From the NCBI RefSeq assembly GCF_003790525.1, contig NZ_CP033635.1: a stretch of 64,000 nt of DNA. One strand, 5' to 3'. This DNA is from Escherichia coli (GTDB lineage: Bacteria; Pseudomonadota; Gammaproteobacteria; Enterobacterales; Enterobacteriaceae). Positions 1 through 64,000 of the stretch are shown one piece after another; the stretch's first letter is position 1, and the number at the start of each line of letters is the position of its first letter. The notes below the pieces were generated by a model that searched no databases, was not told the origin of the DNA, and saw nothing but the letters and a program-made list of their open reading frames with translations. A program made the translations under genes and the position numbers.

Positions 1-79
1 GGGACGTGGCAAAGCCGATGTCGGCAGTTTTATTACGGCGCTTAATCTCGCCATCAAAATGATTGTTAACACCCAATGA
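1..79 (+). CDS. pdxA: 4-hydroxythreonine-4-phosphate dehydrogenase PdxA, 3' end (partial, enters from window edge)
   Basis: Open frame from window edge ending ...KMIVNTQ* with stop overlapping the ksgA start codon (ATGA at 76-79), the known pdxA-ksgA arrangement. Confidence 0.55.
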
Positions 80-897
80 ATAATCGAGTCCACCAGGGCC
101 ACTTAGCCCGTAAACGCTTCGGGCAAAACTTTCTCAACGATCAGTTCGTGATCGACAGCATTGTTTCTGCCATTAACCCGCAGAAGGGCCAGGCGATGGT
201 CGAAATCGGCCCCGGTCTGGCGGCATTGACCGAACCGGTCGGCGAACGTCTGGACCAGCTGACGGTCATCGAACTTGACCGCGATCTGGCGGCACGTCTG
301 CAAACGCATCCATTCTTAGGCCCGAAACTGACGATTTATCAGCAGGATGCGATGACCTTTAACTTTGGCGAACTGGCCGAGAAAATGGGTCAGCCGCTGC
401 GTGTTTTCGGCAACCTGCCTTATAACATCTCCACGCCGTTGATGTTCCATCTGTTTAGCTATACTGATGCCATTGCCGACATGCACTTTATGTTGCAAAA
501 AGAGGTGGTGAATCGTCTGGTTGCAGGACCGAACAGCAAGGCGTATGGTCGATTAAGCGTCATGGCGCAATACTATTGCAACGTGATCCCGGTGCTGGAA
601 GTACCGCCGTCAGCCTTTACACCACCACCCAAAGTGGATTCCGCCGTCGTGCGCCTGGTTCCTCATGCAACGATGCCTCACCCGGTTAAAGATGTTCGCG
701 TGTTGAGTCGCATCACCACCGAAGCCTTTAACCAGCGTCGTAAAACCATTCGTAACAGCCTCGGCAACCTGTTTAGCGTCGAGGTGTTAACCGGAATGGG
801 GATCGACCCGGCGATGCGAGCGGAAAATATCTCTGTCGCGCAATATTGCCAGATGGCGAACTATCTGGCGGAGAACGCGCCTTTGCAGGAGAGTTAA
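76..897 (+). CDS. rsmA: 16S rRNA (adenine1518/1519-N6)-dimethyltransferase KsgA/RsmA
   Basis: 273 aa translation [30 protein letters not shown]... recognised as KsgA; conserved position upstream of apaG. Confidence 0.95.
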
Positions 898-899
898 CG

Positions 900-1277
900 A
901 TGATCAATTCGCCCCGAGTGTGTATTCAGGTTCAAAGCGTCTACATTGAGGCACAATCTTCACCTGATAATGAACGTTACGTTTTTGCTTATACCGTAAC
1001 CATACGCAATCTGGGGCGAGCGCCAGTGCAGTTGTTGGGGCGTTACTGGCTGATCACCAATGGCAATGGCCGTGAAACCGAAGTCCAGGGCGAAGGAGTG
1101 GTTGGCGTCCAGCCACTTATCGCGCCTGGCGAAGAGTACCAGTACACCAGCGGTGCAATCATTGAAACCCCGCTGGGCACCATGCAGGGTCACTACGAAA
1201 TGATCGATGAAAATGGCGTCCCTTTCAGCATCGACATTCCCGTATTCCGACTCGCCGTTCCCACACTCATTCATTAA
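900..1277 (+). CDS. apaG: ApaG (DUF525) protein
   Basis: Track ORF 846-1277 trimmed to ATG at 900 ([17 protein letters not shown]...), 125 aa, matches ApaG; 2 nt after ksgA stop. Confidence 0.9.
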
Positions 1278-1283
1278 AAGAAT

Positions 1284-2132
1284 ATGGCGACATACCTTAT
1301 TGGCGACGTTCATGGTTGTTACGATGAACTGATCGCATTGCTGCATAAAGTAGAATTTACCCCTGGGAAAGATACCCTCTGGCTGACGGGCGATCTGGTC
1401 GCGCGCGGCCCGGGTTCGCTGGATGTTCTGCGCTATGTGAAATCCTTAGGCGACAGCGTACGTCTGGTGCTGGGCAATCACGATCTGCATCTGCTGGCGG
1501 TATTTGCCGGGATCAGCCGCAATAAACCGAAAGATCGCCTGACACCGCTGCTGGAAGCGCCGGATGCCGACGAGCTGCTTAACTGGCTGCGTCGCCAGCC
1601 TTTGCTGCAAATCGACGAAGAGAAAAAGCTGGTGATGGCCCACGCCGGGATCACGCCGCAGTGGGATCTGCAGACCGCCAAAGAGTGCGCGCGCGATGTA
1701 GAAGCGGTGCTGTCGAGTGACTCCTATCCCTTCTTCCTTGATGCCATGTACGGCGATATGCCAAATAACTGGTCACCGGAATTGCGGGGGCTGGGAAGAC
1801 TGCGGTTTATCACCAACGCCTTTACCCGGATGCGTTTTTGCTTCCCGAACGGTCAACTGGATATGTACAGCAAAGAATCGCCGGAAGAGGCCCCTGCCCC
1901 ACTGAAACCGTGGTTTGCGATTCCTGGCCCCGTCGCTGAAGAATACAGCATCGCCTTTGGTCACTGGGCATCGCTGGAGGGCAAAGGTACGCCGGAAGGT
2001 ATTTACGCGCTGGATACCGGCTGCTGTTGGGGCGGGACATTAACCTGCCTGCGCTGGGAAGATAAACAGTATTTTGTCCAGCCGTCGAACCGGCATAAAG
2101 ATATGGGTGAGGGAGAGGCGGCCGCGTCTTAA
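1284..2132 (+). CDS. apaH: Bis(5'-nucleosyl)-tetraphosphatase (symmetrical) ApaH
   Basis: 282 aa [23 protein letters not shown]... metallophosphatase motifs GDxHG/GDxxxRG/GNHD; recognised as ApaH. Confidence 0.95.
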
Positions 2133-2156
2133 CGCTTTACCATTCAGGGAGGAATA

Positions 2157-2756
2157 ATGGCTGACTATTTTGAAATACGTGCTGATTACAATCAGCACAC
2201 CATCACGGTTTATCAGGCTTACAATGATGCAATCGCTGACGTCGCCGTACGTGACGGGCGATTTGGCGCACCTTTTTCATTCAACCGCATGACCTGGATT
2301 AAACCCTCTTTTATGTGGATGATGGAGCGTAGCAACTGGGGACTGAAAAAAGATCAACAACGCATTCTCGCAATCCGAATCAAACGCACCTTCTTTGATA
2401 CATTGCTGGAACAAGCGGTGCTAACCACGCCGGAAGCCCATGTCTATCCACATGCAGGAGTTTGGGAAACGTTATTTGCGCAAGCAAATGTATATGTTCA
2501 GTGGGACCCAGAACGCAGCATAAATGGCAAAAAACTGGAGCACCGATCATTACAGCTTGGTATTTCTCGTAACTTGATCAGTCAATTTAACGAAGACGCC
2601 ATTGTTGCCATTGATGATCTGACGCCGCTGGTGCGAAAGTGTCATAACCTTTTGATAAACGGTAAAACAACACAGGCGAAATCCTTCCTGCCGCCAGAAA
2701 AAATTTATCCTGTTAGTGCAACTGCAAGAAAGGCTTGGGGAATGAAAAATTCCTGA
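2157..2756 (+). CDS. Hypothetical protein, accessory (199 aa; Trp/aromatic rich; possibly DUF4291-like, from memory only)
   Basis: Complete ORF with strong RBS (GGGAGG, 7 nt spacer) 24 nt after apaH stop; AT-rich relative to flanking core genes; no counterpart at this position in the K-12 layout as I remember it. Confidence 0.6.
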   Translation: MADYFEIRADYNQHTITVYQAYNDAIADVAVRDGRFGAPFSFNRMTWIKPSFMWMMERSNWGLKKDQQRILAIRIKRTFFDTLLEQAVLTTPEAHVYPHAGVWETLFAQANVYVQWDPERSINGKKLEHRSLQLGISRNLISQFNEDAIVAIDDLTPLVRKCHNLLINGKTTQAKSFLPPEKIYPVSATARKAWGMKNS

Positions 2757-2791
2757 GACAAATACGCGCCTATTAAGCGGAAAATATCTAA

Positions 2792-3241
2792 GTGCGACAA
2801 ATCAACGCCGGGCTTAATACCAGAGAAATTATTCTGGAAATGATTGACGAAGCAGATGAACCCCCGTTTGCTGAGCAGCGAACCTGGCATCGCAGGCGAA
2901 TCGCTTTTCTTTGTGAGTGCATCAGCGTTGCTGTCGACTACGGCTTCTTCTGTTCTGTCTCTCAGCAGTCAATAATGAACATAACCAGGATGGCTGAAGA
3001 TGTATGGATAACAGAAAGTAAAACGACCCAACTCATTGATATCTGGCAGCAACTTAAGCAGCTTTATCCGCCAGAAACTATTCCCTATACCCAGCAGTTA
3101 CCCGCTAAAGAATTGCTTGAACTGCTACTTTCCAGTCCTGACGATCTTCGAATAATTGAAATCCCTGACATCATCGGCGATGTTTTTGATGACCAAACCT
3201 GGATTCGATTATTCAAAAAACACTTTGCTGATGTTATCTAA
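2792..3241 (+). CDS. Hypothetical acidic protein, accessory (149 aa from GTG; alternative ATG start at 2836)
   Basis: ORF 36 nt downstream of the previous ORF, same strand; D/E-rich composition; start codon uncertain (GTG at 2792 or ATG at 2836, both with weak RBS). Confidence 0.45.
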   Translation: MRQINAGLNTREIILEMIDEADEPPFAEQRTWHRRRIAFLCECISVAVDYGFFCSVSQQSIMNITRMAEDVWITESKTTQLIDIWQQLKQLYPPETIPYTQQLPAKELLELLLSSPDDLRIIEIPDIIGDVFDDQTWIRLFKKHFADVI

Positions 3242-3557
3242 CTACGATGTGATGTGTAACAATCTAAAATACATCGCCAGACGACAGACCAAAAAGAAAG
3301 TATTTAGCAGATACTCAACATTCTGACTTCTGTACAGAAATAGCAGAGTTTAAAAACTTAAAATTTCCGGTACTCATCAGAGAAACATCCTGTTTCTTCT
3401 GCAAGTTCATTTAATGCCGAGATGGCATCCTCGTTTACTTCAGTCCACTGTAGAGTGGCTTGAGGGTTTAGACCTACGCAATGAGCGCGACTCACAAAAT
3501 CGCGCTCACTGGTAAAATCAGACGTCTTATCGTTCAATTTGTAGTCATAGCAAAAAC

Positions 3558-6083
<2,526 letters not shown>

Positions 6084-6091
<8 letters not shown>

Positions 6092-6614
6092 GATGTGCCT
6101 CCTGCCATTCCAGCAGACGTTGCTTATAGTGACGCGCCTGTCCTTCGAGGGTTTCGTCGTCACAAATAAAGGTGCAGTGCATGGCAAACGGTGGCAGCCA
6201 GTTCAGCCCGCAGTAGATTGCCGTCGCCTGTAGCGGCTGCGACAGCACATCAAAGCCCGGATGCGCACCAATCTCAAAATGGCTTTCCCCACCGCCGGTC
6301 GTCACCGCCCACAGCAAATGTTTGCCATGCAGCGCCGTGCCGCCGTGACCGTAAGCCCAGCCGTGCGAGAAGACTTTATCGATCCAAAGTTTGAGGAGCG
6401 GTGGAATGCTGTACCACTGCATCGGGTGCTGCCAGACGATCAGATCGGCGCGAGACAGCGCCTCCTGCTCGGCGGCAATATCGATATTGAAGTCAGGATA
6501 GAGTTGATAAAGAGAGCGAATTTCGACGCCTTCCAGCGTCCTTGCCTGTTCAAGCATCCGTTTATTCGCATGGGAATGATGCGGATACGGATGCGCATAA
6601 ATTATAAGAATCAT
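6084..6614 (-). CDS. kefF: KefC ancillary protein / quinone oxidoreductase KefF
   Basis: 176 aa [25 protein letters not shown]... flavodoxin-like NAD(P)H oxidoreductase immediately upstream of kefC. Confidence 0.9.
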
Positions 6615-6721
6615 AGGTAGCCCGCGTGATTACGCCTTTGTTTTCCCACAAAGTGTAGTCATATATTCACGCGGCTTATAGTCAATAATATTGATTCAGA
6701 AAAGAGAGAAATCTGAACAAA

Positions 6722-8053
6722 TTACCCCATTCTCTGCCCGCGGATCGTCATATTGCTGGTCTGCGCCAGTGACATCCCTCGAGTCTCCGGAGCAAACGCT
6801 ACGGAAATCAACAAGCCAAATAGCGAGATACCCGCCCCCATCAGCATGGTGCTACTGATGCCGTAATTATTGATAAAGATTGGCAGTGCCCAGGTCGAAA
6901 CAATGGTGCCAATACGGCTTAAGGACATAATCACGCCCACGGCAGAGGCGCGGATATCCGTCGGGAAGAGTTCATTAGGATAGAGCCACTGCAAATTACC
7001 CGGCCCGCCAGAGAAAAAGGCATACACCGCAAATGCCATCACTACCAGCCAGATCCCCATATCCGGGATCAGCCCCAAAACCGCCAGCGCCAGCGTCATC
7101 ATGGCAAAACTGCCAATCAACAATGGACGCCGTCCGGCGGTGTTTAACCACAGCATCGGCGGAATACAGCCAAGCATAAAGAACAGGCTAATCACCACAT
7201 TCCCCAACGCCGCGTTTTTGCCAACTCCCAATCCCAACAAACCAACGATTTGCGGGCCAAAGGTGTAAATGGCGAACATGGGGATCACCTGGCAGGTCCA
7301 GATGGCGGCAACAAACAGAACAAAAGGAAAATGGCGGCGATTAAACAGATCGCGAAAACGGGTTTGCTGCGGCTGCTCTTCATCGAAAGCCACCGGTTCG
7401 CCAAACAGTTTTATCATCATCTCTTCGCACTCTTTTACTCGCCCTTTGCGTAACAACCAGCGGGGAGATTCAGGCAGTTCGAATCGACCAATCAAAATCA
7501 ACAAACAGGGGATCGCTGCGCTACCCAGCATCCAGCGCCAACCACCTTCCACATCATAAAGCCAGTAACCGACCAGATCGGCGCAGGTCGCGCCGACATA
7601 CCACATCGCGGCAATAAAGCTGATGGAAAACGCCCGCTGACGGGTACTGGAGAACTCGGTGATCATTGAGGTGGCGATGGGATAATCCGCACCGATGACA
7701 ATGCCGATAAGTACCCGCATCACCAACAGTTCGACGGGGGATGAGACAAACATCGTCGCCACAGATATCACGCCGATGGCGATGATATCAATGAGGAACA
7801 TTTTGCGCCGTCCGACTTTATCGGAGATATAGCCAAACAGCGATGTGCCAACGAACAGCCCGGCGAGCGTTCCCGCGCCCAGCAAGCCAATCCAGTCAGC
7901 GTCCAGTTTCAGCGCCGGAGTCAGTTGCTCCAGCGCCACGCCAATCATTACCAGTACATAACCATCCAGAAACGGACCACCGCTTCCCCACAGCAAAATG
8001 CGGCGGTGAATAGAGGAGAATTTAAGATCGTCAAAGTTTCTGGACGGTTGCAT
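6722..8053 (-). CDS. yaaU: MFS transporter YaaU
   Basis: 443 aa multi-pass membrane protein with MFS sugar-transporter-like motifs; conserved position between kefF and fixX. Confidence 0.85.
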   Translation of the reverse strand: MQPSRNFDDLKFSSIHRRILLWGSGGPFLDGYVLVMIGVALEQLTPALKLDADWIGLLGAGTLAGLFVGTSLFGYISDKVGRRKMFLIDIIAIGVISVATMFVSSPVELLVMRVLIGIVIGADYPIATSMITEFSSTRQRAFSISFIAAMWYVGATCADLVGYWLYDVEGGWRWMLGSAAIPCLLILIGRFELPESPRWLLRKGRVKECEEMMIKLFGEPVAFDEEQPQQTRFRDLFNRRHFPFVLFVAAIWTCQVIPMFAIYTFGPQIVGLLGLGVGKNAALGNVVISLFFMLGCIPPMLWLNTAGRRPLLIGSFAMMTLALAVLGLIPDMGIWLVVMAFAVYAFFSGGPGNLQWLYPNELFPTDIRASAVGVIMSLSRIGTIVSTWALPIFINNYGISSTMLMGAGISLFGLLISVAFAPETRGMSLAQTSNMTIRGQRMG

Positions 8054-8111
8054 GGGTTATTCCTGTTTTTTTGCAATGAGAGTCAGTACGGCGTTACGTA
8101 TCAAACCAACA

Positions 8112-8399
8112 TCAGCCGTAACGGAACTCCACACCAAAGGTGCCGCGCGGGTATTCCCACTGTTCCAGCGCCGACCCCAGCCCCAGAATGCGACAGGTGC
8201 CGCACTCCAGACATCCGGCGTAATCGAAGCGCACACTGCCGTCATCCTGCTTCTTGTACAGACCTGCGGGGCACGCTTTCACCAGCAGCTCCAGCGCCTG
8301 TTTATCGGCATCGGCCTTCACAACAATGTGCGGATGCTCTTCATCGACATTGAATTTATTGACGCCCAGTTTGACGTCCACATTGACGGGAGAAGTCAT
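8112..8399 (-). CDS. fixX: Ferredoxin-like protein FixX
   Basis: 95 aa with CPAGLY...CLECGTC ferredoxin motifs; overlaps fixC stop by 4 nt. Confidence 0.9.
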   Translation of the reverse strand: MTSPVNVDVKLGVNKFNVDEEHPHIVVKADADKQALELLVKACPAGLYKKQDDGSVRFDYAGCLECGTCRILGLGSALEQWEYPRGTFGVEFRYG

Positions 8400-9682
8400 A
8401 AAACGGTCACTCCTTTCATGCCATCCTTGATCAGATTGATGAAGCCCACTTTCTTGCCGTGGCGGAGGATTTTCTTGCGCATCAGTTCCGGCGCACTGCC
8501 GTCAATGGTGAACAGGTCACGCGCCACGCCCACCGCCAGTTCCGGGTAGCCGTTAAACATGCGTGGGTTATCAAGGAACGCCGGTAGTTTCTGGTACATG
8601 CGCATATCGCGCAGCGGGCCACTCTCAAGATGCTGACGATATTCCGCGAGTTTTTGCTTACTGAAATCGTCGCTTTTCATCGCTGAAAGCACAGTTTTTG
8701 CTGCTGCTTCCCCGGCGGCAATCGCCAGATCCATACCGCGAATGGTAAAACCGAGGTTCATACACATTCCGGCGGCATCACCGGCAATCAGTACGCCGTC
8801 ACCAACCAACTCCGGCAGCATGTTGATGCCTGCTTCCGGCACTACGTGAGCGGAATATTCCACCAGCTTGCCGCCTGCGATCAGCGGTGCAACGGCCGGA
8901 TGTTGTTTGAAATCTTCCAGCATTTGCGGCACCGATTTTTTTGCGTCATGCAGATGATGCAAACCACAAACCAGCCCCAGCGACAGGGTATTTTCATTGG
9001 TATAAAGGAAGCCACCGCCCATCAGGCCATCGGTGGGTGATCCCGCAAACAGGCAAGCCGCGCCCTGATTACCCTGCAACTGAAAACGGTCTTCGATAAC
9101 CGACTTCGGTAACTCGATCAGTTCCTTCACGCCAACCGCCACATCCGTCGGTTTAACGCGTTTTGCCATCCCCAGCTTTTCGGCAAGGATGGAATTCACC
9201 CCATCAGCAAGGATCACCGTTTTCGCTTCAATCACATCGCCATCAGCTTCTACGCCGACAACTTTGCCATCGCGCTGTACGAGGTTATCGACGCGGATCC
9301 CGGTAATTAACTGCGCGTCCGCTTCTTCGGCCTGCTCCATCAGCCAGGCATCAAATTTACTGCGCAAAACGGAGTAAGAACGCTGGGATGGCGAGGTTTC
9401 GTCGCCATTGCAGTAGTCCATAGTCATCGCTGACTTTTCCGTCATAAACGCGAGTTTTTCATGGGTGATCAGGCGTTCTACGGGGGCGGAGTCAGCGAAA
9501 CCAGGAATAATGTGTTCCAGACTGTGGGCATAGAGACGCCCGCCGGTGACGTTCTTGGCACCTGCGGAATTGCCTCGCTCGATAACTAACACTTGCGCAC
9601 CTTCGCGGGCGAGCACCAGTGCGGCAACCGAACCGGCAAGCCCTGCACCGACGATGATGGCGTCAAAGATATCTTCGGACAT
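8396..9682 (-). CDS. fixC: Flavoprotein oxidoreductase FixC (ETF-QO-like)
   Basis: 428 aa, N-terminal FAD-binding GxGxxG (IVGAGLAGSVAA); downstream of fixB. Confidence 0.9.
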   Translation of the reverse strand: MSEDIFDAIIVGAGLAGSVAALVLAREGAQVLVIERGNSAGAKNVTGGRLYAHSLEHIIPGFADSAPVERLITHEKLAFMTEKSAMTMDYCNGDETSPSQRSYSVLRSKFDAWLMEQAEEADAQLITGIRVDNLVQRDGKVVGVEADGDVIEAKTVILADGVNSILAEKLGMAKRVKPTDVAVGVKELIELPKSVIEDRFQLQGNQGAACLFAGSPTDGLMGGGFLYTNENTLSLGLVCGLHHLHDAKKSVPQMLEDFKQHPAVAPLIAGGKLVEYSAHVVPEAGINMLPELVGDGVLIAGDAAGMCMNLGFTIRGMDLAIAAGEAAAKTVLSAMKSDDFSKQKLAEYRQHLESGPLRDMRMYQKLPAFLDNPRMFNGYPELAVGVARDLFTIDGSAPELMRKKILRHGKKVGFINLIKDGMKGVTVL

Positions 9683-9732
9683 AAGAGCTCCCTGTCAGCG
9701 GCAGGGCCAAAATGCAGCCCTGCCAGAGTGGA

Positions 9733-10674
9733 TCAACGCGCTAAAGCTGCGGTCAGTGCCGGAAGGATTTTCACGGCGTCGCCAACAATGCCGTAATCCG
9801 CGTACTGGAAGATCGGCGCATTTTTATCTTTGTTGATGGCGAAAATGGTTTGCGACGCATTAGCGCCAACCATGTGCTGGATCTGCCCGGAGATCCCCAC
9901 CGCCAGGTACAGTTCAGGTTTCAGCATCAGGTTGGAGATACCGACATAGCGTTCGTGCTCCATCCATTTTTCGTTTTCCGCCACCGGACGAGAACAGGCC
10001 AGCTCCGCACCTATCGCCTTACAAAGCTGTTCTGCCAGCGCAATGTTCTCTTTGCTGCCAATACCGCGACCGACGCTGACCACCAGTCGGGCTTTGTCGA
10101 GATCGACGCTGTTGCTCTGACGCGCCTGGGTTGCCGTGCGGGTAATCGCCACAGCCGGAGCCTGCCACTCCACGGTGTGCGTTTCGCCAGTGCGTGACGC
10201 GTCTGGCTGAGCCGCATCGAACGTGCCGCTGCTGATGGTCAGTACCGCATACGGCGTGGCAATGCGTTCTTCGCCAATCGCCAGACCGCCGTAAACCATG
10301 TGTTTCACTGTCGCTTTACCGTCCTGTACGCTGACGGTGCTGGCATCGTTAGACACCGCCGCTTTAAGGCGATAACCCAGTTTTGCCGCCAGTAATTTGC
10401 CGCGACGGGTGTTTGGCAACAGCACCAGACCGTCTGCGCCGTGCTGGCGAATAGTGTCAGCCATGACACCGGCGTAATCTTCGATCATCCGCTCGTCCGG
10501 TTTGCCGCTTAATTTCCAGACATGATTAGCGCCGAGCTGGATTGCCTGTGCGCCGTCGGCATCATTGAGGACAAAAGTGTTGATTTGATTAGCTAAAGCC
10601 TGCGCACCGTTCATCAGTTCCGGCAGACGAGAAGGGGTATCGCTGAATACCCAGACTTGAGAAAACGTGTTCAT
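9733..10674 (-). CDS. fixB: Electron transfer flavoprotein alpha subunit FixB
   Basis: 313 aa ETF alpha-like sequence; fixABCX order. Confidence 0.9.
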
Positions 10675-10688
10675 AGCATCCCCTGTAA

Positions 10689-11459
10689 TTAAATGACTTT
10701 GCGAAGATTTTCAGCAAATGCGGCGATCTGTTCTTCGCCGTCGCCTTCAATCACGATGCGCTGACGCTCGCGCTGTTTCGGCGCGGCAACCTGTTGTTCT
10801 GACCAGGCTGCCTCTGCGTTAAAACCGATATCCGCCGCCGACCATACCTGGACTGGCTTTTTCGCCGCGCCGAGAATGGCTTTCATCGAAGGAATTTGTG
10901 GGGAGTTGATATCAGTGGAAACAGCAACAACCGCAGGCAGCGGAATGCTTAAGGTTTCGGTTTCATCTTCCAGTTCGCGCTCAACGGTGAGGGTATCTGC
11001 CGTCAGGGAGATAATTTTGCTGACGCCGTTAACTGCCGGAATATTGAGGATTTCGCCTACCAGCAAACCAACCTGCTGGGCATAAAGGTCGGAAGAACCA
11101 TCGCCACAGAGGATCAAATCAAAGCCTGCTTTCTGGGCGGCGGCAGCCAGTGCGCTCGCCGTTTGTTGCGGCAGTGCCTGCTCGAACTGGTCATCAATCA
11201 CCACAATCAGTTCATCCGGACCGCGCGATAGCACATCTTTACGCCCTTTGGCGTTGGTCAGGGCTTTTCCGCCCACACTTAAGGCCGTCACCTGCCCCTC
11301 TGCTGCCTGTTGCTTTAGCTGGCAAGCCGCTTCAATAGCGTTGAGATCGTATTGGCTTATTTTGGCATCGGCTTTACTGAAGTCTAACGAACCATCAGCA
11401 TTATTGACCGCAATATCCTGTTCATCAGGCACGCACTTATAGCAAGTAATAATCTTCAT
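10689..11459 (-). CDS. fixA: Electron transfer flavoprotein beta subunit FixA
   Basis: Track ORF trimmed to [18 protein letters not shown]..., 256 aa ETF beta-like. Confidence 0.9.
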
Positions 11460-11553
11460 TGCATCTCCAGAAATCATGAAGGAAACGTCGTTCATATCGG
11501 TGGTGTTAATTACAGATATCACGCCCTTTAATTCGGAAATAAAACTTTAATCA

Positions 11554-11681
11554 CCAATATTGAAAATGTCACACGCAGATAAATCCAACTTTCAATATTG
11601 TTAAGCTCCTCACCAATATTGAAAACATGGCGTAGCAAAAAGAAATTTTCAATATTGTTTTATGGATCACCAATATTGAAA
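11554..11681. promoter_or_regulatory. Divergent cai/fix control region with two CaiF-type operators (inverted half-sites TTCAATATTG / CAATATTGAA separated by 13 bp) plus one extra half-site
   Basis: Half-sites at 11591-11600/11614-11623 and 11648-11657/11671-11680 with exactly 13-bp spacers; additional lone CAATATTGAA at 11554-11563; matches the published description of CaiF sites as inverted repeats separated by 13 bp. Confidence 0.5.
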
Positions 11682-11928
11682 GTCAGATGCTATTTTTTTA
11701 CTCACAATCAAACTCATCACATTGATAAACAATGAATATTTACACAAAAACGCCCTGTTTTTACCCGATAAAAAACTGTGACTAACATCACAGAATGCAG
11801 CCAATTGAATACCCATTATGAGTTAGCCATTAACGCGTCCACGAGGTTAATAATAATTATATTAAATGTTAACAAAAATAAAACAAACGGGAACGCAAAA
11901 TAAATATTCGTTTTCACAGTGGAATTAA

Positions 11929-13446
<1,518 letters not shown>

Positions 13447-13476
13447 TTAACCCCCAAAATATCAAGAGGTTGAAAG

Positions 13477-14619
13477 ATGGATTTTAATTTAAATGATGAG
13501 CAGGAACTGTTTGTCGCCGGTATCCGCGAACTGATGGCCAGCGAAAACTGGGAGGCCTATTTTGCCGAGTGCGACCGTGACAGCGTCTACCCGGAACGTT
13601 TTGTCAAAGCACTGGCGGATATGGGTATCGACAGTCTGCTGATCCCTGAAGAGCACGGTGGTCTGGACGCGGGGTTTGTTACTCTCGCCGCCGTGTGGAT
13701 GGAGCTGGGACGTCTGGGGGCACCAACCTATGTGCTGTACCAGTTGCCGGGCGGGTTCAATACCTTCCTGCGCGAAGGCACACAAGAGCAGATCGACAAG
13801 ATTATGGCTTTCCGCGGCACCGGTAAGCAGATGTGGAACTCAGCGATTACCGAACCGGGTGCGGGCTCCGACGTGGGTAGCCTGAAAACGACTTATACCC
13901 GTAGAAATGGTAAGATTTATCTTAATGGTAGTAAGTGTTTTATTACCAGTAGCGCCTACACCCCGTACATCGTGGTGATGGCGCGCGACGGGGCTTCTCC
14001 GGACAAACCTGTCTACACCGAATGGTTTGTTGATATGAGCAAACCGGGCATCAAAGTGACCAAACTTGAAAAGCTCGGTCTGCGTATGGATAGCTGCTGT
14101 GAAATCACTTTTGACGACGTGGAACTGGACGAGAAAGACATGTTCGGTCGGGAAGGTAACGGCTTTAACCGCGTCAAAGAAGAGTTCGACCATGAACGTT
14201 TCCTGGTAGCCCTGACCAACTACGGTACGGCGATGTGCGCCTTTGAAGATGCGGCGCGCTACGCCAACCAGCGTGTGCAGTTTGGCGAGGCTATTGGTCG
14301 TTTCCAGTTGATTCAGGAAAAATTCGCCCACATGGCGATCAAATTAAACTCCATGAAAAACATGCTGTATGAAGCAGCGTGGAAAGCAGACAACGGCACC
14401 ATCACCTCTGGCGATGCAGCGATGTGCAAATACTTCTGCGCCAATGCGGCATTTGAAGTGGTGGATAGCGCAATGCAGGTGCTGGGCGGTGTCGGGATTG
14501 CGGGCAACCACCGCATCAGCCGCTTCTGGCGTGACCTGCGTGTAGACCGCGTTTCCGGAGGATCTGACGAAATGCAGATCCTGACGCTGGGTCGCGCGGT
14601 GCTGAAGCAATACCGCTAA
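13477..14619 (+). CDS. caiA: Crotonobetainyl-CoA reductase/dehydrogenase CaiA
   Basis: 380 aa acyl-CoA dehydrogenase family sequence. Confidence 0.95.
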
Positions 14620-14620
14620 G

Positions 14621-14722
14621 TCCGTGCGCTGCCTGATGCGACGCTGACGCGTCTTATCAGACCTACGGGAGCACGAATGTAGGCCGGATAAAGCGTTTAC
14701 GCCGCATCCGGCAGTCATTCGC
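14621..14722. repeat. REP/BIME-type repetitive extragenic palindromes
   Basis: GC-rich imperfect palindromes ...gcctgatgcgacgctgacgcgtcttatcag...gtaggccggataa...gccgcatccggc in caiA-caiB intergenic region. Confidence 0.6.
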
Positions 14723-14729
14723 TACATAA

Positions 14730-15965
<1,236 letters not shown>

Positions 15966-16038
15966 ACGCGTGGCGTCAGTCAGCTTGCCTGACTAGCGCC
16001 CGCCCAATAACAAACGAACAAAAATGGATAGAGGTGCA

Positions 16039-17592
16039 ATGGATATCATTGGCGGACAACATCTACGTCAAATGTGGGACGATCTGGCGGACGTTTACGG
16101 TCATAAAACGGCGCTGATTTGTGAATCCAGCGGCGGAGTCGTTAACCGGTATAGTTATCTTGAGTTAAATCAGGAGATTAACCGCACGGCAAACCTGTTT
16201 TATACGCTGGGGATTCGCAAAGGCGACAAGGTTGCTCTACATCTCGACAACTGCCCGGAATTTATCTTTTGCTGGTTCGGGCTGGCAAAAATTGGCGCGA
16301 TTATGGTGCCGATTAACGCCCGCCTGTTACGCGAGGAAAGCGCGTGGATCCTGCAAAATAGCCAGGCGTGCCTGCTGGTGACCAGTGCGCAATTCTATCC
16401 CATGTATCAACAGATTCAGCAGGAAGATGCCACGCAGTTGCGGCACATTTGCCTGACAGATGTGGCACTTCCCGCTGATGATGGCGTGAGTTCGTTTACT
16501 CAACTGAAAAATCAACAACCTGCCACCTTGTGCTATGCACCGCCGCTATCGACTGACGATACGGCGGAAATTCTCTTCACCTCCGGCACTACCTCCCGAC
16601 CGAAAGGTGTGGTGATTACCCATTACAACCTGCGCTTCGCTGGATATTACTCCGCCTGGCAGTGTGCACTGCGTGACGATGACGTCTACCTGACGGTAAT
16701 GCCTGCGTTTCATATCGATTGCCAGTGTACTGCGGCGATGGCGGCGTTTTCTGCCGGGGCCACCTTTGTGCTGGTCGAGAAATACAGCGCCCGCGCCTTC
16801 TGGGGACAGGTGCAGAAGTACCGCGCCACCATTACCGAATGTATTCCGATGATGATCCGTACCTTGATGGTGCAACCGCCTTCTGCGAACGATCAGCAAC
16901 ACCGCCTGCGGGAAGTGATGTTTTATCTCAACTTGTCGGCGCAGGAAAAAGACGCATTTTGTGAACGCTTCGGCGTTCGCTTGCTGACGTCTTATGGGAT
17001 GACGGAAACCATTGTGGGCATTATCGGCGATCGCCCTGGCGATAAACGGCGCTGGCCGTCGATTGGTCGGGCGGGCTTTTGCTACGAAGCGGAGATCCGC
17101 GACGATCACAATCGCCCGCTCCCGGCAGGTGAGATCGGTGAAATCTGTATTAAAGGCGTACCAGGGAAAACCATCTTCAAAGAGTATTTTCTCAACCCGA
17201 AAGCCACTGCGAAAGTGCTGGAAGCCGACGGCTGGCTACATACCGGCGATACCGGATACCGCGACGAAGAGGGCTTTTTTTATTTCGTCGATCGCCGCTG
17301 CAATATGATCAAACGCGGTGGCGAGAATGTCTCCTGCGTGGAGCTCGAAAATATCATCGCCACCCATCCAAAAATTCAGGATATCGTGGTTGTGGGAATT
17401 AAAGATTCGATACGCGATGAAGCCATCAAAGCATTTGTGGTGCTGAATGAAGGTGAAACATTGAGCGAAGAGGAATTTTTCCGCTTCTGCGAACAAAATA
17501 TGGCGAAATTTAAAGTGCCCTCTTATCTGGAGATCAGAAAAGATCTGCCACGTAATTGCTCGGGGAAAATAATTAGAAAGAATCTGAAATAA
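16039..17592 (+). CDS. caiC: Crotonobetaine/carnitine-CoA ligase CaiC
   Basis: Track ORF trimmed to [15 protein letters not shown]...; AMP-binding motif [11 protein letters not shown]. Confidence 0.9.
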
Positions 17593-17700
17593 ATGAAACG
17601 GCAGGGAACTACCCTGCCAGCTAATAATCACGCTCTAAAACAATATGCATTTTTTGCAGGGATGTTGTCGTCCCTGAAAAAGCAAAAATGGAGAAAAGGA

Positions 17701-18486
17701 ATGAGTGAATCATTACATCTGACCCGCAATGGATCAATTCTGGAAATTACCCTTGATCGTCCAAAAGCGAATGCTATTGATGCAAAAACCAGCTTTGAAA
17801 TGGGCGAAGTATTTCTAAATTTCCGTGACGATCCGCAATTACGTGTCGCCATTATTACCGGTGCCGGAGAGAAATTCTTTTCCGCGGGCTGGGATTTAAA
17901 AGCGGCAGCAGAAGGCGAAGCACCGGATGCTGACTTTGGCCCGGGAGGTTTTGCGGGATTAACCGAAATTTTCAATCTCGACAAACCGGTCATCGCAGCT
18001 GTGAACGGCTATGCCTTTGGCGGCGGCTTTGAACTGGCGCTGGCGGCAGATTTTATTGTTTGTGCCGATAACGCCAGCTTCGCCCTACCGGAAGCCAAAC
18101 TGGGCATCGTTCCTGACAGCGGCGGCGTGCTGCGTCTGCCGAAGATCCTGCCGCCTGCCATCGTCAATGAAATGGTGATGACCGGCAGACGAATGGGCGC
18201 AGAAGAGGCGCTGCGTTGGGGGGTAGTCAACCGCGTGGTTAGCCAGGCGGAACTGATGGATAACGCCCGCGAACTGGCGCAGCAGCTGGTTAACAGCGCT
18301 CCGCTGGCGATTGCGGCGCTGAAAGAGATCTACCGCACCACCAGCGAAATGCCGGTAGAAGAAGCGTATCGCTATATTCGCAGCGGCGTGTTGAAAAACT
18401 ATCCATCGGTTCTGCATTCGGAGGATGCCATTGAAGGGCCGCTGGCGTTTGCCGAGAAGCGCGATCCAGTGTGGAAAGGACGTTAA
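17701..18486 (+). CDS. caiD: Carnitinyl-CoA dehydratase CaiD (enoyl-CoA hydratase family)
   Basis: Track ORF trimmed to [27 protein letters not shown]..., 261 aa crotonase fold. Confidence 0.9.
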
Positions 18487-18491
18487 CAACC

Positions 18492-19082
18492 GTGAGCTAT
18501 TACGCCTTTGAGGGGTTAATTCCGGTGGTTCACCCGACGGCGTTTGTCCATCCCAGTGCAGTCTTGATTGGCGATGTGATTGTGGGAGCCGGTGTCTACA
18601 TCGGTCCACTCGCCTCACTGCGTGGTGACTACGGGCGGTTGCTCGTGCAAGCGGGAGCCAATATTCAGGATGGCTGCATTATGCATGGCTACTGCGACAC
18701 TGACACCATCGTTGGGGAAAACGGCCATATCGGGCACGGAGCGATCCTGCATGGTTGTGTGATTGGTCGCGATGCACTGGTCGGGATGAACAGCGTGATT
18801 ATGGATGGCGCGGTCATTGGCGAAGAGAGCATTGTTGCCGCTATGAGCTTTGTCAAAGCGGGCTTTCGCGGCGAGAAACGCCAGTTGTTGATGGGTACGC
18901 CAGCCCGCGCTGTACGCAGCGTGAGTGACGACGAGTTACACTGGAAACGGTTGAATACTAAAGAGTATCAGGATCTTGTCGGGCGCTGTCATGCATCGTT
19001 ACATGAAACGCAACCACTGAGGCAAATGGAGGGAAATCGCCCCCGTTTGCAGGGGACGACGGATGTTGCGCCGAAACGGTAA
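18492..19082 (+). CDS. caiE: Carnitine operon protein CaiE (hexapeptide-repeat / gamma-carbonic-anhydrase-like)
   Basis: Conserved protein begins (V)[14 protein letters not shown]... at a GTG codon; 196 aa. Confidence 0.85.
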
Positions 19083-19084
19083 CA

Positions 19085-19175
19085 TCGTCGGATGCGGCAT
19101 AAACGCCTTATCCGACCTGGCTGGAGAGCAACCGTAGGCCGGATAAGATGCGCCAGCATCGCATCCGGCGACCAG
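19085..19175. repeat. REP/BIME-type repetitive extragenic palindromes
   Basis: cggatgcggcataaacgccttatccgacc ... gtaggccggataagatgcgccagcatcgcatccggc downstream of caiE. Confidence 0.6.
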
Positions 19176-19200
19176 GTCGCACGGTATCATCGAAATGACA

Positions 19201-19596
19201 TTAACGACGCATACTCTTTGACAACATCATCTGCCACTTCTGCTCGCGGTTAAGTTCCGTGAGCGGAACGGCAGGAATACGCGGCGTCTTTCTTACGCCG
19301 ACTAATTTTTCCCGACTGTTATTGCGCAGGCGCGCGTAAATTTGCTCATCGATATCGACCACTTTAACCAGTCGCTGACACTGGCATCCCCGCCCTTCCA
19401 GCTTATTAGGGATCATCTTAACTTCGCAGCTTATTTCTGTGACTTCCGACAGAATATAAGTCAGGGTATTAACCGCCTTGCTGTGTTCAATATCGAAATG
19501 AATAGAGATCTCTCTTGCTATCACCCACCGATTTTCAGCCATCATCCATTCGGCGATTAACAAGTAGAGTGGTTTTTCAACATATCCTTCACACAT
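19201..19596 (-). CDS. caiF: Transcriptional activator of carnitine metabolism CaiF
   Basis: Track ORF trimmed to MCEGYVEKPLYLLIAEWMMAENRWVIAREI..., 131 aa. Confidence 0.9.
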   Translation of the reverse strand: MCEGYVEKPLYLLIAEWMMAENRWVIAREISIHFDIEHSKAVNTLTYILSEVTEISCEVKMIPNKLEGRGCQCQRLVKVVDIDEQIYARLRNNSREKLVGVRKTPRIPAVPLTELNREQKWQMMLSKSMRR

Positions 19597-19856
19597 ACGA
19601 ACTCCAGTTTCACAAATTAAAAGTCTGGCTATGACTCGTTTTGAAGCAATTAAACAAGGCCATATTAAAATTGTGGATATATCGATAGTATGCAACTTCA
19701 CCGTCGATAAGTGTGAGCTAAATCCTGCTTATGTCATCAAAAATATCGATTCCCCAAAAGATTTACTTAATGGGCAAAAAAAACGGTCCTCATCAGAGAA
19801 CCGTATTAGTTATTCGATCAAATTAGCGGATGAAAAATATCCGCCATGACACGCTA

Positions 19857-23078
<3,222 letters not shown>

Positions 23079-23095
23079 GGCTCTTTTACTCCTGA

Positions 23096-24244
23096 TTACT
23101 TAGCGGTTTTACGGTACTGCTCAATTAACTCGATAAAGTGGTCGAACAACGGCGCGGCGTCGTGTGGACCAGGGCTGGCTTCCGGGTGACCCTGGAAGCT
23201 GAACGCCGGTTTATCGGTGCGATGAATGCCCTGTAACGTACCGTCGAACAGGGATTTATGCGTGACACGCAGGTTTGCAGGTAATGTTGCTTCATCCACC
23301 GCAAAACCGTGGTTCTGGGCGGTGATCATCACCACGTTTTTCTCAACATCTTTAACCGGATGGTTGCCGCCGTGGTGACCAAATTTCATTTTGACAGTCT
23401 TCGCACCGCTCGCCAGCGCCAGCAGCTGATGACCGAGGCAGATGCCGAATACCGGAATATCGGTTTCGAGGAATTTCTGGATGGCGGTAATGGCGTAATC
23501 GCATGGGGCCGGGTCGCCAGGGCCGTTGGAGAGGAAGATGCCGTCTGGATTCATTTTCAACACATCTTCCGCAGAAGTTTGCGCCGGAACGATAGTCAGA
23601 CGACAGCCTCTGTCCACCAACATGCGCAGGATGTTGCGCTTGGCACCAAAATCATAAGCCACAACATGGAACGGCAGCTCGTCTTCTTTCTTCGCTTCTG
23701 GCAGGCCGCCGGTCAGCGTCCAGCTCCCTTGTGTCCAGCTATACGTTTCTGCGGTGGTCACTTCTTTTGCCAGATCCATGCCGTTCAGACCTGGGAACGC
23801 GCGGGCTTTTTCTAACGCCAGCGCCGCATCCGGGTTATCGCCCGCGATAATGCAGCCATTCTGTGCGCCTTTCTCGCGCAGTAAACGCGTCAGCTTACGG
23901 GTATCGATATCGGCAATCGCCACGATGTTATGGCGCTTCAGGTAAGAAGAGAGGTCTTCGGTATTACGGAAGTTGCTGGCAATCAGCGGCAGGTCGCGAA
24001 TCACCAGACCTTGTGCATGTACCTGAGAAGATTCTTCATCGGCGTCATTAGTGCCGACATTGCCAATATGGGGATAAGTAAGAGTAACGATTTGACGAGA
24101 ATAGGAAGGATCAGTGAGGATTTCTTGATAACCGGTCATTGAAGTATTGAAAACGACTTCCCCAACCGCCGAACCTGTTGCCCCTATGGCCCGACCGTGA
24201 AACTGGGTTCCGTCTTCCAGAACCAATAGCGCTGACTTAATCAA
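23096..24244 (-). CDS. carA: Carbamoyl-phosphate synthase small (glutaminase) subunit
   Basis: Conserved protein starts (L->M)[20 protein letters not shown] at a TTG codon (known unusual carA start); 382 aa; 17 nt upstream of carB. Confidence 0.95.
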
Positions 24245-24253
24245 AACACCCTC

Positions 24254-24292
24254 CAGAGAATATTCACTCACTTTATTTGCATATTAATTCAC
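24254..24292 (-). promoter_or_regulatory. Tandem ARG boxes (ArgR operator) overlapping carAB P2
   Basis: On the coding strand: TGTGAATTAATATGCAAA-TAA-AGTGAGTGAATATTCTCT, two 18-bp imperfect palindromes 3 bp apart matching the ARG box consensus, immediately upstream of carA. Confidence 0.5.
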
Positions 24293-24518
24293 AATGATGA
24301 CGTAAATCAATGCAAATCTGCTTACCGACGAATTTCTGGCAAACGGCGGCATTCTGGAGATATGGGAGCTAAAAGTCAACTTAATGGCGGGATTTTTTAT
24401 ATTATTTTGTGGCTCATGCATGTTTTACAGGCATTAAGCGACAAAAAGATCATATAACATGTTCTGGAAAACGCTTGCGCAGCAAGAAGATTGCATGAAA
24501 TCAAAATGAGCAGAAAAA

Positions 24519-24536
24519 AGTGGACCAAATGGTCAA
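24519..24536 (-). promoter_or_regulatory. RutR-type binding site upstream of carAB P1
   Basis: TTGACCATTTGGTCCACT (reverse strand) matches the TTGACCAnnTGGTCAA-type RutR box reported in the carAB control region. Confidence 0.5.
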
Positions 24537-24699
24537 AATTTACATTAAAACAACAAAAACAGAATGCAAAACATGTAATTTTTGGCATTTACATTAAATT
24601 TAAAAGCATAACACTAAAAATAAAAGGGCCAAAAATTAAAGCCCTTTATATTCAATGGATTAAATGTGTTATTTTTGCATCACTATAAATATTTTGTGG

Positions 24700-25536
<837 letters not shown>

Positions 25537-25687
25537 TTAATTTGCATAGACCGTTTTCAGAGTAACCAGCGCATCGCTACGCCGCCAGCCAAAAACGCTG
25601 ATAATTAGAAATTAATGATAAACAGGGAGGGATATCAGTGAAAGGCATGAGTCGATGAATGACTGCATGCCGATAACATGTGACAGG

Positions 25688-26602
25688 TTACGACGCCAGA
25701 GCCAGCACCTCAGCCACCCACTGCTGGAAACCTTTCACATCCAGATCCAGCGCCACCTGCACGTTTGCAGGTTTACTCAGGCAACCATCAATATCAACAA
25801 CCGTAGTACCTGAGGTAAATTCACCCTGAGTTTCCACCGCCACAAAACACGGTTTGAGAGTGAACAAGTCTGGGCGCACCAGCCAGGCGATAGCGCAGAG
25901 ATCGTGCATACGCAGACCGCTTTGCATACTGCCGCTACGGTAGTGGCTAAACAGGGCGTGCAACATTTTCCCGGTACGATTCAACTCCGGCAAAGTAGCG
26001 AGATAGTCAGGAGTTAATATTGCCTGATTGGTGACATCCAGACCGCACATAACGATTTCGATGCCGCTACGGAAGACACAGGCTGCCGCTTCTGGATCGG
26101 CAGCGATATTAAACTCGGCGTTTGGTGTACAGTTGCCGCGACCAGCAGAACCGCCCATGATCACCAGACGACGAATATACTGTTTACATTCCGGGCATTG
26201 TGAAAGTAACAGCGCAATATTGGTTAACGGGCCGATGGCCACCAGGGTAACAGGCTCTGGTGCACGCATCAGGGCATCACGAATCGCCAGAAATGCGGGT
26301 TTGTCCAGTGGGCTTCTGTTGTGCTCGACAAAGTCGTAGCCAGCCATTCCCGATTCACCGTGCACAGATGCTGCATTACGCGGTGCGCGTACCAGCGGCA
26401 CAGCGGCTCCCTGGGCGAGCGGAATCTCCGCATTCCAGAAATGCAGCAGTTGCAGGGCGTTGCGGGTAGTTTTCTCTACCGAGACATTACCCGCGACGGT
26501 GGTCATCAGTTGCAGGTCAAGTTCCGGGGCAAAAATCGCGGCGGCAATGGCGACGGCATCGTCAATGCCGGGGTCAGTATCGAGGAAGATAGGTAAACGC
26601 AT
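25688..26602 (-). CDS. rihC: Non-specific ribonucleoside hydrolase RihC
   Basis: 304 aa with N-terminal DTDPGIDD nucleoside hydrolase motif. Confidence 0.9.
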
Positions 26603-26667
26603 GTTTTCTCCATAAAAAATGCCGGTAACAAGACCGGCATTTTCGCATAACTTAGGCTGCTAATGAC

Positions 26668-27618
26668 TTAATCGACTTCACGAATATCGACACGCAGCTC
26701 TTTCGGCACTTCGAAAACAATGTTTTCTTCACGGCCTTCCAGCGGAATGGCTTCACCACCACCCAGCTGCTGCAAACGTGCCACCACATTCTGCACCAGA
26801 ATATCCGGAGCCGATGCGCCCGCAGTCACGCCGACGCATTTAACCTCTTTCACCCACTCTTCCTGGATATCTTTCGCATCGTCAATCAAAAACGCGCGTT
26901 TGCCCATACGTTGGGCCAGCTCCGCCAGACGGTTGGAGTTGGAGGAGTTTTTCGAACCGACCACCAGCACAACTTCCGCCTGTTCTGCCAGGGCGCGTAC
27001 CGCTTCCTGACGGTTAGTCGTGGCGTAACAGATGTCATCTTTGCGCGGACCGACAATTTTCGGGAAGCGTTTACGCAGCGCGTCGATCACATCAGACGTG
27101 TCATCCACCGACAGCGTGGTTTGGGTCATAAAGGAGAGCTTCTCTTCGTTTTTGACCGTCAGTTTCCACACATCGTCTGGCGATTCGACCAGATACATTC
27201 CCCCTTCCGGGTTGCTGTACTGACCCATTGTCCCTTCCACTTCCGGGTGACCGGCGTGGCCGATGAGAATAGATTCTTCGCCACGGCGACTGGCGCGGGC
27301 GACTTCCATATGCACTTTGGTCACCAGCGGACAGGTGGCGTCGAATACCGTCAAATCACGGCTTTTCGCTTCGTTACGTACCGCCTGAGAAACACCGTGT
27401 GCGGAGAAAATCAGGATCGCGCCGTCCGGTACTTCGCTAATCTGCTCAATAAAGATAGCCCCACGCTCGCGCAGGCTATCGACCACGTAGCGGTTATGCA
27501 CCACTTCGTGACGGACATATATCGGTGCGCCGTAAATGGCCAGCGCGTTTTCAACAATGCTGATAGCGCGGTCTACCCCGGCACAAAAACCACGCGGGTT
27601 GGCCAACAGGATCTGCAT
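26668..27618 (-). CDS. ispH: 4-hydroxy-3-methylbut-2-enyl diphosphate reductase IspH (LytB)
   Basis: Track ORF trimmed to [23 protein letters not shown]..., 316 aa. Confidence 0.95.
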
Positions 27619-27619
27619 G

Positions 27620-28069
27620 TTACGCCTCCAGTGCCGGATCGATTTCCAGCACTTCAATATCAAAATGAACGGTCTGCCCGGCCAGCGGATGGTTGAAATC
27701 AACGGTAATGGAGTCGCCGTTAATTTCGCGGATCACGCCAGGCATCTCACTGCCATCCATTGCGGTAAAAAGCATGATTGCGCCAATTTCTGGCTCGCCT
27801 GCATCCATAAACTCACGGCGGGAGAAGTACTGAATCAGGTCTGGTGACGGCACGCCAAACGCCGCATCGGGCTCCAGCGAGAAAGTGGTTTTATCGCCCA
27901 CTTTCAGCCCCAGCAGGTGTTGCTCCAGCCCTTCAGAAAGAGAAGCATCGCCCAGGCGGAACAGTGCCGGTTTACCATTGTTGCGGGTAGACTCGGCGGT
28001 GGTGCCATCGTCGAGTTTTAGCGTGAAGTGCACCAGGACGGCGCTATTGCTCTGTACAGATTCAGACAT
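27620..28069 (-). CDS. fkpB: FKBP-type peptidyl-prolyl cis-trans isomerase FkpB (SlpA)
   Basis: 149 aa [28 protein letters not shown]... FKBP fold; 1 nt from ispH start. Confidence 0.9.
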
Positions 28070-28100
28070 GCAGGTTTGCTCTTATATTTTGAGGATTTTT

Positions 28101-28148
28101 GCCGGATGCAGCCTACGATTTCGCAGCAATCTGTAGGCTGCATCCGGC
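28101..28148. repeat. Perfect 16-bp-arm palindrome (REP-like hairpin / lspA terminator) in fkpB-lspA intergenic region
   Basis: gccggatgcagcctac-(16 nt loop)-gtaggctgcatccggc. Confidence 0.5.
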
Positions 28149-28156
28149 AGGGTTTA

Positions 28157-28651
28157 TTATTGTTTTTTCGCTTTAGAAGGCAAAAAACCTTCCAGCACAA
28201 TCAGTGCCGCACCGACACAGATGGCAGTATCGGCAAGGTTGAAGGTAGCGAAGTGCCAGTCGCCGACGTAGAAGTCGATCATATCGACAACGAAGCCGTG
28301 CCACAGGCGGTCGAACAGGTTGCCCAGCGCACCGCCAATAATCAGCGCGTAAGCGATATTGTTTAGCTTCTGCGTGGCCTTCGAGCGATACATCATCACT
28401 GCCAGGATCACGCTAATACCAATCGCAATACCGGCAAAGAACCAACGCTGCCAGCCGCCGCTATCGGCAAGGAAACTAAACGCCGCGCCATAGTTACGCG
28501 CATAATGCAGATTAAGCGACGGGAACAGCGGGACCGTATCCCCCAGAGCAAAGTTCTGGAGGATCAGGTATTTGCTGCCCAGATCGATAATCAGCACGAC
28601 TACCACCAGCCACAGCCAGCGTAGCCCTGTTGAACAGATCGATTGACTCAT
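28157..28651 (-). CDS. lspA: Lipoprotein signal peptidase (signal peptidase II)
   Basis: 164 aa multi-pass membrane protein recognised as LspA; start overlaps ileS stop. Confidence 0.95.
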
Positions 28652-31467
28652 CAGGCAAACTTACGTTTTTCACCGTCACCGGCGACGTTGCTGACACAGC
28701 GGCCGCAGATTTCTGCGTGTTCCGCCACCTTGCCGACATCCTGGGTGTAGTGCCAGCAGCGTGGGCACTTCTCACCTTCGGCTTTACTCAACGCGACTTT
28801 CAGCCCTTTGAGTACTTCGCTCTGCTGAGCATCAGCAGGTGCATCGTTATAGTCTGCAACGGTAGCGCCGGAGGTCAACAGGACAAATCGTAATTCATCG
28901 CCCAGCGCGGTCAGTTTCGCCGCCAGTTCCGGTTCTGCATACAAGGTTACTGCCGCTTCCAGCGAGCCGCCCACTTTCTTGTCGGCACGCGCTTGCTCAA
29001 TGACTTTGTTCACTTCGCCACGCACTTTCAACAGCTCGTCCCAGAACGCATCGTTCATCGCTTCACTGTCTGCCAGACCAAACAGGCCTTCGTACCACTC
29101 GCCGGTGAAGACGTATTTTTCACGTTCGCCCGGCAGGTAGCCCCACACTTCATCAGCGGTGAAGGAGAGGATTGGTGCCATCCAGCGCACCAGCGCTTCT
29201 GCGATGTGATACAGCGCAGTCTGGCAGCTACGACGCGCCACACTGTCAGCTTTGGCGGTATACTGACGGTCTTTGATGATGTCGAGGTAGAATGAACCCA
29301 TCTCAACGGAGCAGAAGCGCATCAGACGCTGTACCACTTCGTGGAAATCGTATGCTTCGTACGCCTTGAGGATGTCTTCCTGTGCCGCTTTCGCACAACC
29401 TACGGCCCAGCGATCCAGTACCACCATCTCTTCCGGTTTCACCATATCTTTTGCCGGATCAAAACCGTTCAGGTTTGCCAGCAGGAAGCGCGCGGTGTTA
29501 CGGATACGACGATAGCTGTCGGCAGCACGTTTCAGGATTTCGTCAGAAACGGCCATTTCACCAGTGTAGTCAGTTGATGCCACCCACAGACGCAGAATAT
29601 CCGCGCCCAGTTTGTTCATCACATCCTGCGGCGAAACGGTGTTGCCGATGGATTTAGACATCTTGCGGCCCTGACCATCCACGGTAAAGCCGTGGGTCAG
29701 TACCTGACGATACGGTGCTTTGCCCTTCATCGCGGTAGAGATCATCAGAGAGGACATGAACCAGCCACGGTGCTGGTCTGAACCTTCCAGATACATGTCC
29801 GCAGCGTGACCGGCAAATTCCGGACGCACGTCAACAACGGAAGAGTGGGTAGATCCGGAGTCAAACCATACGTCGAGAGTATCCGGCACTTTCACGTACT
29901 GATCAGCTTCATCGCCGAGGATCTCTTTCGCATCGAGATCCCACCACGCCTGGATGCCGTCAACTTCCACGCGTTTAGCCACTTCTTCCATCAGTTCGAG
30001 GGTACGCGGATGCAGCTCTTCCGTGTCTTTATGCACGAACAGTGACATCGGTACGCCCCAGGTGCGCTGACGGGAGATACACCAGTCAGGACGGTTAGCA
30101 ACCATCGACTCGATACGCGCCTGGCCCCAGTCCGGGATCCACTGCACGCCTTTGATCTCTTTCAGTGACTGCGCACGCAGACCTTTCTGATCCATGCTGA
30201 CGAACCACTGCGGCGTCGCACGGAAGATGATCGGCGTTTTGTGACGCCAGCAGCACGGATAGCTGTGCTGCATTTTCTCAACGTGCAACAGCGCGCCTTT
30301 TTCCTGCAGCAGCGCAACAACGATGTCGTTCGCTTTGAAAACGTTCACGCCATCCAGCGTCGGGTAAGTACCCGGCAGATAAGTGCCGTCCGGGCCAACC
30401 GGGTTAGCGGTTTCCAGGCCGTATTTCTGACCGATCACATAGTCGTCCGGGCCGTGGCCAGGCGCGGTGTGAACGGCACCGGTACCGGCATCCAGGGTAA
30501 CGTGATCGCCGAGGATTGCCGGAACGTCGAAGCCCATAAACGGATGGGTAAAGCGCAGCAGCTCAAGCTCTGCACCTTTTACCGTGCCGAGAATGGTGTA
30601 ATCGGTCACGCCGATACGCTGCATTACGCTTTCAACCAGATCTTTTGCCAGAATCACGGCCTGACCGTCGATCTGCACCAGCACATAGTCGAAATCAGGT
30701 GCAATAGAGATTGCGCGGTTCGCAGGCAGAGTCCACGGCGTAGTGGTCCAGATCACCAGCGAGATTGGGCCGTTAACGTTGCTTACGGCAAATTTTGCTT
30801 TCAGTGCATCCTGATCGACCGCCTGGAAAGCGACGTCGATGGACGGAGAAGTTTTGTCGTAATACTCAACTTCCGCTTCCGCCAGCGCAGAACGGCAGTC
30901 AACGCACCAGTGTACCGGCTTCGCGCCTTTGTGCAGGTGACCGTTGCCGATGATTTTGCCCAGCGCGCGGATGATATTGGCTTCAGTTTTGAAGTCCATG
31001 GTCAGGTACGGGTGCGACCAGTCGCCCAGCACGCCCAGACGGATAAAGTCTTTGCGTTGACCGTCAACCTGGGTCGCAGCGTATTCGCGGCACTTGGCGC
31101 GGAACTCGGCAGCGGTGAATTTCTCACCCGGCTTACCGTATTCTTGCTCTACTTTCAGCTCGATCGGCAGACCATGACAGTCCCAGCCAGGCACATACGG
31201 CGAGTCATAACCGGAAAGCCCTTTGGACTTCACGATAATGTCTTTCAGAATCTTGTTAACCGAGTGACCAATATGAATGCTGCCATTCGCATAAGGAGGG
31301 CCATCATGCAGAATGAAGGTTTTTTTGCCTTTTTTAGCCGCACGGATGATGCCGTACAGATCATCATCAGTCCAACGCGCCAGCATTCCCGGTTCGCGCT
31401 TGGCGAGATCGCCACGCATCGGGAACCCTGTTTCCGGCAAATTCAGGGTTGATTTATAGTCACTCAT
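28651..31467 (-). CDS. ileS: Isoleucine--tRNA ligase
   Basis: 938 aa with HIGH ([11 protein letters not shown]) and KMSKS motifs; C-terminal zinc-binding cysteines. Confidence 0.97.
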
Positions 31468-31509
31468 CAGATTCTCGGTTCCGTGTTTCGGTTTGATTAC
31501 ATAACAGGC

Positions 31510-32451
31510 TTAAGCCGGTTTTGTTAGCCCAAAAAATTCGCGGGCGGTTAATTCATCACGCGCAATCTGCGCTTTCAGTTCGTCCAGCGACGCAAATCGC
31601 TGCTCATTGCGTATTTTTTTACGCAGCACTACTTGTATATGGCGACCGTAAAGGTCCATTGCAACATCTAACAAATGCACTTCCAGCTGCTGGCGAATAC
31701 CGGCAACCGTTGGGCGTGTTCCGATGTTTGCCACGCCGGGTAACGGCTTTTCACCGAGGCCCAGCACTTCTACCGCATAAACCCCTTTCACCGGGGAAAC
31801 CTGACGGCGTAGCGGTACATTCGCCGTCGGGAAACCTATAGTGCGCCCTAATTCATCACCGTGGACTACACGCCCGGAGATGGCAAACGGGTGCCCCAGT
31901 AAACTTTCTGCCAGAGCCAGATTGTCATCCGCCAGCGCCTGACGCACGGCGGTGCTGCTGATACGCACGCCACCTTCGCAAAAAGTTTGCGTACTGGTGA
32001 TATCGAAGCCGTATTCCGCGCCAGCTTTCTGTAATAACAAGAAATCGCCTTCACGACCAGCGCCAAAGCGGAAATCATCACCTACGGCAAGAAATTTTAC
32101 CCGCAAATGCTTCACCAGAAGATCGCTGATGAAATTTTGCGCGGTTAACGCCGCGAAACGCCTGTCGAAACGCACGCACAGCACGTAATCAACGCCACAC
32201 TCTGCAAGGTAACGCAGTTTTTCCCGCAGCCGGGTCAGCCGTGCCGGGGCTTTATCGGTAGCAAACAGTTCCAGTGGTTGAGGTTCAAAAAGCATCAACA
32301 TCACCGGTAAGTTGCGCTTGCGCCCTTCTTCCTGCAAGCCCTGTAACAGCGCGCGATGACCGCGATGCACGCCGTCGAAATTACCAATAGTCAGCACACA
32401 CCCTTCTTGCGGGGCCTGGCTGAGATTATGTATGCCGCGTATCAGCTTCAT
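31510..32451 (-). CDS. ribF: Bifunctional riboflavin kinase / FMN adenylyltransferase
   Basis: 313 aa MKLIRGIHNLSQAPQEGCVLTIGNFDGVHRGHRALL... Confidence 0.95.
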   Translation of the reverse strand: MKLIRGIHNLSQAPQEGCVLTIGNFDGVHRGHRALLQGLQEEGRKRNLPVMLMLFEPQPLELFATDKAPARLTRLREKLRYLAECGVDYVLCVRFDRRFAALTAQNFISDLLVKHLRVKFLAVGDDFRFGAGREGDFLLLQKAGAEYGFDITSTQTFCEGGVRISSTAVRQALADDNLALAESLLGHPFAISGRVVHGDELGRTIGFPTANVPLRRQVSPVKGVYAVEVLGLGEKPLPGVANIGTRPTVAGIRQQLEVHLLDVAMDLYGRHIQVVLRKKIRNEQRFASLDELKAQIARDELTAREFFGLTKPA

Positions 32452-32458
32452 GTCTGGC

Positions 32459-32677
32459 TCAAAACAGTGAAAATCGTCCGAGTATACCTTGTACAGCGGT
32501 CAAGGTTAACCGGCGATTGAGTACCGAAATCAGAAAGAAGTGGCTTTTCATTGCCATGGCGCAAATCACGGGAAGAAACTGACCGCCTGCTGCAATTTTT
32601 ATCGCGGAAAAGCTGTATTCACACCCCGCAAGCTGGTAGAATCCTGCGCCATCACTACGTAACGAGTGCCGGCACAT
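32459..32677 (-). CDS. yaaY: Uncharacterized small protein YaaY
   Basis: 72 aa ORF directly upstream of ribF on the same strand, the position of yaaY in K-12; no functional evidence. Confidence 0.5.
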   Translation of the reverse strand: MCRHSLRSDGAGFYQLAGCEYSFSAIKIAAGGQFLPVICAMAMKSHFFLISVLNRRLTLTAVQGILGRFSLF

Positions 32678-32758
32678 TAACGGCGCTTATTTGCACAAAT
32701 CCATTGACAAAAGAAGGCTAAAAGGGCATATTCCTCGGCCTTTGAATTGTCCATATAG

Positions 32759-33043
<285 letters not shown>

Positions 33044-33066
33044 TTGCCAATTTGCTGAAGCTTTGT

Positions 33067-33097
33067 GAAAAAGCCCGCGCAAGCGGGTTTTTTTATG
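33067..33097 (+). terminator. Rho-independent terminator of rpsT
   Basis: aaaaagcccgcgcaagcgggttttttt: GC stem-loop followed by T-run 24 nt after rpsT stop. Confidence 0.75.
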
Positions 33098-33450
33098 CCT
33101 GCACGCCTGGAAATTTCAAATGAAAGGCATATCTCTTTTACTTATTTCTGCCGCCATATATTTCCCCAAGTATAAAACATTTAACATTTCATCATAAAAG
33201 TTAAAATGTTTTATTCTCTGATAAAACGTGAACTGCATAACAAAATACAGAGAAACAAAGCCAAAAACGAATTAACGCAAACTTAAAACGAAAAATTATA
33301 ATTGTCGCCATCACTCTCCTTAACTAACCTCATTCCCACAACGTTGTTTAAATCATTAATAAATATGCATTAAGGAAAGTCAGTATGTATTTGCTTAGAA
33401 AATAAAAGCTTTTTTTCTGAGACAGGCATTCTTGTTCTGGAGAGAATATA

Positions 33451-34824
33451 ATGAGTTCCGTCATTGAAACTACTCAATCAACTTCATCCGATTCCTTACC
33501 TTTAATACAGCGGATTAGCTACGGCTCACTGGATGTTGCCGGTAATCTGCTCTACTGTTTTGGCTCTACCTACATTCTTTATTTCTACACCGACGTAGCA
33601 GGGATTAGTCTGGCGGTTGCAGGCATAATCCTACTGCTGGCGCGCATTGTAGACGGTATTGATGCGCCAGTGTGGGGAATCATTATCGATAAAACCCATT
33701 CGCGTTATGGAAAATGCCGTCCATGGTTTTTATGGTTACCATTACCTTTTGCTGTATTTAGTGCGCTTTCTTTCTGGTCACCCGATATCAGCATGACAGG
33801 GAAAGCTGTTTATGCAGCAATATCGTACATGTTAGCCAGCATTCTGTTCACTGGGTTGAATACACCATTAAGCGCTATATTACCGCTGATGACGCTGTCA
33901 CCAAAGGAACGCCTGGTATTAAACTCATATCGCATGACTGGTGGGCAAATTGGCGTACTATTAATGAATGCGACAGCATTGCCATTGGTCGCTTTCCTTG
34001 GTAATGGTAACGATAAAGCAGGCTTTATATATACTGCCATAGTCTTTGCCGTAATATCCTGTGCCTTAACGTTGTTTGCCTTTAAAAATATTCGCGAACT
34101 GGATACCGATAAAATACAGCAAGAACCACGACTGCCGATGAAAAAGAGTTTTTCGGCAATGAAAGGGAACTGGCCGTGGCTCCTGATGGTAGTGGCGAAC
34201 CTTATCTTCTGGATTGCCCTACAGCAGCGCAACACTACTATTGTTTACTATTTAACCTACAATCTGGATCGCAAAGATCTGGTCCCGCTGGTTAACAGCC
34301 TCGCCACCATTCAGATCCTGTTTATCATTGCCATTCCGTTCTTCAGTCGCTATCTCACCAAAACCTGGATTTGGATTACCGGGCTGCTGGTTGCGATGTT
34401 AGGCGGGGGCCTCATGTGGCTGGCTGCCGACAGCATCCCTTTGATGATCGCCGCCTGGGTACTCGCCAATATCGGCAGCGGTATCGCCTGTTCTATGCCT
34501 TTCGCGATGCTCGGTTTCGCCGTTGACTTTGGTCGCTGGAAAACCGGCATTAAAGCTACCGGCATTCTGATCGCCTTCGGCAGCACCTTCTGCATCAAGA
34601 TGGGCAGTGGTATCGGTACAGCTTTCGCTGCCTTTATTATGGACAGCTTTGGTTATATCCCCAACCAACAACAGACGGCTGCGGGGTTGGAAGGTATCAG
34701 CCTGGCATTTATCTGGGTCCCTGCGCTGCTCTTTGCTCTCGCGGCTGTACCACTGCTCTTCTTTCGCCAGTATGAAGCGATGGAAGGTCGTATCCAACAC
34801 GATCTGCAAGCCCACAATCGTTGA
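33451..34824 (+). CDS. Glycoside-pentoside-hexuronide (GPH) family cation symporter (MelB/YicJ/YihO-like), accessory
   Basis: 457 aa, 12-TM-like; N-terminal GPH signature YGSLDVAGN...YFYTDVAGISLAVAGIILLLARIVDGIDAPVWGIIIDKTHSRYGKCRPW; RBS GGAGAG upstream. Confidence 0.85.
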   Translation: MSSVIETTQSTSSDSLPLIQRISYGSLDVAGNLLYCFGSTYILYFYTDVAGISLAVAGIILLLARIVDGIDAPVWGIIIDKTHSRYGKCRPWFLWLPLPFAVFSALSFWSPDISMTGKAVYAAISYMLASILFTGLNTPLSAILPLMTLSPKERLVLNSYRMTGGQIGVLLMNATALPLVAFLGNGNDKAGFIYTAIVFAVISCALTLFAFKNIRELDTDKIQQEPRLPMKKSFSAMKGNWPWLLMVVANLIFWIALQQRNTTIVYYLTYNLDRKDLVPLVNSLATIQILFIIAIPFFSRYLTKTWIWITGLLVAMLGGGLMWLAADSIPLMIAAWVLANIGSGIACSMPFAMLGFAVDFGRWKTGIKATGILIAFGSTFCIKMGSGIGTAFAAFIMDSFGYIPNQQQTAAGLEGISLAFIWVPALLFALAAVPLLFFRQYEAMEGRIQHDLQAHNR

Positions 34825-34863
34825 ATTTAATCAACATGCCACTTGCTCCTGGGAGGAACAATT

Positions 34864-36903
34864 ATGTCGTTTATTAAGCAAGATCCCCACCGTCTGGTCT
34901 GGCAACAAGACGATCGTTATCTCTGGATTGAAGCCTGGGGCGAAAACAGCTTACGCGTGCGAAGCGGCCGCCATTTACCGGTAATGCGCAATGAAAACTG
35001 GGCGTTAACTCAGGATCCTGGCGATGCTGTCGCTCATATCACCTGGGATGAAAAACAGGCAACGCTGAGAAATGGTAAAATCACTGCCATCGTAAATCTT
35101 CAGGGCCAGCTCTCTTTCTGGCGTAATGATGATAAATGCCTGCTGCAAGAGTTCTGGCGTCAACGTGGCGAAATTGGTGAAGATGAGTCAGCACACGGCC
35201 AATATGTGAGCGCTCTTAATCTACAGGCCCGTGAATTCAAGCCTATTCCTGGCGGGAAATTTACGATTAAGGCACGATTTGAAGCCAACGATGGCGAGAA
35301 ACTCTTTGGCATGGGTCAGTATCAGCAACCAAACCTGGATTTAAAAGGTTGCATGCTGGAGCTGGCACAACGTAACTCGCAGGCTTCTGTTCCCTTCCTG
35401 CTATCAAATCAGGGTTATGGTTTTCTGTGGAATAACCCAGCAATTGGCCGCGTCACCTTCGCGCAAAACGGTACGGAATGGGTAGCAGAAGTCAGTGAAC
35501 AACTGGACTACTGGATCACTGCGGGCGATACTCCGGCTGAGATCAGTGAAGCCTATGCACGAGTAACCGGTACGCCACCGATGATGCCTGATTACGCAAT
35601 GGGGTTCTGGCAATGCAAGCTTCGCTATCGTAATCAACAAGAATTGTTAGAAGTCGCACGCGGCTACAAGCAACGCAATCTTCCGATCTCGGTGATTGTC
35701 ATCGATTTCTTCCATTGGCCGAATCAGGGTGACTGGATGTTCGATCTGCGTGACTGGCCCGATCCCGATGCGATGATCGCCGAATTAAAAGAAATGGGTA
35801 TCGAACTGATGGTTTCATTCTGGCCTACCGTAGATAACCGTACCGAGAGTTATCGGGAGATGAAAGAAAACGGCTGGCTAGTCCACACCGAGCGTGGTTT
35901 GCCTATCAATATGGATTTCCTTGGCAACACCACGTTCTTTGATGCGACACATCCTGGCGCACGGGAATATGTCTGGAACAAAGCCAAACGCAATTATTAC
36001 GATAAAGGCGTGAAACTGTTCTGGCTGGATGAAGCCGAGCCAGAGTTCGGTGTTTACGATTATGACAACTATCGTTACTACGCAGGGCCAGTGCTGGAAG
36101 TCGGTAATATCTATCCGCGTATGTACGCCAAAACGTTCTTCGATGGCATGCAGGCAGCCGGAGAAAAGCAGGTGATCAATTTGCTACGCTGCGCCTGGGC
36201 CGGTAGTCAGAAATATGGTGCCCTGGTGTGGTCAGGCGATATCCACTCCTCCTTCCGTTCTCTGCGCAATCAGTTTGCTGCGGGGCTGAACATGGGAATT
36301 GCCGGGATCCCGTGGTGGACGACGGATATTGGCGGTTTCCACGGTGGCAACATACATGATCCAAAATTTCATGAACTGCTTATTCGCTGGTTCCAGTGGG
36401 GGGTATTCAGCCCAGTAATGCGTTTACATGGCAACCGCGACCCGCAAGTTTTGCCTGAACAACCCTATCGTGATGGCATCGCACAATGTCCGACTGGCGC
36501 GCCGAATGAAGTCTGGAGCTATGGTGAAGAAACCGGTGAAATTCTCACTTCCTGCCTGCAGTTGCGTGAGAAGCTGAAACCTTATATCAGTAAAATTATG
36601 GCTGAGACGCACGAGAAGAACAGCCCGGTAATGCGCACGATGTTCTTTGAGTTTCCAGACCAGGCAGAAAGCTGGAATATTTATGATCAGTACTGCTTTG
36701 GCCCGGACCTTCTCGTTGCCCCTGTAATGCACGAAGGTACACGTTCACGTGATGTCTGGTTGCCTGCCGGAGAGACATGGATCGATTTTTATACCCATGA
36801 ACACTACGCGGGTGGGCAAAAGCTTCATCATTGCGCGCCGCTGCACCAGATACCGGTATTCATTCGTGAGAAAGGGAAATATCGCCAGTTATTACCCGTT
36901 TAA
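34864..36903 (+). CDS. Glycoside hydrolase family 31 enzyme (alpha-xylosidase/alpha-glucosidase/sulfoquinovosidase-like), accessory
   Basis: Track ORF trimmed to ATG at 34864 (RBS GGGAGG); 679 aa; GH31-like motifs around FWLDEAEPE (putative nucleophile Asp) and WSGDIHS (putative acid/base Asp); paired with GPH transporter as in yicJI / yihOPQ. Confidence 0.8.
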   Translation: MSFIKQDPHRLVWQQDDRYLWIEAWGENSLRVRSGRHLPVMRNENWALTQDPGDAVAHITWDEKQATLRNGKITAIVNLQGQLSFWRNDDKCLLQEFWRQRGEIGEDESAHGQYVSALNLQAREFKPIPGGKFTIKARFEANDGEKLFGMGQYQQPNLDLKGCMLELAQRNSQASVPFLLSNQGYGFLWNNPAIGRVTFAQNGTEWVAEVSEQLDYWITAGDTPAEISEAYARVTGTPPMMPDYAMGFWQCKLRYRNQQELLEVARGYKQRNLPISVIVIDFFHWPNQGDWMFDLRDWPDPDAMIAELKEMGIELMVSFWPTVDNRTESYREMKENGWLVHTERGLPINMDFLGNTTFFDATHPGAREYVWNKAKRNYYDKGVKLFWLDEAEPEFGVYDYDNYRYYAGPVLEVGNIYPRMYAKTFFDGMQAAGEKQVINLLRCAWAGSQKYGALVWSGDIHSSFRSLRNQFAAGLNMGIAGIPWWTTDIGGFHGGNIHDPKFHELLIRWFQWGVFSPVMRLHGNRDPQVLPEQPYRDGIAQCPTGAPNEVWSYGEETGEILTSCLQLREKLKPYISKIMAETHEKNSPVMRTMFFEFPDQAESWNIYDQYCFGPDLLVAPVMHEGTRSRDVWLPAGETWIDFYTHEHYAGGQKLHHCAPLHQIPVFIREKGKYRQLLPV

Positions 36904-36924
36904 AGGACATCGTTTGTTCATTAG

Positions 36925-36949
36925 CACGCCCCGTATATAGCGGGGCGTG
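36925..36949. terminator. Bidirectional hairpin between the GH31 gene and nhaR
   Basis: cacgccccgtatatagcggggcgtg perfect stem-loop between convergent genes. Confidence 0.5.
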
Positions 36950-36960
36950 AGTTTTAATAT

Positions 36961-37866
36961 CTATCGTGAGGCGGGAGAAAACAACGAAGAATAATCCGTA
37001 TTGCAGATTCGCTGTACCGCCGGGTGCTGAATCATCCGCTCAGCAAAAATAGCATGGTACTCTTCCATCACATTTTCGACGCGACCAATTTCTACGACAG
37101 TTTTATCGGCATAAAAGTCATATGCATAAAGCGTTGGGGCAACGAAGATTGCATTGTGCATCGCACCAAAAGCTTTCATCAACGCGGCATCATCAAACTC
37201 GCCGAGGATTTCTACGTTTAATCCCTGGGAGTTAAACCAGTTAAGCAATTTGCGCCCTAACATTGAACGTCGCCCAGGAATCAAAAGCCGCCGTTCTTCC
37301 AGACAAGCCGGGAACGGTTTTTCCGGTGGTGGATTTGTACACCAGAAACTCACGCCACATTCGCCAATTCTCACGGAGAACAGACCTTCCTGCTGCGTAG
37401 AATCTATCGGACAGTCGGAAATGATCATATCCAGTTTATGCTGACTTAATTGCTCCAGCAGCATTTCGTGGGTGGATTCGAAGCAGCGAAGATGAATCGG
37501 CTCGCCTTCTACCACTGCGGCGTTAAGTACGCTACTGACCAGGCGTTTAGAAAGTGCATCAGCCACGCCAACGTCAAACAATAAATTGGATTCTTTGCGA
37601 TAGTTCACGATATCCAGCATTTCCTGGCTTAAGGTGAACATTTTATCGGCATAGCGATAGACCAGCTCTCCCAGCTCGCTGGGCTCGAGGCCACGTCCCT
37701 TGCGCTTAAATAATTTGCCTTGCAGGCGCTCTTCCAGCGCCCGAATCTGTCCGGTAATGGTTTGTGGTGTTAAATAAAGCGCCTCCGCTGCGCCAACCAC
37801 GGAACCTTCTTTATAGACATGCCAGAAGTAATACAAGTGGTTGTAATTGATATGAGACATGCTCAT
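36961..37866 (-). CDS. nhaR: LysR-family transcriptional activator NhaR
   Basis: Track ORF trimmed to [45 protein letters not shown]..., 301 aa. Confidence 0.95.
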
Positions 37867-37925
37867 TTCTCTCCCTGATAACAATGAAAAGGGAGCCGTT
37901 TATGGCTCCCCGGTAAACCGTCCTG

Positions 37926-39092
37926 TCAAACTGATGGACGCAAACGAACGCGTAACCAGCTGTATCCAATTACCGCCGAAGAGATAGAACCGACCAGGAT
38001 ACCGAGTTTCGCCCAGTTAATCAGTTCTGGATCTACGCTACCAAAGGCAAGGCTGGCAATAAAGATAGACATAGTAAAACCGATACCGCATAGGATCCCC
38101 ACCGCCATAATTTGCTGATAAGTCGTTCCCTCAGGCAGATGCGCCAGTTTCAAACGCAGCGCCAACCAGCAGAACAGACTAATACCCAGTGGCTTGCCAA
38201 TCAGCAAACCGGCGATGATCCCTAATGGCAGAATGGAGGTCAGGCCATCCAGCGTCACGCCTTGCAGAGATACCCCCGCATTGGCAAACGCAAACAACGG
38301 CAAAATCAGATATGCCACCCACGGATGCAAAACATGCTCCAGACGTTTAGCCGGAGAGCGCCCATGCTTCTCTTTTAACGGAATAAAGAAGCCGACAATG
38401 ACGCCAGCCAGCGTTGCATGGACACCTGATTTCAACACCGCTGTCCACAGTACCACGCCAACCAGAATATAAACGCCCGTGCGACGAACACCACAGATAT
38501 TCAGTACCGCGAGTACGGCAATCGCTACTGCCGCAACGCCGAGAGACGCCATCGATAAGTCATTAGTGTAGAACAATGCGATGATAATGATGGCCCCAAG
38601 ATCGTCGATAATAGCCAGAGCCATCAAAAAGATCTTCAGCGCTAACGGAACACGACTTCCCAACAGCGCCAGCACACCAAGTGCAAAGGCAATGTCAGTA
38701 GCCGCCGGGATCGCCCACCCTTCGCGGGTAATCGGATCGGCATAGTTAAAGGCCAGATAGAGCAATGCCGGCACAATCATCCCACCAATAGCGGCGATAA
38801 CTGGAAATGCGGCCTGGCGTAAGCTGGCTAGCGATCCTTGCATCAGTTCACGTTTAACTTCCAGACCGACTAACAGGAAAAATACCGCCATCAGCGCGTC
38901 ATTTATCCATAACAGCATGTTTTTGTTGATTTCGAGTGAACCAACCCGGAGCTGAACCGGCGTCTCCAGAAAGTCGTGATACCATCCACTGGTTGCGCCG
39001 CTATTGGCCATAATCATCGCCAGGATAGCGGCAATGATAAGAATAATGCCTCCCGAGGCATCACTGCTAAAGAATCGATGCAGATGTTTCAC
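37926..39092 (-). CDS. nhaA: Na+/H+ antiporter NhaA
   Basis: 388 aa [48 protein letters not shown]... Confidence 0.97.
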
Positions 39093-39343
39093 TTTTTATT
39101 TCTCTTTCAGGTGAATAGATCGTTTTTACTATTTTACCCCGCACGAATCATCGTTAAAATCAGATTATAGTGTAGGAATAATTCGTTTTTTACGAACCAT
39201 TGAAGGATTTGTGCCATCAGCGATGAGATGATTTTTTGACGGCTGTAAGCGCTCACGAGTGACCCTAAGCCCTGATAATCATAGCTTAAGGTGAGGATTT
39301 CTGAGGGATTAATTAGGAAAAGTAATAATAAAATCGCACTGTG

Positions 39344-40588
39344 CTATAGCTGTTTATTCCAGAGATGCTTGAAAATATCTAATGTGGAGACAACATTGGC
39401 AGGCGACATTCGGTTTAATGAGGATAGAAAGGGATGAGACTCCAGGAAGTTGATAAAACGAGTCGCGCTTGCTAACGTCGAATACCGCATTTCATTTGCT
39501 TTCTTGTTTCCTGTAAGGTTACAAACAGCCATTGAATAATCACGGGCGGAAAATGTACGCCAAACATTATTTCTCACGCCACCACTCAAAAACAACCGCG
39601 GCGGCGTATCATAATGAGTCGTTTTCTCGCCGCGTTCTTTCACAAATGAAATATGGCACCGGCCTTGATGAATATGCTGTAAATTAGCCATCAGACAACC
39701 ACCTAATATAAAGCACTCGTGATCAAGGTAGTGTTGAATATTTATAGAATATGCTTCAGTCAGTGCTCTAACCAGTTCAAAATGGCGATACGCCGGAAGA
39801 ACCGGTTTCACCAACATCCCCGGATCGTTTTGATGTAATATCGCCCGACCATAATCAATATCAAATAAGGTATCACGCCGCATAGTAAGTAACTCCTTGC
39901 GTTGTACGTGATGCGCCAGTGTACCTGGAGACAAACGCTCTTCATAACTTGATGCATATTGATAATGCGACTCTACCGCTGATGGAGAATAATTTGTTGA
40001 AATAGCGACGACTCTACCGCTTTGTTCTTCTGCGGTAACAAGGCTATAAAGATAGTTATTACTACCGTTAAACTTTACGCGAAAAGCGCGGGTAGATAGA
40101 GAAATATCAGAAGCAGAAGAGTATTGGTAACTTTCTTTATAGTTTACTTCCCGGGCTAGTTTCATCAACTCACGGTTAAGCCCTGTGCTATTAAGAAGTA
40201 ATAATTTACGGATATCTGCAAGTGAAGCGCCTTGATCAATCATCAATGCTAAATGTGTTCTTCGCGGCGTTGTATTTACATGATCCAGAGTGATAAAAGT
40301 TCTGGAACAATGATGACAATACATTCTCCTCTGCCCCTGAGCTGAATAGCCATACTTTTTCAGAGATGTGCTTCCGCAAGCTGAACATTGTGGAACCAAC
40401 CCTCTCCATGAATGATTAACACGATTACGATAAATATTAAGAGATCGTTCAGATATCACAGGAAACAAGTAACCGCATTCCCGACATAAAATATTTTTTC
40501 CTTGTGCAATATAATCCTGGCTATTCAACAACCCCAGGTTTTTGCATCCTGGTGTTTTGCAACAATCAACATTTACGTTGGTAAACAT
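39344..40588 (-). CDS. Hypothetical protein with two N-terminal CxxC...CxxC zinc-ribbon motifs (IS1 InsA / transposase-type zinc finger-like), accessory
   Basis: Track ORF 39344-40624; preferred start at internal ATG 40588 preceded by AGGGAG RBS; motifs CKNLG...CRECG and CSACGSTSLKKYGYSAQGQRRMYCHHCSRTF resemble InsA CPSCSATDG...GHQRYLCSHCRKTW; very AT-rich. Confidence 0.6.
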   Translation of the reverse strand: MFTNVNVDCCKTPGCKNLGLLNSQDYIAQGKNILCRECGYLFPVISERSLNIYRNRVNHSWRGLVPQCSACGSTSLKKYGYSAQGQRRMYCHHCSRTFITLDHVNTTPRRTHLALMIDQGASLADIRKLLLLNSTGLNRELMKLAREVNYKESYQYSSASDISLSTRAFRVKFNGSNNYLYSLVTAEEQSGRVVAISTNYSPSAVESHYQYASSYEERLSPGTLAHHVQRKELLTMRRDTLFDIDYGRAILHQNDPGMLVKPVLPAYRHFELVRALTEAYSINIQHYLDHECFILGGCLMANLQHIHQGRCHISFVKERGEKTTHYDTPPRLFLSGGVRNNVWRTFSARDYSMAVCNLTGNKKANEMRYSTLASATRFINFLESHPFLSSLNRMSPANVVSTLDIFKHLWNKQL

Positions 40589-40717
40589 ATTCACTCCCTG
40601 CGAATACCCGGATATTATCGTCATATGTCAAAGAAAAGAACCTGACTCAATGTGTAACATTGAATCAGGCGGGCATGGCCCTGAAAGGCATACATTACAT
40701 TTATTATGGTTATCAGA

Positions 40718-42211
40718 TTAGCCCCAGGTTACCGCTTCCGGTTTATCACCTCTGGCTTTCATTAATGAATCATTATCAATATCGGCTTTATACTTTAAGA
40801 ACTTACCATACATTTGTTTTTCAATGTCTGGATTTTTACCTATCTGATTAATGGTCTCAAAACGATCGGTTTTGAGGTTGTATAGGTACTTTGGCTTATT
40901 GTTACGATCGATGATCATTTTCCAGTCACCATCACGTATCGCCCATTCGTCGGTTGGATCATCCTGGAATGGCATGTCAATTCCGAAGATTAATGGCTTT
41001 TCACGTTTTAGCGCTTTGTTCTCAAGGACAGGAACCAACGATTCGCCATCAAAAGTCCGGTCCGTCGGTAATTTGAAGTTCATCATTTTCGCCAGCGTAG
41101 GCATCCAGTCCAGACCATAAACAGGCGTATCTGAAACCATTCCCTTTGGAAGATGCTTTCCGTATTTAATAATCGCCGGAACACGGATGCCACCTTCCCA
41201 GAGATTATCCTTGCGACCACGTAATCCATCAGTTTCCCCTGCCAAATTCAGTTCATAAACTTTGCGCGCTTCACGCGTTACTGGTCCGTTATCACTGGTA
41301 AAAATAACGATGGTGTTATCTTCTTCACCCATCGCTTTGATTTTATCCAGTACTTTTCCAACCTGAGCATCCAGATAACTGATGTTGGCATAATATTCTC
41401 CTGTACCACGCCAGGGTTTATCCGCCCAGTCGCCATAAAATAAATCAGGATGCTGCTTCTGATAGTCGCTCATATATTGTGAGTACATGTCGAGGTATTT
41501 TTTGGGCGAAGCCAGGGGACTGTGCACTTCGGTAAAAGCGACATAAAGGAAGAAAGGCTTACTGTCCTTTTTGTTATCCAACCAGTTGACGACTTCCGAA
41601 CTGACATACTCACCACTCATTTTATCGGAACGTGGTGTGGGTTGCCCGTTACGCAACCAGCCCGTTGGATAGACCATGCCAAAACGGGGACGCTCCTTCG
41701 CATTATCCAGAGTAGCGTCGGTAACAAAACCCGCCGTATTAACCAGTGAGTAATCAAAGCCCATATCTTTTGCCTGCGGCTGATCGGTGCGATCGCCGCC
41801 TGCATTCAGATGCAGCTTACCCATCATGGCCGTGTCGTACCCTTGCGCTTTGAGTAGATTAGCAATCGTGAGTTCATTACGCCCTAATGCCACATCTTTT
41901 CCCGTTGGGATCCATGAGCGTATGCCGGTACGAAATGGCATCCGCCCTGTTAATAGTCCCGCCCGTGAAGGAGAACTTAAGGGGGCAGGTGCATAATAGT
42001 CGGTAAATTTGACGCCTTCCTGGGCAAGCCTGTCTATATTGGGCGTTTTAACGATCTGATGTCCATATGTTGCCAAATCACCATAGCCTAAATCATCCGC
42101 CATAATGATGACTAAATTGGGTTGTTTAGTTTCGGCGGCTACGGCTGGATTAAAAGCATTCCCTGTGCAAACTGCAAGGCCGATCAAACTGGCCATTAAT
42201 GTTTTCTGCAT
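40718..42211 (-). CDS. Secreted Ser-type sulfatase (arylsulfatase A family), accessory
   Basis: Track ORF trimmed to MQKTLMASLIGLAVCTGNAFNPAVAA (signal peptide); IIMADDLGYGDL and sulfatase signature LSSPSRAGLLTGR with Ser in place of the formylglycine-precursor Cys. Confidence 0.85.
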   Translation of the reverse strand: MQKTLMASLIGLAVCTGNAFNPAVAAETKQPNLVIIMADDLGYGDLATYGHQIVKTPNIDRLAQEGVKFTDYYAPAPLSSPSRAGLLTGRMPFRTGIRSWIPTGKDVALGRNELTIANLLKAQGYDTAMMGKLHLNAGGDRTDQPQAKDMGFDYSLVNTAGFVTDATLDNAKERPRFGMVYPTGWLRNGQPTPRSDKMSGEYVSSEVVNWLDNKKDSKPFFLYVAFTEVHSPLASPKKYLDMYSQYMSDYQKQHPDLFYGDWADKPWRGTGEYYANISYLDAQVGKVLDKIKAMGEEDNTIVIFTSDNGPVTREARKVYELNLAGETDGLRGRKDNLWEGGIRVPAIIKYGKHLPKGMVSDTPVYGLDWMPTLAKMMNFKLPTDRTFDGESLVPVLENKALKREKPLIFGIDMPFQDDPTDEWAIRDGDWKMIIDRNNKPKYLYNLKTDRFETINQIGKNPDIEKQMYGKFLKYKADIDNDSLMKARGDKPEAVTWG

Positions 42212-42230
42212 AATTATTCCCTGATGAAAA

Positions 42231-42992
42231 TTAGAAATCATAACCAAGCATATAAATCATTTGATCGCCAAAACCATCGTAGCCCAACTTATTATCGAAA
42301 TAACGCCACGTCACACTGGCTTTCCAGCGAGGATAGAACTTCCAGGCCACTGTTAAACCGCCATTTAGCCCATTCCGACCAAATTGTTGTTCCGCATAGG
42401 CATCATTTCTGTCCAGTTCTATTTCATTCCAGTTAGATAAAACAAATTTTTCGTCAAATAACGTAAAAGGTAATACTGCTGTCCAGCCAACAACATAACC
42501 ATTCCAGCCATTTGTTTGTCCATATTTGGCTGAGACGTAGTCTCCAGATTGATTATGTAATCCAATATACGGTTTAAAAAACCCCCATGAACCATTCCAG
42601 CCGAGGTAGCCCAAACCATAAAACATATCAAGATCGTCACCCCATGAGTTATCCCATTGACCATAGATCTTGCCAAAGAAAGTCATATTGGAGTCAAAGA
42701 GTCTGACATGTGTCATAGCAGAAACGGTATGATTACGCCCCGCTACGGCATGGTTAAGCACATTGCTTTCATAAAATGAGTAAAACTCGGCTTCTTTAAA
42801 ATTCACACCAAAGTCTGCAGTCACTTTCCATACTTCACCACGATGAGTGTTAACGAAGCCACTATTCCAGTCAGCATAACCTGCATTTATTGAGCCAAAG
42901 GAACCTTTATATTCTAATGAAGAATATGCAGGAAGGTGATAGAAAATCGTTGTCAGGGCACACGCAATAAGAAGCCGTCTTTTGGCAGACAT
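42231..42992 (-). CDS. Tsx-family outer membrane channel protein, accessory
   Basis: 253 aa with signal peptide, aromatic-rich beta-barrel-like sequence ending ...MIYMLGYDF (compare Tsx C-terminus ...VVGYNF); RBS GGAGAG; 19 nt upstream of sulfatase gene. Confidence 0.7.
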   Translation of the reverse strand: MSAKRRLLIACALTTIFYHLPAYSSLEYKGSFGSINAGYADWNSGFVNTHRGEVWKVTADFGVNFKEAEFYSFYESNVLNHAVAGRNHTVSAMTHVRLFDSNMTFFGKIYGQWDNSWGDDLDMFYGLGYLGWNGSWGFFKPYIGLHNQSGDYVSAKYGQTNGWNGYVVGWTAVLPFTLFDEKFVLSNWNEIELDRNDAYAEQQFGRNGLNGGLTVAWKFYPRWKASVTWRYFDNKLGYDGFGDQMIYMLGYDF

Positions 42993-43500
42993 ATAATATG
43001 CTCTCCATTCATTTTTTTTATGGTTCCATAGAAATCAATACATCAGATAATTCATTTTGATTAAGAACGACTCAGAAAGTATATTTAAAGGTGAATGGCA
43101 AAGCGTGATGGAGATCGCAGATTACTTTTACCCCCGGGTGTGGAGGTATCGTGTTTCAAAAAGTGTGTCGATTTTAAATATCACTCATTGATTTATAAAC
43201 ATTTTTCCTCACAAAAAGAAAATTCAATTCTGTACAAGAATATTTTGTATCTTCTATTACTTTCTCCAGTAATAACTCACCATTCAGGCATAACTTAAAC
43301 CTCTTGTTCATAATCTCAACTTTTGTAAATGAAAACGCACATAAGAGTTAAAATAAACAATGTACTAAAGATTGATTACGCAAAAATGCGAGGCGTCTTC
43401 AGGATTAGAATCGATAAAACAGAATGGGTTAAAGAGAGCGATATAATAGCGGCGGGTGCTTGAGGCTGTCTGTCTCAGGCATTAGCTGAACGGCAGATAG

Positions 43501-43555
43501 AGAAAAGCCCCGAGTGATATTTTACCATCAACCCGAGGCCCCCTATATGCAGAAC
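43501..43555 (-). ncRNA. sokC: sokC antisense RNA (position inferred from K-12 hokC/sokC geometry)
   Basis: Placed by conserved offset relative to the mokC start; antisense to the mokC 5' region; boundaries approximate. Confidence 0.35.
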
Positions 43556-43756
43556 ACATGTAGAGTGCCTCTTACTGACCGTAAGGTCAAGGAGAAGAGA
43601 GCAATGAAGCAGCATAAGGCGATGATTGTCGCCCTGATCGTCATCTGTATCACCGCCGTAGTGGCGGCGCTGGTAACGAGAAAAGACCTCTGTGAGGTTC
43701 ACATCCGAACTGGCCAGACGGAGGTTGCTGTTTTCACGGCTTACGAATCCGAGTAA
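43547..43756 (+). CDS. mokC: MokC, overlapping regulatory reading frame of the hokC toxin locus
   Basis: 69-codon frame MQNTCRVPLTDRKVKEKRA-MKQHKA... co-terminal with hokC. Confidence 0.65.
   Translation: MQNTCRVPLTDRKVKEKRAMKQHKAMIVALIVICITAVVAALVTRKDLCEVHIRTGQTEVAVFTAYESE
43604..43756 (+). CDS. hokC: Type I toxin HokC (Gef)
   Basis: 50 aa MKQHKAMIVALIVICITAVVAALVTRKDLCEVHIRTGQTEVAVFTAYESE recognised as Hok/Gef family toxin. Confidence 0.9.
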   Translation: MKQHKAMIVALIVICITAVVAALVTRKDLCEVHIRTGQTEVAVFTAYESE

Positions 43757-43830
43757 GAGCAACGGCGGGGAGTGATCCCCGCCACTTTACAGGTGCTCGC
43801 ATATCTTCAACGCACCCTATTTTTACCCTG

Positions 43831-43856
43831 GCCTGCCCACGGGCAGGCTTTTGGGG
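43831..43856 (+). terminator. Stem-loop plus T-run at 3' end of hokC transcript
   Basis: gcctgcccacgggcaggc followed by ttttgggg, 75 nt after hokC stop; IS186 that follows hokC in K-12 is absent here. Confidence 0.45.
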
Positions 43857-43859
43857 AGG

Positions 43860-44990
43860 TTAGCGAGTCAGGTCGTCAAAAAACTTCTTCACACCATCAA
43901 AGAAGCTCTTTGAACGCGGGCTGTTGTGCTCGCCGGTTGGGCCACCGAAGCTTTCCTGCAGCTCTTGCAGCAGCTGTTTCTGCTTCTCGTTCAGACCTAC
44001 CGGTGTTTCGACGACAACGCGGCACAGCAAGTCCCCTTGCGCACCGCCGCGAACAGACTTGACGCCTTTACCACGCATACGGAACAGCTTACCGGTCTGG
44101 GTTTCGCCAGGCACTTTCAGTTTGACGCGACCATCAAGGGTCGGTACTTCGATTTCGCCACCCAGCGCTGCCATCGCGAAGTTGATCGGGACTTCGCAAT
44201 ACAGGTTGTTACCTTCACGCTCGAAAATCGGGTGCTGTTTAACCTGAACCTGAACGTACAGATCGCCTGCCGGTGCGCCATGCTCGCCCGCTTCACCTTC
44301 GCCCGCAAGACGGATGCGGTCTCCAGTGTCCACCCCTGCCGGGATTTTAACGGACAGCGTTTTGCTGCGCTCAACACGACCATGACCATGACATTTGTTG
44401 CACGGATCTTTGATCAGCGTACCGCGGCCCTGACAGTGTGGACAGGTCTGCTGTACAGCGAAGAAGCCCTGGCGCATCTGCACCTGACCAGAACCATGAC
44501 AGGTCGGACAGGTCTGCGGCTGTGTACCTGGTTTTGCACCGCTACCGTGGCAAACGTCACACTCTTCCAGAGTCGGAATGCGGATCTCTTTGGTCACGCC
44601 ACGTACAGCTTCTTCGAGGGTGAGCTCCATGTTATAGCGTAAATCAGCACCGCGCGCCGCACGTTGACGACCACGTCCGCCGCCAAAAATATCGCCGAAA
44701 ACGTCACCAAAAATATCGCTGAAGTCTGCGCCGCCGCCAAAACCGCCGCCGCCCATGCCGCCTTGCTCAAACGCAGCATGACCATACTGATCGTATGCCG
44801 CACGTTTTTGCGAGTCGGTCAGAACTTCATAAGCTTCCTTGATCTCTTTAAATTTCGCCTCGGCCTCTTTGTCACCCTGGTTACGGTCCGGGTGGTATTT
44901 CATGGCCAGGCGTTTGTAGGCCTTTTTGATTTCACGCTCTTCCGCTGTTTTGGAAACGCCTAAAATCTCGTAATAATCTTGCTTAGCCAT
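43860..44990 (-). CDS. dnaJ: Chaperone DnaJ (Hsp40)
   Basis: Track ORF trimmed to [40 protein letters not shown]...; J-domain HPD, Gly-rich linker, four CxxCxGxG zinc motifs. Confidence 0.97.
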
Positions 44991-45078
44991 CTTTTTTAAA
45001 TTGCCCCTAGATGAATGCACGGGCGGAGAGGAAATTCCCCTTCGCCCGTGTCAGTATAATTACCCGTTTATAGGGCGA

Positions 45079-46995
45079 TTATTTTTTGTCTTTGACTTCT
45101 TCAAATTCAGCGTCGACAACATCGTCATCTTTCGCGTTGTTTGCAGAAGCATCAGCACCGGCAGTCTGCTGCTGGGCATGTTGCTGCTGGGCGATTTCCA
45201 TCAGTTTCTGGGAAACCTGTGCCAGTTCCTGCATTTTCGCTTCGATAGCGGCTTTGTCTTCACCTTTCAGAGCAGTTTCCAGTGCAGTCAGTGCAGACTC
45301 GATAGCAGTTTTGTCGTCAGCCGGCAGTTTGTCGCCTGCTTCTTCAACCTGCTTACGGGTGCTGTGCAGCAGATGGTCGCCCTGGTTGCGAGTCTGTACC
45401 AGCTCTTCAAACTTACGGTCAGCTTCGGCGTTAGCTTCTGCGTCGCGTACCATTTTCTGGATTTCATCTTCGTTCAGACCAGAAGAAGCCTTGATGGTGA
45501 TCTTCTGCTCTTTACCGCTGTTTTTATCTTTCGCGGAAACGTGCAGGATACCGTCAGCATCGATATCGAAGGTAACTTCGATCTGCGGCATGCCGCGCGG
45601 TGCCGGGTTGATACCATCCAGGTTGAACTGACCCAGAGATTTGTTATCAGCCGCACGTTTACGTTCACCCTGCAGCACGTGGATGGTTACCGCAGACTGG
45701 TTGTCTTCAGCGGTAGAGAACACCTGGCTGTGCTTGGTCGGGATAGTGGTGTTTTTCGCGATCAGCGTCGTCATCACACCGCCCATGGTTTCGATACCCA
45801 GAGACAGCGGGGTAACGTCCAGCAGCAGTACGTCTTTCACGTCACCAGTCAGAACACCACCCTGAACAGCAGCACCGATTGCTACAGCTTCGTCCGGGTT
45901 AACGTCTTTACGCGGCTCTTTACCAAAGAATTCAGCAACTTTCTTCTGAACCATTGGCATACGAGTCTGACCACCAACGAGGATAACGTCGTCGATATCA
46001 GATACGGACAGGCCAGCGTCCTGCAGTGCAACTTTCAGCGGCTCAATGGAACGGTTTACCAGATCTTCAACCAGGCTTTCCAGTTTCGCACGAGTCACTT
46101 TGATGTTCATGTGTTTCGGACCGGTCGCGTCTGCAGTGATGTACGGCAGGTTAACGTCGGTCTGCTGAGCGGAAGACAGTTCGATTTTCGCTTTTTCTGC
46201 CGCTTCTTTCAGGCGCTGCATTGCCAGCGGATCGTTGCGCAGGTCAATGCCCTGATCTTTCTTGAATTCTTCAACCAGGTAGTTGATCAGACGGCTGTCG
46301 AAGTCTTCACCCCCCAGGTGGGTATCACCGTTGGTTGCCAGAACTTCGAAGGTTTTTTCGCCGTCAACTTCGTCGATTTCGATAATAGAAATATCGAAAG
46401 TACCACCACCCAGGTCATAAACCGCGATAGTACGGTTGCCAGTACCTTTGTCCAGACCGTAAGCCAGCGCAGCTGCGGTCGGTTCGTTGATGATACGTTT
46501 TACTTCCAGACCAGCGATACGGCCTGCGTCTTTGGTTGCCTGACGCTGAGCATCGTTAAAGTATGCCGGTACGGTGATAACAGCTTCAGTTACCGGTTCA
46601 CCCAGGTAATCTTCAGCGGTTTTCTTCATTTTTTTCAGCACTTCAGCAGAGATCTGCGGCGGTGCCATTTTCTGGCCTTTAACTTCGACCCATGCGTCGC
46701 CGTTATCAGCAGCAATAATTTTGAACGGCATGATGGAAACATCACGCTGTACTTCTTCGTCCTGGAAGCGGCGGCCAATCAGGCGTTTAATCGCAAACAG
46801 GGTGTTTTGCGGGTTCGTCACTGCCTGACGTTTAGCCGGCTGACCAACCAGAGTTTCACCATCCTGGGTATAGGCAATGATAGAAGGCGTGGTGCGATCG
46901 CCTTCGGCGTTCTCCAGTACACGAGGAGTGGTGCCATCCATAATCGCTACACAAGAGTTGGTAGTACCCAGGTCGATACCAATTATTTTACCCAT
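45079..46995 (-). CDS. dnaK: Chaperone DnaK (Hsp70)
   Basis: 638 aa [65 protein letters not shown]... Confidence 0.98.
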
Positions 46996-47042
46996 CTAAA
47001 CGTCTCCACTATATATTCGGTCATCATGTGGTTGTGAGTCTG

Positions 47043-47145
47043 TAATAGGGGCGAAACGTCTGGTTTCAACTGCCCAATTTCATTTTTTTGCAGACTCACT
47101 CACTGCGGTTGACTACTAAATGGGGTCGTAACCCACGTCATCAAG
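47043..47145 (-). promoter_or_regulatory. dnaK heat-shock (sigma-32) promoters P1 and P2
   Basis: Reverse strand reads CTTGATG-(14)-CCCCATTTA (P1, 47117-47145) and TTGAAAC-(11)-CCCCTATTA (P2, 47043-47069), matching sigma-32 -35 CTTGAA / -10 CCCCATnT and my recollection of the published dnaK promoters. Confidence 0.7.
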
Positions 47146-47370
47146 GGGGAGATGCAAAAATTTTTTGTGCTTTTGCGCAGAAATTTCGCGATATGGCAGG
47201 ACAAGACATGAAACTGACCGCAATTTTATTCATATAGAGAATGAATGACAGCCAAGACATTCATAGAAAAATTGTAATAAAAAGAAAATATTACGTACCT
47301 GAATCTTCTCTTTATCAGCAGTAAACTAGTGGGTATTCATCCCCTACCTCTCCCTACTAAGAGAATCCTT

Positions 47371-47775
47371 ATGAAATCCGTTTTTACGCTTTCCGCCAGC
47401 CTGGCGATTAGCCTGCTGCTGTGCTGCACGGCGCAGGCAAACGACCATAAAATCCTCGGCGTCATTGCAATGCCGCGAAACGAAACCAACGATCTGGCGC
47501 TGAAACTTCCTGTTTGTCGCATTGTTAAACGCATTCAACTCACTGCCGACCATGGCGATTTACAGTTAAGTGGTGCATCGGTTTATTTCAAAGCCGCCCG
47601 TAGCGCCAGTCAGAGCCTGAATATTCCTTCAGAAATAAAAGAAGGGCAAACCACTGACTGGATCAACATTAACAGCGATAACGACAATAAACGCTGCGTC
47701 TCAAAAATCACCTTTTCCGGCCATACGGTGAACTCATCGGATATGGCCACGCTGAAAATTATCGGCGACGACTAA
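47371..47775 (+). CDS. yaaI: DUF2541-family secreted protein YaaI
   Basis: Track ORF trimmed to [23 protein letters not shown] (signal peptide); 134 aa; conserved position. Confidence 0.8.
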
Positions 47776-47799
47776 CGCCAGAATATAGAAGCAAAAAAA

Positions 47800-48513
47800 A
47801 TGAATGTTAATTACCTGAATGATTCAGATCTGGATTTTCTCCAGCATTGTAGTGAGGAACAATTGGCAAATTTCGCCCGGCTGCTCACCCATAATGAAAA
47901 AGGCAAAACTCGCCTCTCCAGCGTACTGATGCGCAACGAACTGTTTAAATCGATGGAAGGACATCCCGAGCAACACCGCCGCAACTGGCAGCTGATTGCC
48001 GGAGAATTACAACATTTTGGTGGCGATAGTATCGCCAACAAACTGCGCGGACACGGTAAATTGTATCGGGCCATTTTGCTCGATGTTTCAAAACGATTGA
48101 AGCTGAAAGCCGACAAAGAGATGTCTACGTTTGAAATTGAGCAACAGTTACTGGAACAATTTCTGCGTAATACCTGGAAGAAAATGGACGAGGAACATAA
48201 GCAGGAGTTTCTGCACGCGGTCGATGCCAGGGTGAATGAGCTGGAAGAGCTGCTGCCGCTGCTGATGAAAGACAAATTATTGGCAAAAGGCGTGTCGCAT
48301 TTGCTTTCCAGCCAATTGACCCGCATTTTACGCACCCACGCAGCAATGAGCGTACTTGGGCATGGTTTGCTGCGCGGCGCGGGGCTGGGAGGCCCTGTAG
48401 GCGCGGCACTAAATGGGGTTAAAGCGGTCAGCGGCAGCGCCTATCGCGTGACGATTCCAGCCGTACTGCAAATCGCCTGCCTGCGCCGGATGGTTAGTGC
48501 CACTCAGGTCTGA
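47800..48513 (+). CDS. yaaW: UPF0174-family protein YaaW
   Basis: 237 aa MNVNYLNDSDLDFLQHCSEEQLANFARLLTHNEKGK...; conserved position. Confidence 0.8.
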   Translation: MNVNYLNDSDLDFLQHCSEEQLANFARLLTHNEKGKTRLSSVLMRNELFKSMEGHPEQHRRNWQLIAGELQHFGGDSIANKLRGHGKLYRAILLDVSKRLKLKADKEMSTFEIEQQLLEQFLRNTWKKMDEEHKQEFLHAVDARVNELEELLPLLMKDKLLAKGVSHLLSSQLTRILRTHAAMSVLGHGLLRGAGLGGPVGAALNGVKAVSGSAYRVTIPAVLQIACLRRMVSATQV

Positions 48514-48661
48514 TACCGGAAACCGGGGAAAATTTTCATTTTCCCTTCAAAAGATCGTAGACACTGCCCCACTGGCTGATTATTATGCCGCGCCCTGAAA
48601 ACACTACAGTTATTCAGGGAAATTATTTCACCATTCATTCGATGATGATTTTTGAGGAATT

Positions 48662-49228
48662 ATGGGCAACACTAAGTTGGCTAATCCGGCACCGCTGGGC
48701 CTGATGGGCTTCGGCATGACCACCATTCTGCTTAACCTGCACAACGTGGGTTATTTCGCTCTTGACGGTATTATTCTTGCAATGGGCATTTTCTACGGCG
48801 GCATCGCGCAAATTTTTGCTGGTCTGCTGGAGTACAAAAAAGGCAACACTTTCGGTTTAACCGCATTCACCTCTTACGGTTCTTTCTGGCTGACGCTGGT
48901 TGCGATTCTGCTGATGCCGAAACTGGGTCTGACCGATGCGCCAAATGCACAGTTCCTTGGTGTCTACCTGGGTCTGTGGGGCGTATTTACGCTGTTTATG
49001 TTCTTCGGCACGCTGAAAGGCGCACGCGTTCTGCAATTCGTTTTCTTTAGCCTGACCGTGCTGTTTGCCCTGCTGGCGATCGGTAACATTGTCGGTAATG
49101 CCGCGATCATCCACTTTGCCGGCTGGATTGGTCTGATCTGCGGTGCCAGCGCAATCTATCTGGCGATGGGTGAAGTGCTGAACGAGCAGTTTGGTCGCAC
49201 CGTTCTGCCGATTGGTGAATCGCACTAA
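48662..49228 (+). CDS. satP: Succinate-acetate/proton symporter SatP (YaaH)
   Basis: 188 aa six-TM protein with NPAPLGL motif (GPR1/FUN34/YaaH family). Confidence 0.9.
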   Translation: MGNTKLANPAPLGLMGFGMTTILLNLHNVGYFALDGIILAMGIFYGGIAQIFAGLLEYKKGNTFGLTAFTSYGSFWLTLVAILLMPKLGLTDAPNAQFLGVYLGLWGVFTLFMFFGTLKGARVLQFVFFSLTVLFALLAIGNIVGNAAIIHFAGWIGLICGASAIYLAMGEVLNEQFGRTVLPIGESH

Positions 49229-49238
49229 TTGTTTTGAG

Positions 49239-49268
49239 ATCCCCCCGCCCGGGGGGATTTTTTTATTC
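49239..49268. terminator. Bidirectional Rho-independent terminator (satP / mog)
   Basis: tccccccgcccggggggatttttttatt: perfect GC hairpin with flanking T-run, between convergent genes. Confidence 0.7.
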
Positions 49269-49850
49269 GCTAACTTCGCGTCTTGCACTCTTCGGTCTGA
49301 ATGCAGCAACCACTTCCGGTGCCGTTTCAACGTATGGCCCTTCCAGCAACTGAATGCAGTACGGTACGCTGGCAAAAATACCGTGCACCACAACGTTACC
49401 CTCAGCGTCCTTTACACCTTCCAGCGTCTCTTTAATCGACTTCGGCTGACCGGGTAAGTTAAGGATCAGCGCCTGTTTGCGAATCACACCCACCTGACGA
49501 GAAAGGATCGCAGTTGGTACAAAATGCAGGCTGATCTGGCGCATCTGTTCACCAAAGCCTGGCATCTCGCGGTCCGCTACTGCCAGCGTCGCATCGGGCG
49601 TTACGTCACGACGCGCCGGGCCAGTTCCGCCCGTGGTGAGCACCAGATGGCAACTCATTTCATCCACCAGCTCACACAACGTTTGCTCGATGATCGCCTG
49701 CTCATCGGGGATTAAGCGGGTTTCCAGTTCAAACGGCGTGGTTAGCGCCGATGTCAGCCATTCTTCCAGCGCAGGGATGCCTTTATCCTGATAAACGCCG
49801 CTGGATGCGCGATCAGAGATGGAAACTAAGCCAATACGTAAAGTATTCAT
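49263..49850 (-). CDS. mog: Molybdopterin adenylyltransferase MogA
   Basis: Track ORF trimmed by one codon to MNTLRIGLVSISDRASSGVYQDKGIPALEEWL..., 195 aa. Confidence 0.9.
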   Translation of the reverse strand: MNTLRIGLVSISDRASSGVYQDKGIPALEEWLTSALTTPFELETRLIPDEQAIIEQTLCELVDEMSCHLVLTTGGTGPARRDVTPDATLAVADREMPGFGEQMRQISLHFVPTAILSRQVGVIRKQALILNLPGQPKSIKETLEGVKDAEGNVVVHGIFASVPYCIQLLEGPYVETAPEVVAAFRPKSARREVSE

Positions 49851-49964
49851 CAAGATTTTTCCGTTTAAACAGTCTCGTTAAACAGAATGATACACTGCGA
49901 AGGGAGTGACAGACAGGCTTCAGAAGAGGTAGCGTGACCGACTTCCCGGTCACGCTAAGAATGA

Positions 49965-50918
49965 TTACAGCAGATCGCCGATCATTTTTTCCAGTTTTTC
50001 CTGGTCAACAGCAAACTTACGGATACCTTCCGCCAGTTTATCTACTGCCATTGGATCCTGGTTGTGCTGCCACAGGAACTCGGACTCAGTGATACGCGCC
50101 GGACGCGCTTTCACTTCGCCGGTGTAAGACAGTTTACGTTCGATAGCCCCTTCGCTCTCCGCCAGCTCTTTCAGCAGTGCCGGTGCGATGGTCAGACGGT
50201 CGCAGCCTGCCAGTTCCAGAATTTCGCCGATGTTACGGAAGCTTGCGCCCATAACCACGGTTTCATAACCGTGCTCTTTGTAGTACTGGTAGATTTCAGA
50301 TACAGAAACCACGCCCGGATCTTCTGCCGGAGCGTACTCTTTCTTATCGGTATTCGCTTTGTACCAGTCAAGAATACGGCCAACAAACGGCGAGATCAGG
50401 AACACGCCCGCTTCCGCACAAGCACGAGCCTGAGCAAAGGAGAACAGCAGGGTCAGGTTACAGTTGATGCCTTCTTTTTCCAGCTGTTCCGCAGCACGGA
50501 TACCCTGCCAGGTAGAAGCCAGTTTGATCAGAATACGATCGTTGCTAATCCCTGCATCGTTGTAGAGTTTGATCAGGCGTTTTGCTTTCGCAATTGACGC
50601 TTCGGTGTCATAGGAAAGACGCGCATCAACTTCAGTTGAGATACGGCCCGGAACCAGTTTCAGGATTTCCAGACCAATATTTACTGCCAGTTTGTCGGTC
50701 GCGTCCACGATCTGCTGCGCGCGATCGTTGCTCTGCTGTTTCGCCCAGGCGACAGCATCATCAATCAACTTACGGTATTCCGGAATCTGCGCTGCGTTAA
50801 GAATGAGAGAAGGGTTGGTTGTGGCATCCTGCGGTTGATACAGCTTCATTGCCGCGATGTCCCCAGTGTCGGCCACTACGGTGGTGTACTGACGAAGGGA
50901 GGTCAATTTGTCCGTCAT
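49965..50918 (-). CDS. talB: Transaldolase B
   Basis: Track ORF trimmed to [44 protein letters not shown]..., 317 aa. Confidence 0.97.
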
Positions 50919-51196
50919 GATAGTATTTCTCTTTAAACAGCTTGTTAGGGGGATGTAACCGGTCTGCCCTGATGATATCACGACGCAACGTCAGCGCAAC
51001 CGCCGACAAGACGGTTATCGCCAGGCGAGACTGTTTCGGATTTCTGACACTGCGTTGATATCGCCCGCCATTTTTATACAAAACCTCATGTATGCTACGC
51101 AGAAGTTATCAAGTACCTCGTAGCGTATATACTTCTTAAACAATTGGTAACGTTTACACAGGAAAGTCATCGCGACCGGCAATAAGAGGGATATGC

Positions 51197-52627
51197 ATGC
51201 CAGATTTTTTCTCCTTTATTAACAGCGTCCTTTGGGGATCGGTAATGATTTACCTGCTCTTCGGCGCAGGTTGTTGGTTCACTTTTCGCACCGGATTTGT
51301 GCAGTTTCGCTACATCCGCCAGTTTGGCAAAAGTCTTAAAAATAGCATTCATCCACAGCCAGGCGGTTTAACCTCATTTCAGTCATTGTGTACCAGTCTT
51401 GCGGCGCGCGTGGGTAGCGGCAACCTGGCTGGCGTTGCGCTGGCTATTACCGCCGGTGGACCAGGTGCCGTCTTCTGGATGTGGGTTGCCGCGTTTATCG
51501 GCATGGCGACCTCGTTTGCCGAATGTTCCCTTGCACAACTTTATAAAGAACGTGACGTTAATGGGCAGTTTCGTGGCGGACCGGCATGGTATATGGCGCG
51601 CGGGCTGGGGATGCGCTGGATGGGCGTTCTGTTCGCCCTCTTTTTGCTCATCGCCTACGGCATAATTTTCAGCGGAGTTCAGGCGAACGCCGTTGCCCGA
51701 GCCCTGAGTTTTTCTTTTGATTTTCCTCCGCTGGTGACAGGCATTATTCTCGCTGTCTTTGCTCTGCTGGCAATCACTCGCGGTCTTCATGGCGTCGCCC
51801 GGCTCATGCAGGGGTTTGTCCCGTTGATGGCGATAATCTGGGTACTGACCAGCCTGGTAATTTGCGTAATGAATATCGGGCAACTTCCCCACGTCATTTG
51901 GTCTATTTTTGAGAGTGCTTTTGGCTGGCAGGAAGCGGCAGGCGGCGCGGCGGGATATACCTTAAGCCAGGCGATTACTAACGGTTTTCAGCGCAGTATG
52001 TTTTCCAATGAGGCGGGAATGGGGTCGACGCCAAACGCGGCAGCGGCAGCGGCGTCCTGGCCTCCGCATCCCGCAGCGCAAGGAATTGTCCAGATGATTG
52101 GCATTTTTATCGACACCCTGGTCATCTGTACGGCAAGCGCCATGCTGATATTACTGGCGGGTAACGGCACAACCTACATGCCGCTGGAAGGTATTCAGCT
52201 TATCCAGAAGGCGATGCGGGTGTTAATGGGTTCCTGGGGTGCTGAGTTTGTTACCCTCGTGGTTATTCTGTTTGCCTTCAGCTCCATCGTTGCCAACTAC
52301 ATTTATGCCGAAAACAATCTCTTCTTTTTACGCCTGAACAACCCTAAAGCGATCTGGTGTCTGCGGATCTGCACCTTCGCAACGGTCATCGGCGGCACCT
52401 TGCTAAGTCTTCCGCTGATGTGGCAACTGGCAGATATCATAATGGCCTGCATGGCTATTACCAATTTGACCGCCATATTACTGCTCTCGCCTGTGGTTCA
52501 TACCATTGCCAGTGATTATCTACGCCAGCGTAAACTCGGCGTGCGCCCGGTGTTTGATCCGTTGCGTTATCCGGAGATCGGTCGCCAGCTTTCTCCAGAC
52601 GCGTGGGATGACGTTTCGCAGGAGTAA
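51197..52627 (+). CDS. yaaJ: Alanine/glycine:cation symporter (AGCS family) YaaJ
   Basis: 476 aa multi-pass membrane protein with AGCS-like sequence. Confidence 0.9.
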   Translation: MPDFFSFINSVLWGSVMIYLLFGAGCWFTFRTGFVQFRYIRQFGKSLKNSIHPQPGGLTSFQSLCTSLAARVGSGNLAGVALAITAGGPGAVFWMWVAAFIGMATSFAECSLAQLYKERDVNGQFRGGPAWYMARGLGMRWMGVLFALFLLIAYGIIFSGVQANAVARALSFSFDFPPLVTGIILAVFALLAITRGLHGVARLMQGFVPLMAIIWVLTSLVICVMNIGQLPHVIWSIFESAFGWQEAAGGAAGYTLSQAITNGFQRSMFSNEAGMGSTPNAAAAAASWPPHPAAQGIVQMIGIFIDTLVICTASAMLILLAGNGTTYMPLEGIQLIQKAMRVLMGSWGAEFVTLVVILFAFSSIVANYIYAENNLFFLRLNNPKAIWCLRICTFATVIGGTLLSLPLMWQLADIIMACMAITNLTAILLLSPVVHTIASDYLRQRKLGVRPVFDPLRYPEIGRQLSPDAWDDVSQE

Positions 52628-52696
52628 TCACAACTATCGATCAACTCATTCTCTTTTTTTGCTAAAGTCGGCATAAATTTCCTGCAAGGACTGGAT

Positions 52697-53473
52697 ATGC
52701 TGATTCTTATTTCACCTGCGAAAACGCTTGATTACCAAAGCCCGTTGCCCACCACGCGCTATACGCTGCCGGAGCTGTTAGACAACTCCCAGCAGCTGAT
52801 CCATGAAGCGCGGAAACTGACGCCCCCGCAGATTAGCTCCCTGATGCGCATCAGCGACAAACTGGCGGGTATCAACGCCGCTCGCTTTCATGACTGGCAG
52901 CCAGATTTCACGTCGGAGAATGCCCGCCAGGCGATTCTGGCATTTAAAGGTGATGTCTACACCGGCTTGCAGGCCGAAACCTTCAGCGAAGACGATTTCG
53001 ATTTTGCCCAACAGCATTTGCGAATGCTTTCCGGCTTGTATGGCGTACTGCGCCCGCTCGATTTAATGCAGCCTTATCGTCTGGAAATGGGGATACGTCT
53101 TGAGAATGCCCGAGGGAAAGATCTGTATCAATTCTGGGGAGATATCATCACCAACAAGCTGAACGAGGCGCTCGCAGCACAAGGCGATAATGTGGTGATA
53201 AATCTGGCGTCAGATGAGTATTTTAAATCGGTGAAGCCGAAGAAATTGAATGCCGAGATTATCAAGCCAGTGTTCCTCGATGAGAAGAACGGCAAATTTA
53301 AGATAATCAGCTTCTACGCTAAGAAAGCACGCGGTCTGATGAGTCGTTTCATTATTGAAAATCGGCTGACCAAACCAGAGCAACTGACTGGTTTTAATAG
53401 CGAAGGTTACTTCTTTGATGAAGCTTCCTCCAGCAATGGCGAACTGGTGTTTAAACGCTACGAGCAGCGTTAA
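52697..53473 (+). CDS. yaaA: Peroxide stress resistance protein YaaA (UPF0246)
   Basis: 258 aa [28 protein letters not shown]... Confidence 0.9.
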
Positions 53474-53512
53474 GTTTGCAGTAAATGCCGGATGGCAATC
53501 CGGCATTGATAT

Positions 53513-53809
53513 TTAGCGATGATGTTTGTCAGGCCCCGGACGATGATCGCCACGATGATCATTGTGCTTGTTATGGCGCGGCGATGGCGGCGGTCCGTGT
53601 GGGTGCCAGCGATTGCCTCGCCATTCATAATGTTGTTTCCACCAGCCGTGGTCGCGCCAGTGACCGCCATCCCAGTAATAGCCACGATTATCACGATCGC
53701 CTATCTGTAATTTTACTGACGGGACTAACGTAATTTCCGCAGCCTGTGCTGCCATGGGAGCGACCAGAACCAGGGAAAGTGCGAGTACGATAGATTGCAT
53801 CTTTTTCAC
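53513..53809 (-). CDS. yaaX: DUF2502-family secreted His/Trp/Arg-rich small protein YaaX
   Basis: 98 aa with signal peptide [23 protein letters not shown] and [22 protein letters not shown] repeats; conserved position next to thrC. Confidence 0.7.
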
Positions 53810-54022
53810 AGGTTACTCCTTTTATCATTGCCCGTTATGGGTCGATATCCGGAGATTACGCGATGAGAACGGCAGTTGTTATTCTCCGCAATCCTAATCT
53901 CTAAGTTACCGCATTTATTGAGAATTTCTCCTTTTTCCCTGTCGTTTTTCTCCATATTTTCTTCATAAAAAAGCCGGGCTGCATAAAAGCAAACCCGGCC
54001 TGATTGAGATAATGAATAGATG

Positions 54023-55309
54023 TTACTGATGATTCATCATCAATTTACGCAACGCAGCAAAATCGGCGGGCAGGTTATGCGAAAGCAAGGGTAAATCAGC
54101 ACGTTCTGCCAGCTCTTTTGGCAGATCCAATGTTTCACCGAGAATCGCTTCCACGCTCTCTTTAAATTTCGCCGGATGCGCGGTGCCGAGGAACAAGCCA
54201 TATTCGCCTGGATGCAACTGGTCACGCAGCGCACGATAAGCTACGGCAGCGTGCGGCTCCGAGGTATAGCCCAGTTCTTTTAACTCACGCATTGTCTGTT
54301 GCGTGGTTTCATCATCCACGGCTGCATACCCCAGCTCTTTCAGTTGCCAGATTTTGCGGCGGAACAACTCTTCCACACGCGGCCAGTTGTTTGGCTGGCT
54401 AACATCCATCGCATTGGATAACGTCGCCTGAGTCGCTTTGGGTGACCACTGACCGTCGTGCAGGAAACGTGGCACGGTATCGTTCACGTTGGTCGCAGCA
54501 ATAAAACGTTTCACCGGCAGACCGAGTGACTTCGCCAGCAGACCCGCCGTCAAATCGCCGAAGTTTCCGCTTGGCACCGAGACAACCAGCTGGTTGCGCG
54601 CTTCCTGCGGCAGCTGCGCAACAGCTTCAAAGTAGTAGCAAATCTGCGCCAGCAAACGGCTGATGTTAATGGAGTTAGCAGAGTTTAGCCCCAGCGCCAC
54701 TTTCAGTTCTTCATCATCAAACGCCTGCTTCACCAGCGCCTGACAGGCATCGAAATCGCCGTCGATGGCAACAGTTTCGATATTGCCGCCCAATGTACAG
54801 AACAGTTTTTCTTGCAGTGGACTGATTTTGCCTCGTGGATAGAGGATAACCACTTTCACATTCGGTAAACCGTAGAAAGCATGAGCCACTGCCGCTCCAG
54901 TATCACCAGATGTCGCGGTCAGAATGGTCACTGGCTTATCGCCCGCAATATGGGTCAGCATTTGTGCCATAAAGCGACCGCCGAAATCTTTAAATGCCAG
55001 CGTTGGCCCGTGAAACAATTCCAGACAACCGACATCGCTTTCAACATTGGCGACCGGAGCCGGGAAGGCAAACGCCGCGCGTACGCGCTCTTCCAGGATT
55101 TCCTGCGGGATTTCATCACCAATAAACGCCGAGAGGATCTTCGCACTGCGGGTGACAAAATCCAGCTTCAGCATCTCATCAATTTCAGTCAGGCTGAATT
55201 CCGGCAGGTCGTGCGGGAAAAACAGCCCCTGATTTTTGCCCAACCCCTGGGTTACGGCTTGCGCAAAGCTGACCTGCTCATTGTGATCTTTCAGATTGTA
55301 GAGTTTCAT
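54023..55309 (-). CDS. thrC: Threonine synthase
   Basis: 428 aa MKLYNLKDHNEQVSFAQAVTQGLGKNQGLFFP... Confidence 0.97.
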   Translation of the reverse strand: MKLYNLKDHNEQVSFAQAVTQGLGKNQGLFFPHDLPEFSLTEIDEMLKLDFVTRSAKILSAFIGDEIPQEILEERVRAAFAFPAPVANVESDVGCLELFHGPTLAFKDFGGRFMAQMLTHIAGDKPVTILTATSGDTGAAVAHAFYGLPNVKVVILYPRGKISPLQEKLFCTLGGNIETVAIDGDFDACQALVKQAFDDEELKVALGLNSANSINISRLLAQICYYFEAVAQLPQEARNQLVVSVPSGNFGDLTAGLLAKSLGLPVKRFIAATNVNDTVPRFLHDGQWSPKATQATLSNAMDVSQPNNWPRVEELFRRKIWQLKELGYAAVDDETTQQTMRELKELGYTSEPHAAVAYRALRDQLHPGEYGLFLGTAHPAKFKESVEAILGETLDLPKELAERADLPLLSHNLPADFAALRKLMMNHQ

Positions 55310-56242
55310 TTAGTTTTCCAGTACTCGTGCGCCCGCCGTATCCAGCTGGCAAATATGAACAAAACCTTCCTGATTTTGCAGGTAGTTCTTACCCAACCAG
55401 TCGGCAACGCGCTGGGCGGTTTCCGGCTTGTCACACAGAGCGAACAAGGTCGGGCCGGAGCCGGAGATACCGCTCGCTACCGCGCCGATTTCCGCGACCG
55501 CCTGCCGCGCCTGCCGGAAGCCTGGCAGTAACCGTTCACGGTAGGGTTCAGCGATAACATCTTTCATCAGCTTCGCGGCAAGCTCAGGCTGACGGGAATA
55601 GCAGGCGTGAATGAAGCCTGCCAGATGTCGCCCGTGCGCAATGCAATCCTGGCGGCGATACTGCGCCGGTAAAATAGCCCGGGCTTCTGCCGTCGAGACT
55701 TTAATCCCCGGATACGCCAGCACCCACAGCCACTCATCAAACCCTGGCACTTGCTGACTGATGATGTCGTTTTCTTCGATCATCAACTGCATACCACCAA
55801 GAAAACACGGTGCCACGTTGTCGTAATGAATGCTGCCGGAGATACGGCCTTCCAGCTCGCCCATCAAAGCCAGCAAACGAGTGTCATTAAGCGGCTTGCC
55901 GCAGTGTTCATTCATCGCCATCAGCGCCGCGACCACCGAACAGGCACTGGAGCCTAAGCCCGAACCGATCGGCATATTCTTTTCCAGGGTCATCGCCACT
56001 GGAATTTGCTTACCCAGTTCCTGGCAAAAACGCTCCCAGCACTGATAAACGATATTTTCCCGTGGTTCTGACGGCAGCTTATCGGCAAAGCGTCCGAGGT
56101 TGTTGAGACTGAATGTCTCTGCCGCCTCAACCGTGACTACATCTCCGAGCAATGCACCATCAACAGGTGTCACCGCCGCCCCGAGCACATCAAACCCGAC
56201 GCTCATATTGGCACTGGAAGCCGGGGCATAAACTTTAACCAT
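55310..56242 (-). CDS. thrB: Homoserine kinase
   Basis: 310 aa [24 protein letters not shown]... GHMP kinase motif [10 protein letters not shown]. Confidence 0.97.
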
Positions 56243-56243
56243 G

Positions 56244-58706
56244 TCAGACTCCTAACTTCCATGAGAGGGTACGTAGCAGATCGGCAAAGACACCAGCAGC
56301 TGTAACGTCATTGCCCGCGCCATATCCGCGCAGAACCAACGGCAGCGGCTGATAATAGTGGCTATAGAAGGCCAGGGCGTTTTCGCCATTTTTCACTTTG
56401 AACAGCGGATCATTGCCATCCACTTCGGCAATCTTCACGCGGCAGATGCCATCTTCATCAATATTGCCAACATAGCGCAAAACTTTGCCCTCATCACGAG
56501 CCTTCGCCACGCGTGCGGCAAAGAGATCGTCGAGCTGTGACAGATTCGCCATAAAAGCGGCAACATCACCCTCTGCGTTAAACTCTGCGGGCAGCACAGG
56601 TTCAATTTCAATATCCGCCAGTTCCAGTTCACGTCCCGTTTCACGGGCGAGAATCAATAGCTTACGCGCCACATCCATACCAGAAAGATCATCTCGCGGG
56701 TCCGGTTCGGTATAACCCATTTCCCGCGCCAGCGTGGTCGCCTCGGAGAAACTCATGCCTTCGTCTAACTTGCCGAAGATATAAGAAAGCGAACCAGAAA
56801 GAATGCCGGAGAACTTCATCAATTCATCACCTGCATTGAGCAGATTTTGCAGGTTCTCAATAACCGGTAATCCAGCCCCAACGTTGGTGTCATAGAGGAA
56901 TTTACGCCGCGATTTTTCCGCCGCATAACGCAACTGATGGTAGTAATCCATCGACGAGGTGTTGGCCTTTTTGTTCGGCGTGACAACGTGGAAACCTTCG
57001 CGCAGGAAGTCGGCATATTGATCCGCCACTGCCTGGCTGGAAGTGCAGTCAACAATGACCGGGTTCAGCAGATGATATTCTTTCACGAGGCGAATTAAGC
57101 GCCCGAGATTAAACGGCTCTTTGGCTTGCGCCAGTTCTTCCTGCCAGTTTTCCAGATTAAGGCCATGTACATTGGTGAGCAGTGCCTTCGAGTTGGCAAC
57201 ACCGCAGACACGTAAGTCGATATGTTTATTCTTCAACCAGCTTTGCTGACGCTTCAGTTGCTCCAGCAGCGCACCGCCAACGCCACCGACACCAATCACA
57301 AACACTTCGATAACCTGATCGGTGTTGAACAGCATCTGATGAGTAACGCGCACGCCAGTGGTCGCATCATCGTTATTGACCACGACAGAGATTGAGCGTT
57401 CAGAAGATCCCTGAGCAATGGCGACAATGTTGATATTGGCGCGGGCCAGCGCGGCAAAGAATTTCGCCGAGATCCCACGCAAGGTGCGCATACCATCACC
57501 TACCACCGAGATAATGGCCAGCCGTTCCGTCACCGCCAGCGGCTCCAGCAAGCCTTCCTTCAGTTCAAGATAGAACTCTTCCTGCATCGCCCGTTCAGCT
57601 CGCACACAGTCGCTTTGTGGAACGCAGAAACTGATACTGTATTCAGAAGACGATTGCGTAATCAGCACCACGGAAATACGGGCGCGTGACATCGCTGCAA
57701 AGACACGCGCCGCCATGCCAACCATCCCTTTCATCCCCGGGCCGGAAACGCTGAACATTGCCATGTTATTCAGATTGGAAATGCCCTTGACCGGTAATTC
57801 GTCTTCATCACGGCTGGCACCAATGAGCGTACCTGGTGCTTGAGGATTTCCGGTATTTTTAATCAGGCAAGGGATCTGGAACTGGGCGATAGGGGTAATT
57901 GTGCGGGGGTGAAGAACTTTAGCGCCGAAGTAGGAAAGCTCCATCGCTTCCTGGTAGGACATCGACTTCAACAACCTCGCATCGGGCACCTGACGCGGGT
58001 CGCAGGTATAGACCCCGTCAACGTCCGTCCAAATCTCGCAACAATCGGCGCGTAGACAGGCAGCCAGCACCGCAGCAGAGTAGTCGGAACCGTTGCGTCC
58101 AAGCACCACCAGTTCGCCTTTTTCATTACCGGCGGTGAAACCTGCCATCAGCACCATGTGATCAGCCGGAATACGACTTGCCGCAATACGGCGGGTGGAC
58201 TCAGCAATATCGACGGTAGATTCGAGGTAATGCCCCACTGCCAGCAGTTTTTCGACCGGATCGATAACGGTAACGTTGTGACCGCGCGCTTCTAATACGC
58301 CGGCCATAATGGCGATCGACATTTTCTCGCCACGGCAAATCAGCGCAGCGTTGATGCTATCCGGGCACTGCCCCAACAAACTAATGCCATGCAGGACATG
58401 TTTTATTTGGGCAAATTCCTGATCGACGAAAGTTTTCAATTGCGCCAGCGGGAACCCCGGCTGGGCGGCGGCGAGTCCCGTCAAAAGTTCGGCAAAAATA
58501 CGTTCGGCATCGCTGATATTGGGTAAAGCATCCTGGCCGCTAATGGTTTTTTCAATCATCGCCACCAGGTGGTTGGTGATTTTGGCGGGGGCAGAGAGGA
58601 CGGTGGCCACCTGCCCCTGCCTGGCATTGCTTTCCAGAATATCGGCAACCCGCAGAAAACGTTCTGCATTTGCCACTGATGTACCGCCGAACTTCAACAC
58701 TCGCAT
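56244..58706 (-). CDS. thrA: Bifunctional aspartokinase I / homoserine dehydrogenase I
   Basis: 820 aa [48 protein letters not shown]... Confidence 0.97.
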
Positions 58707-58732
58707 GGTTGTTACCTCGTTACCTTTGGTCG

Positions 58733-58770
58733 AAAAAAAAAGCCCGCACTGTCAGGTGCGGGCTTTTTTC
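58733..58770 (-). terminator. thr operon attenuator (Rho-independent terminator)
   Basis: Reverse strand: GC-rich hairpin agcccgcacctgacagtgcgggct followed by a T-run, between thrL and thrA. Confidence 0.85.
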
Positions 58771-58787
58771 TGTGTTTCCTGTACGCG

Positions 58788-58856
<69 letters not shown>

Positions 58857-59066
58857 TGTTGTGTACTCTGTAATTTTTATCTGTCTGTGCGCTATGCCTA
58901 TATTGGTTAAAGTATTTAGTGACCTAAGTCAATAAAATTTTAATTTACTCACGGCATGTAACCAGTTCAGAAGCTGCTATCAGACACTCTTTTTTTAATC
59001 CACACAGAGACATATTGCCCGTTGCAGTCAGAATGAAAAGCTGAAAAATACTTACAAAGGCGTTTT

Positions 59067-59753
59067 TTATTTGGTGATATTTTTTTCAATATCATGCAGC
59101 AAACGGTGCAACATTGCCGTGTCTCGTTGCTCTAAAAGCCCCAGGCGTTGTTGTAACCAGTCGACCAGTTTTATGTCATCTGCCACTGCCAGAGTCGTCA
59201 GCAATGTCATGGCTCGTTCGCGTAAAGCTTGCAGTTGATGTTGGTCTGCCGTTGCATCACTTTTCGCCGGTTGTTGTATTAATGTTGCTAATTGATAGCA
59301 ATAGACCATCACCGCCTGCCCCAGATTGAGCGAAGGATAATCCGCCACCATCGGCACACCAGTAAGAACGTCAGCCAACGCTAACTCTTCGTTAGTCAAC
59401 CCGGAATCTTCGCGACCAAACACCAGCGCGGCATGGCTCATCCATGAAGATTTTTCCTCTAACAGCGGCACCAGTTCAACTGGCGTGGCGTAGTAATGAT
59501 ATTTCGCCCGACTGCGCGCAGTGGTGGCGACAGTGAAATCGACATCGTGTAACGATTCAGCCAGTGTCGGGAAAACTTTAATATTATCAATAATATCACT
59601 AGATCCATGTGCGACCCAGCGGGTGGCTGGCTCCAGGTGTGCCTGACTATCGACAATCCGCAGATCGCTAAACCCCATCGTTTTCATTGCCCGCGCCGCT
59701 GCCCCAATATTTTCTGCTCTGGCGGGTGCGACCAGAATAATCGTTATACGCAT
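59067..59753 (-). CDS. lasT: SpoU/TrmH-family RNA 2'-O-methyltransferase LasT (YjtD)
   Basis: Track ORF trimmed to MRITIILVAPARAENIGAAARAMKTMGFSDLRIV..., 228 aa. Confidence 0.85.
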   Translation of the reverse strand: MRITIILVAPARAENIGAAARAMKTMGFSDLRIVDSQAHLEPATRWVAHGSSDIIDNIKVFPTLAESLHDVDFTVATTARSRAKYHYYATPVELVPLLEEKSSWMSHAALVFGREDSGLTNEELALADVLTGVPMVADYPSLNLGQAVMVYCYQLATLIQQPAKSDATADQHQLQALRERAMTLLTTLAVADDIKLVDWLQQRLGLLEQRDTAMLHRLLHDIEKNITK

Positions 59754-60151
59754 ATTGCCACTCTTCTTGATCAAATAACCGCGAACCGGGTGATCACTGT
59801 CAACTTATTACGCGGTGCGAATTTACAAATTCTTAACGTAAGTCGCAGAAAAAGCCCTTTACTTAGCTTAAAAAAGGCTAAACTATTTCCTGACTGTACT
59901 AACGGTTGAATTGTTAAAAAATGCTACATATCCTTCTGTTTACTTAGGATAATTTTATAAAAAATAAATCTCGACAATTGGATTCACCACGTTTATTAGT
60001 TGTATGATGCAACTAGTTGGATTATTAAAATAATGTGACGAAAGCTAGCATTTAGATACGATGATTTCATCAAACTGTTAACGTGCTACAATTGAACTTG
60101 ATATATGTCAACGAAGCGTAGTTTTATTGGGTGTCCGGCCCTCTTAGCCTG

Positions 60152-60292
60152 TTATGTTGCTGTTAAAATGGTTAGGATGACAGCCGTTTTTGACACTGTC
60201 GGGTCCTGAGGGAAAGTACCCACGACCAAGCTAATGATGTTGTTGACGTTGATGGAAAGTGCATCAAGAACGCAATTACGTACTTTAGTCAT
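60152..60292 (-). CDS. yjjY: Small protein YjjY (46 aa)
   Basis: Below track threshold; reverse-strand ORF MTKVRNCVLDALSINVNNIISLVVGTFPQDPTVSKTAVILTILTAT* found 96 nt upstream of arcA, the K-12 position of yjjY. Confidence 0.5.
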   Translation of the reverse strand: MTKVRNCVLDALSINVNNIISLVVGTFPQDPTVSKTAVILTILTAT

Positions 60293-60387
60293 GTTACGCC
60301 GATCATGTTAATTTGCAGCATGCATCAGGCAGGTCAGGGACTTTTGTACTTCCTGTTTCGATTTAGTTGGCAATTTAGGTAGCAAAC

Positions 60388-61104
60388 ATGCAGACCCCGC
60401 ACATTCTTATCGTTGAAGACGAGTTGGTAACACGCAACACGTTGAAAAGTATTTTCGAAGCGGAAGGCTATGATGTTTTCGAAGCGACAGATGGCGCGGA
60501 AATGCATCAGATCCTCTCTGAATATGACATCAACCTGGTGATCATGGATATCAATCTGCCGGGTAAGAACGGTCTTCTGTTAGCGCGTGAACTGCGCGAG
60601 CAGGCGAATGTTGCGTTGATGTTCCTGACTGGCCGTGACAACGAAGTCGATAAAATTCTCGGCCTCGAAATCGGTGCAGATGACTACATCACCAAACCGT
60701 TCAACCCGCGTGAACTGACGATTCGTGCACGCAACCTGCTGTCCCGTACCATGAATCTGGGTACTGTCAGCGAAGAACGTCGTAGCGTTGAAAGCTACAA
60801 GTTCAATGGTTGGGAACTGGACATCAACAGCCGTTCGTTGATCGGCCCTGATGGCGAGCAGTACAAGCTGCCGCGCAGTGAGTTCCGCGCCATGCTTCAC
60901 TTCTGTGAAAACCCAGGCAAAATTCAGTCCCGTGCTGAACTGCTGAAGAAAATGACCGGCCGTGAGCTGAAACCGCACGACCGTACTGTAGACGTGACGA
61001 TCCGCCGTATTCGTAAACATTTCGAATCTACGCCGGATACGCCGGAAATCATCGCCACCATTCACGGTGAAGGTTATCGCTTCTGCGGTGATCTGGAAGA
61101 TTAA
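60388..61104 (+). CDS. arcA: Two-component response regulator ArcA
   Basis: 238 aa [43 protein letters not shown]... OmpR-family receiver plus winged helix. Confidence 0.97.
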
Positions 61105-61121
61105 TCGGCTTTACCACCGTC

Positions 61122-61157
61122 AAAAAAACGGCGCTTTTTAGCGCCGTTTTTATTTTT
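61122..61157. terminator. Bidirectional Rho-independent terminator (arcA / creD)
   Basis: aaaaaaacggcgctttttagcgccgtttttattttt: hairpin flanked by A- and T-runs between convergent genes. Confidence 0.7.
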
Positions 61158-61162
61158 CAACC

Positions 61163-62515
61163 TTATTTCCAGATACGTAATTCATCGTCCGTTGTAACTT
61201 CTTTACTGGCTTTCATTTTCGGCAGTGAAAACGCATACCAGTCGATATTACGGGTCACAAACATCATGCCGGCCAGCGCCACCACCAGCACACTGGTTCC
61301 CAACAACAGCGCGCTATCGGCAGAGTTGAGCAGTCCCCACATCACACCATCCAGCAACAACAGCGCGAGGGTAAACAACATGCTGTTGCGCCAACCTTTC
61401 AATACCGCCTGCAAATAAATACCGTTCATTAACGCCCCAATCAGACTGGCGATTATCCATGCCACGGTAAAACCGGTATGTTCAGAAAGCGCCAGCAAGA
61501 GCAAATAAAACATCACCAATGAAAGCCCCACCAGCAAATATTGCATTGGGTGTAAGCGTTGCGCGGTGAGCGTTTCAAAAACAAAGAACGCCATAAAAGT
61601 CAGCGCAATCAGCAGAATGGCATACTTAGTCGCCCGGTCAGTTAATTGGTATTGATCGGCTGGCGTCGTCACTGCGACGCTAAACGCCGGGAAGTTTTCC
61701 CAGCCGGTATCATTGCCTGAAGCAAAACGCTCACCGAGATTATTAGCAAACCAGCTGCTTTGCCATTGCGCCTGAAAACCTGACTCACTAACTTCCCGTT
61801 TGGCTGGTAGAAAATCACCTAAAAAACTGGGATGCGGCCAGTTGCTGGTTAAGGTCATTTCGCTATTACGCCCGGCAGGCACCACAGAAAGATCGCCGGT
61901 ACCGCTTAAATTCAGTGCCATATTCAGCTTCAGGTTCTGCTTCCGCCAGTCCCCTTCGGGTAAAGGGATATGCACGCCCTGCCCGCCTTGCTCTAACCCG
62001 GTGCCGGGTTCAATGGTCAGCGCCGTTCCGTTAACTTCAGGCGCTTTCACCACACCAATACCACGCGCATCCCCGACGCTAATCACAATAAATGGCTTGC
62101 CAAAGGTGATATTTGGCGCGTCGAGTTCGCTAAGACGCGAAACATCGAAATCGGCTTTTAGCGTTAAATCACTGTGCCAGACCTGACCGGTATAAATCCC
62201 TATCTTGCGTTCTTCCACGTTCTGATTGCCATCAACCATCAATGACTCAGGTAACCAAAAATGGATAAAACTTCGTTTCCGCTCCACGGTTTTATCCTCT
62301 TCCTGCACCGTATAAAGCTCGGTCACAGGAATAGCGATGAGCGGCCCAACGAGTTTTTGCGGCCCGCTGGTACTTTGGCGAATCGCATCTTCCACATCGC
62401 TACGGTAATCGGCACGTTCGACAATCACCTGCCGAATCAGCATTATCGGAATCAACAACAGCAATACGGCACCAAACAGGGTGGTCATTTTCCAGAACAG
62501 GGGGGATTTCAACAT
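61163..62515 (-). CDS. creD: Inner membrane protein CreD
   Basis: 450 aa MLKSPLFWKMTTLFGAVLLLLIPIMLIRQVIVERADYRSDVEDAIRQS... Confidence 0.9.
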   Translation of the reverse strand: MLKSPLFWKMTTLFGAVLLLLIPIMLIRQVIVERADYRSDVEDAIRQSTSGPQKLVGPLIAIPVTELYTVQEEDKTVERKRSFIHFWLPESLMVDGNQNVEERKIGIYTGQVWHSDLTLKADFDVSRLSELDAPNITFGKPFIVISVGDARGIGVVKAPEVNGTALTIEPGTGLEQGGQGVHIPLPEGDWRKQNLKLNMALNLSGTGDLSVVPAGRNSEMTLTSNWPHPSFLGDFLPAKREVSESGFQAQWQSSWFANNLGERFASGNDTGWENFPAFSVAVTTPADQYQLTDRATKYAILLIALTFMAFFVFETLTAQRLHPMQYLLVGLSLVMFYLLLLALSEHTGFTVAWIIASLIGALMNGIYLQAVLKGWRNSMLFTLALLLLDGVMWGLLNSADSALLLGTSVLVVALAGMMFVTRNIDWYAFSLPKMKASKEVTTDDELRIWK

Positions 62516-62572
62516 AGTCTTCTCCTTTGCAATGGCAGCAGGATACGAAGGCTATGTGGGAAGAATTTGAAG

Positions 62573-63997
62573 CTATGTGAAGTGACGGTGAAGTCGAAGC
62601 GAGGCCAGCACGCCACCTTCCTGCACGTTGTGCAGCGTGACTTCGCCGTTAAACAAACGGGCGACCTCACTGACGAACGCCAACCCCAGACCGCTGCTTT
62701 TTTGCCCATTTGCACGCGGCAAAGAGTAAAAGCGTTCAAAAATACGTGAAAGCGCGTAGTCAGGAATACCACTACCGGTATCCAGCACCTTAAGCGTGAC
62801 GTGTTCCTGCTCCACTTCGGCGCTTAGCGTTATACGACCGCTCTCGGGGGTAAAATCGATGGCGTTATCCAGTAAATTCCCCAGCGCCTGCTCCAGTAAC
62901 GTCGGTTCAGCAGCAACGTTAACCTCGGTGGGCATAACATGCAGAGTGATTTTTTTTTCTGCCAACTGCACGGTGCGCGCTTCGCTGACGCGGCGGAATA
63001 ATGCCGCCACATCAACAACAGTCAGAACGACTTCCTGACGATTCTCCAGTCTTGCCTGGCGTAGTAACGTTTCCACCAGTGCCTGCATACGCGCATTTTG
63101 CGTCAGAATGTTGTCAGTAAAACGAGCCACCACTTCCGGCGGCGGACCTTCGCGTAAAATTTCCGCCGCGCCACGAATCGCCGCCAGTGGGCTTTTTAGC
63201 TCATGGGTTAACGCATAAACATACTGCTCAATATAGTTTTTCCCTTCCAGCTTCACGCGCATACTTTCCAGCGCCTGCGCGAGTTTACGCAACTCGCTAC
63301 TACCGAGATCGGGGAGAGGAACGGGCTTATTGTCAGTGACGGAATCAGCATAGCGAGTGAGCCGGGCAATAGAGCGGTTGATCCACCAAACCATGCCTGC
63401 GCCAATCACCAGTGCAATCCCCAACAAAATGGCGCTGGCCCATAAAATTCGCCGCTCGCTACGCTTAATGACCGGAGCCATCGCCGCGTTCGGTTTGCCT
63501 ACGCTCAAAACGCCAATAAGCCGCGAGCCGTCCATAATCGGTGCGGCAACATACATCACAGAACTTTCGGGATCGGCAGGATTTTGCAACGTGCTGCGCG
63601 CACCATACTGACCACGCAACGTTAGCCAGACGTCATTCCAGCGCGAATAATCCTGTCCAACGGCTTTATTTGCCGAATCGAACAATACTTTGCCCTGCGC
63701 ATCGGTCATATAGACATGATATTCATTGCGCACTTTGTTAATGCCACCGATATTGGCGCGAAACGGGCGATGTTGTAGCTGATTAAACGCCTGCGCCAGT
63801 TGCCCATGCGTTGGGTCCCCAGAGAGCAAATCGGGACGCGCCAGCTCCGCCAGCAACGTTGCGGTGTCGATCAACGTCCCCTCCGTTGCTCTTCGCACGC
63901 CCGGTTTAACTTCTTTGACAAAAATGGCCAGTACGAACCAGGCTGCCACCGCCACCAGTAAAAAATAGCCCAGCAACAACCGCATGCCGATACGCAT
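62573..63997 (-). CDS. creC: Sensor histidine kinase CreC
   Basis: 474 aa with two TM segments and HisKA/HATPase motifs (LTHELKSPLAAIRG ... DTGSGIP ... GLGL); the creB stop would overlap its start at the window edge. Confidence 0.9.
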   Translation of the reverse strand: MRIGMRLLLGYFLLVAVAAWFVLAIFVKEVKPGVRRATEGTLIDTATLLAELARPDLLSGDPTHGQLAQAFNQLQHRPFRANIGGINKVRNEYHVYMTDAQGKVLFDSANKAVGQDYSRWNDVWLTLRGQYGARSTLQNPADPESSVMYVAAPIMDGSRLIGVLSVGKPNAAMAPVIKRSERRILWASAILLGIALVIGAGMVWWINRSIARLTRYADSVTDNKPVPLPDLGSSELRKLAQALESMRVKLEGKNYIEQYVYALTHELKSPLAAIRGAAEILREGPPPEVVARFTDNILTQNARMQALVETLLRQARLENRQEVVLTVVDVAALFRRVSEARTVQLAEKKITLHVMPTEVNVAAEPTLLEQALGNLLDNAIDFTPESGRITLSAEVEQEHVTLKVLDTGSGIPDYALSRIFERFYSLPRANGQKSSGLGLAFVSEVARLFNGEVTLHNVQEGGVLASLRLHRHFT

Positions 63998-64000
63998 TAC

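Follow-up and report, generated by a model that had tools for sequence, protein, structure and literature searches.

DnaK and its co-chaperone DnaJ share one operon, yet the cell needs them in different quantities, and some stresses alter the amounts required. What could separate the output of the two genes? We examined the spacer between them in E. coli. The window, by which we mean the whole 64-kb stretch of DNA analysed, carries both genes on the minus strand (Table 1). Hence, the relevant RNA is the minus-strand transcript. Across the 701 bases tested, the window is 100% identical to E. coli strain SMS-3-5. Its spacer is identical to that of K-12 (14080-14167 of NC_000913.3), where the hairpin described below occupies 14108-14140. 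In 5424 of 5426 complete E. coli genomes, the 101-base stretch around the spacer is found as a single copy. Upstream of dnaK, positions 47149-47116 hold what we take to be promoter P1, an assignment that, like the sigma-32 promoter consensus, comes from established knowledge. Transcription from P1 is predicted to start near 47109, and the distance from there to 45013 is ~2.1 kb. For dnaJ, the sole Shine-Dalgarno-like element is the GGGG listed in Table 1, the counterpart of a conserved UAAGGG in other enteric bacteria. Judged by sequence, this GGGG would serve as the dnaJ Shine-Dalgarno and probably makes a weak ribosome-binding site.

Table 1. Positions of features at the dnaK-dnaJ locus within the window
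Feature	Position	Strand	Basis
dnaK coding sequence, 638 aa	45079-46995	minus	open reading frame list; sequence and annotation comparison
dnaJ coding sequence, 376 aa, start ATG at 44990	43860-44990	minus	open reading frame list; sequence and annotation comparison
dnaK-dnaJ intercistronic spacer, 88 nt, catalogued as 'tpke11'	44991-45078	minus	open reading frames; Rfam RF02031; identity with K-12
Main hairpin, 33 nt	45018-45050	minus	folding; supported on 54 distinct orthologous sequences
Small upstream hairpin including the dnaK UAA stop, core GCCC/GGGU	45056-45082	minus	MFE and centroid folds; Rfam 3-bp helix
Tail 3' of the stem, CAUUCAUCU, 4 U in 9 nt, non-canonical U-tract	45009-45017	minus	sequence
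In vivo RNA 3' end (K-12 NC_000913.3 14145)	45013	minus	Adams et al. 2021, supplementary files 1 and 3, mapped via the identical spacer
Putative Shine-Dalgarno-like GGGG for dnaJ	45004-45007	minus	13 nt before AUG, long spacing
Presumed sigma-32 type promoter P1 of dnaK, CCCCCTTGA...CCCCATTTA	47116-47149	minus	sequence reading

On the far side of dnaJ, the hokC/mokC-sokC toxin-antitoxin locus adjoins the gene (window 43500-43760, plus strand). An Rfam sok match of 61.9 bits near dnaJ was clipped by the edge of the searched region. The IS186 copy found between dnaJ and hokC in K-12 MG1655 is missing from the window. After hokC, the SMS-3-5 annotation lists an OmpK/Tsx-like outer-membrane protein gene and a sulfatase-family gene (window 42231-42992, minus strand; SMS-3-5 locus 6409-8683); in K-12, nhaA is the next gene beyond hokC/sokC. 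Inside the 5' end of dnaJ there is a sigma-70-like promoter match, TTGGAA-16-AATAAT (44950-44977, plus strand), directed antisense into the spacer. At 9/12 positions, it is a consensus match only.

The first-pass annotation had drawn attention to an inverted repeat with a partly paired interior in this spacer. The repeat is present as CACGGGCG...CGCCCGTG. Most of the interval then proposed, 45014-45050, holds up as the stem at 45018-45050, while its first four bases (45014-45017) lie outside. The interior is indeed paired in part: a 6-bp inner helix with one G.U pair is flanked by an A/C mismatch. Read on the sense strand, the hairpin RNA is CACGGGCG-A-AGGGGA-AUU-UCCUCU-C-CGCCCGUG. The arms CACGGGCG (45050-45043) and CGCCCGUG (45025-45018) build an 8-bp outer stem in which 7/8 pairs are G-C, enclosing the A/C mismatch, the inner helix AGGGGA/UCCUCU and the 3-nt loop AUU. 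The stem starts 28 nt past the dnaK stop codon and ends 27 nt before the dnaJ AUG. Its folding energy (dG) is -23.4 kcal/mol. Shuffled sequences averaged -9.5 +/- 2.5 kcal/mol (z = -5.64), and none of 200 was as stable. When folded in a 110-nt context, the main hairpin is still dominant, and the small hairpin with the dnaK stop codon forms as well. The window contains the pattern ACGGGCG-N(8-26)-CGCCCGT once, and 0/100 shuffles contain it. The small hairpin at the dnaK stop codon has the pentamers of the main hairpin in reverse order (CGCCC...GGGCG against GGGCG...CGCCC).

Several other readings of the repeat were rejected. An antisense element is disfavoured because both genes are on the minus strand, the plus-strand Rfam score is only 22 bits and G.U pairing speaks for the sense strand. 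We also considered and set aside an antisense mini-ORF of 20 codons (45011-45073, plus strand). The association of an inverted repeat with a heat-shock chaperone operon is shared with CIRCE and with heat-shock RNA thermometers. CIRCE, the inverted repeat that serves many bacteria as the HrcA operator of dnaK/groE operons, has the consensus TTAGCACTC-N9-GAGTGCTAA, lies upstream of the operon and acts through HrcA. The spacer hairpin is unrelated in sequence to this consensus and is positioned within the operon, not upstream of it. To our knowledge, E. coli lacks HrcA. A thermometer of the ROSE or fourU type is also dismissed: at -23.4 kcal/mol the hairpin is far too stable, and with the stem ending 27 nt before the AUG and GGGG outside it, both Shine-Dalgarno and AUG are left uncovered.

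The hairpin is already known. The spacer matches Rfam family RF02031 (tpke11) on the minus strand, 44991-45068, with 69.6 bits against a gathering score of 43 (E = 1.8e-14), and the match spans the full model (positions 1-77 of 77). Locus, strand and two-helix consensus are the same, and the sequence is without difference. The EcoCyc-based annotation in Adams et al. 2021 (PMC7815308) also places a gene, G0-8893 'tpke11', at the spacer. RF02031 itself goes back to an sRNA candidate that comparative screens of E. coli K-12 had proposed for this spacer. Hence, the first-pass naming of tpke11 in the K-12 spacer was correct. The element also has a 3' end in published data and is discussed in a paper from 2025, both considered below.

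How far does the element extend? We fetched dnaJ loci from 80 species and extracted 78 gammaproteobacterial dnaK-dnaJ spacers. A stable GC hairpin is present in 78/78, including those from AT-rich reduced symbiont genomes. All Enterobacterales sampled have (G)CACGGGCG...CGCCCGUG(C), and this holds for insect symbionts with AT-rich reduced genomes too. For Buchnera, Degnan et al. 2011 described a structured element in the positionally orthologous spacer. The GGGCG/CGCCC hairpin also occurs in Vibrionaceae, Shewanella and Aliidiomarina. Pseudoalteromonas, Alteromonas and their relatives have another GC hairpin at the equivalent site, usually followed directly by UUU(U)G; the same arrangement of stem and UUU(U)G is seen in Shewanella, Vibrio and some enteric species. 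Serratia, Yersinia, Photorhabdus and Arsenophonus exceed the threshold of the RF02031 model, Aliidiomarina falls short of it, and no match at E < 1 was found in Vibrionaceae or Shewanella spacers. By sequence comparison, the core hairpin is more widespread than the Rfam family.

Covariation was assessed with a 55-sequence alignment (A1) and a hand-specified 13-pair structure, using slid 3' partners as controls. Standard pairs filled 92.3% of cells, compared with 30-57% in the slid controls. Double-sided changes were found in 6/13 pairs, and the observed covariation score was reached by 0/500 shuffles. RNAalifold, run on a MAFFT alignment, returned 9 pairs only because the inner helix was misaligned across orders. 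Hence, pairs were counted on the hand-specified structure. Variation in A1 lies in the two outermost pairs and the inner helix. Of the six pairs at the centre, CGGGCG/CGCCCG (A1 columns 15-20/39-44), four are invariant and two have one G.U variant apiece. In 35 species folding is better for the sense strand than for the antisense strand, and in 9 it is the other way round; the Wilcoxon p is indicative only since species are non-independent. Two variant E. coli strains were compared. Their sole stem variant changes G.U to A-U, and the remaining variants lie in the A/U tract before the dnaJ AUG.

Further features of these spacers deserve description. The core CGGGCG/CGCCCG is near-invariant in Enterobacterales, Vibrionaceae, Shewanella and Aliidiomarina, and the loop, inner helix and flanks diverge. 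Structure alone would allow covariation in the core. Further upstream, UCGCCC after the UAA is fixed across Enterobacterales despite a changed partner or register (CCCUG/CAGGG in Enterobacteriaceae), and UCGCCC...CGGG is conserved in the mini-hairpin region of the order. Erwinia, Pantoea, Serratia, Yersinia, Pectobacterium, Edwardsiella, Photorhabdus and others have an extra hairpin between the mini- and main hairpins. Its sequence is highly variable and its arms are complementary within each species (e.g. locus L023, 1394-1501); it is missing in Escherichia, Citrobacter and Enterobacter. Longer spacers of 247-269 nt were found in Mangrovibacter, Ca. Enterovibrio escacola and one Vibrio species. 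The additional sequence lies before or after the conserved hairpin, and the Vibrio spacer has a short tandem AGAACCT repeat. Directly after the stem, most enteric species have CAUGUUAAGGG, which is probably the dnaJ Shine-Dalgarno region and gives an AUG-UUA-AGG mini-frame (A1 columns 48-60). E. coli and E. albertii have CAUCUAGGGG in its place, with no AUG (window 45004-45017, minus strand). We rejected a mini-uORF at this position; it is absent in E. coli and the frame is not conserved.

Published transcriptome data place an RNA end at the hairpin. For cells in LB at OD 0.4, the curated Term-seq ends of Adams et al. 2021 (PMC7815308) include a 3' end at 14145(+), annotated as lying inside tpke11, 23 nt before dnaJ begins. 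The printed flank puts this end at ...CGCCCGUGCAUUC-3', which is stem +5. Of three Term-seq conditions, only one showed this end, and the number of reads was modest (PMC7815308). The spacer does, then, contain a discrete transcript end, the absence of which the first-pass annotation had held to be incompatible with an mRNA element here. The Rho score of the end, 1.25, is not significant. Its intrinsic-terminator score under the Chen model is 4.33, where values of at least 3 are suggestive (PMC7815308). DirectRNA-seq over 800 nt on the upstream and on the downstream side gave 1085 and 351 reads without bicyclomycin, and 1076 and 435 with it (PMC7815308); reads drop ~3-fold across the site. The principal dnaK band on northern blots is a 2.1-kb RNA that carries dnaK alone, extended slightly at its 5' and its 3' end (Stead et al. 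2011, PMC3082872). Its length agrees with the distance from the P1 start to 45013. In Salmonella, the dnaK:dnaJ ratio of both mRNA and protein increases in cytoplasmic Mg2+ starvation (Chan, Mukai and Groisman 2025, PMC12077118). The same authors noted no intrinsic-terminator-like sequence in the 85-nt Salmonella spacer, and left cleavage, termination or tpke11 action all possible. The literature searched yielded no explicit study of a dnaK-dnaJ terminator, attenuator or stem-loop, and no experiment on in vitro termination at the spacer by RNA polymerase alone.

Our preferred interpretation, to which we assign a probability of about one half, is that the hairpin is a leaky, factor-independent terminator and 3'-end protector that lowers dnaJ relative to dnaK. 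RNA polymerase would transcribe dnaK from the sigma-32 promoters, and the GC hairpin would form 28 nt past the stop codon. The majority of polymerases would then most likely release the transcript without Rho, at what may be a weak, leaky intrinsic-type terminator with a poor U-tract. Remaining polymerases would read through into dnaJ, and the stem would shield the 3' end of the dnaK mRNA from 3'-5' exonucleases. Together with the weak dnaJ ribosome-binding site, such termination would hold dnaJ expression below that of dnaK within one operon. We infer that the 3' end originates by termination, not cleavage, and that the hairpin sets the DnaK:DnaJ ratio.

The sequence resembles an intrinsic terminator in part. 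There is a stable GC-rich stem-loop, as the folding energy and outer pairs attest, but CAUUCAUCU is not the U-rich tract expected right after the stem. A scan of 43400-47600 for terminators with at least 5 T in 8 found no sense-strand site in the spacer. The d'Aubenton-Carafa score, from an approximate re-implementation, is about -10, which indicates a non-terminator. The tail of most enteric species, GCACGCAUGUUAAGGG, is even less U-rich than that of E. coli. With no U-tract and a score of about -10, yet 4.33 under the Chen model, the site is a borderline or weak terminator at best. Leaky termination is supported by the Rho-independent end, the Chen-model score above threshold and the terminator-like distant orthologues. 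Known leaky intra-operon terminators, such as those of rpsU-dnaG-rpoD, share the GC-rich intercistronic hairpin, a Rho-independent end past the stem, partial read-through and a step-down in downstream RNA. They differ from the spacer element, whose tail contains just 4 U in 9 nt and is not picked up by a simple consensus scan.

The same end could be made by processing. Here, an endonuclease would cut one dnaK-dnaJ RNA after the hairpin, in the A/U-rich sequence that leads up to the dnaJ AUG. The exonucleases PNPase or RNase II would then trim back and stall at the stem, giving stable dnaK mRNA and faster decay of dnaJ. Processing combined with an exonuclease barrier has classic parallels in the malE-malF REP and the intercistronic hairpins of the puf operon. 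With REP/BIME at malE-malF and with Rhodobacter puf, the spacer shares a stable intercistronic stem, a more common upstream segment and a 3' end at the stem base; published data that fit the functional analogy are the 1085 versus 351 reads, the 2.1-kb dnaK-only band and the end at +5. Unlike REP/BIME, the spacer element is single-copy and outside any dispersed repeat family, and the endonucleolytic step is putative. Membership of the REP family is rejected, as there is one copy in the window, none in shuffles and one place per genome in 5424 E. coli genomes. Only 5 nt separate the 3' end from the highly stable stem, the U-tract is poor, and the position is ambiguous because exonuclease stalling or trimming fits too. 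Retention of a very stable stem whatever the composition of the tail fits a barrier role. Adams et al. remark that most ends that are neither Rho-dependent nor intrinsic are processing products (PMC7815308). In Salmonella, the dnaJ segment's half-life is under separate regulation, and the equal levels of dnaK, spacer and dnaJ mRNA measured by qRT-PCR in high Mg2+ suggest full-length synthesis (PMC12077118). Against this, the 2.1-kb RNA is not lost but rises 2.3-fold in an RNase E deletion and 1.3-fold in an RNase III mutant (PMC3082872), which argues against either enzyme creating the end, although an RNase G variant compensates in the RNase E deletion strain, making it an imperfect control. 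The intrinsic-terminator score is above threshold (PMC7815308), a U-run directly follows the stem in distant orthologues, and neither a cleavage site nor a downstream 5' end is reported in the literature searched. Processing is the main rival to termination, and the less likely of the two. In our view, the stem would protect the dnaK 3' end under termination and processing alike. A specific variant of processing, in which the hairpin is itself an RNase III site separating dnaK and dnaJ segments as at rpsO-pnp, can draw on a tiling array where dnaJ RNA is more common only in the RNase III mutant (PMC3082872). A genome-wide site study also describes enrichment of RNase III sites in the stretches between genes of a transcript. 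Typical RNase III substrates have roughly two helical turns of duplex. The stem offers 14 pairs with an internal mismatch rather than ~20 bp of near-continuous duplex, and the mapped 3' end is outside it, where RNase III would be expected to cut inside. Moreover, two genome-wide studies of RNase III sites do not mention dnaK or dnaJ in their main text, and rnc mutants are reported to alter rpoH regulon expression indirectly. We consider RNase III cleavage extremely improbable.

Other explanations assign the hairpin a role outside formation of the dnaK 3' end. Rfam types RF02031 as 'Gene; sRNA', and tpke11 might be a genuine trans-acting sRNA from the spacer that pairs with the dnaKJ transcript itself or with mRNAs of other genes. 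The INTERFACE study (PMC6172242) reported gel-shift binding in vitro to pgsA, prlC and yehU, and Chan et al. 2025 speculated that tpke11 regulates dnaKJ, citing PhoP-dependent expression in Salmonella (PMC12077118). However, the RNA matched to the published northern is 371 nt, reaching 282 nt into dnaJ, and not a discrete 89-nt species (PMC6172242, supplementary file 5). With 282 nt of dnaJ coding sequence in the gel-shift RNA, the reported targets may reflect dnaJ mRNA rather than the spacer. A promoter scan of 43400-47600 found no sense-strand promoter-like site in or just before the spacer, and the sole mapped end is a 3' end common to the dnaK mRNA (PMC7815308). Published screens of biofilm, motility and fimbriae gave no phenotype for tpke11 overexpression, and Stead et al. 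2011 call tpke11 'putative' (PMC3082872). Current RefSeq records for K-12 and SMS-3-5 have no feature in the spacer, with the nearby sokC annotated as ncRNA. Conservation is concentrated in the paired stem, with no single-stranded seed. Given the need for a 371-nt RNA, the lack of an overexpression phenotype or sense promoter, and the stem-centred conservation, the 'sRNA gene' label is unsupported and a trans-acting sRNA is very unlikely. We regard 'tpke11' as the name of the spacer and not of a separate gene; in contrast to the Rfam label, the element would act in cis within the dnaKJ mRNA. The hairpin might instead act mainly on how dnaJ is translated or how stable its RNA is, set at a fixed distance before the dnaJ start as an insulator or 5' boundary that limits ribosome loading or re-initiation. 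Such a role is compatible with termination, processing and the other possibilities. It is favoured by the position of the stem end, 19-29 nt before the dnaJ ATG in 44/45 Enterobacterales despite distances of 24-64 nt from the dnaK stop, and by the conserved UAAGGG after the stem and the GGGG 13 nt from the AUG. Conversely, the hairpin leaves Shine-Dalgarno and AUG unsequestered, and in Vibrionaceae, Shewanella and Alteromonadales anything from 28 to 150 nt separates it from the ATG. Hence, we doubt that this is the principal function. We likewise give a low probability to the idea that the core CGGGCG/CGCCCG, whose pentamers recur in the mini-hairpin, is more than a passive stem, being a sequence-specific site for a conserved factor, or an attenuator tuned by conditions such as elongation rate, ATP or Mg2+.

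The hairpin is the obvious cis element for uncoupling dnaK and dnaJ. The 2025 Salmonella study (PMC12077118) pointed to the spacer and left the mechanism of differential expression open. Our contribution is modest: it reconciles the Rfam entry with the 3' end and the 2.1-kb transcript from the literature and with the broad conservation, and makes the case for 'tpke11' as a cis-acting terminator and stabiliser rather than an sRNA gene. If the core were instead a recognition site or attenuator, it would provide a mechanism for the stress-dependent dnaK:dnaJ shift in Salmonella.
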